Shown: one piece after another, positions 1-64,000 of the stretch
How positions within the stretch are numbered: the first letter of the stretch is position 1
Layout: every line of letters begins with the position of its first letter
Assembly (NCBI GenBank): GCA_963720545.1
Contig: OY970399.1
Coordinates: forward strand, 3,264,001 to 3,328,000
Source: an uncultured Acidobacteriota bacterium
GTDB lineage: Bacteria > Acidobacteriota > Vicinamibacteria > Fen-336
Direction: 5' to 3'
Length of the DNA: 64,000 nt
Notes under the pieces: model-generated
What the model was told of the DNA's origin: nothing
What the model saw: the letters and a program-made list of their open reading frames with translations, nothing else
Database searches by the model: none
Position numbers and translations under genes: made by a program

Positions 1-2
1 GC

Positions 3-947
3 CGCAACGACGAACCGCTCGGCATCGCCGCGCGCGAGGGGCGCAAGCTCGGCTACGGCGCGGCATCGCCCTACGCGCGCACGCCCGAATACGACACGCT
101 CGCGGCGGTCGAGCGCGACGACCTCGTCAACTGGCACAAGTCCTGGGCCGCGCCCAACAACACGGTCCTCGGCATCGTCGGCGACTTCGATTCGCAGGCG
201 ATGGAAGCCGCGATCCGCAAGGCACTGGGCGCCTGGGAGAAGGGCACCCGCGCGCCGAAGCCCACCCTCGACTTCACGCCGGCGAAGCCGGGCGTCTATT
301 TCATCGCCAAGGACGACGTCACCCAGAGCAGCATCCGCATGGTGCACCTGGGCACGCTCAAGAACGTTCCCGAGTTCTACGCGCTCGAGGTGATGAACGA
401 GCTGTTCGGCGGCGGCTTCTCGGCGCGGCTCATGACCCGCATCCGCTCGAACCTCGGGCTCGCCTACTCGGTGGGCGGCGGCGTCGGCACCAACTTCGAG
501 TACCCCGGCCTGTTCCAGGTGGTGATGGGCACGAAGAGCGAGAGCACCGCGGCGGCGATCGCGGCCCTGTACGCGGAGATCGACAACCTGACGCGCGCCG
601 AACCGACCGCGGACGAAGTGAAGAAGGCGAAGGACGGCATCCTCAACTCGTTCATCTTCCGCTTCGACAGCTCCGACAAGGTGCTGTTCGAGAAGATGCT
701 CTACGAGTTCTACGGCTATCCGCTCGACTTCCTCGACGGCTACCAGGCCGGCATCGAGAAGGTCACCGCCGCGGAAATTCTGGCCGCGGCGCAGAAGTAC
801 GTGCACCGCGACCAGGTGGCGCTGCTGGTCGTCGGCAAGCAGGCCGACTTCGACAAGCCGCTGTCCTCGTTCGGCGCGGTGACCCCCGTCGACATCGCCA
901 TTCCGGAGGCGGGCGCCGCGGTGCAGAAGCCGTTCAGAAAGCCCTGA
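3..947 (+). CDS. M16 (pitrilysin-like) zinc peptidase family protein, C-terminal part; 5' truncated by window edge
   Basis: Frame is open from position 3 (RNDEPLGIAARE...LGIVGDFD); contains LFGGGFSARLMTRIRSNLGLAYSV, typical of M16 C-terminal domains. Confidence 0.85.
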   Translation, partial: RNDEPLGIAAREGRKLGYGAASPYARTPEYDTLAAVERDDLVNWHKSWAAPNNTVLGIVGDFDSQAMEAAIRKALGAWEKGTRAPKPTLDFTPAKPGVYFIAKDDVTQSSIRMVHLGTLKNVPEFYALEVMNELFGGGFSARLMTRIRSNLGLAYSVGGGVGTNFEYPGLFQVVMGTKSESTAAAIAALYAEIDNLTRAEPTADEVKKAKDGILNSFIFRFDSSDKVLFEKMLYEFYGYPLDFLDGYQAGIEKVTAAEILAAAQKYVHRDQVALLVVGKQADFDKPLSSFGAVTPVDIAIPEAGAAVQKPFRKP

Positions 948-1007
948 CGTCAGTCGGCCGCAGGCCGAATCCCCACTGCCAACCGCCGCCGATCTGTGGC
1001 TGCGTGA

Positions 1008-1625
1008 CTAGCGGTCGTGTTTCTTTCTGATCAGGGAGAGGAATTCCTCGCGGGTTTCGGTCTGGTCGCGGAAGGCGCCGAGCATGCATGAGGTCACGGC
1101 GACCGAGTGCTGCTTCTCGACGCCGCGCATCATCATGCAGAAGTGCATGGCTTCGAGCACCACGCCGACGCCGCGCGGCTTGATGGCGTCCGCGATCGCC
1201 TGCGCCACCTCCACCGTCATGCGCTCCTGCACCTGCAGGCGGCGCGCGAACATGTCCACGAGGCGCGGCACCTTCGACAAGCCCAGCACCTTGCCGTTCG
1301 GCAGGTACGCGACGTGCGCCTTGCCGAAGAACGGCAGCAGGTGGTGCTCGCACAGGCTGAAGAAGTCGATGTCCTTGATGATCACCATCTCGTCGTAGGA
1401 GACGGTGAACAGCGCCTGGTTGAGCAGCTCCGGCACGCTCTGCTGGTAGCCGCGCGTGAGGAAGCGCAGCGCCTTGTCGACGCGCTCGGGTGTCTTCTGC
1501 AGCCCTTCACGACCAGGATCCTCGCCGATGCCCGCGAGCACCGCGCGGATGTGCGGGGCGATCGAACGCGTCGCGGACCGCGCTGCCGGCTTCGCCTTTG
1601 CCCTGGCCTTCGGCGCCCGCTTCAA
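1008..1625 (-). CDS. folE: GTP cyclohydrolase I
   Basis: [55 protein letters not shown] motifs. Proposed TTG start at 1625 overlaps the TGA of the upstream gene (TTGA); start is inferred. Confidence 0.95.
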
Positions 1626-2740
1626 CCGACGACTTTCAGCTCGCGCCGCGACTGCACCTTGAGGCGCGTCGGCTGCTTGGTCACCGCGCACGATTGGCAG
1701 ATGGGCTCGCCCGAAGCCGGGTCGTCCCAGGTGCGCTCGCGCTGCGCCACGCGCAGCCTCTCGAAGTTGCCGCTCTGCCAGGCCTGCTGCAGGCTCACGG
1801 GCGCGGGCCCGGAGCCCGGCACCACCGGGCCGCCGTCGATCTCGAGCGTGAAGCCCTGGCAGCACGGCATGGTGTGCCGGCCGTCCCAGGTGACCACCAT
1901 GCGGCGGAACGGATCGGGGCACTGGAATTCGGCGGCGCTCATCTGCCGCCACTCGGCCGCCTTCCAGTGGTGCTCGGTGCCGGCGGGGAAGTAGCACTCG
2001 CTGATCGACATCCAGTCGACCTTCATCTTGCCGCGCCAGAACTCTTCCATGCGGCCGCTGTCGATGGCATCGGCGTTGACGTTGGTGCGCACCACCGAAG
2101 CGCGGATCTTGAGGTCGGGCGCGCCCTTGCCCTCGTCGCGCGTCAGCACCGCGCCGCGCACCGAGTTGAGGAGCACCTCCCAGCTGCCGCCGACCCGCTG
2201 GCGGGCGTACATCTCCGGGTCGCAGCCGTCCACCGAGAACATCAGGTCGGTGATTCCGGCCTCGACGATGCGCCTGAACAGGTCGGGCTGCTTGCGCGCC
2301 AGGCCGTTGCCGTTGGTGTTCATCATGATGTCGGGGAAGCCGAGGTGCGCGGCCTCGCGGATGAACGACACCACGCGCGGATGCAGGGACGGCTCGCCGC
2401 GGTAGTTGAGCTTCACCGACGAGACGCCGATGTCGCGGCACTGCTGGATCATCCGGCCGTAGAGCACCGGGTCCATGTAGCCGCGCTGGTAGGTGTAGTC
2501 CTCGAGGCCCACCGTGCGGATGTGCTCGTGGGTCCAGATCTGGCAGAAGCCCTGCGGGTCTTCCTCGGAGCTGCCGCAGCGCAGGTCGCACACGGCGACC
2601 GTCTCGACGTCCACGTGCACCGGGTGGTCGCCCGGCTCCATGGTCACTTCGCGCTCGTCCCATTCGCGCCGATACGCCTCGTAACGGGCGCTTCTTTCCG
2701 GGGCCGGCACCAACACCCTGAAAGTGGGGTCTTTGCTCAT
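1622..2740 (-). CDS. Radical SAM protein with C-terminal SPASM/twitch-like domain and atypical Cx3Cx10C motif
   Basis: [17 protein letters not shown]10-C, NYRGEP, MNTNG, FSVDG; C-terminal CPDPF...WDG..MPCC...CQSC. Confidence 0.88.
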
Positions 2741-2782
2741 TTCGCAGGCCAGTTTACCGTTAAGCTTCTAATTCCCCATGCA

Positions 2783-5014
2783 ATGGCCCTGACCCAGATC
2801 GGCAAATACAAGGTCCTCGGTCGCATTGGCCAGGGCGCCATGGGCGAGGTGTTCCGCGCGCTCGACACCTTGCTGCACCGCGAGGTTGCGGTGAAGACCA
2901 TGAGTGCCGCCATCGGCGGCGACGACGACCTGCGCAAGCGCTTCATGCGCGAGGCCCAGTCGGCCGCCCGCCTCAACCACCCGAACATCGTCACCGTCTA
3001 CGACTTCGGCGAGGAAGAGGGCCAGGCCTACATGGCGATGGAGCTGCTGCAGGGCCGCGACCTGAAGGAGCTGATCCGCGGCGGCCGCATCGAGACCCTC
3101 GACGACGCGCTGCCGCTGATGGAGCAGATCTGCGAAGGCGTCGCCTTCGCGCACGCGCAGCAGATGGTCCACCGCGACCTCAAGCCCGGCAACATCCACG
3201 TACTGCCGAACGGCCAGGTCAAGATCATGGACTTCGGCCTCGCGCGCATGGGCGCCTCCGACATGACCAAGACCGGCATGATGCTGGGCACGCCCAACTA
3301 CATGTCGCCCGAGCAGGTGCGCGGCGAGCACGTCGACATCCGCTCCGACGTGTTCTCGCTGGGCGCGGTCTTCTACGAGATGCTCGCCGGCCACAAGGCG
3401 TTCGAGGCCGAATCGGTGCACGCGGTGCTGTTCGCGGTCGCCTCGAAGGAGCCGGAGCCGCTTTCGGTCGCGAACCCCGACCTGCCGCCGGTGGTGGCGC
3501 GGGTGGTGGAACGCGCGCTGCACAAGGATCCGCAGGAGCGCTATCAGCACGCCGGCCAGATGGCGGTGGTGATGGGCGCGGTGCGCGACTTCCTGAACGG
3601 CTACATCGACGAAGCCGCTGCGCTGCAGAAGATCGAGGACATCCGCGCCACCTCGCTCGAGTCGCTCAGCACCCGCGGCTTCGGCTCGCACGACAGCGCC
3701 ACCCTGGTGGGCGAGCCCACCGGCTCGTCGGGTTCGCCGCGCTCCGGCCGCCACCCGATCCCGCGGCCCACGTGGGCCGGGCCGGGCCGCATCGGCAGCG
3801 GCGGCAGCGGTCCGCGCAGTTCGCCGCCGGGCAGCGGGCCGTCGGCATCGCGCGCGCGCAAGCAGTGGCTGTGGCTCGGGGGACTGGCGCTCGTCGGCAT
3901 CGCGGCAGCGGGCGGCTACGGCGTGCGCCAGTGGCGCGCCGGCGCCGGGCTGCCGCAGGCCGCGCCGCAGCCGCCGGCCGCCGCCGGCACCGGCAGCGAG
4001 GTGCTGCTGGAAGGCGCACGCAAGGACCTGCAGTACGGCAATTACAAGGGCGCTCTCGAAGCGGCCAACAAGGTGCAGGCGAACGACCCCGGCAACACGG
4101 AGGCGGCGCGCATCGCCACGGCTGCCGCGGGCAAGCTGGAGGAAATCGACGAGGTGTCGGGTTCCCTCGAACAGGCGCAGGCGAAGTCGCAGCGCGACAA
4201 GGGCAAGGCCGCGCTCGAGAAGCTGATGACGCTCGATCCCGGACACCCGAGCGTCGCGGCCGCGGCCAGGTGGCTGAACGAGGCGTTCGCGCCCGAGGCG
4301 AAGCGCGCCCAGGAAAAGATGCGGCATGCGGCCGAGGTGGCGCAGCAATCGAAGTCGCGCGACAGCGGCGAGTACGAGCGTGCCATGGCTCTCAGCAACG
4401 AGGCCGAGCGGCTCATCGCGAAAGGGCAGTACGCCGAAGCGACGCAGAAATGGACCGAGGCGGGCAACCGCATCGCGCAGGCCGCGGCGCCGCGCGTGGT
4501 GGCGATTCCGCCGGTGCCGCGGCCGCGGCTCGAAGGCCTGCCAACGGGCGTGCCCGCCGGCGTTCCCACGACGTTCGCGCCGTCGTCGCCTGCGCCGTCC
4601 GCTGTCGTGCCCCTGGCGACCCCAACGCCGACACCGGCCCCACAGGCGCGGGCCGTCCCGGCGCCTGCCCCGCCCGCCGCCGCCGCCGCGCCAGCCTCAC
4701 CACAAAACGACGAAGCCGACATCCGCCGCGTCATACACGGCCTGGCGGCGGCGATCGAGGCGGGCAACATGACCCTCTACCGCCAGTTGCGGCCGAGCCT
4801 CTCGGCCGCGGACGAGCGCCGCCTGCGCGACTCGTTCGCGCGCGTCCGCCAGAAGATCGGCGTCGACATCCAGTCGATCGAAGTCGACGGCAACCGTGCC
4901 AGCGCCCGCGTCGGCTGGAACGTCACGGTGCCGGGCGCCCGTCCCGCCTCGCAGGTCCAGAACTTCCGTCTCGCCCGCGGAGCCGGCGGTTGGTACATCG
5001 ACCAGGTGAACTGA
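2783..5014 (+). CDS. Hanks-type Ser/Thr protein kinase, one TM helix, extracytoplasmic helical (TPR-like) region, Pro-rich linker and NTF2-like C-terminus
   Basis: IGQGAMGEV, VAVK, HRDLKPGN, DFGLA, GTPNYMSPEQ, SDVFSLG; TM WLWLGGLALVGIAAAGGYGV; ATG at 2783 is in the frame of ORF 1490..5014. Confidence 0.93.
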   Translation: MALTQIGKYKVLGRIGQGAMGEVFRALDTLLHREVAVKTMSAAIGGDDDLRKRFMREAQSAARLNHPNIVTVYDFGEEEGQAYMAMELLQGRDLKELIRGGRIETLDDALPLMEQICEGVAFAHAQQMVHRDLKPGNIHVLPNGQVKIMDFGLARMGASDMTKTGMMLGTPNYMSPEQVRGEHVDIRSDVFSLGAVFYEMLAGHKAFEAESVHAVLFAVASKEPEPLSVANPDLPPVVARVVERALHKDPQERYQHAGQMAVVMGAVRDFLNGYIDEAAALQKIEDIRATSLESLSTRGFGSHDSATLVGEPTGSSGSPRSGRHPIPRPTWAGPGRIGSGGSGPRSSPPGSGPSASRARKQWLWLGGLALVGIAAAGGYGVRQWRAGAGLPQAAPQPPAAAGTGSEVLLEGARKDLQYGNYKGALEAANKVQANDPGNTEAARIATAAAGKLEEIDEVSGSLEQAQAKSQRDKGKAALEKLMTLDPGHPSVAAAARWLNEAFAPEAKRAQEKMRHAAEVAQQSKSRDSGEYERAMALSNEAERLIAKGQYAEATQKWTEAGNRIAQAAAPRVVAIPPVPRPRLEGLPTGVPAGVPTTFAPSSPAPSAVVPLATPTPTPAPQARAVPAPAPPAAAAAPASPQNDEADIRRVIHGLAAAIEAGNMTLYRQLRPSLSAADERRLRDSFARVRQKIGVDIQSIEVDGNRASARVGWNVTVPGARPASQVQNFRLARGAGGWYIDQVN

Positions 5015-6234
5015 TGCTCCGCGCGCTCGCCGCCGCCAGCCTGTTGCTGCTGGCACCGGTGCGCGGCGCGCAGTTGCCATCGCCATCCCCATCGGCGTCA
5101 CCAGCGCCGCTTCCGCCGCTCGCTCAGGCGCTGCTCGAAAAGCCCGACGCACCGGCGCTCGTCGCGCTGCCCAAGCTGCGCGCGCGACTCGAGCGCTCGC
5201 CGCACGATTACCTGCGCGGCACCAACGCCTTGTTCGTGAAGGCGCTGTGCGAGCGCTACGAGCCGCAGCTGCGGCTCCTGCCGGCGGTGACGCTGCACGG
5301 CGACGCGCACATCGAGCAGTACTCGGTGACCGACCGCGGCCGCGGGCTCTCCGACTTCGACGACTCGGCGGTCGGCTCCGCCTTCATCGACCTGGTGCGC
5401 TTCGCCACCTCCATCCGCCTCGCAATGGAACAGCGCGGCTGGGCGGATTCCGACAAGATGATCCAGTGGTTCCTCGACGGCTACGTCAAGGCGCTGCGCG
5501 CGCCGAAGATGGTGGCGGTGGAGCCGGCGGCGGTGGGGCGCATCCGCAAGGGCTTCGACCCCAACCGCATGGCGCAGCTGGCGAGTGCGGAACAACTGAT
5601 GGTGCCGCTGCCGCCCGCCGACGCGCCCACGCCCGAAGCGCTCGCGCACACGGCACTGGTCCTCGGCGAAGCCGCGAACCGTTCGCCGGCGTTCTTCCAG
5701 GTGAAGAAGATGGGCGCGCTCACCATCGGCATCGGCAGCGCCGCCGACGAGAAGTACCTGATGCGCATCGAGGGGCCGACGCCCGCGCCGCAAGACGACC
5801 TGATGCTCGAGATCAAGGAAGTCAAGCCGCTGCCGAACCTGCCGTGCATCTACGGGGTCCCGGATGCGGCGCGCGTGATCATCGCCGAACGCGCCATCGC
5901 CTACGAGCAGTTCTCGGTGAGCGGCTCCCTGATCGGCGGCGCCAAGAACTTCTGGTTCCACACCTGGACCGACCATTACGCCGAGTTGCGCATCGACAAG
6001 TCGTTCGCCAACCCAGACGAACTGCACGAGATCGTCTACGACGCCGGCGTGCAGCTGGGACGCGGCCACCCGCGCCGGCTCTCCGGGGCGAACGCCGATA
6101 ACCTGCGCAAGTCGCTCATTCAGTCGCTCGCCAAGGCGCCGATTGCCGCGGTCTCCGCGGAGTTCGCCGCGGCCCTCACCAGCGCGTGGCGCACGTTTCG
6201 CGACAGCGCCGCGGACGGCGCGCCGCGCGGCTAG
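5014..6234 (+). CDS. DUF2252-like (kinase/APH-fold) protein with predicted signal peptide
   Basis: SPHDYLRGT, LHGDAHIEQY, DFDD, GIGS, LMLEIKE motifs; N-terminus MLRALAAASLLLLAPVRG; TGATG overlap with kinase stop. Confidence 0.7.
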   Translation: MLRALAAASLLLLAPVRGAQLPSPSPSASPAPLPPLAQALLEKPDAPALVALPKLRARLERSPHDYLRGTNALFVKALCERYEPQLRLLPAVTLHGDAHIEQYSVTDRGRGLSDFDDSAVGSAFIDLVRFATSIRLAMEQRGWADSDKMIQWFLDGYVKALRAPKMVAVEPAAVGRIRKGFDPNRMAQLASAEQLMVPLPPADAPTPEALAHTALVLGEAANRSPAFFQVKKMGALTIGIGSAADEKYLMRIEGPTPAPQDDLMLEIKEVKPLPNLPCIYGVPDAARVIIAERAIAYEQFSVSGSLIGGAKNFWFHTWTDHYAELRIDKSFANPDELHEIVYDAGVQLGRGHPRRLSGANADNLRKSLIQSLAKAPIAAVSAEFAAALTSAWRTFRDSAADGAPRG

Positions 6235-6237
6235 CCG

Positions 6238-7578
6238 CTAGAAGCTGAAGTCGACGCCTATGACCGGGATGAAGCGGTCCTGCAGGCCGCGCTGCGTCAG
6301 CGAGAACAGCACGTTGGCCGACACCAGGAAGCCGCTGCCCGGGTTGAACTTCACCCCGAAGGCGCCGAACAGCAGGTTGGTGTTGCCCTTGCTCGTGACG
6401 TAGTCCTTGATCACTGTCGTCTGCTGCTGGCCGCCGAACGGGATGTACTGATACGGCACGTCCACCTGGCGCACCCGGCTCGCGTCGAGCAGCAGCCGGC
6501 CCACCAGGTCGCCGGTGACCGTCACGCGCTTGGCGGCCGCGGCGTCGAAGCCGGCGGTGTAGTTGAACTCGTTGGGCAGCGAGCCGATGACCTCGTTGCT
6601 GCCGGTCGAGAAGGTGTAGCCGGCGTTTACGTGCGGCGCGAAGGTGCCGGCGCCCGAGGCGATGAGGAACACCTTCGTCTGGGTGCTGCCGGCGCCCAGC
6701 AGGTTGTCGGCGTCGCCGGTGGGCAGTCGCACGTCGAGACCGGCCGCGAGCCCGATGTTGCCCGAGGACTTGAAGCGGTACTTGGCGCGCACCAGCACGT
6801 CGCCGATGCCGGAGGCCTTGCCGCTTTGCACTTCCTCGCGGAAATCGCCGCCGCCCTGGAACTGGTGGATGACGCCGTTGGGGAAGCTCGCGGTCGCGAG
6901 GCGCTCGACGGTTTCGCCGATGCGCGCGTTCAGCCTGGTTTCGACGAACGGCACGGCGACGCCGATGTCGAGGCGGTCGGAGAGCCCGTAGGAGGCGAAC
7001 AGCGACGTGGTTTGCGTCTGTACGTCGAGGCGCAGGTCGGCGCGGATCAGGTCGGGCTCGAAGAACAGATTGTTGCCCGAGAGCTGGTGGCGCAGGAACA
7101 GCTGGATGTCGCCGGAGCGCAGGTCGAGGCCCTCGAAGGTGTCGAATTTGGCGCGCGTGTGGTTGACGCCGAAGGTCAGCTTGCCGCGGCCGAGCGTCAG
7201 CGCGCGTTCCGCGAACAACGGGCCGAAGCTCTCGCTGGTGCGGGTGAAGACGCCGAGGCTCGGGTCGAACGAGTAGGTGAAGCCCCCGGACGACGAGCCC
7301 AGCGGAAACGTCGCAAGCTGCGCCGCGATGCCGGTGTTCAGCTGCTCGAGCGTCTCGCGCGCCGCGGGCTGCGACGAGAAGTGCGCCGCATGGTTGAAGT
7401 TCGGGTTGGCGTTCCCCTGCAGGACCACCGGGTTGTCCGCGGCGAAGAATCGCAGCAGCAGGCCGGCGAGGCCGGGAGTGGTGGCGGCATCGTCATGGGC
7501 CAGCGCGCGCTGCGGCGCGTTCACGGCCAGCACGGCGGCGGCAGCGGTGAGCAGGCGGAGGCGTCGGGAGTTGATCAT
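6238..7578 (-). CDS. Outer-membrane beta-barrel 'transporter' (MetA-pathway/SphA-like) protein
   Basis: Signal peptide, SGIGDVLVRAKYRF, VRLPTGDADNLLGAG, amphipathic strands, C-terminal Phe (VIGVDFSF); start placed at ATG 7578, 7 nt after TAGATT. Confidence 0.7.
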   Translation of the reverse strand: MINSRRLRLLTAAAAVLAVNAPQRALAHDDAATTPGLAGLLLRFFAADNPVVLQGNANPNFNHAAHFSSQPAARETLEQLNTGIAAQLATFPLGSSSGGFTYSFDPSLGVFTRTSESFGPLFAERALTLGRGKLTFGVNHTRAKFDTFEGLDLRSGDIQLFLRHQLSGNNLFFEPDLIRADLRLDVQTQTTSLFASYGLSDRLDIGVAVPFVETRLNARIGETVERLATASFPNGVIHQFQGGGDFREEVQSGKASGIGDVLVRAKYRFKSSGNIGLAAGLDVRLPTGDADNLLGAGSTQTKVFLIASGAGTFAPHVNAGYTFSTGSNEVIGSLPNEFNYTAGFDAAAAKRVTVTGDLVGRLLLDASRVRQVDVPYQYIPFGGQQQTTVIKDYVTSKGNTNLLFGAFGVKFNPGSGFLVSANVLFSLTQRGLQDRFIPVIGVDFSF

Positions 7579-7635
7579 GCTGGGCAATCTAGCCAAGAGT
7601 TGCGTGCGCCGTCTCAGGAATTGCTCAGGGAACTT

Positions 7636-9711
7636 TCAATTCAGGGCGGCTTCGGCATTCTTCAAAAGCGCGGCGGCGTTGTCGAAGGCCGTCGCCAGCT
7701 CCTGTTCGTGGCCGGGAATCGCGTCGAAGCGGCCTGCTTCGAGCGCCTCGAAGATGCGCGGGATGAGCTCCTCGCGATAAGTCGGCTGCGGTGCGTATAG
7801 AAGGTGCTTGAAAAACGGACGCGTGCGCAGGCCCGTTGGCTCAGTCATGGCACGCTCCACCTGCATCAGGGCTTCGTTGATCGTGCGGCTCGACTCGGGC
7901 GACGGCGCCGCGGCTTTCGCCAGGCGCGCCTCGAAGCTGTGTGCTGCCGCCTCCCAGCGTGCGAGTGCCGCACGCGCCGCCGGGAGCTGAAGGTGGCGAG
8001 CCGCGCCCTTTTTCTCGACGGCATCGAGGTATTCGGGCACCGCCTGCGCGTAGCGCGAGTACTGCATCGGCAACAGCGAAGCATCGGCGAGGCGGTACGC
8101 GAGCACGCTCCAGATGCGCGCCAGCGCGGTGTTGTAGACGAATCCGGGATCGGCGACCGTGCTGAGCCACTGGTAGTTGTCGTATTGCGAGTGGTAGACG
8201 CCGTAGGGATCGTCGAACGACATGTCGATGCAGCTGATGCCGATGTTCTCCATGAACGCGGTGTAATCGGTGGCGCCGACGATGCGGTTGACGGCGATGA
8301 CCCCGCCCCGTGAACGCGCCGCCCACGCGTCGCCCATCGAGCCCGAGCCCGCGGGATCGGGTTCGTCCCGCAGCACGCCTTCGAGGAAACCGCCGAGCGC
8401 CGGCGTCGCGCCGCCGTCGAACGCAGGACCGGTGGCGCCGCTGTCCACGTTGACGTAGGCGACCCCGTCTTTCAGGAGCTTCTCGCGGTTGTCCTTCACC
8501 CACTGCGTCGAGCCGCCGAGCAGCTGTTCTTCGGCGTCCCAGTTGCCGAAAACGATGCTGCGCCGCGGCCGGAAGCCCTGCTTCGCCGCCGCACCCAGGG
8601 CGCGGGCGGTCTCGAGCAGCGCGGCGGTGCCGCTGCTCGGATCGACGGCACCGTAGATCCAGGCGTCGCGGTGGTTGCCGATGATCACCCACTTGTCCGG
8701 CTCGACGGCGCCCTTGAGGATGCCGATGACATTGCGCATCGTGCCGATCTCTTCATGGTTGTCGGTCTTGAGGTGCACCCGCACCGGGCCCGGGCCGGCG
8801 CGATAGGTGAACGGCAGGGCACCCTGCCAGCCGGGCGGGCCGGTGGGTCCTTGCAGCCGTGAGAGGATCTGCGCCGCCGCCTCGTGGGAAATGGGCAATG
8901 AGGGGATCCGCGGCAGCTGCTTGTCGCGTTCCTTGCCTTCGCTCCACTTGCCGTCGGCGCCCTTTCTCCAGTGAAAAGTGAACGGCTCGCCGACGCCGAA
9001 CCAGTCGTAGAGGATGGCGCCCCACTGTATGTGGCTCGCCGGACCCCACGGGCCTTCCGGGTAGACGAGGCCCTTCGCATAGCCGTCTTCGGCCGGGTCT
9101 GAGTAGATGAGCGCGCCTATCGCACCGCGGCTCTCAGCCTGATAGAGCTTGTAGCCCCGGTAGCTGTAGGGGTTGGAGTAGCGCATCAGCACGATGCGGC
9201 CGCGCACCGAGGTGCCGAGCGCGTCGAGCGCCGCGAAGTCTTCCGGGCTGCCGCCGTTCGCGTACACGACCTCGGCGGTGACGTCGCCGCCGGGCGCGTA
9301 GGCATGGAACGCGACCTGCGCCGGATCGTCGTAGAGATGGCTGTCCTTGTCGCCGGGGACGGGGTCTTCGGTCAGCTTCAGTTTCACCTGGTCGGGTGCA
9401 ACGATCTCGAGGCTCGCGGCGCGACCGTAGCTCATGAGCGCGGGAGAGTCGTGGAAGCTGACGTCGTCGAGTCCGTACTCGCGGAACCGGTCGCGCACGT
9501 AATCGGCGAGCTCCATGTTGCGCGGCGTGCCGGTCTGGTGGGGCTCCTCGGTCAGCACCCGCAGGTGGCGCGAGTAGCTCGCGGCGTTCGGCACCGAGCG
9601 CAGGACCGCCTCGGCGTTGCTTCGGTTGCGTCCCGTGTCGCGCGGCGTTGCGGCGAGCGCCAGGGCCGCGGCGGCGATGGCGAGGAGGGCAGCGGCACGG
9701 GCTTTTTCCAT
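7636..9711 (-). CDS. M28 glutamate carboxypeptidase II-like peptidase (PA domain, TfR-dimer domain)
   Basis: GNHRDAW, GAVDPSSGTA, WDAEEQ, VNVD, YHSQYD, FFKHLLYAP; signal peptide. Confidence 0.9.
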   Translation of the reverse strand: MEKARAAALLAIAAAALALAATPRDTGRNRSNAEAVLRSVPNAASYSRHLRVLTEEPHQTGTPRNMELADYVRDRFREYGLDDVSFHDSPALMSYGRAASLEIVAPDQVKLKLTEDPVPGDKDSHLYDDPAQVAFHAYAPGGDVTAEVVYANGGSPEDFAALDALGTSVRGRIVLMRYSNPYSYRGYKLYQAESRGAIGALIYSDPAEDGYAKGLVYPEGPWGPASHIQWGAILYDWFGVGEPFTFHWRKGADGKWSEGKERDKQLPRIPSLPISHEAAAQILSRLQGPTGPPGWQGALPFTYRAGPGPVRVHLKTDNHEEIGTMRNVIGILKGAVEPDKWVIIGNHRDAWIYGAVDPSSGTAALLETARALGAAAKQGFRPRRSIVFGNWDAEEQLLGGSTQWVKDNREKLLKDGVAYVNVDSGATGPAFDGGATPALGGFLEGVLRDEPDPAGSGSMGDAWAARSRGGVIAVNRIVGATDYTAFMENIGISCIDMSFDDPYGVYHSQYDNYQWLSTVADPGFVYNTALARIWSVLAYRLADASLLPMQYSRYAQAVPEYLDAVEKKGAARHLQLPAARAALARWEAAAHSFEARLAKAAAPSPESSRTINEALMQVERAMTEPTGLRTRPFFKHLLYAPQPTYREELIPRIFEALEAGRFDAIPGHEQELATAFDNAAALLKNAEAALN

Positions 9712-9729
9712 TGGCGCGGTACGCTAGCA

Positions 9730-10428
9730 CTACTCCGCGTCGTGAAAGATCACTCCCAGCGTGTGGCGCCGCCCGGAGCGCAGCGCACTGACGCCGTGGC
9801 GCATCGCGGCGCGGTAGAAGCCTCTGCGGCTCGCTACCGGCCGGTGGCGCACGGGGAAGACGACACCGTCGCCTTGTCGCAGCGGCACGACGTGCACGCG
9901 CGACTGCCGGCGCGGCCGCTGTTCGGTGAGCACGAACTCGCCGCCCGTGAAGTCGCGGCCGGGTGCGGCGAGCAGGATCGCCACCTGCATCGGGAAGACC
10001 AGCTCGCCGTAGACGTCCTGGTGCAGGCAGTTGTAGTCGCCCGCCGCGTATTGCAGCAGCAGCGGCGTCGGTCGGCGCTGGCCCGCGGCGTGGCAGCGGT
10101 CGAGATACTCCCCGTGGCCTGCCGGAAACCGCTCCGCGGCGCCGAGCTTCTCGTGCCACCGGTTGGCGATTGCCGAGAGCGGCGGATAGAGGCTGCCGCG
10201 CAGCGCTGCGACTGCCATCGGCAGCGGGTAATCGAAGTACTTGTATTCGCCGCGGCCGTAGCCGTGGCGTGCCATCACCACCGTGCTGCGGAAGCCGTCG
10301 GCGCGCGCGTAGCCGGCGACGAGCGCGGCGCATTCGTCTTCGCCCAGCAGCGCCGGCATCACTGCGAAGCCGGTTGCGTCCAACGCCTCCTCGACGTGTG
10401 GCCAATCGATCGCGACTGCAGTACTCAT
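9730..10428 (-). CDS. 2OG-Fe(II) oxygenase (DUF2086 / Oxygenase-NA, associated with DNA alkylation damage)
   Basis: FRSTVVMARHGYGRGEYKYF, GDYNCLHQDVYGELVFP, GGEFVLTEQRPR, MRHGVS, LGVIFHDA; start MSTAVAIDW. Confidence 0.88.
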   Translation of the reverse strand: MSTAVAIDWPHVEEALDATGFAVMPALLGEDECAALVAGYARADGFRSTVVMARHGYGRGEYKYFDYPLPMAVAALRGSLYPPLSAIANRWHEKLGAAERFPAGHGEYLDRCHAAGQRRPTPLLLQYAAGDYNCLHQDVYGELVFPMQVAILLAAPGRDFTGGEFVLTEQRPRRQSRVHVVPLRQGDGVVFPVRHRPVASRRGFYRAAMRHGVSALRSGRRHTLGVIFHDAE

Positions 10429-10438
10429 GTCGCGAATC

Positions 10439-11569
10439 TCAGCGCTTCGCGGACGGCACGCCCTCCGCGGCTTGCTGCGGGAATGCACTGGCCGGCAGCG
10501 GCAGGGCGCCCGCCGCGAGCAGCTCCGCGAACGCGGCATCGGCGGCGACCCGGTGGCCGTCCACGTTCCAGTGCGTGTCCGGGGCGAAGTCCCAGTGGGC
10601 ACCCGGCCGCGCGGCGCGCGCGGCGGCGAGGCGCTCGCCGGCATCGAGGAACCGCACGTCCGGTGCGAGCCGCGCCCGCAGCCGTGCGATCGCCGCATCG
10701 TCCTGGCCGCGCGCGCCGACATCGAACGCGAAGAACCGCGCGCCGCTCTTCTCGACGTCGCGGGCGAAGGCACCGAGCAGCGCGGCGGTCAGGCCCACGA
10801 GATCCGCGGGCGCCGGTCGCGAACCGCCGACCTGGAAAAAGGCGAGACCGCGCTGCACCAGCGGATTGCGCGACGAGCGCGTGCGAAACGCATTCCAGAG
10901 GTTCGACTCGCGGCCCAACCACACCTTGGCGCGCTGCCAATGCGTCAATTCGGGCACCGGCTGGTTGTGGACGACGAGTGTGCCGGAAACATCGCCCTCG
11001 AAGTACGGCTTCGGATACATCTTGTATATGAAGTCGCTGCCGTTGCCGTCGAGGTCGTTGTCGCAGACCGCGACCAGCACCAGGTCGGCCTGCATGCGCG
11101 AGCCGAGTTCACGGTAGAGGATGAGCTCCTGGTCGGTGGAGTAGCCGCTCACACCCATGTTGACGACATCCGGGCGGCGCACCGAGGCGGCGCGCAGGCG
11201 GCGAGCGAGCGCCGCGGTGAACAGGTGCTCCTCGTCTACGCCCACTCCGAAGATGAAGGAATCGCCGAACACCAGGACGCGGAACGAGCCGGGCTCCTTC
11301 GCAACCGCAATCTCGCGGCCGCGCAGCCCGAGCGCATTGATGTGAATAGTGCCGCGATCCGGTCCGCCGCGATCATTCTCGCCGACGCTTCCCGCCGCAT
11401 GGAACCAGCCCTTGGATGGGTCCTGGACCCACAGCCCGCGGTCGTCCTCGCCGGGGCGCGGAATGGCGGAAAAGCGCAGGCCGAGGAGGCGTGTGCCGGC
11501 TTCCGCGAGCGCCAGGAGCAGCGCCAGCAGCAGGAGGTTCACGGCGAGGATTCGCAGGCTTCGGCGCAA
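10439..11569 (-). CDS. SGNH/GDSL hydrolase family membrane-anchored protein
   Basis: INALGLRG, FGDSFIFG, NMGVSGYSTDQE, DND, DTHWNVDGH; TTG start inferred 8 nt after TAGACT (the ORF is open to 11647). Confidence 0.85.
   Translation of the reverse strand: MRRSLRILAVNLLLLALLLALAEAGTRLLGLRFSAIPRPGEDDRGLWVQDPSKGWFHAAGSVGENDRGGPDRGTIHINALGLRGREIAVAKEPGSFRVLVFGDSFIFGVGVDEEHLFTAALARRLRAASVRRPDVVNMGVSGYSTDQELILYRELGSRMQADLVLVAVCDNDLDGNGSDFIYKMYPKPYFEGDVSGTLVVHNQPVPELTHWQRAKVWLGRESNLWNAFRTRSSRNPLVQRGLAFFQVGGSRPAPADLVGLTAALLGAFARDVEKSGARFFAFDVGARGQDDAAIARLRARLAPDVRFLDAGERLAAARAARPGAHWDFAPDTHWNVDGHRVAADAAFAELLAAGALPLPASAFPQQAAEGVPSAKR
10461..10484 (-). promoter_or_regulatory. Ada-box-like operator (ATT-N6-GCAA-GCCG-CGGAG) upstream of the 2OG oxygenase
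   Basis: Near-identical motif at the same 47-nt spacing upstream of ada (45419-45442). Confidence 0.65.
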
Positions 11570-11670
11570 GCCCAGCAAGTCTAGTCGGTGCGCGCATCGC
11601 GACCGACGGGCGTTCGGACCCAACCTGTCGGGGGTGTGTGGGACCATGCCCGCACACGTTGGAGGTGGGG

Positions 11671-14052
11671 TTGGCGCAGGCGTTGATCAAGCCGGAAGAC
11701 ACCAGCACGGCGCTGGTGTCGGTGCTGCGAGCGCTCGAGGCGAGCCGCGGTGCCACCGCCGAGCCCACCATCGCGGCGCTGCGGCACTTCCCGGCGCGGG
11801 CCGGGCAGTACGCCGATTTCGCCGACGACGTCGACCCGCGCCTGCGCGAGGTGTTGCGCAAGCGCGGCATCGACAAGCTCTACACCCACCAGCGTGCCGC
11901 TTTCGACGCCGCCCGCCGCGGCCTCAACACGGTGGTGGTCACGCCCACCGCCTCGGGCAAGACCCTCTGCTACAACCTGCCGGTCCTCGATTCGGTCCTC
12001 AAGAATCCCGACACGCGCGCCTTGTACCTCTTTCCCACGAAGGCGCTGGCGCAGGACCAGCTGGCCGAGATCCACGGCCTGGTCGAGGCGCTCGGCGAAG
12101 AAATCGGCACCTTCACCTACGACGGCGACACGCCACAGGACGCGCGCAAGGCCATTCGCAGCCGCGCGCACATCGTGGTCACCAACCCCGACATGCTCCA
12201 CAAGGGCATCCTGCCGCACCACACCAAGTGGGTGAAGCTGTTCGAGAACCTGCGCTACATCATCGTCGACGAACTGCACAGCCACCGCGGCGTCTACGGC
12301 TCGCACGTCGCGAACCTGTTCCGGCGGCTGCACCGGCTGTGCCGCTTCTATGGCTCGAACCCGCAGTTCCTGTGCTCGTCCGCGACCATCGGCAACCCGC
12401 AGCAGCTGGCCGAGGCGCTCACCGGGCGCGAGATGACGCTCATCGACGAGAACGGCGCGCCGCGCGGCGAGCGCTATTTCGCGATCTACAACCCGCCGGT
12501 CGTGAACCTGCAGCTCGGCATCCGCCGCTCGGCGCTGAACGCCGCCAAGGACGTGGCGCTGTCCTTCCTCAAGAAGGGCCTGCAGACCATCGTGTTCGCG
12601 CCCTCGCGGCTCGCCACCGAGGTGCTGCTCACCTATTTGAAGGAAGCGATCGAGCGGGTGCCCGGCTCGGAAGACGTGATCCGCGGCTATCGCGGCGGCT
12701 ACCTGCCGCTGCGGCGCCGCGAGATCGAGCGCGGGCTGCGCGACGGTTCGGTGCTCGGCGTGGTGTCGACGAACGCGCTCGAGCTGGGCATCGACATCGG
12801 CTCGCTCGACGCGGCGGTGCTGCTCGGCTATCCCGGCAGCGTCGCCTCCACATGGCAGCAAGCCGGGCGCGCCGGGCGGCGGCAGTCGGCGTCGGTGGCG
12901 GTGCTGGTGGCGAACTCCACTCCGCTCAACCAGTTCATCGCCAAGAACCCCGACTACTTCTTCGACGGCGCGGTCGAAGAGGGGCGCATCAACCCCGACA
13001 ACCTGCAGATCCTCGTCAACCACCTGAAGTGCGCGGCTTTCGAGCTGCCGTTCTCGCGCGACGAGAAATTCGGCAAGGAGAACCTGGTCGAGATCCTGCA
13101 GTTCCTCGAGGAGCAGGGCGTGCTGCACCGCGCCGGCGACCTGTGGCACTGGACGAGCGAGAGCTACCCGGCCGACGCGGTCAGCCTGCGCAGCGTGTCC
13201 TCGGACAACTTCGTGGTGCAGGACGTCACCGGCGAGCCGCGCATCATCGCCGAGGTCGACTTCGACAGCGCGCCGTCGATGGTGCACGAGAAGGCCATCT
13301 ACATCCTCGAAGGGCGCACCTACTACGTCGAGAAGTACGACCACAAGGAACGCCGCGTGCACGTGCGCGACGCCCAGGTCGACTACTACACCGATGCCAT
13401 CGACTACACCAAGGTGCGCATCCTCGAGCAGTTCGCGCACGAGGTTGCTGGCAGTTCCGACCGCAGCCACGGCGAGGTGCACGTGACGTCGCAGGTGGTG
13501 GGGTTCAAGAAACTCAAGTTCCACACCAACGAGAACGTCGGCTCGGGCGAGCTGCAGATGCCTGAGAACGAGATGCACACCACGTCCTACTGGCTCACGG
13601 TGCCGCGCGCGGTGATGTCGGCGCTGCCCTTCGACCTCGAGGAGCGGCGTGACGGGGTGGTGGCGCTGTCCTACACGCTGGGGCAGATGGCGTCGCTCTT
13701 CCTCATGTGCGATCGCTGGGACATCGGCGTCGCCATCGGCGACAACGGCCAGGGCGAGGCGCGGGTCGAGCGCGGCCTGCGGCGGCTGGCGGCGAACCCG
13801 GCGGAGCTCGCCGCTCCCACCCGCGACGACTACGAGCCGCAGGTGTTCGTCTACGACAACTACCCCGGCGGCATCGGGCTTTCCGAGCCGCTCTACCGCC
13901 TGCACGACCGCCTGCTGCGCGAGAGCCTCGCGCTCATTCGCGGCTGCGCCTGCCGCGACGGCTGTCCGTCGTGCGTCGGCCCGCTCGGCGAAGTGGGCAG
14001 CCGCGGCAAGACGGTTGCGGTCGCTATCCTCGAAGCCTTGGGAGCCGGCTGA
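11671..14052 (+). CDS. mrfA: DEAD/DEAH-box helicase with C-terminal DUF1998 (MrfA/YprA/Hrq family)
   Basis: TPTASGKT, PTKALAQDQ, TNPDMLH, DELH, SATIGNP, STNALELGIDIG, QQAGRAGRR, YDNYPGGIG, CACRDGCPSC; GGAGG SD before TTG 11671. Confidence 0.9.
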   Translation: MAQALIKPEDTSTALVSVLRALEASRGATAEPTIAALRHFPARAGQYADFADDVDPRLREVLRKRGIDKLYTHQRAAFDAARRGLNTVVVTPTASGKTLCYNLPVLDSVLKNPDTRALYLFPTKALAQDQLAEIHGLVEALGEEIGTFTYDGDTPQDARKAIRSRAHIVVTNPDMLHKGILPHHTKWVKLFENLRYIIVDELHSHRGVYGSHVANLFRRLHRLCRFYGSNPQFLCSSATIGNPQQLAEALTGREMTLIDENGAPRGERYFAIYNPPVVNLQLGIRRSALNAAKDVALSFLKKGLQTIVFAPSRLATEVLLTYLKEAIERVPGSEDVIRGYRGGYLPLRRREIERGLRDGSVLGVVSTNALELGIDIGSLDAAVLLGYPGSVASTWQQAGRAGRRQSASVAVLVANSTPLNQFIAKNPDYFFDGAVEEGRINPDNLQILVNHLKCAAFELPFSRDEKFGKENLVEILQFLEEQGVLHRAGDLWHWTSESYPADAVSLRSVSSDNFVVQDVTGEPRIIAEVDFDSAPSMVHEKAIYILEGRTYYVEKYDHKERRVHVRDAQVDYYTDAIDYTKVRILEQFAHEVAGSSDRSHGEVHVTSQVVGFKKLKFHTNENVGSGELQMPENEMHTTSYWLTVPRAVMSALPFDLEERRDGVVALSYTLGQMASLFLMCDRWDIGVAIGDNGQGEARVERGLRRLAANPAELAAPTRDDYEPQVFVYDNYPGGIGLSEPLYRLHDRLLRESLALIRGCACRDGCPSCVGPLGEVGSRGKTVAVAILEALGAG

Positions 14053-14058
14053 GCCGCG

Positions 14059-15045
14059 ATGCTCCTCTCCCGAATCCTCGCCGTCGCCGTCGCTGTCACG
14101 TCATCGGCGGATACGTCATCGGCGGATCGGCTGCTGTTCCCGTCCGATCCGACGATTTCCGTTGCCGGAGGCTCGTTGCTTCGTCCGTTCCTTTTCCGTT
14201 CCCCAGGAGTTGTCGTTGCGTCAGGCCCCACCCGCGCCATCGTCCTCGGCGTCGCGCAAGACGGCGGGTTCCCGCACATCGGCTGCCGCCAGGACGCGTG
14301 CGTCAACGCGCGCCGCGACCCGGCGCTCGCGCGCCGCGTGGCGAGCCTTGGCCTCATCGACGGCAAAAGCGGCCAGCGGTTCCTCATCGACGCCTCGCCC
14401 GATCTGCCGGCGCAAGTGGAGGCGCTCGGCGGCGTCGACGGCATCCTGCTGACGCACGCGCACATGGGACACATCCTCGGCCTGCTGTATCTCGGCCGCG
14501 AGGCTCTCGGTGCGAAGGCCATGCCGGTCTACGCCACCGCGCGCATGGCGGCGTTCCTGCGCGCGAACGGCTTGTGGAGCCAGCTGGTCACCCTGGCGAA
14601 CATCGAGCTGCGGCCGCTCGAGCCGGGCAGGGAGGTGCGCCTCAGTCCGGGTATTGCAGTCACGCCGTTCCTGGTGCCGCACCGCGATGAGTTCACGGAC
14701 ACCGTCGGCTTCCGCATCGCCGGTCCCGCAAAGCGCCTCCTCTACATCCCCGACATCGACAAGTGGAGCCGCTGGCACCATTCGCTGGCCGATGAAGTCG
14801 CCGGCGTTGACGTTGCCCTGCTCGATGGCACGTTCGCCGACGCCTCGGAGCTGCCGGGCCGCTCGCAGGCCGACATCCCGCACCCACTCCTCGGGGAGAC
14901 GCTCGCCGCCGTGCCGGCCGCGCTGCGCTCGCACATCCGGTTCCTGCACATGAACCACACCAACCGCCTGCTCTGGGATGCCGCTGCCGGCGAAGCCATC
15001 GCGCCCGCGCGCGCCGCGCGCCAGGGCGACGAGATCGAGCTGTGA
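14059..15045 (+). CDS. Metallo-beta-lactamase fold protein, PqqB-like, with repeat-derived N-terminal insert
   Basis: LGVAQDGGFPHIGC, FLIDASPD, LTHAHMGH, VPHRDE, YIPDIDKW, LLDGTF, IPHP, HMNHTN. Confidence 0.85.
   Translation: MLLSRILAVAVAVTSSADTSSADRLLFPSDPTISVAGGSLLRPFLFRSPGVVVASGPTRAIVLGVAQDGGFPHIGCRQDACVNARRDPALARRVASLGLIDGKSGQRFLIDASPDLPAQVEALGGVDGILLTHAHMGHILGLLYLGREALGAKAMPVYATARMAAFLRANGLWSQLVTLANIELRPLEPGREVRLSPGIAVTPFLVPHRDEFTDTVGFRIAGPAKRLLYIPDIDKWSRWHHSLADEVAGVDVALLDGTFADASELPGRSQADIPHPLLGETLAAVPAALRSHIRFLHMNHTNRLLWDAAAGEAIAPARAARQGDEIEL
14098..14223. repeat. Palindromic repeat element inserted in frame in the PqqB-like CDS
   Basis: 14113-14163 matches the reverse complement of 30132-30182 at 42/51 ungapped positions; 14195-14207 matches rc of 30117-30129 at 13/13; flanked by CGTCA direct repeats 120 bp apart; 15-bp tandem duplication at 14098-14127. 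Confidence 0.8.
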
Positions 15046-16427
15046 CCACGAGCCTGCTCGACCGGCTGAAGCGGCTGCAGCGCGACGAACATGCCGATGA
15101 CAGCGCCGGTGGCGGCTCCGGTGACAGCGGGCGCGGTTCCACTCCTGGCGCACCCGGCGATTCGCTACGCCGGCTGGAGCGCGCGCTCGGCACCGAAGCC
15201 GACGACAATCTGTCGCTCAAGGTGCGGCTCGAACGCCTGGTGGCGGTGGCGGCGGCACAGCGGCCGCGGGTCATGCCGCAGGCAGCGCCGCCCGTGCGCC
15301 TCGAAGAAGCGGTGGCCGGGACCCGCCGCGAGAATGCGCGCGGCGAATACTTCGTCATCGACCACGACGCGCACGTCGACACCTTGCACGGCACGCAGTC
15401 GCTGAGCCGCTTCCGCGCGCGCCGGCCGGGCGAAGTTCGCCTGCTCACCGGCGACCCGCAGCACCACGACTTCGACATCTCGAAGGCGGTTTTTCTCGAC
15501 ACCGAAACCACCGGCCTCTCGGGCGGCACCGGCACCGCCGCCTTTCTCATCGGCATCGGCTGGCTCGAAGGCGACCGCTTCCGCGTGCGGCAGTTCTTCA
15601 TGCGCGACTATCACGAAGAGGCGGCGCTGCTGCAGGGCCTCAGCGACGACCTGGCGCGCTTCGCGAGCCTCATCACCTACAACGGCAAGATGTTCGACGT
15701 GCCGCTGCTGGAGACGCGCTACCGGCTGGCGCGCACCCGCTTTCCGTTGCAGCGCCTGCCGCATCTCGACTTGCTGCACCCGGCGCGGCGCCTGTTCAAG
15801 CTGCGCCATGAGTCGTGCAAGCTCACGCACCTCGAGTCGCAGCTCCTGGGCGTGCGCCGGCACGGCGACATCCCCGGCCACGAAATCCCCTGGGTCTATT
15901 TCGAGTACGTGCGCCGGCACGATGCCCGCGCCATCCAGAAGGTGCTCGAGCACAACCGCCTCGACATCGTCTCGCTCGCGGCGCTCAGCCTGCACGCCTG
16001 CGACTGGCTGGAGACGGACGATGCCGACGACCCGCGCGACGCGTACAGCCTGGGCCGGGTGCTGCACCGTGCCGGCCGCCACGACCGCAGCCAGGCCCTG
16101 TTTCGCCAGGTCGCCGATTCGAGCGACGCGGTGCTGCGGGTGCGCGCATTGCTGCGGCTCGCGCGCCACGCGCGGCGCAGCGGCGAGCTGGAACGGGCGG
16201 CGGAGTTGTGGACCGAGGCGGCCGCGGCCGGCGAGCCGTTCGCGCATCGCAGCCTCGCCATCCATTTCGAGCGCCGCGTGCGCGACTACCCGCGGGCGGT
16301 GGCCGCGGCCGAGGCCGGACTGGCGCGCGTCACCGCTGGCGCCACGCCGGCCGATCGCCGGCTGCGCGCCGACTTCCACAAGCGCCTGGCCCGGCTGCGC
16401 CGACTGATGGCGGGAACCGCCGCCTGA
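15042..16427 (+). CDS. mrfB: RNase H-like (DEDD) exonuclease with C-terminal TPR-like helices (MrfB/YprB)
   Basis: [46 protein letters not shown]; located downstream of mrfA; GTGA overlap with the previous gene. Confidence 0.85.
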
Positions 16428-16464
16428 TCGCGCGCACCATGGCCGGGGTGCTGCGCGTGCGACA

Positions 16465-17208
16465 ATGCCCGACGAGGCACTCCCCGTGAATCCCTGGCAC
16501 GACGTCGAGATCGGCGAAGACATCACCAAGTATTTCCGCGCCATCATCGAGATCCCGCGCGACTCCAAGATCAAGTACGAGCTCGACAAGCTCACCGGCA
16601 TGCTGCTGCTCGACCGCATCCTGCACTCGGCCGTGCACTATCCCGCCAACTATGGCTTCCTGCCGCGCACCTATTGCGACGACGGCGATCCGCTCGACGT
16701 CCTGGTGCTGGGGCAGGAGGCGGTGGTGCCTTTGTGCGTGCTGCGCGCGCGCGCCATCGGCGTGCTGACGATGCGCGACGAGAAGGGCCAGGACGACAAG
16801 GTGATCGCCGTGCACATCGACGACCCCGAGTACGACCACTACCGCGACATTTCGGAGCTGCCGCCGCACCGGCTCAAGGAGATCGAGCGCTTCTTCGCCG
16901 ACTACAAGTCGCTCGAGGGCAAGACGGTGGACATCGACCACATGCGCGGGCGGGTCGATGCGGAGAACGTGATCCGCGCGGCGCGCAAGCTCTACGACGA
17001 CGGGTTCGGAAGGACGATCGCCGCGAAGATGGCGCGCGCAGGCGGCGCGGCTGTGAAGATTCCGGATGTCAAGACCGCGGCCGGGACAAGAGCGGCAGGG
17101 AAGAAGACGGCGGGGAAGGGCGCGGCTGCGGCGGCTACTGGCGCTGCCGCGAGGGCCGCGCCGGCTTCACCGCGCTCGCCGCGGCGGCGGGGCGGCGCGC
17201 GAACGTAA
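16465..17208 (+). CDS. ppa: Inorganic pyrophosphatase (family I) with basic low-complexity C-tail
   Basis: [55 protein letters not shown]; start may be GTG 16486. Confidence 0.93.
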
Positions 17209-19078
17209 GCCAGGCGCCGGCCGCGATCGTCGCAGCAATCGCGAACTGCAACAGCAGGCTGGTCAGGTCGGGGTGTATGCCCATCCACGGCACTTCCGGA
17301 AACGGCACCGGCCGCGCCTTGACGTAACCCGAAGCCACCAGCGTGTACATGCCGGCGCCCGCGAAAGAGATGGCGAGCAGGCACAAGAGCACGCCGGAGA
17401 CGCCGAAGAAGGCGCCGAGCGGAAGCCTGCCGATGGCGCGGTTCATGAGCCACGCGCAGACGAACGCGAGCCCCAGGCCCGCTGCCGCCCCCGCCCAGGT
17501 GCGGCCCGCGGCACCCCCGGCCTCCAGCAGGATCGCCTGCAGGAACAGCACCGTCTCCGCCACCTCGCGATAGGCCGCGAGGAACGCGAGCCCGGCGACG
17601 AGCCACAGGTTGCGGCGCGACAGCGTGGCCTCGAGGTTGCGGCGCAGGTACGCGAGCCAGTGGCGCGACTCGGCCTTCGAGATCATCCAGAAGCTCACCG
17701 AGAAGAGCACGGCGGCGGCGGCGAGGGCGACGAGCGCCTCCATCAGTTCACGCCGCTCGGCGCCGAGGTGCAGCAGTCTCTCGAACGCCCACCAGGTGAC
17801 GACACCCGCCGGCAGCGCGAGAAGCCAGCCGACGTGGATCATGCGCGCGGCGTCGGCGCGGCCGAGGCGCCTGGCGCCGGCGAGCAGCGCCGCCACCAGC
17901 AGCGCGGCTTCGATGCCCTCGCGGAAAACGATGAGGAACGCCGACAGGAACGGCGCCATCGCGCGGACGCGGCCGGAGTCGGCCGCTTCGAGCTGCGCGT
18001 CGAGCGACTCCACCTGGCGCGCGAAGCTGTTGGGCGAGACCGACGCGGCGAGCGCGCGGCGCAGGCCGCCGAATTCCGTCTCGATGCGCGGCACGATGCG
18101 CGGGTCTTTCGCCATCAGCTTCGGCTCGAGCGGCTCGAACCCCTGCAGGTATGCATCCACCAGCGCGCGTTCCGCGTCGCCTTTGCGGCCCGCGGCGTAC
18201 GCGGTGGCCGCAAGGCCGAGGTGCTTGCGCGCCATGGCGATTCCGGCGGCCGCCGGAGGCTCGATGAACGGCGCCTCGCTGCGCAGGAACGCCACCGCCG
18301 GCGCAACTTCCGCCCCGGGCAGCTCCGTGGCCAGCCGCTGCTGCAGGTCGGCGTCGGTGGCGCGCGCCAGGTCGGAGAGCCGCACGCCCGCGGCGCCTTG
18401 CGCGCGCTCGCCCGCGTGCGCGAGGCGGAAGACGTAGAAGGCGAGGCTCCAGCGCTCGGCCGGCGTCAGCGCGTCGTAGGACGCCATGCCGGTGCCGGGC
18501 ACGCCGAAGGTCAGCGTATTGAAGACGCGGTAGGGCGAGAGCACCGCGAGGCGCTCGGGGTCGCGGAAGTTGGCGGGCCGCGGGTCGAGGGTGGCCGCAA
18601 GCGCCGTGTTGCCGTCGCCGGTCTTGCCGTGGCAGGCGGCGCAGGCCTCGGCGAACAGCGTGCTCGCCGCCGGTAGCGAGGGGCGCTCGGCCGGTGCGGT
18701 GGCGAGGTCGAAGCGCGCCACCACTTCGTCGCGCGCCTCGCGGCAGAGACGTGCGACCTCGCCGGCTTCCGCCAGAGCGTCGATGCGTGCGCCGATCCCC
18801 GTGACCCGCACGCTCAGGGGATCGTCGGCGCCGCCACTGACGTCCCTGGCGAGCTGCATGGCGGTGGCGATGAAGCCCTTCTGCTCGTCGTACTCGAGCG
18901 CGCTGGTCACGGCGCCGTGAGCCACCGCTCCCGCGTAGTCGGTCGAGATGTAGTCGAGGATGGTGACGAGGCGCTGCGGGTCTCCGCCGTCCGCTCCAGC
19001 GGCGCACGCGGGCCGGGCTGCGCAGAGGGCTGCGGCCGCCACGAACGGCAACGCCCATGAACTGAAAATGGATTTCAT
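17135..19078 (-). CDS. Cytochrome c / FTR1 family iron permease (PbrT/EfeU-like fusion)
   Basis: [17 protein letters not shown] heme motif, GVPGTGM, FREGIEA and YREVAET (RExxE) motifs, several TM helices; exact start uncertain. Confidence 0.9.
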
Positions 19079-19085
19079 TTTCAGT
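19061..19085. promoter_or_regulatory. Fur-box-like inverted repeat ACTGAAAATG-N5-CATTTTCAGT
   Basis: Perfect 10-bp inverted repeat; minus-strand core GAAAATGAAATCCATTTTC matches the classic 19-bp Fur box at 14/19; just downstream of a TACATT -10 at the start of an iron permease gene. Confidence 0.7.
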
Positions 19086-19098
19086 CGCTAATGTAGCA

Positions 19099-19833
19099 CT
19101 AGTCCGGTGCTTGCTCCATTTCGGCGACGATCGCGTCGGCGGCAGCCGCCGGATCGTCGGCCTTGGTGATGGGACGGCCCACCACGATGTAATCGGCGCC
19201 GTCGGCGATCGCGGCGAGCGGAGTCGCGACCCGTGCCTGGTCGCCCGCGTCGGCACCCGCCGGCCGGATGCCCGGAGTGACGATGAGGAAGGAGGGCCCG
19301 CACGCGGCGCGCAGCGCGCCGATTTCCTGCGGTGAGGCGACCACGCCGGCGGCGCCGGCCACCTGCGCGAGGCGGCCGAGCGAGAGCACCGAGTCGCGCA
19401 GCTCGCCGCCCACGCCGATAGCCGTGAGCGAAGCCTGGTCGTGGCTCGTGAGGATGGTGATCGCGAGGATGCGCGTGGCGCTGCCCTCCACCGCTTCGGC
19501 GGCCGCGGCGAGCATGCCGCTGCCGCCGAGCCCGTGCACCGTGAGCAGTGAAGCGCCGAGGCGCCGTGCCGCGGAAGCCGCGCGCCGCACGGTGTTCGGA
19601 ATGTCGTGCAGCTTGAGGTCGAGAAACACCTTGTCGCCCGCGTCCACGATCTGGCGGACCAGGGCGGGTCCCGCGGCGGTGAAGAGCTCGAGGCCCACCT
19701 TGAACATGCCGACGCGCCCGCGCAGCGCGTTCACCAGCGCCAGGGCTTCCGCCTCGGCCGCCACGTCGAGCGCCACCACCAGACGGTCCTTCGGTGCCGG
19801 CGCCGCGCCCGGCATCGGCGTGGTCGTGGTCAT
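19099..19833 (-). CDS. pyrF: Orotidine-5'-phosphate decarboxylase
   Basis: LVVALD, FKVGLELF, FLDLKLHDIPNTV, VTPGIRP, DQARVATP, VVGRPI; ATGA overlap with pyrD. Confidence 0.96.
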   Translation of the reverse strand: MTTTTPMPGAAPAPKDRLVVALDVAAEAEALALVNALRGRVGMFKVGLELFTAAGPALVRQIVDAGDKVFLDLKLHDIPNTVRRAASAARRLGASLLTVHGLGGSGMLAAAAEAVEGSATRILAITILTSHDQASLTAIGVGGELRDSVLSLGRLAQVAGAAGVVASPQEIGALRAACGPSFLIVTPGIRPAGADAGDQARVATPLAAIADGADYIVVGRPITKADDPAAAADAIVAEMEQAPD

Positions 19834-20777
19834 CGGGGATACTCGAGGGTGCCGACCACGTCGCCGATGGCGCGCAGCGAGTGCCGCGTGAGGTAGTCGC
19901 CGAGGCCCGCGAGGATGCGCTCGTAGACGCCCGGGTCCACGAAGTTGGCGGTGCCCACCTGCACCGCGCGCGCGCCGGCAATCAGGAACTCGAGCGCGTC
20001 CGGTGCAGTTGCGATCCCGCCGATGCCGATCACCGGGATGCGCACGGCGCGCGCCGCCTGCCAGACCATGCGCACCGCCAGCGGCCTTATCGCCGGCCCC
20101 GACAGCCCGCCGGTGCCGAACGCGAGGCGCGGGCGGCGCGACTCGACGTCGATCGCGAGGCCGAGGAAGGTGTTGACGCACGACAGCGCGTCGGCGCCGG
20201 CTTCCTCGCAGACGCGCGCGAACAGCGTGATGTCGGTGACGTTCGGCGAGAGCTTCGGGATCACCGGCAGCCGGGTCGCGCGCTTCACCGCGGCCACCAC
20301 GTCGTGGGTCATCTTCGGGTCGGTGCCGAACGCGATGCCGCCGGTCTTCACATTCGGGCAGGAGATGTTGATCTCGACCGCGGCGGCGCCCGGCGCGCCG
20401 TCGACGATGCGCGTCACCTCGGCATATTCCTCGATGGTGTCGCCGCAGACGTTGACGATGACCGCGGTGTCGTAGGGCGCGAGGCGCGGCAGCACCTCGG
20501 CGACGAACGCGCGCACCCCCACTCCTTGCAGGCCGATCGCGTTCAGCAGGCCCGCGGGCGTCTCGACGATGCGCGGCGTCGGGCAACCGGCACGTGGTTC
20601 GAGGTAGAGCCCCTTCGAGACGATGCCGCCCAGCAGGCTCAGGTCGAGGATGCCTTGGTACTCGACGCCGTAGCCGAAGGTTCCCGAGGCGGCGATCAGC
20701 GGATTCTTCAGTGCCAGCGAAGCCAGCGTGACGCGCAGGTCGGGAGCGGCGGCGGGGTCGAGAGGCACCGCGCTCAC
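19830..20777 (-). CDS. pyrD: Dihydroorotate dehydrogenase B catalytic subunit
   Basis: KNPLIAASGTFGYG, LNAIGLQ, EINISCPNV, KLSPNVTDI, GGLSGPAIRP, GIGGI; GTGA overlap with pyrK. Confidence 0.96.
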   Translation of the reverse strand: MSAVPLDPAAAPDLRVTLASLALKNPLIAASGTFGYGVEYQGILDLSLLGGIVSKGLYLEPRAGCPTPRIVETPAGLLNAIGLQGVGVRAFVAEVLPRLAPYDTAVIVNVCGDTIEEYAEVTRIVDGAPGAAAVEINISCPNVKTGGIAFGTDPKMTHDVVAAVKRATRLPVIPKLSPNVTDITLFARVCEEAGADALSCVNTFLGLAIDVESRRPRLAFGTGGLSGPAIRPLAVRMVWQAARAVRIPVIGIGGIATAPDALEFLIAGARAVQVGTANFVDPGVYERILAGLGDYLTRHSLRAIGDVVGTLEYPR

Positions 20778-21646
20778 GACGGCACCTGCTCGCGCTGGCG
20801 GCGTCGCGCCGCCGACTCGCGTTCGCCGTGCAGCACCACGGTGTCGGCGGGAAACACCGGGCCCTCCGTGCACGCGCAGCGCAGCTTCGGCGTCTCGTCC
20901 TGTGCTCGCTGTATCGCCACGACGCAGCCGAGGCACGTGCCGACGCCGCAGCCCATCCAGGGATCGAGGCTGAGCCACGCCGGCAGCGAGCGCTCGTCGG
21001 CCATACGCGCGACCGCCATGAGCATCGGATCGGGACCGCAGGCGTAGAGGCGCAGCGGATAGCGGGCGGTTTCGAGGTAGGCCGCGAGCGGCGCGGTGAC
21101 GCGGCCGTGGACACCGTCGGAGCCGTCGTCGGTGGCGCTTTGCAGAGGCACGCCGAGCTCCGCGAACTGCTCGCGCAGCTGCAGGTCGGCGGCGGTGCGG
21201 CCGCCGTAGAAGACCTGGCCGAGTGCGCGGCCGGTGCCGCCCGCACGGCGCAGCTCGTTGGCGAGGAACAGGAACGGCGCGATGCCGTAGCCACCGGCGA
21301 CCATCAGCGGCTCCTCGCCCGCCGGCACGGCGGGGAAGGGCTCGCCGAGCGGGCCCAGGCACTGCGCGAGATCGCCCGGGTGCAGCGCCGCGAGGCCCCG
21401 CGTGCCCTCGCCGATCGCCTTGATGAAGAGGTCGAAGGTGCCGGCCGCGGGATCCGTGCCGAGCACCGAAAACGGCCGCCGCAGCGGCATGTCGGCGCTG
21501 GTGCCGGCCTTGATCATCACGAACTGCCCGGGCCGCGCGGCGCGCGCCACTTCGGCGTGGCGGAAGGTCAGCAGGAAGTACGGTCCGGTGAGCGCCTGGC
21601 GCCGCACCAGGGCGGCGTCGCGGTTCACTGGAGGGGCAGCCGTCAT
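20774..21646 (-). CDS. pyrK: Dihydroorotate dehydrogenase electron-transfer subunit
   Basis: PGQFVM, LRRPFS, GPLG, AGGYGIAP, YACGP, MGCGVGTCLGC, CTEGPVF. Confidence 0.93.
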   Translation of the reverse strand: MTAAPPVNRDAALVRRQALTGPYFLLTFRHAEVARAARPGQFVMIKAGTSADMPLRRPFSVLGTDPAAGTFDLFIKAIGEGTRGLAALHPGDLAQCLGPLGEPFPAVPAGEEPLMVAGGYGIAPFLFLANELRRAGGTGRALGQVFYGGRTAADLQLREQFAELGVPLQSATDDGSDGVHGRVTAPLAAYLETARYPLRLYACGPDPMLMAVARMADERSLPAWLSLDPWMGCGVGTCLGCVVAIQRAQDETPKLRCACTEGPVFPADTVVLHGERESAARRRQREQVPS

Positions 21647-21705
21647 TCTGTTCCACCCAAATTCTATAATCACCCTCGCGGCCGGCGTTTCCGCTCGCTC
21701 CAAAC

Positions 21706-23469
21706 ATGTTCCTGCGAAGCCTGAGAAGCGCCGCACTCTGCGCCCTGCTGCTGGGCTGGCACGTCGCGCTCCTCGCCTTGTTTCTCAACCCGCACTTGCA
21801 GGCGCGCGACGAGGTCGGAGCGCTGCTGCGGTCGCTGGTGCTGCCCTACTCGCTTGCGGGTTTTGCCGCCTTCGCCGCGCTCTGTGTGGTCCTCACCCTC
21901 ATTCGCGGCGTGCGGCCGCTGCCGCGGCCGCTGATCGAGAGCCTGCCCTGGTTCTCGACCTTGTCCTTCCTCGCGACGGCGACGGCTGCCGGGCTCGACG
22001 GCTTCAACCTCGCTTACCACCGGCTGTCGATTCCGGTCGTGTTCGTCTCCGGCCTGCTCACCTGCGCTGTTGCGGTGGCGGTGTGCGCCCTCATCCTGCT
22101 CGCGGCGATCGTGGATTCGTGGCTGTTCGCGGGACGGGCGCGCGGCGCAGCCGCCGCCCTGGTGGTGCTGGCGGCGGGCGGCGCCGCGATCGCCCCGCTC
22201 CTGTGTCTGCCGCACCCCAGTCCGCCGCCGCCCCCGGTGCCGGTGGCGGCCGAGCACGTTGCGCCGCCGCGGCGCGTGTTCGTCCTTGCGTTCGACGCGG
22301 TGGCGCCCGACATGCTCGAACGCGCCATCGCCCATGGGCGCGGCGCGGCGCTCGCCCAGCTGATGCGCGAAGGCGCCTACATGCCGCTCACGACCATCCG
22401 CCCGACCGAGAGCCTGCCGGTGTGGTCGTCCGTCTGGACCGGCCGGCTGCCGCGCGATCACGGCGTGAAGAGTGGCTACTGGTACTCGCTGCGCGGCTCC
22501 GAGTCGCGCTACGAGCTGTTGCCGAAGGGCATCTTCATTTCGCGCCTCGAACAGGCCGGCTTCGCCACGCTGCACGCGATCGACAGCCATAACCTGCGAG
22601 CCAAGGCCCTCTGGCACGTGCTCCAGGAACACGGCGTCGCGACCGGAATCGTGCGCCTGCCGGGCACGCATCCCGCCGCGCCGATGTCGCCGTTCGTCGT
22701 CTCCGACCGCTTCTACGAAAGCTCCGGCGTGTCCGCGTCGCAGGCGCTTTATCCGCCGCTCCTGCAGGAGACGGTCGCCTCGCACGTGGTGCGGCCCGAC
22801 CAGGTGGATGCCGCGGTCCTCGAACATTTCCTCGCCGACCCGGACGCCGACCCGGGCGCGCCGTGGCGCCGCGAGCTGGTGGACGAGGCGCTCGCGCCCG
22901 ACATGACCTACGAAAGCATCGGCTCGGTGCTGCAGGCCTCGCTCGATCCGTCCTTCTATGCGCTCTACCTGCGCGGCCCCGACATCATCGGCCACACCTT
23001 CCTGCGCTATGCCGAGCCCGAGTCGTTCGGCAACGTGCCGGCCGGTGAGGTGCGGCGCTTCGGCGGTGTCATCGACGGCTACATCGACTTTGCCTCCGAG
23101 GCTGCCGGGCGGCTGATGGCGCGCACCAGGCCCGGCGACGTGGTGGTGGTGGTGTCGGGGTTCGGCCTCACGCCGATGCGGCCCTGGCGGCGGGCCATGA
23201 ACGGTTTCACCGGCGCGCCCCGCGACGGCGCCACCCACGAGTGGGGCCCGCCCGGCTTCCTCATCGCCTGGGGCCGGCCGATCGCAGCGGGCAGCGCATC
23301 GCCGGCGGCGAGCGTCCTCGACATCGCACCCACGCTCCTCTACCTGATGGGCGTGCCGGTAGCGCGCGATCTCGACGGCCGCGTGCTCGTGGACATCCTC
23401 GAGGACGGCTTCGCGCGCCGCCATCCCATCACCTACGTGCCCACCTACGAAGGCGCTGCCGCGAAGTGA
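21706..23469 (+). CDS. Membrane-anchored alkaline phosphatase-superfamily (type I phosphodiesterase-like) protein
   Basis: About 5 N-terminal TM helices; VLAFDA, WSSVWTGRLPRDHGV, GPDIIGH, VVVSGFG, DIAPTLLYLMGVP..DLDG. Confidence 0.75.
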   Translation: MFLRSLRSAALCALLLGWHVALLALFLNPHLQARDEVGALLRSLVLPYSLAGFAAFAALCVVLTLIRGVRPLPRPLIESLPWFSTLSFLATATAAGLDGFNLAYHRLSIPVVFVSGLLTCAVAVAVCALILLAAIVDSWLFAGRARGAAAALVVLAAGGAAIAPLLCLPHPSPPPPPVPVAAEHVAPPRRVFVLAFDAVAPDMLERAIAHGRGAALAQLMREGAYMPLTTIRPTESLPVWSSVWTGRLPRDHGVKSGYWYSLRGSESRYELLPKGIFISRLEQAGFATLHAIDSHNLRAKALWHVLQEHGVATGIVRLPGTHPAAPMSPFVVSDRFYESSGVSASQALYPPLLQETVASHVVRPDQVDAAVLEHFLADPDADPGAPWRRELVDEALAPDMTYESIGSVLQASLDPSFYALYLRGPDIIGHTFLRYAEPESFGNVPAGEVRRFGGVIDGYIDFASEAAGRLMARTRPGDVVVVVSGFGLTPMRPWRRAMNGFTGAPRDGATHEWGPPGFLIAWGRPIAAGSASPAASVLDIAPTLLYLMGVPVARDLDGRVLVDILEDGFARRHPITYVPTYEGAAAK

Positions 23470-23500
23470 TACCATCCGCAGACCGCTCGCCGCAAAAGAC

Positions 23501-24184
23501 GTGAACGAAGTTCTGCCTGGAGACGCAGTGGGCCGCGACGCGCAGGACCGGATCAAGCTCGAGCTGATGGACAAGGGGCGCCTGTTGCGCACGCTGGCGC
23601 GCATGGCCCACGAGATCGTCGAGCGGCATCCCGACTCTTCGCGCATCGCGCTCGTCGGCATTCGCTCGCGCGGCGTGCCGCTGGCGCGGCGCCTCGCCGT
23701 GCTCATCGCTGCCACCGGCTCGGGCAAGCCGCGCGTCGGCAGCCTCGACATCACGCTCTACCGCGACGACCTCACCACCATCGCCGCGCAGCCGGTGATG
23801 AAGGGCACGCAGATCGACTTCAGCATCGACGGCGCGCCGGTGGTGCTGGTGGACGACGTGCTCTACACCGGCCGCACGGTGCGCGCCGCGCTCGACGAGC
23901 TCATCGACTTCGGCCGGCCGGCGCTCATCGAGCTGGCGGTGCTCGTGGACCGTGGCCACCGCGAGCTGCCGATCCGCCCCGACTACGTCGGCCGCAAGGT
24001 GGCGACCTCGAAGGACGAGATCGTGCAGGTGATGCTCACGGAGGAAGACGGCGAGGACCGGGTGCTGCTGTTGTCGCGCGGCACGCCGGAAAAGGCTGCG
24101 GCCACGGTGCCGCAAGCGCAGAAGCCGCAGCCGGCGCGCGCGCGCAAGCAGCAAAAGCAGAAGGCGGCGCGGAGCCGCGCGTGA
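23501..24184 (+). CDS. pyrR: Bifunctional pyr regulator / uracil phosphoribosyltransferase
   Basis: [50 protein letters not shown]; start uncertain. Confidence 0.95.
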
Positions 24185-25106
24185 GCACGCGCCTGCGGCA
24201 TTTGCTCGGCATCGAGCCGCTCGCGGAAGGCGACATCCTTTCCGTCCTCGACACCGCCGCGTCGCTGCGCGAGATCCTCGACCGGCCCATCAAGAAAGTA
24301 CCGGCGCTGCGCGGCAAGACCGTCGTCAACCTGTTCTACGAGGCGTCGACCCGCACCCGCACGTCGTTCGAGATGGCCGAGCGCATCCTCTCCGCCGACA
24401 GCGTCTCGATCGCGTCAGCCACCTCCAGCGCCACCAAGGGCGAGTCGCTGCTCGACACGGTGCGCAACATCGAGGCGATGAGCCCGGACCTGGTGGTGAT
24501 CCGCCACGCCTCTTCCGGGGTGCCGCACTTCCTCGCGCGCAACTGCAAGACCGCCATCGTCAACGCCGGCGACGGCGCGCACGAGCATCCTACGCAGGCG
24601 CTGCTCGACGCCTACACACTGCGCGAGAAGAAGGGCAGGCTCGAGAACCTCAAGGTGGCGATCGTCGGCGACCTGTTGCACAGCCGCGTCGCGCGCTCGA
24701 ACGCCTGGCTGCTGCGCAAGCTGGGCGCGTCGGTGCGGCTGTGCGCGCCGCACACGCTGATGCCGCCGGGGATGGAACAGCTCGGCGCCGTCACCACCGA
24801 AATGGACGAAGCGCTCGATGGCGCCGACGCCGTCATGATGCTGCGCATCCAGACCGAGCGCATGTCGGGCGGCTACTTCCCGTCGCTGCGCGAGTATCAC
24901 AACCGCTACGGCCTGACCGTGGCGCGCATGAAGAAGGCGAAACGCAACGCACTCATCATGCATCCTGGCCCCATCAACCGCGGGGTCGAGATGTCGAGCG
25001 AAGTGGCCGACGGCCCATGGTCGGTGATCCTCGACCAGGTGCGGAACGGCGTCGCGGTGCGCATGGCGGTCTTGTACCTGATGCTTGGCGGCGGCGAGGA
25101 ACAGTC

Positions 25107-25110
<4 letters not shown>
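24181..25110 (+). CDS. pyrB: Aspartate carbamoyltransferase catalytic subunit
   Basis: [44 protein letters not shown]. Confidence 0.97.
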
Positions 25111-26392
<1,282 letters not shown>

Positions 26393-26396
<4 letters not shown>

Positions 26397-27358
26397 GACG
26401 CCTGGCAGTCGAGCAGCACCTTGAGCACGCCCGGCTGCGCGGCGTGCGCGAACGCGGCAACTCCGTCGCGCAACGGATAGCGCGCGTGCACCAGCGGCGC
26501 CACGTCTACCGCACCGCCTTCGAGCAACGCGAGCGCCGGTCCGAACGGCCCGCAGCGCGAGCCGACGAGCGTGATCTCGTCAACCACCACGGGTGCAAAT
26601 GGCACGGATGCGGTGCCGCGATAGGTGCTCTTCAGCACCACGGTGCCGCGCGGCCGCACCGCGCGCAGCGCCGCCGCCAGGCCGGCGGCGTTGCCGGTGC
26701 ACTCGACCACTACGTCGTAGCGGCGCTCCTGCAGCTCGTCCGGCGCGCCGGTGCAGATGCCGCGCCGCGCGGCCAGTTCGAGCTTTGCGGGGTGTCGGCC
26801 GACGAGCAACAGCTCGCAGCCGCGCAGCGCCAGCGTCTGTGCCACCAGCAGCCCGAGTTTGCCGTCGCCGATCACCGCCACGTGCTCGCCACCGGTGAAC
26901 GGCACTTGCTCCTGCACCTGCAGCGCCGCCGCCAGCGGCTCGGCGAACACCACCGTGTCGTCGCTCAGCGCATCGGCGATCGTGTGCAGGTTCGCAACCG
27001 GCAGTGTCAGGAAGTTGGCGAATGCGCCGTCCCTGGCCAGGATGCCGAGCACGGAGCGCTTCTCGCAATGGCTCTCGAAGCCGCGCACGCACATCGGGCA
27101 GGCACCGCAGCGCAGGTTGATCTCGCCGACCACGCGGCGGCCAAGCCACGCCTCGTTGCCGGGTGCTGCGACCACCTCGCCGACGAACTCGTGGCCGGGC
27201 ACGCCGCGAAACGGGTAGTAGCCGTTCAGCAGCTCGAGATCGGTGTTGCAGATGCCGGCAAGCCGCACGCGGATGAGGGCATGGCCGGGCGGAGGGTCCG
27301 GCACCGGCACGTCATTGCGGTGAGCAAGGCGTTGCTTCTCGAGCCACAGCGCTTCCAT
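26393..27358 (-). CDS. Zinc-dependent alcohol dehydrogenase (MDR family)
   Basis: GICNTD, GHEFVG, CGACPMC..HC, EPLAA, GDGKLG. Confidence 0.9.
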
Positions 27359-27414
27359 CGGCGGCTCACGACGCTACCACACGCGATTTCCTCTCCCGCC
27401 TTTAGGATGGAAGC

Positions 27415-28647
27415 ATGACTCCGCGCGTCGTCATCCTCGGCGGCGGCTTCGGTGGTCTGGCCGCGGCCAAGGCGCTGAAGCGTGCCCCGGTCGAGCTGAC
27501 CGTCATCGACCGCCGCAACCATCACCTGTTCCAGCCGCTGCTCTACCAGGTGGCGACCGCCGGCCTCAACCCGAGCGACATCGCGCAACCGATCCGCGGC
27601 ATCCTGCGCAAGCAGCGCAACACGCGAGTGATGCTCGCCGAGGTCACGGGTGTCGACATCGCGGCGCGGCAGGTCCTCACCGGCGACGGAGCGGTGCCTT
27701 ACGACTACCTGATCGTCACCACCGGCGCCACGCATTCCTATTTTGGCAACGACCAGTGGGAGGCGCCGGCGCCCGGGCTCAAGGACATCGACGACGCCCT
27801 CGAGATCCGGCGCCGCGTGTTCCTCGCGTACGAAGCGGCGGAGAAGGAAGCGGACGCCGAGAAACGGCGCGCGCTGCTCACCACCGTCATCGTCGGCGGC
27901 GGCCCCACCGGCGTCGAGATGGCGGGTGCGCTCGCCGAGATCTCACGCCACGGCATGCGCGACGACTTCCGGCGAATCGATCCGCGCACCGCGCGCGTGA
28001 TCCTCGTCGAAGGACTCGACCGCGTGCTGCCCGCTTATCCGCTCGACCTCTCGGTAAAGGCGCGCCGCCAGCTCGAGGGCCTTGGCGTCGAGGTCTGGAC
28101 CGGCACGCGCGTCACCGGCATCGACCAGGACGGAGTGACGCTCGGCAAGGAGCGGCTGCACGCGCGCACCGTCGTGTGGGCGGCCGGCGTCGCGGCATCG
28201 CCGCTGGCGCGGACGCTCGGCGTCGAGCTGGACAAGGCCGGCCGGGTGAAGGTCGCCAAAGACCTTTCGCTTCCGGGGCACCCCGAGGTGTTCATTGCCG
28301 GCGACCTTGCGGAGGTGGAGCAGGACGGAGCGCTGCTGCCCGGCGTCGCACAGGTCGCGATCCAGGGCGGCCGGCACGCGGCGCGCAACGTCGTTCGGCT
28401 CGTGAAGGGCGAGGCCAGCGAGCCGTTTCGCTACAAGGATCCGGGCAGCTTCGCCACCATCGGGCGCGGTGCCGCCGTCGGCATGCTCGGCCGCGTGCAC
28501 CTCTCGGGCTTCGTCGCCTGGGCGGCCTGGCTGCTCATCCATATCGCGTTCCTCATCGGCCTGCGCAACCGCCTCGCCGTGCTCCTCAGCTGGACGTACT
28601 CGTACATCACCTGGCGCCGCGGCGCGCAGCTCATCACCGGCAAGTGA
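27415..28647 (+). CDS. ndh: Type II NADH:quinone oxidoreductase
   Basis: GGGFGG, HLFQPLLYQVAT, GGGPTGVEMAG, WAAGV, AGD, AQVAIQ, YKDPGSFATIGR. Confidence 0.92.
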   Translation: MTPRVVILGGGFGGLAAAKALKRAPVELTVIDRRNHHLFQPLLYQVATAGLNPSDIAQPIRGILRKQRNTRVMLAEVTGVDIAARQVLTGDGAVPYDYLIVTTGATHSYFGNDQWEAPAPGLKDIDDALEIRRRVFLAYEAAEKEADAEKRRALLTTVIVGGGPTGVEMAGALAEISRHGMRDDFRRIDPRTARVILVEGLDRVLPAYPLDLSVKARRQLEGLGVEVWTGTRVTGIDQDGVTLGKERLHARTVVWAAGVAASPLARTLGVELDKAGRVKVAKDLSLPGHPEVFIAGDLAEVEQDGALLPGVAQVAIQGGRHAARNVVRLVKGEASEPFRYKDPGSFATIGRGAAVGMLGRVHLSGFVAWAAWLLIHIAFLIGLRNRLAVLLSWTYSYITWRRGAQLITGK

Positions 28648-29495
28648 CGCGCGCCCGCAGGCGGCTGGCGATTGCCACACTGGCTGTGCTCGCTGCGGCA
28701 GCGTGCTGTTTCGTGTGGGGCTTCCTGATCGAGCCGGGGCACATCGCGGTTCGCGATCACAGGCTGCGTGTGCCCGGCTGGCCCGCAGGGCTCGACGGCG
28801 TGCGCATCGCGGCGCTCGCCGACGTCCACGAAGGCGCGCCGTTCGTCACGCCGCAGCGGGTGCGGGCGCTGGTTGATGAAGTCAACGCGCGGCAACCCGA
28901 CATGATCGTGCTGCTCGGCGACTACCTCGTACACGGCGTCGTCGGCGGCCGGCGCCAGCCGCCCGAACAAGTGGCTGCCGACCTCGCGGGGTTGCGCGCC
29001 CCACACGGCGTATTCGCGGTGTTTGGCAACCACGACGTCTGGTTCGACGCGCGCCGCGTGCGCGCGGCCTTCGAGAGCCGCGGCATCACCTTCCTCGCCG
29101 ACGAGTCGCGCGCGGTGGAACTGCGGCCTGGCCAGGTGATTCACGTCGTCGGCCTGCGCGAGGTCGGCACGCAGCGCCTCGACCGGCGCCGCGCGTTCGC
29201 CGGCGTGCCGCCGGGGGGCAAGGCCCTGGTGCTGACGCACAACCCCGACGTGTTTCCGCTGCTCGCCGGGTCGCCGGCGGTGCTGACGCTCGCCGGGCAC
29301 ACGCACGGCGGCCAGGTGCGGCTGCCGCTCTTCGGCCCGCCGTGGGTGCCGTCCGAATACGGCGCGCGCTACGCGGGCGGCCTCGTGGTTGAAGACGGTC
29401 GCGCGATGTTCGTGAGCACCGGAATCGGCACCAGCATCCTGCCAGTCAGATTCGGCGTCCCGCCAGAAGTTTCCCTGCTCGAGATCCACCCCTGA
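28644..29495 (+). CDS. Metallophosphoesterase (YkuE/YaeI-like)
   Basis: DVH, LLGDY, GNHD, HNPD, GHTHGGQ; N-terminal TM helix; GTGA overlap with ndh. Confidence 0.9.
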   Translation: MTRARRRLAIATLAVLAAAACCFVWGFLIEPGHIAVRDHRLRVPGWPAGLDGVRIAALADVHEGAPFVTPQRVRALVDEVNARQPDMIVLLGDYLVHGVVGGRRQPPEQVAADLAGLRAPHGVFAVFGNHDVWFDARRVRAAFESRGITFLADESRAVELRPGQVIHVVGLREVGTQRLDRRRAFAGVPPGGKALVLTHNPDVFPLLAGSPAVLTLAGHTHGGQVRLPLFGPPWVPSEYGARYAGGLVVEDGRAMFVSTGIGTSILPVRFGVPPEVSLLEIHP

Positions 29496-29518
29496 AGGAA
29501 GAATCAACAGGACGTGCA

Positions 29519-30055
29519 TTGAAGAAGTCCGCCGGCCGCAGGAAGAAGCCCGCCAGCCGCAAGCAACCGCGCCGCCCGCCGCTACGCACTGGCAGGGGAC
29601 TGGTCGCCGCCCGCCGCTCGAAGGTCCACGGCACCGGTGTCTTCGCGTTGCAAGACCTCGCGCGCGGCACCGAGATCATTCACTATCTCGGGACGCTGCG
29701 CACCCATGAAGACGTGGACCGCGAATACGACGCGCTCGCCGACAGCGGCCACACGTTCTACTTCACGCTCAACGCGAAGTACGTGATCGACGCCGGCATC
29801 CGCGGCAACGCCGCGCGCTTCATCAACCACAGCTGCCGGCCCAACTGCGAAGCGGTCACCGAAGACGACCCGGGCGGCAATGCGCGCCGCGACCGCATCC
29901 TCATTCGCGCGATTCGCAGGATCAGGGCCGGCGACGAGCTCGGCTACGACTACGGCATCACCGTCGACGGCCCGATCACAGCCCGCGAACGCGCCTTGTG
30001 GGCCTGCCACTGCGGCTCGCCCAATTGCAAGGGCACATTGCTAGCCAACAAGTAG
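29519..30055 (+). CDS. SET domain protein-lysine N-methyltransferase with post-SET
   Basis: SKVHGTGVFA, RFINHSCRPNC, ELGYDY, CHCGSPNCKG. Confidence 0.92.
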   Translation: MKKSAGRRKKPASRKQPRRPPLRTGRGLVAARRSKVHGTGVFALQDLARGTEIIHYLGTLRTHEDVDREYDALADSGHTFYFTLNAKYVIDAGIRGNAARFINHSCRPNCEAVTEDDPGGNARRDRILIRAIRRIRAGDELGYDYGITVDGPITARERALWACHCGSPNCKGTLLANK

Positions 30056-30060
30056 GCCGA

Positions 30061-30182
30061 CATCGACGGATTGGACGCTAGCGACCGCCAATCCGTCGAT
30101 GACGCGGACGCAAGCGCCTGGGGAACGGACTAACGGAAATCGACGGATTGGACGCTAACGACCGCCAATCCGTCGATGACGT
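30061..30182. repeat. Tandem pair of palindromic (REP-like) units, period 77 bp, between convergent genes
   Basis: CATCGACGGATTGG-N13-CCAATCCGTCGATG (30061-30101, 14-bp stem) and a near-identical copy at 30139-30177 (13-bp stem). Confidence 0.85.
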
Positions 30183-31051
30183 CAACTTGCGTTGAAGGTG
30201 TCGCAGGCCTTGAGGTCGCCGGCTTCGAGGCCGCGGCGGAACCAGCTGGTGCGCTGCGCCGACGAGCCGTGGGTGAAGCCCTCGGGATTGACGTGGCCCT
30301 GCGCCTGTTTCTGGATGCGGTCGTCGCCGACCGCGGCCGCTGCGGTCATGCCTTCCTCGATGTCACCCGGTTCGAGGTTCGACGACGTCGCCTTCGCCCA
30401 GACACCGGCGTAGCAGTCGGCCTGCAGCTCGAGGCGCACCGACAGCTCGTTCGCCATGTCGGGCCGTGCCTGCTGCGCGCGCCGCATCTGCGCTTCGGTG
30501 CCGATGATCTTCTGCAGGTGATGGCCCAGCTCGTGCGCGAGCACATACGCCTGTGCGAAGTCGCCGCTGGCGCCGAAGCGGGTGCGCAGCTCGTCGTAGA
30601 AGCCGAGGTCGACATAGACCTTCTCGTCGACCGGGCAGTAGAACGGTCCGCTCGCGGCCTGCGCGAAGCCGCACTCGGCCCGCGTCTGGTCGCGGAACAG
30701 CACCAGCGTGGCATCGCGATACTGCAGGCCGAATTGCGGCAGCACGCGCGCCCAGGTGGCCTGCGCGTCGTCGAGCACGAAGGAGATGAAGTGCACCAGC
30801 TTCTCTTCTTCCGGAGTCGTCTGCACCGGCGCTTGCGGCCCGGTCGTTTGCACGGCGCCGCCGCCACCCCCGGCACCGGGGTCGAGCAGCGCCAGAAAGT
30901 TCTGCTTGAAGACCAGGCTCAACACGATCAGCAGCGCAAGCGTGCCGCAGCCGACCGAACGGCCGCCGCCGGGAAAGCCGCCGAAACCGCCGGCACCTTC
31001 GCCGCGCCGATCCTCGATGTTGTCGCTGACGCCACGGTCCTGCCAACGCAT
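30182..31051 (-). CDS. Neutral zinc metallopeptidase (YpfJ family)
   Basis: SDNIEDRRG, GPFYCP, GDFAQAYVLAHELGHHLQ, ELQADCYAG, FTHGSSAQR; GAGGAG SD before ATG 31051. Confidence 0.92.
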   Translation of the reverse strand: MRWQDRGVSDNIEDRRGEGAGGFGGFPGGGRSVGCGTLALLIVLSLVFKQNFLALLDPGAGGGGGAVQTTGPQAPVQTTPEEEKLVHFISFVLDDAQATWARVLPQFGLQYRDATLVLFRDQTRAECGFAQAASGPFYCPVDEKVYVDLGFYDELRTRFGASGDFAQAYVLAHELGHHLQKIIGTEAQMRRAQQARPDMANELSVRLELQADCYAGVWAKATSSNLEPGDIEEGMTAAAAVGDDRIQKQAQGHVNPEGFTHGSSAQRTSWFRRGLEAGDLKACDTFNAS

Positions 31052-31189
31052 GCCTGCTCCTCGCCCCTGGAGAGCTGTCGTAAAGGGCGGACTATACCGT
31101 ACGCCCCGGTTGGTGAATTTACGTCTTGCCACTCAACATCGTGATGCCACTTGCGGTCCAAGAATGCTGGGTGCTCTAGACTCGTCATG

Positions 31190-32521
31190 ATGACAGCAAG
31201 CAGGAAACGCTGGATCGGAATCGTGACGGGCGTGTGCTTGCTCGCCGGCGCCGGCTACCTTTATTCACAGCGTCCGCGGCCGGTCCGCTACGTCACCGCG
31301 GCCGTTGACCGCGGCGACATCGTCGAGGCGGTGGGCGCCACCGGCGCGCTGCAGGCGGTCACAAGTGTACAAGTCGGCTCGCAGGTCTCGGGCACCATCC
31401 AGAGCCTCGGCGCCGACTTCAACACGGTCGTGAAGAAGGGCCAGGTGATCGCGCGGCTCGATCCCTCCACCTTCCAGGCGCGACTCGGCCAGGCGCAAGC
31501 GAACCTCGCCGCCGCCCGCGCCAACGTCGACAAGGCCCGCGCCGACCTCAGCGACAACCAGCAGAAATTCAAGCGCGCGCAGGAGCTGGCGGCGGAGCAG
31601 CTGCTGGCGCAGAGCGATCTCGACAGCGCGCGCGCCGCGTTCGAGTCGTCGCAGGCGAGCCTCAAGGCGGCGCAGGCGTCGGTGACGCAGTCGCAGGCGT
31701 CCGTCAACCAGGCGCAGCTCGACCTCGACCACACGATCATCGCGACGCCCATCGACGGGGTCGTCGTGAACCGCAGCGTGGACGTCGGCCAGACGGTGGC
31801 GGCATCGCTGCAGGCGCCGACGCTCTTCATCATCGCCAACGACCTCTCGCACATGCAGGTGAACGCAACCGTGGACGAGGCGGATGTCGGCCGCGTGCAG
31901 GAGGGCCAGGAGGTCGCGTTCCACGTCGATGCGCATCCCGACCAGACGTTCGTCGGACGGGTGCAGCAGGTGCGGCTGCAGCCGCAGACGGTGCAGAACG
32001 TCGTCAGCTACAACACGCTCATCGCCGTGGACAACGTCGCCGGCGAGCTGCTACCGGGCATGACCGCAACCGTCTCGATCATCGCGCGCAAGGCGAGCAA
32101 CCAGCTGCGCGTCCCGGCATCGGCGCTGCGTTTCCGGCCCGAGGGGTTCGAAGGCCGGCGGCGCGGCGGTGGCGGTGCGGGCGCACCCAGCGGTGGCGGA
32201 GGCAGCGGCGCGCGCCAGCGCCAGGACGCTGCTTCGTCCGATGGCGCGCGTGGCGCGGGCAACGGCGCGCCGGCGGCAGTCAATGCGCGCGGGCTGGTGT
32301 TCGTGCTCGGCACAGACGGCAAGCCCGCACCGATGCGCATCGAGACGGGCGTTACCGACGGCCAATGGGTGGAGGTCGTCTCCGGACTCAGCGAGGGCCA
32401 GTCGGTCGTCACCGGCATCGACAGCGGCACCACGGCGGCCGTGCGGCCAGGCGCGCAGCCGACGCCCGCAGCCAACAACCCGTTCTCGCCGCAGCGGCAG
32501 CCGACCCGCCGCACCCGCTGA
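31190..32521 (+). CDS. Efflux periplasmic adaptor (MacA-like)
   Basis: VQVGSQVSG, VKKGQVIA, coiled-coil hairpin, ATPIDGVV, GQTVAASLQAPTLF, DEADVG, PGMTA; start 31187 or 31190. Confidence 0.9.
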   Translation: MTASRKRWIGIVTGVCLLAGAGYLYSQRPRPVRYVTAAVDRGDIVEAVGATGALQAVTSVQVGSQVSGTIQSLGADFNTVVKKGQVIARLDPSTFQARLGQAQANLAAARANVDKARADLSDNQQKFKRAQELAAEQLLAQSDLDSARAAFESSQASLKAAQASVTQSQASVNQAQLDLDHTIIATPIDGVVVNRSVDVGQTVAASLQAPTLFIIANDLSHMQVNATVDEADVGRVQEGQEVAFHVDAHPDQTFVGRVQQVRLQPQTVQNVVSYNTLIAVDNVAGELLPGMTATVSIIARKASNQLRVPASALRFRPEGFEGRRRGGGGAGAPSGGGGSGARQRQDAASSDGARGAGNGAPAAVNARGLVFVLGTDGKPAPMRIETGVTDGQWVEVVSGLSEGQSVVTGIDSGTTAAVRPGAQPTPAANNPFSPQRQPTRRTR

Positions 32522-32523
32522 CG

Positions 32524-33288
32524 ATGGCCGACGCGGCCGTCATCCGCCTCGCCGATGTCAAGAAGTCGTACCTCGTCGGCGACGTCACGGTGCACGCGCT
32601 GCGCCACGTCGACCTGAGCCTCGAGCGCGGCACCTTCACCGCCATTGTCGGCTCGTCGGGCAGCGGCAAGTCGACGCTCATGAACATCCTCGGCCTCCTC
32701 GACCGGCCGTCGTCCGGCACCTATGCGCTCGAGGGCGTGGACGTCTCCAACTTCGACCGCGACGCGCGCGCGCAGTTCCGCAACCGCAAGATCGGCTTCG
32801 TGTTCCAGAACTTCAACCTGTTGCCGCGCACCACCGCCACCGAGCAAGTCGAGCTGCCGCTGCTGTACGGCGGCCGCAACGTGCCGGCCGCCGAACGCCA
32901 CAAGCGTGCCGAGGAGCTGCTGCGCGCAGTGGGCCTGGGCGAGCGGGCGCACCACACGCCGAACCAGCTCTCCGGCGGCCAGCAGCAGCGGGTCGCCATC
33001 GCGCGCGCGCTGGTCACCGAGCCCGAGATCGTGCTCGCCGACGAGCCCACCGGCAACCTCGACAGCCGCACCAGCATCGAGATCATGGAAATCCTGCAGC
33101 GGCTCAACCGCGAGCGCGGCCTCACCGTCATCCTCATCACCCATGAGCCCGATATCGCCGAGTACGCGCAGCGCATGGTGACGCTGCGCGACGGCAGGAT
33201 CGTCAGCGACTCTCCGGTGGCCAGGCGGCGCGACGCGGTCGCCGAGCTGCGTGCGTTGCCGGCGCCGGAAGTGGAGCAGGAAGCATGA
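32524..33288 (+). CDS. ABC transporter ATP-binding protein (MacB/LolD-like)
   Basis: GSSGSGKST, FVFQNFNLL, LSGGQQQRVAIARAL, ADEPTGNLD, ITH. Confidence 0.93.
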   Translation: MADAAVIRLADVKKSYLVGDVTVHALRHVDLSLERGTFTAIVGSSGSGKSTLMNILGLLDRPSSGTYALEGVDVSNFDRDARAQFRNRKIGFVFQNFNLLPRTTATEQVELPLLYGGRNVPAAERHKRAEELLRAVGLGERAHHTPNQLSGGQQQRVAIARALVTEPEIVLADEPTGNLDSRTSIEIMEILQRLNRERGLTVILITHEPDIAEYAQRMVTLRDGRIVSDSPVARRRDAVAELRALPAPEVEQEA

Positions 33289-34505
33289 GCCTGCGGGAGA
33301 CGCTGCGCATCGCCATGATCGCGATCCGCCGCAACAAGGTGCGCTCGGCGCTCACCATGCTCGGCGTCATCATCGGCGTCGCCTCGGTGATCGCGATGAT
33401 CGCGCTCGGCTCGGGTGCGCGCCAGGCGATCGACGAGCAGATCCAGAGCCAGGGGACGACGCTCATCTACCTGTCGTCCGGCAGCTTCAACCGCGGCGCC
33501 GGCGGCGTGCGCGGCGGCGCCGGCACCATCACCACCCTGACCATGGACGACGCGGTCGCGGTGTCGCAGCTGCCGCAGGTCGCGCACTGGACGCCGGTGG
33601 TGCAGGGGCGCGCGCAAGTGGTGGCGGGCAACATGAACTGGAACACCCAGGTGCAGGGCGGCAACGAGGACTTCCTCGCGGTGCGCAACTGGGTGATCGC
33701 CGACGGCCTCAACTTCACGGCGCGCGAGGTGACCACCGCCGACAAGGTGTGCCTGCTCGGCGACACCGTCACGCGCACGCTGTTTCCCGACGGCAACGCC
33801 GCGGGCCAGACGATCCGCATCAAGAACCTGCCGTTCCGCGTGCTCGGCACGCTCGCCGCCAAGGGCCAGGGGCAGTTCGGCCAGGACCAGGACGACTTCA
33901 TCATCGCGCCCTACACGACCATCCAGAAGAAGCTGCTCGGCATCACCTACCTGAACCAGGTGTCGCTCGCCGCGCACACCACCGACGACGTCGAGCCGCT
34001 CGCCACCGCCATCACGCGGCTGATGCGCGAGCGCCACCGCATCTCGAACCCCGACGACGACGACTTCAACGTGCGCACGGTCGAGGAGCTGGCGCAGACC
34101 CGGGTGCAGATGGCGCAGACCATGACCGGGCTGCTGATGAGCGTGGCCTCGGTGAGCCTTTTGGTCGGCGGCATCGGCATCATGAACATCATGCTGGTCT
34201 CGGTGACGGAGCGGACCAAGGAGATCGGGCTGCGCATGGCCATCGGCGCGCGCACCGGCGACATCCTCCGCCAGTTCCTGACGGAGGCCGTGGGATTGTC
34301 GGTGGTCGGCGGGTTGCTGGGGATGCTGCTCGGTATCGTGGTGTCGAAGGTGGTGTCGGAAACGCTCGGCTGGCCGACAGTGATCACACCGTCGTCCATC
34401 GCCATCGCCTTTGCCTTCGCGGCCGCGGTCGGCGTGTTCTTCGGCTACTACCCGGCGAAGACCGCCGCCAACCTCGACCCCATCGACGCCCTGCGCTACG
34501 AGTAG
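33285..34505 (+). CDS. ABC transporter permease (MacB/FtsX family)
   Basis: RSALTMLGVIIGV, GGIGIMNIMLVSVTERTKEIGLRMAIGA, FFGYYPA, DPIDALRYE. Confidence 0.93.
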   Translation: MSLRETLRIAMIAIRRNKVRSALTMLGVIIGVASVIAMIALGSGARQAIDEQIQSQGTTLIYLSSGSFNRGAGGVRGGAGTITTLTMDDAVAVSQLPQVAHWTPVVQGRAQVVAGNMNWNTQVQGGNEDFLAVRNWVIADGLNFTAREVTTADKVCLLGDTVTRTLFPDGNAAGQTIRIKNLPFRVLGTLAAKGQGQFGQDQDDFIIAPYTTIQKKLLGITYLNQVSLAAHTTDDVEPLATAITRLMRERHRISNPDDDDFNVRTVEELAQTRVQMAQTMTGLLMSVASVSLLVGGIGIMNIMLVSVTERTKEIGLRMAIGARTGDILRQFLTEAVGLSVVGGLLGMLLGIVVSKVVSETLGWPTVITPSSIAIAFAFAAAVGVFFGYYPAKTAANLDPIDALRYE

Positions 34506-34536
34506 CAACACGCTCACCACTTCGTGAGCGTGTTGC
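34505..34536. terminator. Perfect 13-bp hairpin between convergent genes (possible bidirectional terminator or REP-like element)
   Basis: GCAACACGCTCAC-cacttc-GTGAGCGTGTTGC; no U-tract. Confidence 0.5.
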
Positions 34537-34579
34537 GTATCCTGAGCCTAAGGTCGCTCGCTGGCGCGAAGGATCCCTC

Positions 34580-36241
34580 TTACTTGCCCTCGAGCGACTT
34601 CTTCCGCACCGCCTCGAACTCGTCGCCGGGCTTCCATGCGGGCGTCTTCACGGAATTCGCCACCCGCACGCCGACGTCGAACAGCAGCTGCGCGTCCTGT
34701 ACCGCGCCGGAATAGTCCCAGTCGGAGCGCACCTCGTCGCTCGGCTGGTGGTAGTCCTTTGCCTCGAAGTCTTCCTTCTTCTGCTTGCCGTATCCCGCCG
34801 GCTTGCCGATGACGTCAGTGCCGGTGTTGAAGTGCGAAGCCGGGATGCCGACCTTGGCGAAGTTGAAGTGGTCGGAGCGGTAGTAGAAGCCCTTGTCGGG
34901 GAACTGGTCGCCGACGATGGTGCGCTTCTGCGCCAGTGCCGCTGCCTTGACGAAGTCGTCGAGGCTCGACTTGCCGAGGCCGATGACGCCGAAGTCGCGG
35001 GTCTCGCCCATCATGCCGAGGCCGTCCATGTTGATGTTCGCGACGAACTTGCCCGCGGGGATCGGCAGGTGGTTCGAGAGGTATTCGGAGCCGAGGAGGC
35101 CCTGCTCTTCGGCGGCGACCGCCGCGAAGTAGATGGTGCGCTTCGGCTTCGGCTGGAGCGCCTGGAACGCGTCGGCGATCGCCAGCATGCCGGCAACGCC
35201 CGAGGCGTTGTCGATGGCGCCGTTGTAGATCGCGTCCTCGCCCGGCTTGGCGTTCGGGTTGATGCCGAGGTGATCGTGGTGCGCCGAATAGATAACGGCT
35301 TCCTTGGCGAGCACCGGATCGGCGCCCGGCAGCTTGCCGATGACGTTGGCGGTCTGCTTCTTCTTCACCTGGTTCTTGAGCAGCGCCGACAAGGTGACGC
35401 CGAGCGGCACCGGCTTGAAGTCGGCCTTCTCGGCAGCGGCGCGCAGCGTGTCGAGGTCGGCGCCGCCGAGCGCCGCGATCTTGCGGCAGGTGTCTTCCGC
35501 GCACCAGCCCTTGAGCGCCATCAGCTCCTCGCCTTCGGCAGGCGGGATCGAGAAGCGCTCGCCGGTCCACCCGCTCTGCACCACCGTGAACGGGTAGGCA
35601 GCCGACGGCGTCGTGTGGATGATGATGGCGCCCGCGGCGCCCTGGCGTGCGGCGCTTTCGTACTTATAGGTCCAGCGGCCGTAGTAGAGGCGCGTCTTGC
35701 CGCCGAAGAGGTTGGGATCGCTCTCCGGGTCGTTGTTCATCATCAGCAGGATCTTGCCCTTGAGGTCCACGCCCTTGAAGTCGTCCCACTTGTATTCGGG
35801 CGCCTGGATGCCGTAGCCGACGAACACCACTTCGGCGTCGTCGAGCTTCACTTCCTCCTTCGGCACGTCGGCGAACGCGATGAACTCGTCGTACGACTTG
35901 ACGGTGACGCTCTTGTCGCCCTTCTTGAAGGTGAACGTTTCGGGCATGGCGGTGTCGATACCGAAGACATCGAACGGCTGCAACCAGGTGCCGTCGGGCG
36001 CGCCGGGCACGAGGCCGGCGTGCTCCATCTGCGACACGATGTAGGCCTCGGCCAGCTGGTCGCCGCGAGTCGCCGGGCCGCGGCCTTCGAGGAGGTCGCT
36101 CGCCAGGAAGCCGATATGCGCCTTGAGCGTGTCGGCCTTGATTGCGGCCGACGCCTTCTGCGCGGCCGAGGGTGCGGGCGCCTGGGCGAAAACCGGGGCG
36201 GCCAGGGATGCGAGCGAGAGGAAAAGGGCGAAATGTTTCAT
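34580..36241 (-). CDS. M28 family peptidase with PA domain, secreted
   Basis: LASDLLEGRG, VFVGYGI, YYGRWTYKYE, SAHHDH, NGAIDNASG, AEEQGLLGS, RSDHFNF, YHQPSD; start MKHFALF. Confidence 0.92.
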   Translation of the reverse strand: MKHFALFLSLASLAAPVFAQAPAPSAAQKASAAIKADTLKAHIGFLASDLLEGRGPATRGDQLAEAYIVSQMEHAGLVPGAPDGTWLQPFDVFGIDTAMPETFTFKKGDKSVTVKSYDEFIAFADVPKEEVKLDDAEVVFVGYGIQAPEYKWDDFKGVDLKGKILLMMNNDPESDPNLFGGKTRLYYGRWTYKYESAARQGAAGAIIIHTTPSAAYPFTVVQSGWTGERFSIPPAEGEELMALKGWCAEDTCRKIAALGGADLDTLRAAAEKADFKPVPLGVTLSALLKNQVKKKQTANVIGKLPGADPVLAKEAVIYSAHHDHLGINPNAKPGEDAIYNGAIDNASGVAGMLAIADAFQALQPKPKRTIYFAAVAAEEQGLLGSEYLSNHLPIPAGKFVANINMDGLGMMGETRDFGVIGLGKSSLDDFVKAAALAQKRTIVGDQFPDKGFYYRSDHFNFAKVGIPASHFNTGTDVIGKPAGYGKQKKEDFEAKDYHQPSDEVRSDWDYSGAVQDAQLLFDVGVRVANSVKTPAWKPGDEFEAVRKKSLEGK

Positions 36242-36277
36242 GACCCGGTAGCATACCAAGCAAGCAACGGGTGACCG

Positions 36278-36772
36278 GTGAAACCTGAAAGAGTCGACGA
36301 AAAGGCACAACGAATCACCCGCGAGTTCCGCCAGACGATCCATGGCACGCCGGCGCAGGCGTTTCCCCTCCTGTGCCCGGTGCGCGAGCGCGACTGGGCC
36401 GAGGGCTGGGAGTGCGCCGTGCTTCACTCGGAGTGCGGCTTCGCCGAACAGGGCGCCGTATTCACGACGCCGCATCACGGCGAGAGCGAGACCGTCTGGG
36501 TCATCACCGGCTACGACTCGCCGCGGCGGATCACGTTCGTGCGGGTGACACCGGGTGAGACCGCGGTAGACATCGCGATCGACGTCGCACCGCTCGGCGA
36601 CAACGAATCGACGGTGGACATCCGCTACACGTACACGAGCCTCGGCCCGCGCGGCGACAAGCGTCTCGCTGCGATCACCGAAGAGGCGTGGCGCGCCGAC
36701 ATGGAATTCTGGGAGCGGGGCATGAACCACTACCTCGCCACCGGGGAGATGCTGCGCTCCGGCCACGAGTAG
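36278..36772 (+). CDS. Hypothetical protein, SRPBCC/START-like fold
   Basis: AFPLLCPVRERDWAEGW, alternating beta pattern and C-terminal helix (WERGMNHYL); fold is inferred. Confidence 0.6.
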   Translation: MKPERVDEKAQRITREFRQTIHGTPAQAFPLLCPVRERDWAEGWECAVLHSECGFAEQGAVFTTPHHGESETVWVITGYDSPRRITFVRVTPGETAVDIAIDVAPLGDNESTVDIRYTYTSLGPRGDKRLAAITEEAWRADMEFWERGMNHYLATGEMLRSGHE

Positions 36773-37395
36773 TCCGCATCGCGGGCGGCGCGTTCGCGAT
36801 GGGCGACGACGCCGGCCGGCCGGACGAAGCGCCGGTGCACGAGGTGCGAGTCGCCGCTTTCGCGCTCGGCGCCACCGCCGTGACGAACGAAGAGTACGCG
36901 CGGTTTCTCGCGGCCGGGCTCGCCGCGTCACCGCCGTGGTGGGGCAAAGCCGGCTTCGACCACCCGCGGCAGCCGGTGGTCGGCGTCAGCTGGTTCGATG
37001 CCCAGGCGTGCGCGGCATGGTTCGGCTGCCGTCTGCCGACCGAGGCGGAGTGGGAGTTCGCGGCGCGCGACGACGGGCGCTGGGCGCCTCCAGACGTTCC
37101 GGCGGCTGCGCTTGACGGTCCATGGCTGGTCGGCCTTGGCAGCGCGAACGGCCTCGGCCTCTTCGACATGGGCACCGCGGTGCACGAATGGTGCGCCGAC
37201 TGGTACGACGCCGGCTTCTACGACATGTCGCCGCGCGACCACCCGCGTGGTCCGGCCGCAGGCACGCGGCGCGCGAGCCGCGGCGGCTCGTGGCGGCATC
37301 ACCTGCGCTACTCGCGACCCGCGGCGCGCAGCAGCCTGCCGCCCGAATCGCGCTACGCCGACTACGGCTTCCGACTCGTGAGTGACGTCAGTTGA
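36688..37395 (+). CDS. FGE-sulfatase (SUMF1/EgtB/PvdO-like) domain protein; start uncertain
   Basis: GGAFAMG, VTNEEYARF, PVVGVSWFDA, RLPTEAEWEFAAR, NGLGLFDM..VHEWCADWY, RGGSW, GFRL. Confidence 0.8.
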   Translation: MARRHGILGAGHEPLPRHRGDAALRPRVVRIAGGAFAMGDDAGRPDEAPVHEVRVAAFALGATAVTNEEYARFLAAGLAASPPWWGKAGFDHPRQPVVGVSWFDAQACAAWFGCRLPTEAEWEFAARDDGRWAPPDVPAAALDGPWLVGLGSANGLGLFDMGTAVHEWCADWYDAGFYDMSPRDHPRGPAAGTRRASRGGSWRHHLRYSRPAARSSLPPESRYADYGFRLVSDVS

Positions 37396-38065
37396 GCGTG
37401 AACTTCACAGTGACGCTCATCAGCACCGCCACCGGCACCCCCGAGAGCAGCGTCGGCGTGTAGCGCCACTGCTGCACGGCCTCGACCGCCGCGCGCTGCA
37501 GCAACTGCGGGCCGGACACGACCCGGGCATCGGTCACGTTGCCGTGCGGATCGATGACGCACTCGACCACCACCGTGCCCTGCACCCGTGCCGCGCGCGC
37601 GATCGCGGGATACACCGGATCGACCTGCCGCAGCTTCACTGGCGCCCGCACGTCGCCGCCCACGCGAATGAGCCGCGGCGGATCGGGCGCGGCCGCCATG
37701 CCGGCGATATCGACGCCAATGGTCCCGACGCCGACGTCGTCAACGCCGCCGCAACCAGCACCGCTACACACCTCGCCAACGCCCGCCGGGCCGATGCTTG
37801 CGTCGGCCAGCAGGTCTTCTGGCACGGGCAGCTCATCGGGAACAGCCACCGCAGTGGCGTTCGCCGGCGTCGTAGCCTGGCGAGAGCGGAGAACCCGTGT
37901 CGCAACCACGGCGCGCGGCGGTGCCGGCACCACCAGCACCGGCGTCTCCCAGATCTTGCCGGCGGCAGCGACTACCGGCAGCTCACCGCGCGAGAACCCG
38001 TCGCCAAACCACAGCCCAGCGATGGCGACAGCATGCACCAGCACCGAAAGGACCGCTCTTCGCAT
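37388..38065 (-). CDS. Energy transducer TonB family protein
   Basis: N-terminal SVLVH TM helix; VGGDVRAP, PVYPAIARAARVQGTV, AVQQWRYTPTLLSGVPV; GAGGAGG SD. Confidence 0.85.
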   Translation of the reverse strand: MRRAVLSVLVHAVAIAGLWFGDGFSRGELPVVAAAGKIWETPVLVVPAPPRAVVATRVLRSRQATTPANATAVAVPDELPVPEDLLADASIGPAGVGEVCSGAGCGGVDDVGVGTIGVDIAGMAAAPDPPRLIRVGGDVRAPVKLRQVDPVYPAIARAARVQGTVVVECVIDPHGNVTDARVVSGPQLLQRAAVEAVQQWRYTPTLLSGVPVAVLMSVTVKFTLN

Positions 38066-38085
38066 GGCCCCTCCTCATCGCTGGC

Positions 38086-38113
38086 TTGGACACCGCGCGG
38101 GAAGCGAGGTTCC
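38086..38113 (-). promoter_or_regulatory. Candidate ECF-sigma promoter GGAACC-N16-GTCCAA upstream of the TonB gene
   Basis: Resembles the general ECF -35 GGAAC / -10 GTC consensus; 20 nt upstream of the ATG. Confidence 0.4.
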
Positions 38114-38196
38114 GGAAAGACGTGCGGCATCACACCGTTGCTTTTCGACTGGAGAAAGGACGTGCGCGACGCGGACGGCGTCGCAGGTCTCCCGAC

Positions 38197-39471
38197 CTAT
38201 GAGATGGGTTTGGAATCCCTAGTCGATCTTGCGTCCTGCGCCAATGCTATGGCGGTTTCGTAGTCCGCGAGGCAGCGCGCCTCGGAATGCTCGACGGCGA
38301 CGTGGGCCGCGGCGGCCGTGCCGAGGCGGGCACGCAGTGCGCTGCTCGCAGCGAGGCGCAGGAGTGCGCGGGTCACCTCGCCTTCCTCGTCGGTGACCCG
38401 CACCTTGACCACCGCGTCGGCCGGAATTGCGGCGAAGTTGTCGAGGTCGGAGACGATGGTGGCGCGGCCCTGGGCCAGGACGCGCAGCAGCGCCGCCGAG
38501 GTTTCGCGCGCGGTGGGGTAGCGCAAGTGCACGGCGATGTCGGTGGCCGCGATGTGGGCGGGCAGTTCCTCGAGCGGCACGCGTCCCGTGACGATCGCCT
38601 TGTCCGCGATGCCGGCTGCGGTGAGTGCCGCGTCCAGACCACTGCGGTCGGGCACAGGGCCGACGAGCAGCAGGCGCAGCGGCGCACCGAGGCGGATTGC
38701 CCGGCCCACGGCGCGGGCAAGAACGTCCACTTCCTTCTCGGCGGTGAGCAGGCCGAACGTGGCGACGACGATCTCGGAGCCCCTGATGCCGAGGTGCGTG
38801 CGTAGTTCGTCGATCACGGACGCGCCGACCGGCGGTGGCTCCTGCATCGGCATGGCGAGCGGCGTCACCAGGGCGTCCGGCACCTCGGCGAGCACGCGGT
38901 CGAGAAGCGCGCGGTTGTGGCCGGCGATCACGTCCGCCGCGGCCGCGGGACCGCGGAAGAACGGATAGGCGTAGGGCAGCAGGCGGCCGGTGGTCTCGAG
39001 CTGAACATCGGCGAGCAGCGGCTGCGCTGGATACTCGGCGGCGAGCTCGGTGCGGTAGCGCTCGAGCGATTGGCGCGCGGCGTCGCGCAGCGCGGCGTTC
39101 GACGGATCGGCGCGATAGGCGACGACCGCGGCAGATTCGGTGAGCAGCCTTGCGCGCGCGTGATGCAGCACCAGGTCGTGCAGCACCAGCAGGCCGCCGA
39201 TGCGCTGCACGGCATCGAGAACGAACCGGTACTCGGTGCCGTTGCCGAGCTGATGGATGACGGCGTCGTACTCGAGGCCGCGTGCTTCGGCGGCGTACTC
39301 TTGAAACGGCAATACCCGCAGCTGCGGCAGGTTGAAGGCGGCCGTCTCGGGCTGGTCCACGAACACGTCGATCTGGTGGCGCGGCTCCAGCAGCCTCAGG
39401 ACGTCGGCGGCGTAATCGGCGACCCCGCTCGGCGCGGGCGGCAGCGGCGTGAAGAAGGCGAGCCGGCTCAC
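38197..39471 (-). CDS. Glycosyltransferase family 4 (GT-B)
   Basis: FTPLPPAPSGVADY, HQLGN, LHDLVLHH, LRYPTARETSAALLR. Confidence 0.85.
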   Translation of the reverse strand: MSRLAFFTPLPPAPSGVADYAADVLRLLEPRHQIDVFVDQPETAAFNLPQLRVLPFQEYAAEARGLEYDAVIHQLGNGTEYRFVLDAVQRIGGLLVLHDLVLHHARARLLTESAAVVAYRADPSNAALRDAARQSLERYRTELAAEYPAQPLLADVQLETTGRLLPYAYPFFRGPAAAADVIAGHNRALLDRVLAEVPDALVTPLAMPMQEPPPVGASVIDELRTHLGIRGSEIVVATFGLLTAEKEVDVLARAVGRAIRLGAPLRLLLVGPVPDRSGLDAALTAAGIADKAIVTGRVPLEELPAHIAATDIAVHLRYPTARETSAALLRVLAQGRATIVSDLDNFAAIPADAVVKVRVTDEEGEVTRALLRLAASSALRARLGTAAAAHVAVEHSEARCLADYETAIALAQDARSTRDSKPIS

Positions 39472-40754
39472 CGCGTCGCGAACAGCGCGAACTCCTGCGG
39501 CCCGTAGAGCAGGCCGTTGAGGCGGGCGATGTTCTCGTTCAAAGCCTGTGCGGCGAGCGGCGGCAGCCCGTCCGTCGGCACCGCCTGCAGCTGCGCCGCG
39601 GCCTCCACCGGCCGCAGGTATTCGACGCGCACGTCGGTGAAGCCGGCCGCCGCCGCAAAGAAGGCGAGCGTGTCGGGATGCAGCGGCTTTTCATGGCTCA
39701 GGTCGCGCTGGAACACTTCGAGAAGCCCGGTCACCGAGCGCACGTTCACTGTCTCGAGGATCAGCAGCCCGCCCGGGTGCAGCGCGCGATGCGCCTCGAC
39801 CAGCACACCGTGCAGCACGCCCGGCGCCAGGTGCTCCGCCACCTGCGCGGCGAAGATGCCGCCGAGCGATGAGGTGGCGACCGCGCCGAGAAAGCCGAGC
39901 AGGTCGGCTTCGAACGCCTGCAGGCCTTGCGTGCGGCAGGCCTGCACCGCCCGCGCGTTGGAGTCGACGCCGCGCGCCTCGATGCCGGCTTCGCGCAGCA
40001 GTTCGAGGAACTCGCCGCGGCCGCAGCCGAGCTCGACCACGGGCGCATGGCCTTGCAGCTGCGCGACGTAGGGCCGCAGCCGCTCGCGAATCTCGGCGGG
40101 CGCGCCGCGATACTCGTTCTCGAACGCCTCGTAGATCGCCGAATCCATCGCGCGGGCGGCAAAGCCCGCCATGTCGAACTCGAGCGGCGTCTGCTCGATC
40201 GAGTCGCGCAGCGCGCGCAATTGCTCGGAGGCGGTCTCGAGCCGCTGGCGCATTGCCTGCATGCCCTCGAGCCGGCGGCTCATTTCCTCCTGGCGCCGGT
40301 CGAACGTCTCGAGGATGAGCTCCGCGCGCGCGCTGGTGAGCGCCGACTGCATCCGGTCGCGCGCATCGACCATCGGCTGCACGCGCTGCATGTACGCGAC
40401 CACCGCCGCCACCAGCGCGCCCGAGCGGTCGTGCAGGCGCGTGGTCTCCTGCACGAAGCCGTTCAGCAGCTGCACCAGCACCGAGTTGAAGGCTTCCTGC
40501 CGCGCCATCGCCGGCTGTACCGCGTTCCACACGGCGCGGCGATGGCGGCCCGCGAGCCCGCTCCCCGCTTCGGGCTGCGGAACTTTCCACAGCTCCTGCA
40601 GCTTCGCGAGCTGCCCGGGCAGGGTCGTGAGCTTCTCGGCGAGCACCGGTTCGCCGGCGAGCGCGTCCACGGCGGCCAGCACCTGCGCGTACGCTTCCTC
40701 TTCCTGGGCGAGGCGGGAGCGCAGCTCGTCGAACGGCGGGGCGCTGTCGCTCAC
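39468..40754 (-). CDS. Class I SAM methyltransferase with N-terminal coiled coil (glycan chain-end type)
   Basis: YEAFENEYRG, ELGCGRGEFL, GVD, QVAEHL, PGGLLILETVN, DLSHEKPLHP. Confidence 0.85.
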   Translation of the reverse strand: MSDSAPPFDELRSRLAQEEEAYAQVLAAVDALAGEPVLAEKLTTLPGQLAKLQELWKVPQPEAGSGLAGRHRRAVWNAVQPAMARQEAFNSVLVQLLNGFVQETTRLHDRSGALVAAVVAYMQRVQPMVDARDRMQSALTSARAELILETFDRRQEEMSRRLEGMQAMRQRLETASEQLRALRDSIEQTPLEFDMAGFAARAMDSAIYEAFENEYRGAPAEIRERLRPYVAQLQGHAPVVELGCGRGEFLELLREAGIEARGVDSNARAVQACRTQGLQAFEADLLGFLGAVATSSLGGIFAAQVAEHLAPGVLHGVLVEAHRALHPGGLLILETVNVRSVTGLLEVFQRDLSHEKPLHPDTLAFFAAAAGFTDVRVEYLRPVEAAAQLQAVPTDGLPPLAAQALNENIARLNGLLYGPQEFALFATR

Positions 40755-41080
40755 GCGCGCGGCGGCCGCTTTTCCAGGAACTCGAGGACCAGCCCGTCGA
40801 TCGACAGGTCTGCCGAGACCGGCAGCGGCTTCGGGTCGTACTGGCCTTCCTGCACCGAGCCGATCACGGCCTTGTGCTGGTCTTCCATGTAGCCGAGCAC
40901 CGCCTTCTCGTCCACGAGGTCGCGCAGCTTGTCGGCGACGTTCTGCCGCCGCGCGCCGAGGATCTCGCCGCCCTTGTAGACGAGGGTCTCGATCACCGGG
41001 TTCTTGGCGCCCTTGTACTCGGTCTGCACGTGGTAGGTCGTGCTGCGGCGCTTGACGTCGGTGTTGAAGCCCGAATTCAT
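40751..41080 (-). CDS. Conserved-looking hypothetical protein
   Basis: GFNTDV...YHVQTE...PVIETLVYKGGEIL pattern; strong codon bias; GTGA coupling to the methyltransferase. Confidence 0.75.
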   Translation of the reverse strand: MNSGFNTDVKRRSTTYHVQTEYKGAKNPVIETLVYKGGEILGARRQNVADKLRDLVDEKAVLGYMEDQHKAVIGSVQEGQYDPKPLPVSADLSIDGLVLEFLEKRPPRA

Positions 41081-41134
41081 CGCTGCGCCGTCCAGGTGCG
41101 GGGGTCCATTGACGCCATCCTATAATGACGGTCC

Positions 41135-41263
41135 ATGGCGCGCGATGACGAAGACGGGCCGGTGCCCCTGTTCGGCACCTGGCGGGCCATCTACACCGCC
41201 GTGATCGTGTCCGCGCTCACCGTGATGGCCCTGATCTTCGCTTTCTCGAAGTGGCCGTTCTGA
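41135..41263 (+). CDS. Small single-TM protein (42 aa), likely SSS transporter accessory subunit
   Basis: MARDDEDGPVPLFGTWRAIYTAVIVSALTVMALIFAFSKWPF*; TATAAT 8 nt upstream; ends 4 nt before the symporter; below the ORF-track cutoff. Confidence 0.75.
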   Translation: MARDDEDGPVPLFGTWRAIYTAVIVSALTVMALIFAFSKWPF

Positions 41264-41267
41264 GCCG

Positions 41268-42950
41268 GTGACGACCCTCGACTGGGCCGTCCTCATCTTC
41301 TACCTGGTCGCGATCGTCGCCTTCGGCCTCTACGCGGGGCGCGGCAACCGCAAGCTCGAGGACTTCTTCCTCGCCGGCCGCTCCATGCGCTGGTGGGCGG
41401 TGGGTCTCTCGGTGATGGCGACGCAGATCAGCGCAATCACGTTCGTCGGCACCACCGGCCAGGCGTACACCGACGGCATGCGCTTCCTGGTCGTGTACTT
41501 CGGGCTGCCGTTCGCGATGGTCATCCTGTGCGTCACGCTGGTGCCGTTCTTCTACCGCTCGGGCGTCTTCACCGCCTACGAGTATCTCGAGCGCCGTTTC
41601 GACGCACGCACCCGCACCCTCACCAGCCTGCTGTTCCTGCTGTCGCGCGGACTCGCCGTCGGCGTCACCCTGTACGCGCCGTCGCTGGTGCTGGCCGTGA
41701 TCCTCGGCTGGGGCGAGCGCTCCACCATCCTCGTCATGGGCCTCACCACCATCGTCTACGTGCTCTACGGCGGCAACAAATCGGTGATCTGGACCGACGT
41801 GGTGCAGATGGCGATCATCTGGTTCGGCATCTTCGTCTGTCTCGGCGTCGCCATCGCCAACCTGCCGCAGGACATCTCGCTGCGCGACGGACTGGCGCTG
41901 GCGCAGGCCACAGGCCGCACCCGCATCATGGATCCGTCCACCAGCCTTTCCACCCCGTACACGCTGTGGGGCGGGCTCATCGGCGGCACTTTCCTGATGC
42001 TGTCCTATTTCGGCTGCGACCAGAGCCAGGTGCAGCGGTACCTGTCGGGCGCGAATCTGACGCAAAGCCGACTGTCACTGCTGTTCAACGCATTTCTCAA
42101 AGTGCCGATGCAGTTCATGATCCTGCTGACGGGCGTGCTGGTGTTCGTCTTCTACCACTTCCATCCGCCGCCGCTCCTCTGGAACTCGCGCGCCGAAACG
42201 GCGATCACGAGCAACATCCCGGCCGCTGAGCTGGGCGCTCTGCGCGGGCGCTTCGACGCTGCGTGGAGCAGCCGCGAGCAAGCCACCCGGGCCTACCTGA
42301 AGACACGCGACGCGTCGCACCTCGCCGAATACGAAGCCGCGAGTGGCGCTCTCACAAGGGTGCGGGTGGAGACGCTTGGGCACCTGCCGCCCGCAGAACG
42401 TGCGGCTTACAACGACACCAACTACATCTTCCCGACCTACATCGTGTCGCAGTTGCCGCGCGGCATCGCCGGCCTGGTCATCGCCGTGATCTTCGCCGCG
42501 GCGATGTCGACGCTGTCGGGCGAGCTCAGCTCGCTCGCCACCGCGAGCATGGTCGATTTCTACAAGCGCTTCCTGAAGCGCGACGGCAGCGACCGCGCCG
42601 ACATCCTGGTGTCGCGCATTCTGACGGCGTTCTGGGGGCTGTTCGCCTGCTGCATCGCGCTGCGCGCCGGACAGCTCGGCTCCGCGATCGAGGTGGTGAA
42701 CCGCTTCGGCTCGTACTTCTACGGCTCCATCCTCGGCGTCTTCGGTCTCGCGGTGCTGACGCGCTGGGCGACGGCGCGCGGCGCCTTCTATGGCCTGCTC
42801 GCCGGCATGGCATCGGTCGCCGCGGTGGCGAACCTCACGCGCGTGCACTTCCTCTGGTACAACGTCGTCGGCGCCCTGGTGGTGTTCGCGGTGGGCGCCG
42901 TCATCAGCGCGGCGGACAACACGCCGTCGCCCACGGCGCGCGCCGCATAG
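41268..42950 (+). CDS. Sodium:solute symporter family protein
   Basis: FFLAGRSM, SVMATQISAITF, YEYLERRF, VIWTDVVQ, GCDQSQVQRYL, FAAAMST. Confidence 0.93.
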   Translation: MTTLDWAVLIFYLVAIVAFGLYAGRGNRKLEDFFLAGRSMRWWAVGLSVMATQISAITFVGTTGQAYTDGMRFLVVYFGLPFAMVILCVTLVPFFYRSGVFTAYEYLERRFDARTRTLTSLLFLLSRGLAVGVTLYAPSLVLAVILGWGERSTILVMGLTTIVYVLYGGNKSVIWTDVVQMAIIWFGIFVCLGVAIANLPQDISLRDGLALAQATGRTRIMDPSTSLSTPYTLWGGLIGGTFLMLSYFGCDQSQVQRYLSGANLTQSRLSLLFNAFLKVPMQFMILLTGVLVFVFYHFHPPPLLWNSRAETAITSNIPAAELGALRGRFDAAWSSREQATRAYLKTRDASHLAEYEAASGALTRVRVETLGHLPPAERAAYNDTNYIFPTYIVSQLPRGIAGLVIAVIFAAAMSTLSGELSSLATASMVDFYKRFLKRDGSDRADILVSRILTAFWGLFACCIALRAGQLGSAIEVVNRFGSYFYGSILGVFGLAVLTRWATARGAFYGLLAGMASVAAVANLTRVHFLWYNVVGALVVFAVGAVISAADNTPSPTARAA

Positions 42951-42963
42951 GTCTGGCAGCGGC

Positions 42964-44316
42964 ATGCCCTCAACCGCATTCGACTCGTTCTACCTGAAAG
43001 ACCGCTTTGGCTCGAAGGCGATGCGCGCCGTCTGGAGCGACCGCGCCATGATCCAGGCGTGGCTCGACGTTGAGGCCGGGCTCGCAACCGTCGAAGGCCG
43101 GCTGGGAGTGATCCCGAAGAAGGCGGCACGGGAGATCGCCCGCGCCGCGCGCGTCGCAAACATCGACCTGCGCGCTATGCGCCGCGAGTTCGACCGCACC
43201 TGGAACCCGGTGGTGCCGCTGGTCGATGCCCTGTGCGCGCGCGTCAGCGTGGAGGCGGCGGGCTACATCCACTGGGGCGCCACCAGCAAGAACATCTTCG
43301 ACAGCGGCACCGCGCTGCAGATCAAGGCGACGTACGCGGTGGTGTTCGCCGACCTCGAGCGCGTCATGGCGGCGCTGGCGCGGCTGGCACGCAAGCACCG
43401 CGGCACGGTGATGGCGGGGCGCACCCATGGCCAGCACGCGCTGCCCATCACCTTCGGCTACAAGGCGGCAGTCTGGCTCGACGAGCTGCTGCGCCAGCGC
43501 GAGCGCCTCGAGGCATCGCGGCCGCGGGTGCTGGTGGGGGAGCTGGGCGGCGCCGTCGGCACGCACGCGGCGCTCGGCCCCGTCGGGCTGCGCGTGCAGG
43601 CCGCGCTGATGAAGGAGCTTGGCCTCGGCGTGCCACGGGTGCCGACCAAGACCGCCGGCGACCGCTTCGCCGAGTTCTTCATGCTGCTGCTGATGCTGTC
43701 GGCGTCGCTCGGCAAGATCGCGCAGAACATCTACAACCTGCAGCAGACCGACATCGACGAAGTGACGGAATCCCCGGCCGGCAAGGTCGGCAGCTCGGCG
43801 ATGCCGCACAAGCAGAACCCGGTGGTCTCCGGCTCCATCGTGTTCCTCGGCCGCCTGGCCCGCGCCCGCGCGGGCTCGGTGCTCGACTACATCCACGCCG
43901 AGTGGGAGGACGACCACCGCCAGGGCGAAACCGCCTGGTCGTTCGCACCCGAGATCAGCTTACTGGTCGGCGCGCAGCTGGAACTGACGAAGACGCTGCT
44001 GTCGACACTCGTCGTCAAGCCGAAGAACATGCTGCGCAACCTCGACCGCGCCGGCGGCGGCGTCGCCTCGGAAGCGGTGATGATGGCGCTCGCCGAAGCG
44101 ATGGGGCGCGAGCGGGCGCACGCGCATGTGCTGGCGCTGTCGCGCACGGCGGCCAGCGCGGGCGAGCCGTTCCGTGCGGTGGCCGCGGCAGACCCGCTGG
44201 TGAAGAAACACATAGGAGCGCGGCGGCTGGCCGCGCTCCTCGACTACCGGCGCTCCCTGGGACTAGCCGAGCGCTTTGTCTCGGATGTGCTCGCCGCGTT
44301 TGCGGCGAAGCGTTAA
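42964..44316 (+). CDS. Adenylosuccinate lyase / 3-carboxymuconate cycloisomerase-like (fumarase superfamily) lyase
   Basis: WLDVEAGLA, HWGATS, MAGRTHGQHALPITFG, GAVGT, GSSAMPHKQNP. Confidence 0.88.
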   Translation: MPSTAFDSFYLKDRFGSKAMRAVWSDRAMIQAWLDVEAGLATVEGRLGVIPKKAAREIARAARVANIDLRAMRREFDRTWNPVVPLVDALCARVSVEAAGYIHWGATSKNIFDSGTALQIKATYAVVFADLERVMAALARLARKHRGTVMAGRTHGQHALPITFGYKAAVWLDELLRQRERLEASRPRVLVGELGGAVGTHAALGPVGLRVQAALMKELGLGVPRVPTKTAGDRFAEFFMLLLMLSASLGKIAQNIYNLQQTDIDEVTESPAGKVGSSAMPHKQNPVVSGSIVFLGRLARARAGSVLDYIHAEWEDDHRQGETAWSFAPEISLLVGAQLELTKTLLSTLVVKPKNMLRNLDRAGGGVASEAVMMALAEAMGRERAHAHVLALSRTAASAGEPFRAVAAADPLVKKHIGARRLAALLDYRRSLGLAERFVSDVLAAFAAKR

Positions 44317-45386
44317 TTCTTCGCGCCTTCGGCCGCCAGGAGCGCCTTCTTGCGCGCCACGCCCCAGCGGTAGCCGGTGAGCGAGCCGTCCTTGCCGACG
44401 ACACGGTGGCAGGGAATGGCGATCGCCACCGGGTTGGTGGCACAGGCACGCGCCACGGCGCGCACCGCCGAGGGCCGGCCGATCTGGCGGGCGATGTCGG
44501 AGTAGGAGCGGGTCTCGCCGGCGGGGATGCGCCGCAGCTCCTGCAGCACCTGCCATTCGAACGCGGTCGCCTGGATGTCGAGCGGCAGCTCCTTGTGCGG
44601 CGCGCGGCCGGCGGCGAGCGCCACCACCGCGCGGGTCCACTCGGCCGCCGGCCCCGGCTTCGCCTCGATCTCGGCGTTCGGATACTCCGCGCGCAGCGAC
44701 GCCACCAGGTCGCGGTCGTTCCTGCCGACGCAGACGGCGGACACGCCGCGCGCGGTGGCCGCCACCAGCACGCGGCCGAGCGGCGAGTCGGCGATGGCGT
44801 AGGAGAGCTTCATGCCGGCGCCGCCCTCGCCGTAGGCGCTCGGCGTCATTCCCAGGTGCGACGGCGTTCGCTCGTAAACACGGCTGCTCGAGCCATAGCC
44901 CACGGCATAGGTTGCTTCGGTCACGGGATCCCCCTTCTTGAGGCGCTCTTTGAGCGCGCCGAAACGGCGCGCGTCCGCGTATTCGCGCGGCGTGATCCCG
45001 ACGATGCGCCGGAAGGTGCGATGGAAGTGGTGCTGGCTGAGCCCGGCCACGGCGCTCAATTCCTGGAGGGACGGGCTCTCCTCGGAATGCGCGTCGATGT
45101 GGCGGCAGACCTGGCGCATGCGTTCCACGGCCGGATCGGGCGAGGCGAGCCCGCCCGGCCGGCAGCGGCGGCAGGAGCGGAAGCCCGCGGCTTCCGCCGC
45201 CTCGGGCACCGCGTAGAAGCTGACGTTGCGGCGCAGCGGCCGGCGCGCCGGGCACGAGGGCCGGCAATAGACCCCCGTGGTGCGCACGGCGAACACGAAC
45301 GAACCGTCGGCTTCCCGGCTGCGGCTTGCAACGGCCCGCCACCGGCTGCTCTCGTCTTCTTCCTTCCAGGGCATCATCGAGATCAT
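44313..45386 (-). CDS. ada: Bifunctional transcriptional activator / O6-methylguanine-DNA methyltransferase
   Basis: TTGVYCRPSC, GFRSCRRC Zn domain, AraC-like HTH, GETRSY, RAVARAC..N, IPCHRV. Confidence 0.95.
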   Translation of the reverse strand: MISMMPWKEEDESSRWRAVASRSREADGSFVFAVRTTGVYCRPSCPARRPLRRNVSFYAVPEAAEAAGFRSCRRCRPGGLASPDPAVERMRQVCRHIDAHSEESPSLQELSAVAGLSQHHFHRTFRRIVGITPREYADARRFGALKERLKKGDPVTEATYAVGYGSSSRVYERTPSHLGMTPSAYGEGGAGMKLSYAIADSPLGRVLVAATARGVSAVCVGRNDRDLVASLRAEYPNAEIEAKPGPAAEWTRAVVALAAGRAPHKELPLDIQATAFEWQVLQELRRIPAGETRSYSDIARQIGRPSAVRAVARACATNPVAIAIPCHRVVGKDGSLTGYRWGVARKKALLAAEGAKN

Positions 45387-45418
45387 GCCCTGAAAGTACG
45401 CCAGCACGGGACCGATCA

Positions 45419-45442
45419 CACTCCGCCGCTTGCGGTCGAAGT
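45419..45442 (-). promoter_or_regulatory. Ada-box-like operator (ACT-N6-GCAA-GCGG-CGGAG) upstream of ada
   Basis: GCAA B-box-like element 47 nt upstream of the ATG, followed by -10 TACTTT 6 nt before the ATG; twin motif at 10461-10484. Confidence 0.7.
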
Positions 45443-45466
45443 CGCGGCGGTGAAATAACATCGGCC

Positions 45467-46861
45467 ATGACCTCGCTGCGCCACCGCTCTTTCTGGCTCC
45501 AGCAGACGATGGGCGACGCGCCTGATGCCGAACCGCTGCGCGGCGAGGCGCGGGCCGACATCGCCATTTTGGGTGGCGGCTATGTCGGGCTGTGGACGGC
45601 CATCCGCATCAAGGAACAAAGCCCGGGCGCCGACGTGGTGGTGCTCGAGCAGGACATCTGCGGCGGCGGCGCCTCGGGACGAAACGGCGGCTTCGTACTG
45701 AGCTGGTGGCCGAAGCTCAGCTCGCTCGCGAGGCAGTTCGGCGACGCGACGGCAGTCGGCATTGCCCGCGGCTCGGAACGGGCGATCGCCGATCTCGGCG
45801 ACTTCTGCGAGCGGCATGCGCCAGGCGCCGACTTCCGCCGCGGCGGCTGGCTGTGGACCGCCACCTGCCCGGCGCACCTCGGCGCGTGGGACAGCGTGCT
45901 CGCCGTCTGCGAGCGTGCCGGCAGCGACGCGTTCGTGCGCCTCTCGCCGGAGGAGGCGGCACGGCGCGCCGGTTCGCCGCAGCACCTCGGCGGCGTCTTC
46001 GACCGCAGCGCCGCCATCGTCCATCCGGCGCGGCTCGCGCGCGGGCTGCGGCGCGCGGCGCTGGCGATCGGCGTGCGCATCCACGAGCACACGCGCGTGC
46101 GCGGTTTCGACCGCGGCCGGCCGGTGGTACTGCGCACCGACAGCACAACGCTGAGCGCCGACACGTTGGTGATCGCGACCAATGCCTGGGCGGCGTCGCT
46201 GCGCGAGCTGCGGAATGCCGTGGTGGTGGTGTCGAGCGACATGATCGCGACCGCGCCGATCCCCGAGCGCTTGCGCGAGATCGGCTGGCACCGCGACCTG
46301 TCGATCACCGACTCGCAGACCATGGTGGACTACTACCGCATCACCGCCGACGACCGCGTGGCGTTCGGCAAGGGCGGCTGGACCCTCGCGCTCGGCGGCC
46401 GCATCGGCGCGAAGTTCGACCAGCACCCCGGCCGCACCACGGAAGTCACCGCCGATTTCCACCGCAACTACCCGAGCCTGCGCGACGTGCCCATAACGCA
46501 TGCGTGGTCGGGACCGATCGACCGCCCGCCCGACGGCCTGCCGCTCATCGGCCGTCTCGGCGGCTGCGACAACATCTTTTATGGCATCGGCTGGAGCGGC
46601 AACGGTGTCGGCCCCAGCGTCGTTGGCGGCCGCATCCTCGCGAGCCTGGCGCTGCGTCAAAAGGACGAATGGAGCCTGCATCCGCTGGTCGAGCGGCGCG
46701 TGGCGCGCTTTCCGCCCGAGCCGATACGCTTCATCGGCGGCCACTTCGTGCGCTGGGCGGTCGCCGCGAAGGAGGGCGCCGAGCTGCGCGGCCAAAAACC
46801 CGGCGCGGTCGCGAAACTGCTGTCGCGACTCGCCCCGGACGGCCTGGAAGACAAGCACTAG
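45467..46861 (+). CDS. FAD-dependent oxidoreductase (DAO/PuuB-like)
   Basis: SFWL, ILGGGYVGLWTA, GASGRNGG, HPARLARGL, ATNAW, WSGPID, GWSGNGVG. Confidence 0.88.
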   Translation: MTSLRHRSFWLQQTMGDAPDAEPLRGEARADIAILGGGYVGLWTAIRIKEQSPGADVVVLEQDICGGGASGRNGGFVLSWWPKLSSLARQFGDATAVGIARGSERAIADLGDFCERHAPGADFRRGGWLWTATCPAHLGAWDSVLAVCERAGSDAFVRLSPEEAARRAGSPQHLGGVFDRSAAIVHPARLARGLRRAALAIGVRIHEHTRVRGFDRGRPVVLRTDSTTLSADTLVIATNAWAASLRELRNAVVVVSSDMIATAPIPERLREIGWHRDLSITDSQTMVDYYRITADDRVAFGKGGWTLALGGRIGAKFDQHPGRTTEVTADFHRNYPSLRDVPITHAWSGPIDRPPDGLPLIGRLGGCDNIFYGIGWSGNGVGPSVVGGRILASLALRQKDEWSLHPLVERRVARFPPEPIRFIGGHFVRWAVAAKEGAELRGQKPGAVAKLLSRLAPDGLEDKH

Positions 46862-46911
46862 TCCCGGTTCTCCCGAGCGAGTGCGATTCAGCGCTCCAGG
46901 ACAACGCCTGG

Positions 46912-49812
46912 TTAGAAACTGATCTTGGCGCCTGCCTGCAGCTGGCGCTGCTGGTAGCCGGCGGTGCCCGGGAAGTTGAGGGGGTTGACCGGGTTGCCGA
47001 GCGGGTTCACCACCACCGTGCGGTTCACCGCGGCGACGTTCTTGGTGTTGAGGATGTTCTTGCCCTCGATGAACAGCTCGAAGCGAGTGTGCTCGTTGAC
47101 GTTCACGAAGCGCGAGTAGCGGGCGTCCACGTTCCACACGCGGCCGAGGCGGCCGCCGTTGCGCTCGATGCCCAGCGGCCGGTCATTCAGGACGCCGTCG
47201 CCGTTGAGGTCGGTGTTCGCGAGGATGTTGAACGGCAGCCCGCTGTTCGCCTGCAGGATGAAGCCCAGCTGGTTGTTGTCGAGGATGCGGTTCACCAGCC
47301 CGCCACCGCTGACGCGCGGCGCCAGCACGCTCGACAGCACGAACGTGTGCGTCTGGTTGAAGGGCACGACGCCGCGGTCGCGGTCGATGTTCGACGGGTC
47401 GGAGAGCCGGTCGTCGCCGCTGCCGACCGCGTAGGTGCCGGTGAGCGGGGCGTTGTCGGTGCCCTTCGCGTACGTGTAGACCGCCTGCATCTGTACGCCG
47501 TGGCTCATGCGCTTGTTGAGCGTGGCGGTCAGCGCGTTGTAGTTGGCGCGGCCGATGGAGCGGAACGTGTCGACGTGGTTGAAGGTCGGATCGACGCGGG
47601 TGGCCGCGGACACGGTGCCCGAATAGAGCGGCCGGCCGTCGCCGAGCGTGGGGCCGGTGGGCACCAGGTTGGTGTCGATCAGCACCGGCAGGTTGCGGCC
47701 CAGCGAGTTGACGTAGCCGATGGCGAACGACAGATCGTCGCTGAGCGCGCGTTCCAGCTGGATGTTGGTGAGCACGCTCCACTGCGTCTTGAAGTTGGAG
47801 TCGATGGCGACGATGCTCTGCACCGGCCGCGCGAACCCGGGCGGCAGCGACGACAGGTCGCCGGGGAACCCGGGAGCGCCGGCGGCCGTGGGGCTGAGGC
47901 TCACCGCGAGGAAGCGCGGGTCGCCGTTGCGCTGGATCGCATCTTCATAGAAATTCAGCAGCGGCGGCTCGTACATGATGCCGCTCGAGCCGCGCAGCAC
48001 CGTCTTGCCGGCCCGGTCGAGGGTCCAGGCGAAGCCCGCGCGCGGCGCGAAGTTGCTCTTGTCGACCGTGAACTTCTGCGAGCGCGGGTTGGCGGCGAAC
48101 GGGCGTGAATCGGGAATGTCGAACAGGTCGTAGCGCACGCCGAAGAGCAGCTTGAAGTTGGGTGTGAAGCGGATGTCGTCCTGCAGGAAGAAGCCCATGA
48201 AGCGCGAGTTGTAGTCGACCGCCGGGTCGCCGACGTCCTGGGTGAAGGTGGTGTAGCCGAGCGGGTTGCTGCCGTTCTTCGCGGCGAGATAGGCTGCGAC
48301 GTTGGCGAACGTGTAGATCTCGCGCAGCGTATTGAGGCGCTCGTCGTCGATCATCTGCACGTCGAAGCCGGCCTTGAAGCTGTGCGCTCCGGCGATCCAC
48401 GAGAAGTTGTCGACCACCTGGAAGATCTTCTGGTTGAAATCGAAGCCGGCCGACTGGCTGCCGTCGAGCGGCTGGCCGAAGGCGGCGATGCCGCTCACCA
48501 GCACCGCCGGCCCAGAGGTGGGCGCCGACTCGCTGAGCGTGCGGAACTGGTGGCGCTTCGCGTACTGCACGCGCAGCTCGTTGAGGCGGGTGCCGCCGAA
48601 CGACGACACCAGCTGCAGTGAAGCCGAGCCCATCTGGTCGTTGAAGTCGGTGGCGCGCTCGGCGGTGTTGATGCCGCCGCCGATGTTGAAGGGCGAGGTG
48701 TTCTTGAAGAAGTAGTAGCGCGCGCTGAGCCGGTGCTCGGGCGACAGCTCGGCGTCGATCTTGCCAAGTGCGAAGTGCACGTTCTGCTTGGTCGGGATGA
48801 CGCCGCCGTCGGGAATGGCGGCGGCCGACAGCCCCAGAATCGAGGCGTTCTGCACCGCCGAAGACTGGATCACCTTGCTCGCGTCGCGCAGGTCCTGGTC
48901 CACGTACTCGTAGCCGACGTAGAAGTGCACCCGGTCCTTGACGAGCGGTCCGCCGAGGGTGGCGGTGTAGTCCTTGAGGTTGTTGTCGGGCTTGGGCGCC
49001 GCCGGGTTCAGGAAGAACGGCCGCTCGGTCATGCCCGCGGTGCGCTTGCGATAGCCGAGCGAGCCGCGGAAGTTGTTGGTGCCGGACGGCGTGATGGCGT
49101 TGAACACCATGCCGGTCGTCTGGCCGAACTCCGGCGCGAAGCCGCTGGTGATGACCTTGACTTCCTGCACCATGATCTCGGATGAGGGCACGAGCCGCAG
49201 GCCGGCGCGGTCCTTCTGCGTGTTGGTGTTGCCGTCGATCTGGTAGTTGGTGTGCATCTGCGAACCGTTGGCGTTGACGCGCGCCACGCCGAACTCCTGG
49301 TTCTCGTAGCCGGTGACGTTCGCCTGCAGGAACGCGAAGTTGTACGGGTTGCGCGAGACCAGCGGCAGGTTCTTGACCTCGGCGTTGCTGATGGTGCGGC
49401 CGAGGTCGATCTTGCCGGGGTCGGCGATCGGCACGTCGCTGGTCACCGAAACCACTTCCTCGACGCCGCCCACCTCGAGCGTCACGTTGATGACCGCGGT
49501 GCGGCCCGCCACCAGAGTGATGCCGGTGCGTTCGGCCGACTTGAAGCCGGTGAGTTCCGCCTTTACGCGGTAGCTGCCGAGCGGCAGCAGCTGGAAGCGG
49601 TAGAGGCCGTCGGCGGCGGTGCGCGTCTCGCTCACGAGGCCGGTATCGAGGTTCGTCGCGGTCACCGCGACTCCGGGCACGGCGCCGCCCTGGCCGTCTT
49701 CGATGGTGCCTTCGATCGAGCCGTTGATCGCGTTCGATTGGGCAAGGGCCGCGGCGGGGAGCGCGAGTGCAACTGCAACGGCGAGCGCGAGAACAAAGCG
49801 GCGGACCAACAT
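46912..49812 (-). CDS. TonB-dependent receptor with carboxypeptidase-regulatory-like N-domain (Oar-like)
   Basis: Signal peptide, GSIEGTIED..G..VPG, LPLVSRN, NYQIDG, FAPEFG, SGTN, FFLQDD, GVRYD, NFAPRAGFAW, C-terminal Phe. Confidence 0.92.
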   Translation of the reverse strand: MLVRRFVLALAVAVALALPAAALAQSNAINGSIEGTIEDGQGGAVPGVAVTATNLDTGLVSETRTAADGLYRFQLLPLGSYRVKAELTGFKSAERTGITLVAGRTAVINVTLEVGGVEEVVSVTSDVPIADPGKIDLGRTISNAEVKNLPLVSRNPYNFAFLQANVTGYENQEFGVARVNANGSQMHTNYQIDGNTNTQKDRAGLRLVPSSEIMVQEVKVITSGFAPEFGQTTGMVFNAITPSGTNNFRGSLGYRKRTAGMTERPFFLNPAAPKPDNNLKDYTATLGGPLVKDRVHFYVGYEYVDQDLRDASKVIQSSAVQNASILGLSAAAIPDGGVIPTKQNVHFALGKIDAELSPEHRLSARYYFFKNTSPFNIGGGINTAERATDFNDQMGSASLQLVSSFGGTRLNELRVQYAKRHQFRTLSESAPTSGPAVLVSGIAAFGQPLDGSQSAGFDFNQKIFQVVDNFSWIAGAHSFKAGFDVQMIDDERLNTLREIYTFANVAAYLAAKNGSNPLGYTTFTQDVGDPAVDYNSRFMGFFLQDDIRFTPNFKLLFGVRYDLFDIPDSRPFAANPRSQKFTVDKSNFAPRAGFAWTLDRAGKTVLRGSSGIMYEPPLLNFYEDAIQRNGDPRFLAVSLSPTAAGAPGFPGDLSSLPPGFARPVQSIVAIDSNFKTQWSVLTNIQLERALSDDLSFAIGYVNSLGRNLPVLIDTNLVPTGPTLGDGRPLYSGTVSAATRVDPTFNHVDTFRSIGRANYNALTATLNKRMSHGVQMQAVYTYAKGTDNAPLTGTYAVGSGDDRLSDPSNIDRDRGVVPFNQTHTFVLSSVLAPRVSGGGLVNRILDNNQLGFILQANSGLPFNILANTDLNGDGVLNDRPLGIERNGGRLGRVWNVDARYSRFVNVNEHTRFELFIEGKNILNTKNVAAVNRTVVVNPLGNPVNPLNFPGTAGYQQRQLQAGAKISF

Positions 49813-49908
49813 GAGGAGGGCCTCCTAAAGGAAGACTTTCGAGTATAGCCAAGGTACGATCCTGCGTCTTTTTCGTTTCACGAAAACGCAAGGAAGGGAT
49901 CCCGAAAA

Positions 49909-51687
49909 ATGAATGCACTGGTGCTCTTGCTCGCTGCCGCGCTTCCGATGTTCCAGGCGCCCAAGGCGGCGGCTGCGCCCGCGGCGGGCGACAAGGCCGC
50001 GAAGCTGAAGGCGCTTTACGAACAGTTCTGGGAAGAGACGCTGCAGCTCAACCCGGTGCAGGCGACCTTCCAGGGCGACCCGCGCTACAACGACCAGTTG
50101 CCGAACTTCCTTTCGGCCGCCGACCGCGACAAGAACCTCGACTTCACGAAGCGCTGGCTGAAGACGGTGCAGGACGTCGGCAGCGCCGGGCTCAAGGGCC
50201 AGGACCTGCTGAGCTACGAGATCTTCGTGCACGACGCGGAGAGCGCAATCGAAGGCAGCAAGTTCCGCACGTGGATGCTGCCCATCCACCAGATGGGAAG
50301 CTTCGCGAGCCTGTTCGTGCAGCTCGGTTCCGGCACCGGCGCGCAGCCGTTTGCGACCGTGAAGGACTACGACAACTGGCTGGCGCGCACAGCGAAGATG
50401 CCCGAGATCTTCGACACCGCGGCCGCCAACATGCGCGAGGGCATGAAGGCGGGCGTGGTGCAGCCGAAGGTGCTGATGACCAAGGTGGCGGGGCAGTTGA
50501 GCGCCATCATCAAGGACAAGCCGGAAGACACGCTCTTCTGGGGCCCGATCAGGAAACTGCCGGCGAGCTTCTCCGACGCCGACAAGACCCGGCTCACGGC
50601 CGCCTTCCAGAAGACGATCGCCGAGGGGCTGATGCCGGCGTGGACGCGGCTGCGCGATTTCATCCAGAACGAATACCTGCCGGCATGCCGCGACACCATC
50701 GCGCTCACAGCGCTGCCCGACGGCGAAGCCTGGTACGCGTACAACGTGCGCACCTCGACCACCACCGACCGCACGCCCGCGCAGATCCACCAGATCGGCC
50801 TCGACGAAGTGGCGCGCATCCACGCCGAGATGCAGAAGGTGATGACGCAGGTCGGCTTCAAGGGCACGCTGCAGGAATTCTTCAAGTTCATGACCACGGA
50901 CAAGCAGTTCGGCTTCGCTTCGGAGGATGCGCTGCTCGCGTACTACCGCGCGCTCGAGGCGAAGATCAACGCGAAGATCCCGGGCCAGTTCGCGCTCATC
51001 CCGAAGTCGCCGTTCGAGATCCGCCCGGTCGAGCCGTTTCGCGCCCAGGCGGCGGCTGCCGGCCAGTACTTCCCGCCGAGCGAAGACATGACGCGCCCCG
51101 GCATCTTCTACGTCAACACCTACGACCTGCCGACGCGCAAGACCTGGTTCGCCGAAGCGCTCTACCTGCACGAGGCGATCCCCGGCCATCACTTCCAGAT
51201 CGCGCTGCAGCAGGAACTCACCGACATGCCGAAGTTCCGCCGCTTCGGCGGCGAGACCGCGTTCGCCGAAGGCTGGGGGCTGTACGCCGAGGGCCTCGGC
51301 AAGGACCTGGGCGTGTACACCGATCCCTACAACTACTTCGGCCGCCTGCAAAACGAGATCTGGCGCGCGATCCGCCTCGTGGTCGACACCGGCATCCACA
51401 CCAAGGGCTGGACCCGCGAGCAGGTCATCAAGTACATGATGGACAACTCCGCCGAGAGCGAAACGCAGTCGACCGCCGAGGCGGAGCGCTACGTCGCCAT
51501 GCCGGCACAGGCCCTCGCCTACAAGAGCGGCGAGCTCGCGATCCTGGCGGTGCGCCGCCGCGCCGAGCAGGCGCTCGGCGCAAAGTTCGACGTCCGCGAG
51601 TTCCACGCCGAGGTGCTGCGCGACGGCGCGCTGCCGCTGAGCGTCCTCGACGCCAAGATGGACCGCTGGATCGCCGCGAAGAAGTAG
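49909..51687 (+). CDS. DUF885 family secreted protein (metallopeptidase-like)
   Basis: IHQIGLDEV, RPGIFYVN, LHEAIPGHHFQ, FAEGWGLYAE, RAIRLVVDTGIH, ERY..P.QALAY, FDVREFH. Confidence 0.92.
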   Translation: MNALVLLLAAALPMFQAPKAAAAPAAGDKAAKLKALYEQFWEETLQLNPVQATFQGDPRYNDQLPNFLSAADRDKNLDFTKRWLKTVQDVGSAGLKGQDLLSYEIFVHDAESAIEGSKFRTWMLPIHQMGSFASLFVQLGSGTGAQPFATVKDYDNWLARTAKMPEIFDTAAANMREGMKAGVVQPKVLMTKVAGQLSAIIKDKPEDTLFWGPIRKLPASFSDADKTRLTAAFQKTIAEGLMPAWTRLRDFIQNEYLPACRDTIALTALPDGEAWYAYNVRTSTTTDRTPAQIHQIGLDEVARIHAEMQKVMTQVGFKGTLQEFFKFMTTDKQFGFASEDALLAYYRALEAKINAKIPGQFALIPKSPFEIRPVEPFRAQAAAAGQYFPPSEDMTRPGIFYVNTYDLPTRKTWFAEALYLHEAIPGHHFQIALQQELTDMPKFRRFGGETAFAEGWGLYAEGLGKDLGVYTDPYNYFGRLQNEIWRAIRLVVDTGIHTKGWTREQVIKYMMDNSAESETQSTAEAERYVAMPAQALAYKSGELAILAVRRRAEQALGAKFDVREFHAEVLRDGALPLSVLDAKMDRWIAAKK

Positions 51688-51700
51688 TCCTGAGAGCTCC

Positions 51701-51800
51701 TTGCGCTTGCGCTCGTCATCGACGGATTGGCTGTTCGTTGCGTCCGGACGCAGTCGATTGCCGATTGGTCCGATTCAGTCGCTCCCCAAGCAGTCGCGTG
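51701..51800. repeat. Degenerate copy of the palindromic repeat family (inverted relative to 30061-30182)
   Basis: 51714-51731 CGTCATCGACGGATTGGC is an 18/18 match to rc of the 30 kb unit; looser similarity continues on both sides (GCGCTTGCG before; GTCGATT.CCG.T..GTCCG..TCCCCA after); lies between convergent genes. Confidence 0.7.
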
Positions 51801-51823
51801 GCCGGGGAGGCTTTTGGTGGTGT

Positions 51824-52621
51824 CTAGCAGTACTTGACTGCTGGACAGCTGAAACCGAACGGCCCGCGACCCTCGCCGGCCGCTATTATTGGTTCAGCAG
51901 GGCGGTGAGGGTCGGCCAGGTGGACGGGCTCGCGCAGCACGAAGCCTTCGCCGTAGCGGACGCCGATCGTCTGGCCGTGGCGGCGGGCGGCGAGTTCCAC
52001 GGCTTCGCGGAACGAGTCGAAGGGCAGAGGCACCGCATCGCCGCCCGCAGGCTTCTGGAACTGGCTCGCGAACGCGAGCATCGCCTCGATCTTGCGGTCG
52101 AACTCGGCGCTGATGTCGATGACGACGTCGGCCGGGCGCTCGGCGGCCTCGGTCATGGTGAGCGCGTACGCGATCCTTGACGGGCGGAAGGCGTCGCCCA
52201 GGTCCGGCCGGTAGTTGCGCAGGCCCGCCATGAAGCACGCGTCGTAGACGAGGCGGCTCGCGGCCGCGTGGTCGGGATGGCGCTGCTCCCAGTGCTGCGT
52301 GATGACGAGGCGCGGGCGCAGGCGCCGCACTGCCGCGACGATGAGGTCGCGCTGAGCGGTGCCCGGTTCGAGTTGCGCGTCGGGTAGACCCAGCGACTCG
52401 CGATGCGCCACGCCCAGGAGGCGCGCCGCCGCCTGCGCCTCGGCTTCGCGAAGCTGCGGCGTGCCGCGGCTGCCTGCCTCGCCGCGCGTCAGGTCCACGA
52501 TGGCGATGCGCCGGCCGCGGGCCGCCTCTTTGATGAGCGTGCCGCCCATGACCAGCTCGGCGTCGTCGGGATGGGCGCAGAGGCCGGCGATGTCGTAACC
52601 GGTCCCGGCCGGCGCGGTCAT
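51824..52621 (-). CDS. bshB1: N-acetylglucosaminyl-L-malate deacetylase (bacillithiol biosynthesis); probable 1-nt frameshift near the 3' end (true stop about 51886)
   Basis: AHPDDAEL, DLTRGEAGSRGT, RHPDH, GVRYGEGF; same operon as bshA and bshC. Confidence 0.9.
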   Translation of the reverse strand: MTAPAGTGYDIAGLCAHPDDAELVMGGTLIKEAARGRRIAIVDLTRGEAGSRGTPQLREAEAQAAARLLGVAHRESLGLPDAQLEPGTAQRDLIVAAVRRLRPRLVITQHWEQRHPDHAAASRLVYDACFMAGLRNYRPDLGDAFRPSRIAYALTMTEAAERPADVVIDISAEFDRKIEAMLAFASQFQKPAGGDAVPLPFDSFREAVELAARRHGQTIGVRYGEGFVLREPVHLADPHRPAEPIIAAGEGRGPFGFSCPAVKYC

Positions 52622-52630
52622 CGGCGTGTC

Positions 52631-52984
52631 CTAGCCGGCACGCGTGCCGTCGGGCACCGCGGCCTCGGGCTGCGCGAGCACCGGCGTCACGCCGTCCTCG
52701 TAGCCGATGTCGAACAGCATGCCGTCTGAGAGCATGCCCGCCATCCTGCGCGGCTCCAGGTTGACGACGAACAGCGCCTGCCGTCCCACCAGCTCCTGCG
52801 GGTCGGCGCGCTCACCCTTCATGCCGGAGAGGATGGTGCGTTCGTGGTCGCCGAACGAGACCACCAGCTTGAGCAGCTTGTTCGAACCAGCCACGTCGTC
52901 GATGCGGCGGATGGTGCCGACGCGGACGTCGAGCTGGTCGAGCACCGCCTTCGCAACCACCGGCTTGATGGGCGCCGGAGTCAT
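52631..52984 (-). CDS. tRNA-binding OB-fold protein (CsaA/Trbp111 family)
   Basis: LDVRVGTI, KLLKL, RTILSG, FVVNLEPRRMAGMLSDGM; TGATG overlap with bshA. Confidence 0.88.
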   Translation of the reverse strand: MTPAPIKPVVAKAVLDQLDVRVGTIRRIDDVAGSNKLLKLVVSFGDHERTILSGMKGERADPQELVGRQALFVVNLEPRRMAGMLSDGMLFDIGYEDGVTPVLAQPEAAVPDGTRAG

Positions 52985-54105
52985 CAGCCGAGGATCCGTT
53001 CGTAGTACTTCTCGTACTGCGTGACGATGCGCTCGGCGCCGAACAGCGACTCGGCGCGGCGCCTGCCGGCGGCACCAAGTGCCGCGCGCCGCACGTCGTC
53101 CTTCAGGATCTCGACGGTGCGCGCCGCCATCCCCTCGATGTCGCCGACCGGCAGCAGGAAGCCGGTCTCGGTGTGCTGCACCACCTCCGGCAGACCGCCG
53201 GCGTCGGAACCGACGACTGGCACGCCGCACGCCATCGCCTCGAGCGCCGACAGGCCGAACGACTCAAGCTCGGACGGCAGCAGCAGCACCTGCGCCATGC
53301 CCGCGATCTCCTCGATGCTTTCCTGCGTGCCGAGGAAGTGCACCTTGGACGCGATGTTGAGGCGGCGGGCGAGCGCCTGCGCGGAGGAGCGCTCGGGACC
53401 CTCGCCGACCATCAGCAGCACCGACGGTACCTCGCGCGCCACCCGCTCGAAGATGCGCACCACGTCGAGCACCCGCTTCACCGGCCGGAAGTTCGAGATG
53501 TGCAGGAGGATCTTCTCGCCGGCGGGGGCGAACGCCACGGCGTTGTTGTAGGCGCGCGACGGACAGTAGGTGGTGAGGTCGATGAAGTTGGGGATCACCT
53601 CGATCGGCCGCTGCACGTCGAACTCGTCGCGCGTCATCTTGCGCAGGAACTCCGAGACCGCGGTGACGCCGTGCGACTTCTCGATGCCGAAGCGCGTGAT
53701 CTCGAAGAACGAGCGATCCTGGCCGACCAGCGTGATGTCGGTGCCATGCAGCGTCGTGATCAATTTCGGCTTCTCCGGGCTGCCGAGCATCTGCCGCGCG
53801 GTCAGCCCGGCGATCGCGTGCGGGATCGCGTAGTGCACGTGCAGGATGTCGAGCTGGTGTTCGCGCGACACCTCGGCCATCTTCGCGGCGAGCGCCAGCT
53901 CGTGCGGCGGAAAGTCGAAGAGCACGTACGAAGAGACGTCCACCGGATGGAAGGCGATGTTCTGCTGGTAGTCGCCGAGGCGGAACGGCAGGCGGTAAGA
54001 AATGAAGTGCACCTGGTGGCCGCGCCGCGCGAGCTGCTTGCCGAGCTCGGTCGCAACCGCGCCCGAGCCGCCCACGGTCGGGTAGCAGGTGATGCCGATG
54101 TTCAC
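52984..54105 (-). CDS. bshA: N-acetyl-alpha-D-glucosaminyl L-malate synthase
   Basis: IGITCYPTVGGSGAVATELG, HVHYAIPHA, TTLHGTDITLVG, HISNFRPVKR, ESFGLSALEAM; GTGA overlap with bshC. Confidence 0.96.
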   Translation of the reverse strand: MNIGITCYPTVGGSGAVATELGKQLARRGHQVHFISYRLPFRLGDYQQNIAFHPVDVSSYVLFDFPPHELALAAKMAEVSREHQLDILHVHYAIPHAIAGLTARQMLGSPEKPKLITTLHGTDITLVGQDRSFFEITRFGIEKSHGVTAVSEFLRKMTRDEFDVQRPIEVIPNFIDLTTYCPSRAYNNAVAFAPAGEKILLHISNFRPVKRVLDVVRIFERVAREVPSVLLMVGEGPERSSAQALARRLNIASKVHFLGTQESIEEIAGMAQVLLLPSELESFGLSALEAMACGVPVVGSDAGGLPEVVQHTETGFLLPVGDIEGMAARTVEILKDDVRRAALGAAGRRRAESLFGAERIVTQYEKYYERILG

Positions 54106-55742
54106 AGGCTCAGCACCTGGTGGCCGTGCGCCCACGGATCCATCCGCCGCGCCACCTCGGCGAGCGCACCGGTGCCGTGGCGCGCCACCATGCCGATGAG
54201 TCCGAGGCCGCGCTCCTGCAGCACCCCGCCGGGAAACAGCTGGTCGCGCGTGCGGCGCAGGCGGTCGGCGCGCGCCTGGTCCTTCTTCTTGAGCGCGCGC
54301 GTCGCCTTCTCGTGCAACACGCCGAGCGGGTGCAGCGCGCGGCCCAGCGCGGAGTCGGTGGCGGCGCGCAGCGTCGGGTCGAGGGCGGCGAGCGTCTCCT
54401 CGACCTTCTTCATCTCGCGGCTGAGGGCATCGCGTGCGCCCGAGAACGCGGCTTCCACTTCGGGGTAGCTTTCCTCGGTCCAGCGGCCGAACAGCGTCTC
54501 GAGGTCGCCCTGCAGGTCGGTGACGCGCAGCCCCTCGTTCTCCAGCGTGCGGCTGGCCGCCGATTCGACCAGCGTGAAACTCGGCCGCGGGATGAGTGCC
54601 GGGCGCTCGATGCCGAAGTGCGCATACGACGGGCCGATCTGCGCGTGGTAGGCGATTTCCGCCGGGCCGCCGATGTAGGCGATCGTCGGCAGCATGAAGT
54701 CCTGCGCCAGCGGCCGCAGCAGCGCGCCGGGGCTCCACGCGGCCGGCTCGCGCTCGAGGCGCGCCAGTGCTTCGTTCATTTCCAGGCGCCGGCCGATGCC
54801 GCGCACTTCGACATGACCGTTCTGCGAGCCCAGCGCGCGGCGCGCGCCGTCCTCGAACAGGAACAGGTTGAGGAAGCCGTCGCGCACCGGTACCTGCTGG
54901 TGATAACCGGCGGCCTTCAACTTCGCGGTCGTCTCGATCGCGAGCCGCGAGCTGGGCGAGCCTTCGGCGAGCTCGCGCCGCAGCACCGGCACCATCAGCG
55001 GCTTGAGCGCCGGGTCGGACGGATCGAGGACCACCATGCCGGGGAACAGCGACGTCATGAGGCGCGCGAATGCGGTGGACATCGAGGTGCCCGGCGCGTA
55101 GGCCACGCGCAGCTTCTCCAGCCACTCGTCGCGATGCACCGAGGGCGGCAGAGCGTCGCGCAGTTCGCCGAGCGCGGCGCCGATGTTGTCGTCGAGGACG
55201 ATGCGCGATGCCGGCAGCCCCGCCGGCTCGCGCCGCGGCGAATAGCGCACCGAGCGGATCTGGCCGGCTTCGTCGAGCACGCTGACGGTGCGGATCTCGG
55301 CGAAGTCGTGATCGTCGGACGCGATCCAGAACACCGGAATCACCGCGCGCCCGGACTTCGCCGCCACCGCCTGCGCCACTTTCTGCGCCGCGAGCGCCTT
55401 GTAGGCGACGTACAGCGGCCCGCCGAAGAGGCCGGCCTGCTGCCCGGTTGCCACCACCGCTGCGCCGGGTTCGGCGAGACGCCCCGCGAGTTCGGCGCTT
55501 GCCGCCGAGCCGCCGAACGCAAGCTGCTGCCGGCGCAGCACCTCGGCCACCTGCTGGTAAACGGCGGCGCTCTCGGGTGTGCGCTGTCTTACGGCGCGTG
55601 CCGCGAGGTCGTCGAGATCGTACTTGCCGCCGCCCAGGAAGCCGCCGGCTGCGCCGGTGCCGCCGAGGTAGTCGAGAAACAGGCGCGTGGGAGCCTGACG
55701 AAAGGCCCCGTACGCGATGAGCGTGTCGTTGTCGGCGGGCAT
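54102..55742 (-). CDS. bshC: Bacillithiol biosynthesis cysteine-adding enzyme
   Basis: TGQQAGLFGGPLY..YK, PVFWIASDDHDFAEI, SPGALLRPL.QD..LPT.AYIGGPAEIAY..Q, LQER. Confidence 0.95.
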   Translation of the reverse strand: MPADNDTLIAYGAFRQAPTRLFLDYLGGTGAAGGFLGGGKYDLDDLAARAVRQRTPESAAVYQQVAEVLRRQQLAFGGSAASAELAGRLAEPGAAVVATGQQAGLFGGPLYVAYKALAAQKVAQAVAAKSGRAVIPVFWIASDDHDFAEIRTVSVLDEAGQIRSVRYSPRREPAGLPASRIVLDDNIGAALGELRDALPPSVHRDEWLEKLRVAYAPGTSMSTAFARLMTSLFPGMVVLDPSDPALKPLMVPVLRRELAEGSPSSRLAIETTAKLKAAGYHQQVPVRDGFLNLFLFEDGARRALGSQNGHVEVRGIGRRLEMNEALARLEREPAAWSPGALLRPLAQDFMLPTIAYIGGPAEIAYHAQIGPSYAHFGIERPALIPRPSFTLVESAASRTLENEGLRVTDLQGDLETLFGRWTEESYPEVEAAFSGARDALSREMKKVEETLAALDPTLRAATDSALGRALHPLGVLHEKATRALKKKDQARADRLRRTRDQLFPGGVLQERGLGLIGMVARHGTGALAEVARRMDPWAHGHQVLSL

Positions 55743-55871
55743 TAGTGATCTGGATCGCTCGCGACCATTGTATGCGAGCCCCGGTGGATGCTAGATTCCA
55801 TTCACCTTAGTGAAAACCCTCTTCGCCCGAAAACCCGAGGTCTCTCCGGTCCCTGGCGAGTTCCCAGGTCG

Positions 55872-58046
55872 ATGACCGAGAAGGACCAATCGGAAAAGAT
55901 GCCGGCCACCATTGGCCGGTACCAGATCCAGGAAAGCGTCGGATTCGGGGCGATGGGCGCCGTTTACAAGGCGTTCGATCCGCTCATCAAGCGGACCCTG
56001 GCGATCAAGACCATCCGCCTCGACATCCCGAAGCAGAGCGCCCAGTACCAGTCGTTCATCGAGCGCTTCTATCACGAGGCGCGGATCTCGGGCACCTTGT
56101 CGCACCCGCACATCGTCACGCTCTTCGACATCGGCGAAGAGCACGGCATTCCGTACCTGGCGATGGAGTACGTCCCGGGCGACACGGTTTCGGCCCTGCT
56201 CGAGCAGGGTCCGCGCTTCGCACCCGAACGCGTGGTGAGCGTCGTCAGCCAGGTGGCCTCGGCGGTCGACTATGCGCACGGCCGCGGCGTCGTGCACCGC
56301 GACATCAAGCCGTCGAACATCATCCTGCACGAGGGCGACAAGGTTAAGGTCACCGACTTCGGGATCGCCAAGCTCGCGAACGCCGACATGACGCAGTCGG
56401 GCACGCTCCTGGGCACGCCGTCCTACATGTCGCCCGAACAGGCGATGGGCGAGAAAGTGGACGGCCGCAGCGACATCTTTTCGCTGGGTGTCTGCGCCTA
56501 CGAGATGCTTTCGTCGCGCCAGCCGTTCCCCGGCAGCAACGTCACCGCCATCCTCTACAAGCTCGTCAACGAGGAGCCCGCGGTGCCGGCCGACCTCGAA
56601 GCCATCGGCCTGGTGCCCGACAAATGGCGCGAAGTCTTCGCCAAGGTGCTCGCGAAGAAGCCGGCCGACCGCTACGAAACCGCGGGCGCTTTCGTCGCCG
56701 ACCTCGAGTACTGCCTCGCCTCCTGGTTCGGCGGGTTGAGCGACGCCACCATGGTGGGCGCGCGTGTCGCCGGTCCCGAGGACGCAACGGTGGTGACCGC
56801 GGCAACCGCCACGGTTGCGCCGCCGGTCGCCGAGGACGCGACCGTCACGGTGGTCCGTCGCCCCGACGACAAGGCAGAGGGCGCCGACGCGAACGCGGGC
56901 GCGACCGTCCAGATTCCGCCGAAGGCGCCGCCCTCTGGCGACCCGGGAGCCACAGTGGTCACGCCGCCGGTGACCAGGCCGGTGGCGGCGCAGAAGCCAC
57001 CCGTCGGCGGCGCGGTCAAGGCGCCCGTCCCGCCTGCGCCCCCGGCGGCCGCGGCGCCGTCCAAGCCGGCTGCGCCCGGCAGCGCTCCGAAACGCAGCGG
57101 CCTGCCGGTGGTCGTGCTCGGCGCCGCGGCGCTGCTCGTCGTCGGCCTCGTCGGCTGGTTGCTGATGCGCCGCGCGCCGATCCCCGAGCCGACGCCGGCG
57201 CCGGTCGTGGCCGAGACGCCGTCGGCCGAGCCGACGGTTGCGGCGCCGGTCACCGGCACGCTGCACGTCGAATCCGATCCCGCCGGCGCCGCGGTGATGG
57301 TCAACGGCGAAGCGAGGGGCAACACCCCGCTCGACCTCACCGGCCTGCCGTTCGGCGACCTCGCGGTCAAAGTGGACCAGCGCGGCTACGAGTCGCAGAC
57401 GCAAACGGTCTCGCTGTCGGCGGCCGCCGCCGCGGCCGAGGTGAAGGTGACGCTCGCGCGGCGTACACCGACCACGGCGTCGATCGACATTTCGAGCACG
57501 CCGCTCGGCGCCGACGTGCTGATCAACGGCGGCATCGTCGGCCGCACGCCGATCCTCGACCTGAAGCTGCGCGCCAACAACTACAAGGTCGAGGTACGGC
57601 GCGAGGGCTACGAACCGTTCTCGACCAATGTGCGCCTCGAAGCCGGCAAGAAGGGCACCGTAGACGCCGCGCTGCGCGCCGTCGCGGCGGCGCCCGCGGC
57701 CACGGCGCCATCCGCCAGCCATGCCGCCCAGCCGGTGGACACGAGCCGGGTCTACGCCATCGAGGAAGTGGACAAGCGGCCGAACCGCATCGCCGGCGTG
57801 ACCGCGTCGTATCCATCCAACAAGCTTCCCAGGCTGCGCCAGGGCCAGGCCGCCTCGGTGACCGTCAGCTTCCTGGTGAGCGAGGCCGGTGCGGTGTCCG
57901 ACATCAAGGTGACCGAGTCGGGCGGCCCCGTACTCGACGAGGAAGTGGTGAACGCGGTGCGCGGCTTCCGCTACAGCCCGGGCGAAAAGGGCGGCCAGCC
58001 GGTCAAGGTGCGCCTCACCTTCAAGCAGACTTTCCGCGGGGCCTAG
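55872..58046 (+). CDS. Ser/Thr protein kinase with TM helix, two PEGA domains and C-terminal TonB_C-like domain
   Basis: VGFGAMGAV, HRDIKPSN, DFGIAK, GTPSYMSPEQ; TM VVVLGAAALLVVGLVGWLL; VESDPAGAAVMVNG..GNTP and ISSTPLGADVLING..GRTP; YP...VSFLVSEAGAVSDIKV...LDEEVVNAVRGFRYSPG..GQPVKV. Confidence 0.9.
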   Translation: MTEKDQSEKMPATIGRYQIQESVGFGAMGAVYKAFDPLIKRTLAIKTIRLDIPKQSAQYQSFIERFYHEARISGTLSHPHIVTLFDIGEEHGIPYLAMEYVPGDTVSALLEQGPRFAPERVVSVVSQVASAVDYAHGRGVVHRDIKPSNIILHEGDKVKVTDFGIAKLANADMTQSGTLLGTPSYMSPEQAMGEKVDGRSDIFSLGVCAYEMLSSRQPFPGSNVTAILYKLVNEEPAVPADLEAIGLVPDKWREVFAKVLAKKPADRYETAGAFVADLEYCLASWFGGLSDATMVGARVAGPEDATVVTAATATVAPPVAEDATVTVVRRPDDKAEGADANAGATVQIPPKAPPSGDPGATVVTPPVTRPVAAQKPPVGGAVKAPVPPAPPAAAAPSKPAAPGSAPKRSGLPVVVLGAAALLVVGLVGWLLMRRAPIPEPTPAPVVAETPSAEPTVAAPVTGTLHVESDPAGAAVMVNGEARGNTPLDLTGLPFGDLAVKVDQRGYESQTQTVSLSAAAAAAEVKVTLARRTPTTASIDISSTPLGADVLINGGIVGRTPILDLKLRANNYKVEVRREGYEPFSTNVRLEAGKKGTVDAALRAVAAAPAATAPSASHAAQPVDTSRVYAIEEVDKRPNRIAGVTASYPSNKLPRLRQGQAASVTVSFLVSEAGAVSDIKVTESGGPVLDEEVVNAVRGFRYSPGEKGGQPVKVRLTFKQTFRGA

Positions 58047-58080
58047 ACCACCTATACTGGCCTTCGGAGCCAAGGAAGAA

Positions 58081-58662
58081 GTGTCCGGCGTAGACGACGT
58101 CATCGGCGAACAGCGCGTGCCCCTGGTGGCGGACCACGGCCGCCGCGGCGCGTTGCGCGGCCTGCGCGAACTTGCCCAGGACTTCGCGGTCGCGGTCATC
58201 TTCTGCTTCTTCGTCATCACCTACGTCGCGCAGGCGTTTCGCGTCCAGGGCACGAGCATGCTGCCGTTGCTCGCCGACAACGAGCGCATCATCGTCAACA
58301 AGTTCATCTATCGCGTCAGCCCCATCGAGCGCGGCGACGTGGTGGTCTTCTATTTCCCCTCTGATCCGTCGGTGTCCTTCATCAAGCGGGTGGCGGCGCG
58401 TCCCGGCGACACGGTCGAACTGCGTTCGGGCGCGCTCTACGTCAACGGCCGCGCGGTGCGCGAGGACTATGTCGCGAACGCGTACCGCGACACCGGCAGC
58501 TTCGGCCCGCTCACGGTGCCGGCCGGTTACTACTACGTGCTCGGCGACCATCGCAACAGCAGCAACGACAGCCGCTCCTGGGGCGAGGTGCCCGAGCGCT
58601 ACATCTACGGCAAGGCGTTCGCGCGCTTCTGGCCGCTGTCGAAACTGGGCGCCATCCGCTAG
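58081..58662 (+). CDS. lepB: Signal peptidase I
   Basis: GTSMLPLL, RGDVVVF, FIKRVAARPGD, VLGDHRNSSNDSRSWG. Confidence 0.93.
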   Translation: MSGVDDVIGEQRVPLVADHGRRGALRGLRELAQDFAVAVIFCFFVITYVAQAFRVQGTSMLPLLADNERIIVNKFIYRVSPIERGDVVVFYFPSDPSVSFIKRVAARPGDTVELRSGALYVNGRAVREDYVANAYRDTGSFGPLTVPAGYYYVLGDHRNSSNDSRSWGEVPERYIYGKAFARFWPLSKLGAIR

Positions 58663-58668
58663 GAAGCC

Positions 58669-59457
58669 GTGAACCGCATGAGGCCCCTCTATCTCGCACT
58701 CTCCGGCGGCGGCGCGCACGCGGCGTCGCATGCCGGCGTGATCAAGGCGCTCGAAGACAACGGCGTGCCCATCGCCGGCGTCGCCGGCGTCAGCGGCGGC
58801 GCGCTGGTGGCGGGCGCCTGGGCCGGCGGCGCCGACCTCGACAGCCTCGTCGACCAGGCCTCGCGCCTGCATCCGTGGATGTGGGTGCGCGGCTGGGGTG
58901 GGGGCCTCCTCTCGGGCACCCGGCTCGGCATGCTGATCGACCAGTTCCTGCCCGAGGCCACCTTCGAGGGGTTGAAGGTGCCGGTGCGCGTGCTCGCCAC
59001 CGATGTCGACACCGGCGAGGCCGTGGTCTTCGACAGCGGCGAACTGCGCGATCCGGTGCGCGCCTCGTGCAGCTTCCCGGGCGTGTTCCCGCCAATGGTG
59101 CTCAATGGCCGGAGGCTCTACGACGGCGGCATCACCGGCGTGGTGCCGGTGCGCATCGCGCGCGACATGGCGGGCGACCAGGGGGTGGTGATGGCGGTCG
59201 ACTGCAACAGCGGCACCAAGTGGCCCATCGCCGACTCGTTCGTCGCCATCGCGCTGCGCGCGGGGCTGACGCTGCTGCGCGGCCGCACCCGCAGCGAGCT
59301 GCTCGGCGCCGACCTGGTGATCGCGCCGTCGATGGGCGATTCGGGCTGGATGCGGCCGGCGAAGATCCCGAGCTTCTACGAAGCGGGCAAGGTGGCGCTC
59401 AACGACGCCCTCCCGGAAGTGCGGCGGCTGCTGCAGGCCGCGGCGATTGCATCGTGA
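58669..59457 (+). CDS. Patatin-like phospholipase
   Basis: LALSGGGAHA..HAGV, GVSGG (GxSxG), RASCSFPGVF, DGG. Confidence 0.9.
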   Translation: MNRMRPLYLALSGGGAHAASHAGVIKALEDNGVPIAGVAGVSGGALVAGAWAGGADLDSLVDQASRLHPWMWVRGWGGGLLSGTRLGMLIDQFLPEATFEGLKVPVRVLATDVDTGEAVVFDSGELRDPVRASCSFPGVFPPMVLNGRRLYDGGITGVVPVRIARDMAGDQGVVMAVDCNSGTKWPIADSFVAIALRAGLTLLRGRTRSELLGADLVIAPSMGDSGWMRPAKIPSFYEAGKVALNDALPEVRRLLQAAAIAS

Positions 59458-60058
59458 CTGCGAACGGCGACGCCGAGCGCGTGACCACGGCGATCGGCCG
59501 CTGACGCTGCCAGAACGAAGCCGGCACCGCACGCAGGTCGGGCTGCGGCAGGCGCGCGCCGCTCATCAGCGCGCGTAGCGCCGCGTTCAGCGGCAACTCG
59601 GACGGGGCGAGGAAGTCTTCCTTGCTGCCCTTGCGGTGCTCGATGAGCGCGGCGTAGCCACTCGGGAAGAGCCGCAGCGAGACGATGCGCGGCAGTGCTT
59701 CGCCGCCTGCATCGGAACAGGAGCGGATGTCGTAGGCGCCGCCGCGGCACGTGAAGACGAGGCACCCGCCGTCGCGGTCCGCGGCGCGCTGTGAAGCACC
59801 GTCCTCGCAAAGCGGCGGGGCATCGCCTTCCGCGGCGGTGGTGCAGGCCGACCACCACTCGGCCCACGGCTCGACCCAGTCGGTCGCGCCGTCCGTTTTC
59901 GGCAAGCCGGACAGTGCGTAGGTCCGCGGCGCGCCCGGCTGCCGGCCCGGATCGCACGACGGCTCGCCGCTGCGCCAGCCGGCGCCGGCGCGCGGCGCCG
60001 CTGCGAATGTCATGACTACCACGGCGGCCAATCCCACGACCTTCGCGCTTGCCAGCAT
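59399..60058 (-). CDS. Hypothetical secreted protein
   Basis: Signal-peptide-like N-terminus; fills the gap between genes; Cys/Trp content; no recognised motif; 3' end overlaps the patatin gene. Confidence 0.5.
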   Translation of the reverse strand: MLASAKVVGLAAVVVMTFAAAPRAGAGWRSGEPSCDPGRQPGAPRTYALSGLPKTDGATDWVEPWAEWWSACTTAAEGDAPPLCEDGASQRAADRDGGCLVFTCRGGAYDIRSCSDAGGEALPRIVSLRLFPSGYAALIEHRKGSKEDFLAPSELPLNAALRALMSGARLPQPDLRAVPASFWQRQRPIAVVTRSASPFAVTMQSPRPAAAAALPGGRR

Positions 60059-60131
60059 GCCTTGCCTCGCTTGTACGGGAAAGCTAGCCGCGCTGCCTCT
60101 CGCGGGTCTTCACGAGTTGCTCAGGATTGGC

Positions 60132-61421
60132 TCAATTACCCTTGTAGACGATGCGGAAGATGCGGCCCGGCAGCTGGTCGGAGGTGACGTAGAGCGAGCC
60201 GTCCGGACCCTGCGCGAGGCCCACCGGCCGGTCGCGCGCGTCTCCCGGCAGATCGGTGCCGTTGCCCTGGAAGCCGCTCGCGAACGGCTCCCACGACACC
60301 GGCTTGTGGTTCTGGAAGTGGACGCGCACCACGTTGTAGCCGGGGCCCTGCGGGGGCCCGGGGAAGCGCGCCCCATGAAATGCGATGAACGCGTCGTTGC
60401 GGTAGGCCGCGGGAAACTGCGCGCCGGTGTAGAAGAGCAGCCCGAGCGGCGCCCAGTGCGCGGGAAGGGTCATTTGCGAATCGGCGACGTTGCGGCAGCG
60501 GCCGCGCTCCGTGCCGTCGCCGCCGTATTCGGGCGCCAGCACTTTGACGCCATCGGCGCCGAGGCGTGGATCCTCGTAACAGTAAGGCCAGCCGTTGTCG
60601 TAGCCCTGCACGATCTTGATCAGCTCTTCGGCGGGCTCGACCCGGTCGTCCTGCGGGGTGTACAGGTTCGACCAGTTGTCGTAGAGCTGGTCGCGGCCGT
60701 TCTGCACGCCCCAGAGGGCACCGGTGCCGGGCTGGAAGGCGAGCGCCGTCGCGTTGCGGATGCCCTTGGCGAAGCGCGTGCCCTGCGCCTGGTGCTGTCC
60801 AACCTGCAGGCTGAAGCGCCAGACGCCGGCGCGGGTGGCGAGCTCCGGGCACGGGTCGATTCCGGGCGAGTAGTCGCTGCGGTTATTTTGCTGGCAGGAG
60901 TTCGACCCCGAGCCGATGTTCACGAACAGGTCGCCCTGCGGGCTGAGCAGCACCGTCTTGGCGCCGTGGTCGCCGCTGTCCGGCAGGCCCGAGACGATGG
61001 TCGCCGGCGCGCCGACCGGCAGCAACTGGTCGGCAGCGAGCTTGTAGCGCAGCACGCGGTCGTTCTTGCCCAGGTACAGGCGGTTCTCCTGCGCGTTCAG
61101 CGCCACGCCGTGACCGCCGCTTTGCGAGATGACCACGGTGCGGTCCATGCGGCCGTCGCCGTCGTTGTCGTGCAGCGCGATGAAGCGGCCGTTGTCCGAG
61201 CCGTCCCACGCCGGGTTGACGGCGACATAGAGATCGCCGTTGCGGCGCACCACGATGTGGCGGGCGCGGCCGACGTTGCTCGCGACCACCAGCGCGCAGA
61301 AGCCGTTCGGCAGCGTCAGGCCGCCGTTGTTCGCGTCGCACCGGGGCGGTGCGGCTGTGACGGCCGTCGTGGTGAGCGTCAGCAAGGCGGTGCTTGAAAA
61401 GGCAAAGAGTTGACGATGCAT
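60132..61421 (-). CDS. PQQ-dependent glucose/sorbosone dehydrogenase family beta-propeller
   Basis: LTLPNGFCA, DLFVNIGSGSNSC, FAKGIRN, QNGRD, GWPYCY, AHWAPLG, IAFHG, RPVGLAQGPDGSLYVTSD; GGAG SD. Confidence 0.9.
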   Translation of the reverse strand: MHRQLFAFSSTALLTLTTTAVTAAPPRCDANNGGLTLPNGFCALVVASNVGRARHIVVRRNGDLYVAVNPAWDGSDNGRFIALHDNDGDGRMDRTVVISQSGGHGVALNAQENRLYLGKNDRVLRYKLAADQLLPVGAPATIVSGLPDSGDHGAKTVLLSPQGDLFVNIGSGSNSCQQNNRSDYSPGIDPCPELATRAGVWRFSLQVGQHQAQGTRFAKGIRNATALAFQPGTGALWGVQNGRDQLYDNWSNLYTPQDDRVEPAEELIKIVQGYDNGWPYCYEDPRLGADGVKVLAPEYGGDGTERGRCRNVADSQMTLPAHWAPLGLLFYTGAQFPAAYRNDAFIAFHGARFPGPPQGPGYNVVRVHFQNHKPVSWEPFASGFQGNGTDLPGDARDRPVGLAQGPDGSLYVTSDQLPGRIFRIVYKGN

Positions 61422-61464
61422 GCGGGTTTCTCCGAGAAGGCAAGCGAGGAGCCGGCGTGACGAT

Positions 61465-61480
61465 AGCAAGCCGCGTGCCG
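61465..61480 (-). promoter_or_regulatory. Sigma-54 (-24/-12) promoter candidate CGGCACG-CGGC-TTGCT
   Basis: Matches TGGCACG-N4-TTGCW at all but the first base, with correct GG-N10-GC spacing, about 45 nt upstream of the dehydrogenase ATG. Confidence 0.6.
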
Positions 61481-61662
61481 CCGCGCGAAGCACGTAAATG
61501 GCGCTCATCTCCAGGCGCGGTCGTGGTTGCGGACCAACCGTTCTACAAAATGTCGGCCAAAGCGCTTTGAGGAAAGGCTGACCAGTCGCTCAGGACTCGC
61601 GGGCGTGTTTCCAGTTACCTTCCCGCTCGCCAAGCAACCCGTTTTTCGATCAGAGGTGTTCC

Positions 61663-62475
61663 ATGAACATGTCACGAGCCGGCTGTGCCGCGCTCCTGTC
61701 CGTGCTGGCCTTCGCATCGCTCCGTGGCGAGGCAGCGGCGCAAGTGCCTTTCGGCGCCTACTGCCAGCAGAATTTCGAGAACAGCTGGCAGAACAACGTC
61801 AACTACGTGTTCCGGCGCTGCGGCTGGTTCATGGACGAACTCGACGACACCGACACCCGCGCCTTCTATTTCAACATGGTCGACGCCAAGCCGTTCTTCT
61901 CGTCGTGCGACACCTGCAGCGGCGCCGTCGACACGGTGCGCCTCGTCTACGCCAGCACCCACGGCAGCGCCAAGGGCAGCGCCGACGCCATGCTCGCCAT
62001 GTGGAACCAGAACATGTGGGCATTGACGAAGACCGACTCGTGGCGGCTGGGCGACGGCACGCCCGAGCCGCTCGGCTTTCTCGCGCTCTACGCCTGCGAG
62101 ACGCTCAACAACGACGACAACAACATCTGGGGGCGATGGGGATCGGCCTTCAGCGGCGGGCTGCTCATGGCACTCGGCAGCCAGGACACCCTCAACGACG
62201 CGCTCACCACCGACGAGACCGGCGAGGATTTCGCCGACAACCTGCAGAAGGGTAAGTCGGCGAAGTGGGCGTGGTTCGACGGCAACGGCGACTGGGACGT
62301 CGACCAGGACGTCGCGGTGATGGCGACCGGAAGCTCCGCAACCGGCGCGCACAACGCGAGCGCCGACTGCGGCTTCCGCCGCGACACCCTCACCTGGCAG
62401 AACGCCCACCAGTACGCGCTCTGGCGCGACGGCCAGGCCGAGTGGTGGTGCGCGTCGAAGATCGACAACAACTAG
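61663..62475 (+). CDS. Secreted Trp/Asp/Cys-rich protein, DUF6345-like, possible clan CD His-Cys dyad
   Basis: Signal peptide; LVYASTHG, WRLGD, FLALYACETL, W..AFSGGL..LG, GEDFA, KWAWF; GAGG SD; family assignment from memory. Confidence 0.65.
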   Translation: MNMSRAGCAALLSVLAFASLRGEAAAQVPFGAYCQQNFENSWQNNVNYVFRRCGWFMDELDDTDTRAFYFNMVDAKPFFSSCDTCSGAVDTVRLVYASTHGSAKGSADAMLAMWNQNMWALTKTDSWRLGDGTPEPLGFLALYACETLNNDDNNIWGRWGSAFSGGLLMALGSQDTLNDALTTDETGEDFADNLQKGKSAKWAWFDGNGDWDVDQDVAVMATGSSATGAHNASADCGFRRDTLTWQNAHQYALWRDGQAEWWCASKIDNN

Positions 62476-62501
62476 TCGTGCGGGTAACCATGAGGAAGAC
62501 C

Positions 62502-63605
62502 ATGACCATGAAGAAGCCGCACGCGAACCAGGCCCTGGCACTCGCACTGCTGGCGCTCGCTGCCGCACCCCTGGCGTTCGCGGCGCAGCCGCGTGCGGGC
62601 CACTCGGAATATCTCGCGTCGCTCACCGCGCACGCCCTGGAGCGAGGTGTCGGCCGCGAGAGCGTGCCGGTTCTGTCTCCGGTCGTCGGCGCGGGACGCG
62701 AGGTCACGGCCCGCAAGCTGCTTGCACGGCTGGGCTCGGGCGGCCAGGGTTTCGGCGGGCGCCTGCAACTGGGCGCGCTCAGCCCGGGCCAGGCGGACAA
62801 GCGCATCGCGAGCTATTTCGGCAAGGGCGGATACGTCGACGTGTTCGCGGACGGCAGCAAGCTACGGGTGCGCGCCAACCTCGACGACCCCAAGGCGGTG
62901 GCGGCGGCGGGCGAGGTGGCGCTCGAGAAGGCGGAGCTCGAGACGCTCGGCCGGCGCTTCGTCAGCGGCGCCTTGCGCGACATCGTCAAGGTCTCGGCCA
63001 ACGAGTCGGTGACCTTCCTCGGCGTGCGCCACCTCGTGAACTACGAAGGCAGCGTGGACGGGCGCACGCGCGCCAGCCGCACCATAGCCAACATCGCGAT
63101 CTTCGGGCGTGAGGTCGGCGGAATTCCGGTCGTCGGCAGCGGCTCGAAGGTCGCGGTGTGGTTCGACAACGCCCGCCAGCCCGTCGGCTTCGACGTCGAT
63201 TGGCCCGAGTATCGCGCCGCCGGCGGCACACAACGCGTCCTGGGACAGCGGGAATTGGCCGAACGCGTGGCGAAGACCACGATTCCGCTCACCGGCGAGA
63301 ACGCGCCGCGCCGCTTCGAGTGCGGCTACGTGGACCTCGGCGCCACCCGCCGCGGCAAGTCGCTCCAGGCCGGCTGCGAGATCGCATGGGAGCGCCGCGG
63401 CAAGGACGGCGGCGTGTCCGCGCACGTGGAGTTCGTGCCCGCGGCCGTCAAAGTGCTCGAGGATCCGCGTTGGCCGCTGGCGGCGGCGATTGCCTCGGGC
63501 GAGACGCCGAACACGCTGAGCGCCGAGTTCGCGAAGTGGGTGGACGGTCCGAAGCCGCCGCCCGCCCCGGCCGCGAACTATGCCAAGGGCAAGGTGAAGC
63601 CCTAG
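62502..63605 (+). CDS. Hypothetical secreted protein, possibly FTP/PepSY-propeptide-like
   Basis: Signal peptide (ALALALLALAAAPLAFA); FGREVGGIPVVGSGSKVAVWFD..PVGFDVDW; start 62490, 62502 or 62508. Confidence 0.6.
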   Translation: MTMKKPHANQALALALLALAAAPLAFAAQPRAGHSEYLASLTAHALERGVGRESVPVLSPVVGAGREVTARKLLARLGSGGQGFGGRLQLGALSPGQADKRIASYFGKGGYVDVFADGSKLRVRANLDDPKAVAAAGEVALEKAELETLGRRFVSGALRDIVKVSANESVTFLGVRHLVNYEGSVDGRTRASRTIANIAIFGREVGGIPVVGSGSKVAVWFDNARQPVGFDVDWPEYRAAGGTQRVLGQRELAERVAKTTIPLTGENAPRRFECGYVDLGATRRGKSLQAGCEIAWERRGKDGGVSAHVEFVPAAVKVLEDPRWPLAAAIASGETPNTLSAEFAKWVDGPKPPPAPAANYAKGKVKP

Positions 63606-64000
63606 CGGTTGAGGGTCGACAGCGTCTTGGCGGCCCGGCTCGCCATCGGGCTGCCGGGATGCAGGTCGAGGATCTTGAGCAGCAGCGCCCGCGCCTGCGC
63701 CGGTCGGCCCCAACTGAGGTAGTTGATTGCCTGCAGGTAGAGAAGGCGCGGGTCGTATTCGGCCGACGGCCCAAGGTTCAATCCCTCGAGCAGGCGCCCC
63801 TCGGCCTCATCGTAGCGCCGCGAGGCGTTGGCGATGACCGCGAGGTCCATGCGCGCCTTCTTGCGGTACGACATCGGACTCTGCGAGTCGGACTGGATCG
63901 CGCGCAGCAACAGCTTCTCGGCGCCCGCGTAGAGCGCGCGTTCGAACAGGTGGTTGCCGAGCGCAAACAGGGCCAGCGCGTCGTCGTCGTTCTTCTCGAT
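63602..64000 (-). CDS. Tetratricopeptide repeat protein, 5' truncated by window edge
   Basis: Frame is open to the window end; ALFALGNHLFE..YAGAEKLL, LLYLQAINY...ARALLLKILDLHPGSPMASRA. Confidence 0.75.
   Translation of the reverse strand: MEKNDDDALALFALGNHLFERALYAGAEKLLLRAIQSDSQSPMSYRKKARMDLAVIANASRRYDEAEGRLLEGLNLGPSAEYDPRLLYLQAINYLSWGRPAQARALLLKILDLHPGSPMASRAAKTLSTLNR

What the first reader, a model, noticed from the sequence alone, without database searches (positions are those of the whole stretch)
14098..14223. Palindromic intergenic repeat inserted in frame inside a protein-coding gene (RPE-like)
Seen: residues 14-54 of the PqqB-like ORF (TSSADTSSADRLLFPSDPTISVAGGSLLRPFLFRSPGVVVA) have atypical codon usage, and their DNA is a copy of the intergenic repeat at 30061-30182. 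14113-14163 matches rc(30132-30182) at 42/51 ungapped positions, and TCCGTTCCCCAGG (14195-14207) matches 13/13. The hairpin is kept, with a compensatory pair change (GGATTGG/CCAATCC becomes GGATCGG/CCGATCC). The insert is bounded by CGTCA direct repeats (14099, 14114, 14219) spaced 120 and 105 bp, both multiples of 3; removing 120 bp gives MLLSRILAVAVAVTSGPTRAIVLGVAQDGG. The insert also carries GGAGG-N4-TTG (14176) in frame, a possible alternative start that would skip the hydrophobic leader. Known: Rickettsia palindromic elements insert in frame and add peptide segments to proteins. Inference: an undescribed mobile palindromic element family that colonises CDSs in this lineage and could change protein localisation.
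Basis: partly seen in the sequence, partly recalled or inferred. Interest (0 to 1): 0.85.

Follow-up and report, generated by a model that had tools for sequence, protein, structure and literature searches.

The report
Intergenic hairpin repeat inside a gene
A copy of a small hairpin-forming DNA repeat that normally sits just behind genes in this soil acidobacterium lies in frame near the start of an enzyme gene and most likely adds about 40 floppy amino acids, a known kind of event seen here in a new bacterial lineage.

Summary
Window 14098-14223 is a copy of a dispersed hairpin-plus-tail repeat. Profiles built without it score it at E=4.5e-14 and 1.2e-8.

The genome holds 71 units. Of these, 33 abut a stop codon. 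Only this one lies inside a gene with a conserved domain downstream.

The host is an MBL-fold ("PqqB-like") gene between an MrfA-like helicase gene and an RNase_H_2/TPR gene. None of 19 related loci read carries the insert, and all 19 have a hydrophobic leader.

Translation most likely starts at ATG 14059, so the repeat is read as residues 14-55. The evidence:
- The MLLSR start is shared with two relatives.
- The leader's base composition is coding-like.
- Three of five strain differences in the leader are synonymous, and strain indels of -18 and +6 nt keep the frame.

The CGTCA repeats and GGAGG-N4-TTG are parts of the element, not target duplications or an evolved start. No Y1 transposase was found. 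The family does not generally colonise coding sequence.

Verdict: a new REP-like family, noted earlier in this scan, with one RPE-like in-frame insertion. Interest is modest.

The parts
11416..14052 (+). Upstream gene: MrfA-like helicase, stop TGA at 14050-14052
   Evidence: Pfam DEAD, Helicase_C, WHD_HRQ1 and MZB domains; ORF list
14059..14097 (+). Codons 1-13 of the MBL-fold gene: hydrophobic leader MLLSRILAVAVAV, most likely the true start
   Evidence: GC at codon positions 0.77/0.38/0.85, log-odds +0.13 per codon. MLLSR start shared with P0001 and P0003. 3 of 5 strain differences are synonymous third-position changes. Modelled as a helix, residues 2-14.
14098..14112 (+). Extra half arm: exact 15-nt tandem copy of 14113-14127 (encodes TSSAD twice)
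   Evidence: Sequence. Half-arm copies also in intergenic copies. A strain contig in run X5 lacks 18 nt here.
14118..14156 (+). Hairpin of the repeat: arms 14118-14130 and 14144-14156, loop 14131-14143; 12 of 13 pairs
14157..14223 (+). Tail of the repeat, rich in CCGTTCC-like motifs, ending in GCGTCA
   Evidence: Alignment with 6 intergenic copies of the subtype; profile match
14167..14178 (+). GGAGG-N4-TTG, in frame; part of the element consensus and a possible second start
14224..15045 (+). MBL-fold core of the host gene, with stop codon
   Evidence: Pfam Lactamase_B_2, E=1.1e-27. Matches in 13 of 19 family genomes begin at query residue 52-57. High-confidence model from residue 59.
15042..16427 (+). 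Downstream gene: RNase_H_2 plus TPR
   Evidence: The three-gene order is kept in 12 of 13 loci from the same taxonomic family.
30059..30182 (-).
51715..51799 (+). Third, degenerate copy in the window, its right arm replaced by another palindrome

Best explanation
A full unit of a lineage-restricted REP-like repeat landed about 46 nt behind the stop codon of the helicase gene. The unit consists of a half arm, a 13-bp-stem hairpin and a CCGTTCC-rich tail. Just behind a stop codon is the family's usual niche. In this tightly packed operon that spot is the 5' coding part of the next gene, between its hydrophobic leader and its MBL-fold core.

The unit is 126 nt long (a multiple of 3) and open in all three forward frames. 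It falls in a stretch whose length varies among orthologues. It was therefore tolerated and is translated from ATG 14059 as a roughly 42-residue disordered spacer (residues 14-55).

Shown:
- The segment belongs to the repeat family.
- It is absent from the 19 related loci read.
- The reading frame is intact.
- Strain indels keep the frame.

Inferred:
- It is translated.
- The event was old and came with loss of some original leader DNA.
- A related species later lost the hairpin part and kept the tail as part of its hydrophobic leader.

How the family spreads is unknown. No Y1 (RAYT-type) transposase gene is present.
For: Identity as an element copy:
- Profiles built without it score it at E=4.5e-14 and 1.2e-8.
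- 0 of 300 shuffles reach the 42/51 match.
- It is colinear with intergenic copies over the half arm, hairpin, GGAGGCTCGTTGC and tail.

The family:
- 71 units.
- 63 of 71 best hairpins have no mismatch, and 6 stem variants are compensated on both arms.
- 33 of 71 abut a stop codon, at -6 to +4 nt.

Absence from orthologues:
- 19 of 58 other genomes of the taxonomic family have the gene, with at most 66% identity. 13 of those 19 matches begin at query residue 52-57.
- None of 19 loci read upstream shows the insert peptide, and all have a hydrophobic leader.

Translation from 14059:
- P0001 (82% identity, 87%) and P0003 (about 70%) also begin MLLSR.
- The leader has coding-like base composition.
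- Soil-metagenome contigs show 5 substitutions in 14059-14097: 3 synonymous at third positions, one I-to-V and one L-to-R.
- Strain indels of -18 nt and +6 nt, and P0001's 21-residue difference, all keep the frame.
- P0001 has SLPFLG...FLFRSPGIVVES, which equals the in-register translation of intergenic copies.

Not an assembly error: contigs from separate studies bridge both junctions.

Tolerance: the model gives a helix at residues 2-14, pLDDT below 50 for 16-38 and 44-51, and a confident MBL fold from residue 59.
Against: - There is no direct evidence of expression or of the protein's N-terminus.
- Only 13 codons lie upstream of the element, and their codon score is near zero when summed (-0.8).
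- The element carries GGAGG-N4-TTG in frame.
- Di Nocera et al. (PMC3733652, section 15 read) warn that many REPs in annotated 5' ends are really extragenic.
- The strain evidence rests on single low-depth contigs (depth 3-5) and on few events. The +6 indel duplicates a 6-mer and so keeps the frame automatically.
- P0001 is known only as protein, so the 'tail without hairpin' reading is back-inferred.
- Removing the element leaves a leader shorter than in any relative. The event was therefore not a clean insertion.
Confidence: 0.78

Rival explanations
1. The element is extragenic. The gene now starts at TTG 14176, using the element's GGAGG, or elsewhere downstream. The repeat sits in a 123-nt spacer behind the helicase gene, like most family members. 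The open frame from ATG 14059 is then a relic or chance.
For: The family's niche is just behind stop codons (33 of 71). GGAGG-N4-TTG is in frame. All three forward frames of these elements are mostly open, so an open frame costs little. The literature gives a caution about REPs at 5' ends (PMC3733652, section 15).
Against: A TTG start would give a protein without the hydrophobic leader that all 19 related loci read have. The MLLSR start is conserved in relatives at 70-87% identity. The leader has coding-like composition and mostly synonymous strain differences, and indels keep the frame. The GGAGG-TTG motif is an element feature also present in intergenic copies, not something evolved at this gene.
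Confidence: 0.12
2. Both starts are used. ATG 14059 gives a leader-bearing form with the spacer, and TTG 14176 gives a leaderless form. The element would then create two differently located isoforms.
For: Both start contexts exist: ATG 6 nt after the helicase stop, and GGAGG 4 nt before the TTG.
Against: No data on expression. The 4-nt spacing is short (general knowledge). The motif is inherited from the element.
Confidence: 0.08
3. The resemblance is chance, an assembly error, or the gene segment is the source of the repeat family rather than a recipient.
For: None found.
Against: Profile E-values and shuffles. Contigs from four runs of separate studies carry the same junctions. There are 70 other copies, and the 19 related loci read lack the segment.
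Confidence: 0.02

Closest known systems
CGTC-tagged REP superfamily (Di Nocera, De Gregorio and Rocco 2013, PMC3733652; abstract, passages and section 15 read)
   Same: Short stem-loop repeats in many copies, mostly just downstream of ORFs and sometimes overlapping the stop codon. No dedicated transposase. Occasional copies lie inside ORFs, including at N-termini.
   Different: That paper reports CGTC repeats from five phyla, and Acidobacteria is not among them. Here every hairpin carries a 30-80-nt CCGTTCC-rich tail. Only 23 of 71 units show CGTC directly before the arm.
Rickettsia palindromic elements, RPE (Ogata et al. 2000 and 2002; seen only as cited in PMC3733652 and PMC10969869, originals not held)
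   Same: A palindromic repeat of about 100-150 nt inserted in frame, adding a peptide to a protein that probably still works.
   Different: Per PMC10969869, nearly half of R. conorii RPEs lie in ORFs. Here the figure is 1 of 71. The lineage is unrelated, and sequence relatedness to RPEs was not tested.
E. coli and Pseudomonas REP/BIME with RAYT transposase (as described in PMC3733652; otherwise recalled)
   Same: Extragenic palindromes forming arrays behind genes.
   Different: No GTAG tag, and no Y1 transposase (PF01797) in the genome.
Intragenic MITEs that make in-frame fusions (review PMC10969869, passages read)
   Same: A non-autonomous repeat adds coding sequence on insertion.
   Different: I recognised no terminal inverted repeats or target-site duplication. 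The CGTCA repeats are internal to the element.

Membership tests
REP-like repeats, CGTC-tagged class | Short palindromic stem-loop present in many copies in the genome | tested here: met
   71 units. 63 of 71 best hairpins have no mismatch, mostly 13-bp stems.
REP-like repeats, CGTC-tagged class | CGTC tetranucleotide at one end of the stem-loop | tested here: inconclusive
   23 of 71 units have CGTC just before ATCG. 12 have AGTC, where a TAG stop overlaps the position. The copy in the gene has CGTC.
REP-like repeats, CGTC-tagged class | Mostly extragenic, close to the 3' ends of ORFs | tested here: met
   33 of 71 units start -6 to +4 nt from the stop of a coding-like frame. Only 1 of 71 is internal to a gene with a conserved domain downstream. 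My gene calls are crude, covering 72% of the genome.
REP-like repeats, CGTC-tagged class | No dedicated transposase flanked by the repeats | tested here: met
   0 matches to PF01797 in the genome, while the control rang in 6 of 14 known genomes. Other transposase families were not searched.
Rickettsia palindromic elements (RPE) | In-frame insertion in an ORF whose product keeps its fold | tested here: met
   126 nt, no stop. Invariant MBL residues are kept. The model is confident from residue 59. Translation itself is inferred.
Rickettsia palindromic elements (RPE) | A large share of copies inside genes | tested here: not met
   1 of 71, and no further intragenic copy among weak profile hits.
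Rickettsia palindromic elements (RPE) | Sequence relatedness to RPE families | not tested
   No RPE sequence was at hand. No Rfam family matched at the curated threshold.
MITE | Terminal inverted repeats and target-site duplication | tested here: not met
   The unit has one hairpin at one end plus a tail. The CGTCA repeats are element parts that are also present in intergenic copies and at array junctions.
Intrinsic terminator | GC-rich stem, loop of 3-8 nt, then a T run | tested here: not met
   0 sites at 13800-14500 and 0 at 29800-30500. Loops are mostly 11-15 nt.
PqqB (host gene) | MBL fold within a pqq operon | tested here: inconclusive
   Pfam Lactamase_B_2, E=1.1e-27. The name comes from a source's automatic annotation. 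The neighbours are a helicase gene and an RNase_H_2 gene, not pqq genes. The rest of the genome was not searched for pqq genes.

The most novel reading that the evidence does not exclude
The hairpin part behaves as a cassette that is gained or lost in frame within the leader of an exported or membrane-anchored enzyme. With it (this genome), the hydrophobic stretch is cut to about 8 residues and followed by a spacer. Without it (P0001), the element tail completes a hydrophobic stretch of about 20 residues. Together with the internal GGAGG-TTG start, the repeat could therefore switch the protein between anchored, secreted and cytosolic forms among closely related soil strains.
Probability: 0.1. 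Interest if true: 0.6.

Novelty: new member of a known kind. Interest (0 to 1): 0.35.

Why it matters
It extends the known event of a palindromic intergenic repeat read as protein to Acidobacteriota (class Vicinamibacteria by the names). The family is otherwise strictly extragenic.

It offers a natural series for asking how such inserts are tolerated and reshaped in a signal or leader region:
- full element in this genome;
- -18 nt and +6 nt strain variants;
- a hairpin-less form in a related species.

It is also a practical warning for annotation. Start-codon choice and "atypical codon usage" at this gene are explained by a repeat, not by horizontal transfer or error.

Tried and rejected
- **DNA of the close orthologue P0001.** The one metagenome scan returned 80 loci, the best segment at 61% identity, and none was P0001's contig. 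The 58 other genomes of the taxonomic family reach only 66% identity. The hairpin-loss reading therefore rests on protein alone.
- **Search with residues 1-62 only.** 163 candidates, none scored.
- **Expression.** No RNA holder is listed among 22 runs.
- **Empty-site allele.** None was seen in the contigs of four runs. Contigs drop rare variants, so this says little.
- **An unexplained joint.** Run X1 shows a joint that goes back 67 nt with 23 extra letters. It may come from another element copy, so I did not use it.
- **Rfam.** 0 matches at curated thresholds over the window. Only far sub-threshold chance hits appeared around both sites.
- **Terminator and promoter scans.** Nothing.
- **Y1 transposase.** None.
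- **Weak profile hits up to E=20.** 12 extra places. Only one is convincing (genome 937666-937755), and none is a new intragenic copy.
- **Pattern scan of species genomes.** 3 loci. One of them (L113) copies this genome's 2119158-2119310 locus. It sits about 4 kb from the end of a contig labelled Actinomycetota, and that genome lacks the MBL gene. I read it as a probable mis-join and did not use it.
- **Ogata 2002 (PMC186582).** Not held.
- **Literature searches.** (REP and stop codons) gave nothing usable.

Full report
**1. The observation**

The window is part of a single 4.09-Mb contig. Homologues of the host gene are named Vicinamibacteria by their sources.

- 14113-14163 pairs with 30132-30182 over 51 nt at 82%, the longest pair shown among 343 inverted pairs in the window.
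- The 42/51 match was reached by 0 of 300 dinucleotide shuffles, whose maximum was 31.
- A profile of 52 other units scores the copy at E=1.2e-8 against the whole genome. A profile of the six intergenic copies of its own subtype gives E=4.5e-14.
- The insert has flat base composition over codon positions (0.60/0.62/0.60) and a negative codon score. The rest of the gene shows 0.75/0.49/0.90.

**2. The repeat family**

Iterated profile search gave 138 hits on both strands, which reduce to 71 non-overlapping units in about 45 loci.

- A unit is a hairpin with a mostly 13-bp stem and an 11-15-nt loop, followed by a tail rich in CCGTTCC-like motifs that ends in GCGTCA. Units form arrays with a period of about 75-82 nt.
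- 63 of 71 best hairpins have no mismatch.
- Six stem variants are compensated on both arms. The GGATCGG/CCGATCC pair of the copy in the gene is also found at genome 929400.
- 33 of 71 units begin -6 to +4 nt from the stop codon of a coding-like frame, often as TAG followed directly by TCATCGACGG.
- The copy in the gene belongs to a minor subtype (arms ATCGGCGGATGGG / CCCATCCGCCGAT) with six intergenic copies. In this subtype the tail begins with TTCCGTT, G, one variable base, then CGGAGGCTCGTTGCCGTTCC. Two of the six copies carry an extra half arm before the hairpin.
- No Y1 transposase gene was found.
- The repeat DNA was found in 0 of 58 other genomes of the same taxonomic family.
- A pattern for the hairpin found only 3 loci among the species genomes held. 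One of them looks like a mis-joined piece of a near relative.
- Earlier reports of this scan on neighbouring windows had already described the family as REP-like and stop-codon-abutting. My census agrees with them.

**3. The host gene**

ORF 14059-15045 has an MBL-fold domain (Lactamase_B_2, E=1.1e-27). It lies between an MrfA-like helicase gene and an RNase_H_2/TPR gene. This order is kept in 12 of 13 loci from the same taxonomic family.

- 19 of 58 other genomes of that family have an orthologue, at no more than 66% identity. 13 of the 19 matches begin at query residue 52-57.
- In the 19 related loci whose upstream frame I read (L002-L020), none carries the insert peptide. All have a hydrophobic N-terminal stretch 15-45 residues before the conserved RAVVLG motif.
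- The distance from the helicase end to the MBL core is about 180 nt here, against 85-150 nt in 11 relatives (L002 is excluded, with 686 nt).
- Removing all 126 nt would leave about 55 nt, less than in any relative. The event therefore probably replaced some original leader DNA.

**4. Is the insert translated?**

This is the critical point. The literature warns that REPs in annotated 5' ends are often extragenic (PMC3733652, section 15).

Evidence for a start at ATG 14059:

- The closest protein, P0001 (82% identity, 87%), and P0003 (about 70%) also begin MLLSR followed by a hydrophobic run.
- The 13 leader codons have coding-like composition, 0.77/0.38/0.85.
- Contigs of soil metagenomes from separate studies carry the locus. 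Five substitutions fall in 14059-14097: three are synonymous third-position changes, one is I to V and one is L to R (codon positions worked out).
- One contig lacks 18 nt in 14087-14113. Another has 6 extra nt behind 14173. P0001 differs by 21 residues. All of these keep the frame.
- P0001 reads ...AVVHSLPFLGTFLFRSPGIVVESG.... SLPFLG is the in-register translation of intergenic copies of the subtype, and FLFRSPG-VV matches this genome's tail. A species about 13-18% diverged in protein therefore seems to keep the element tail, without the hairpin, as part of its leader.

Evidence against:

- There are no expression data; no RNA run is listed.
- Only 13 codons lie upstream of the element.
- The contigs are of low depth.
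- P0001 is available only as protein.
- All three forward frames of these elements are largely open, so an open frame is weak evidence.

I put translation from 14059 at about 0.8.

**5. Consequences**

The AlphaFold model has mean pLDDT 84. It shows a helix for residues 2-14, no structure and pLDDT below 50 for 16-38 and 44-51, and a confident MBL fold from residue 59. The insert thus behaves as a disordered spacer between leader and core.

The hairpin here has one mismatch and is no more stable than shuffled sequence (z = -1.2). The intergenic hairpins fold at z = -4.3 and -4.6. This fits relaxed selection on the structure once the copy sat inside a gene.

The insert cuts the hydrophobic run to about 8 residues. 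Whether export or anchoring changes is untested.

**6. Comparison with what is known**

Intragenic REPs, including N-terminal ones, are reported for GTAG- and CGTC-tagged families in several free-living bacteria and for Rickettsia (PMC3733652: abstract, passages and section 15 read). In-frame fusions by small repeats are reviewed in PMC10969869 (passages read).

This family fits the CGTC-type picture in its position, its lack of a transposase and, partly, its tag (23 of 71). It differs by its obligatory tail and by its phylum. It is not RPE-like in frequency, with 1 of 71 units intragenic.

I found no printed description for this lineage. The search found 7 papers holding the three terms and listed 6, none with these terms in its title; I opened none.

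**7. Verdict**

The reading "RPE-like in-frame insert" is essentially right for this one copy. The wider claim of a CDS-colonising family with CGTCA target duplications is not supported. This is a new member of a known kind, of modest interest.

Noticed in passing
Whole genome, e.g. window 30059-30182: 33 of 71 units start -6 to +4 nt from a stop codon, often sharing bases with it (TAG followed directly by TCATCGACGG; TAATCGACGG). This suggests either targeting of gene ends or selection for a role in the 3' untranslated region. Earlier reports of this scan noted the same.
   Followed up: partly
L118:1-1860 (genome 935922-937781): An ORF with DAO and Rieske domains runs on for 117 residues past the end of the Rieske domain (residue 502 of 619). 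It passes through one or two units of the minor subtype before the first in-frame stop. This may be a repeat-encoded C-terminal extension or a lost stop codon.
   Followed up: partly
L120:1-1080 (genome 2005142-2006221, minus strand): A pyrroline-5-carboxylate reductase ORF continues 82 residues beyond its last domain. It ends inside a repeat unit read antisense.
   Followed up: partly
L119:1-1965 (genome 2619873-2621837): The last roughly 17 codons and the TAG stop of a 654-residue ORF lie inside a repeat unit, so the element supplies the C-terminus. The ORF has no Pfam match.
   Followed up: partly
window 14098-14127: An exact 15-nt tandem duplication encodes TSSAD twice. A strain contig in run X5 lacks 18 nt here, so the duplication is polymorphic in soil populations.
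   Followed up: partly
window 11416-16427: An MBL-fold gene with a hydrophobic leader sits between an MrfA-like helicase gene and an RNase_H_2/TPR gene. The order is kept in 12 of 13 loci of the same taxonomic family and in none of the 11 loci from other families of the order. The source name 'PqqB' does not fit this context.
   Followed up: partly
window 51715-51799 and many genome loci: Other repeat families mix with this one, for example the perfect palindrome ACTGCGTCCGGACGCAGT and a CCGTTTTCCCGAGGAGCTCAACGCTTGCGC motif. Together they form mosaic clusters.
   Followed up: no
L113:1-512: A contig labelled as an Actinomycetota MAG carries, about 4 kb from its end, a near copy of this genome's 2119158-2119310 repeat locus. 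The rest of that genome lacks the MBL gene. This is probably a chimeric contig end.
   Followed up: partly
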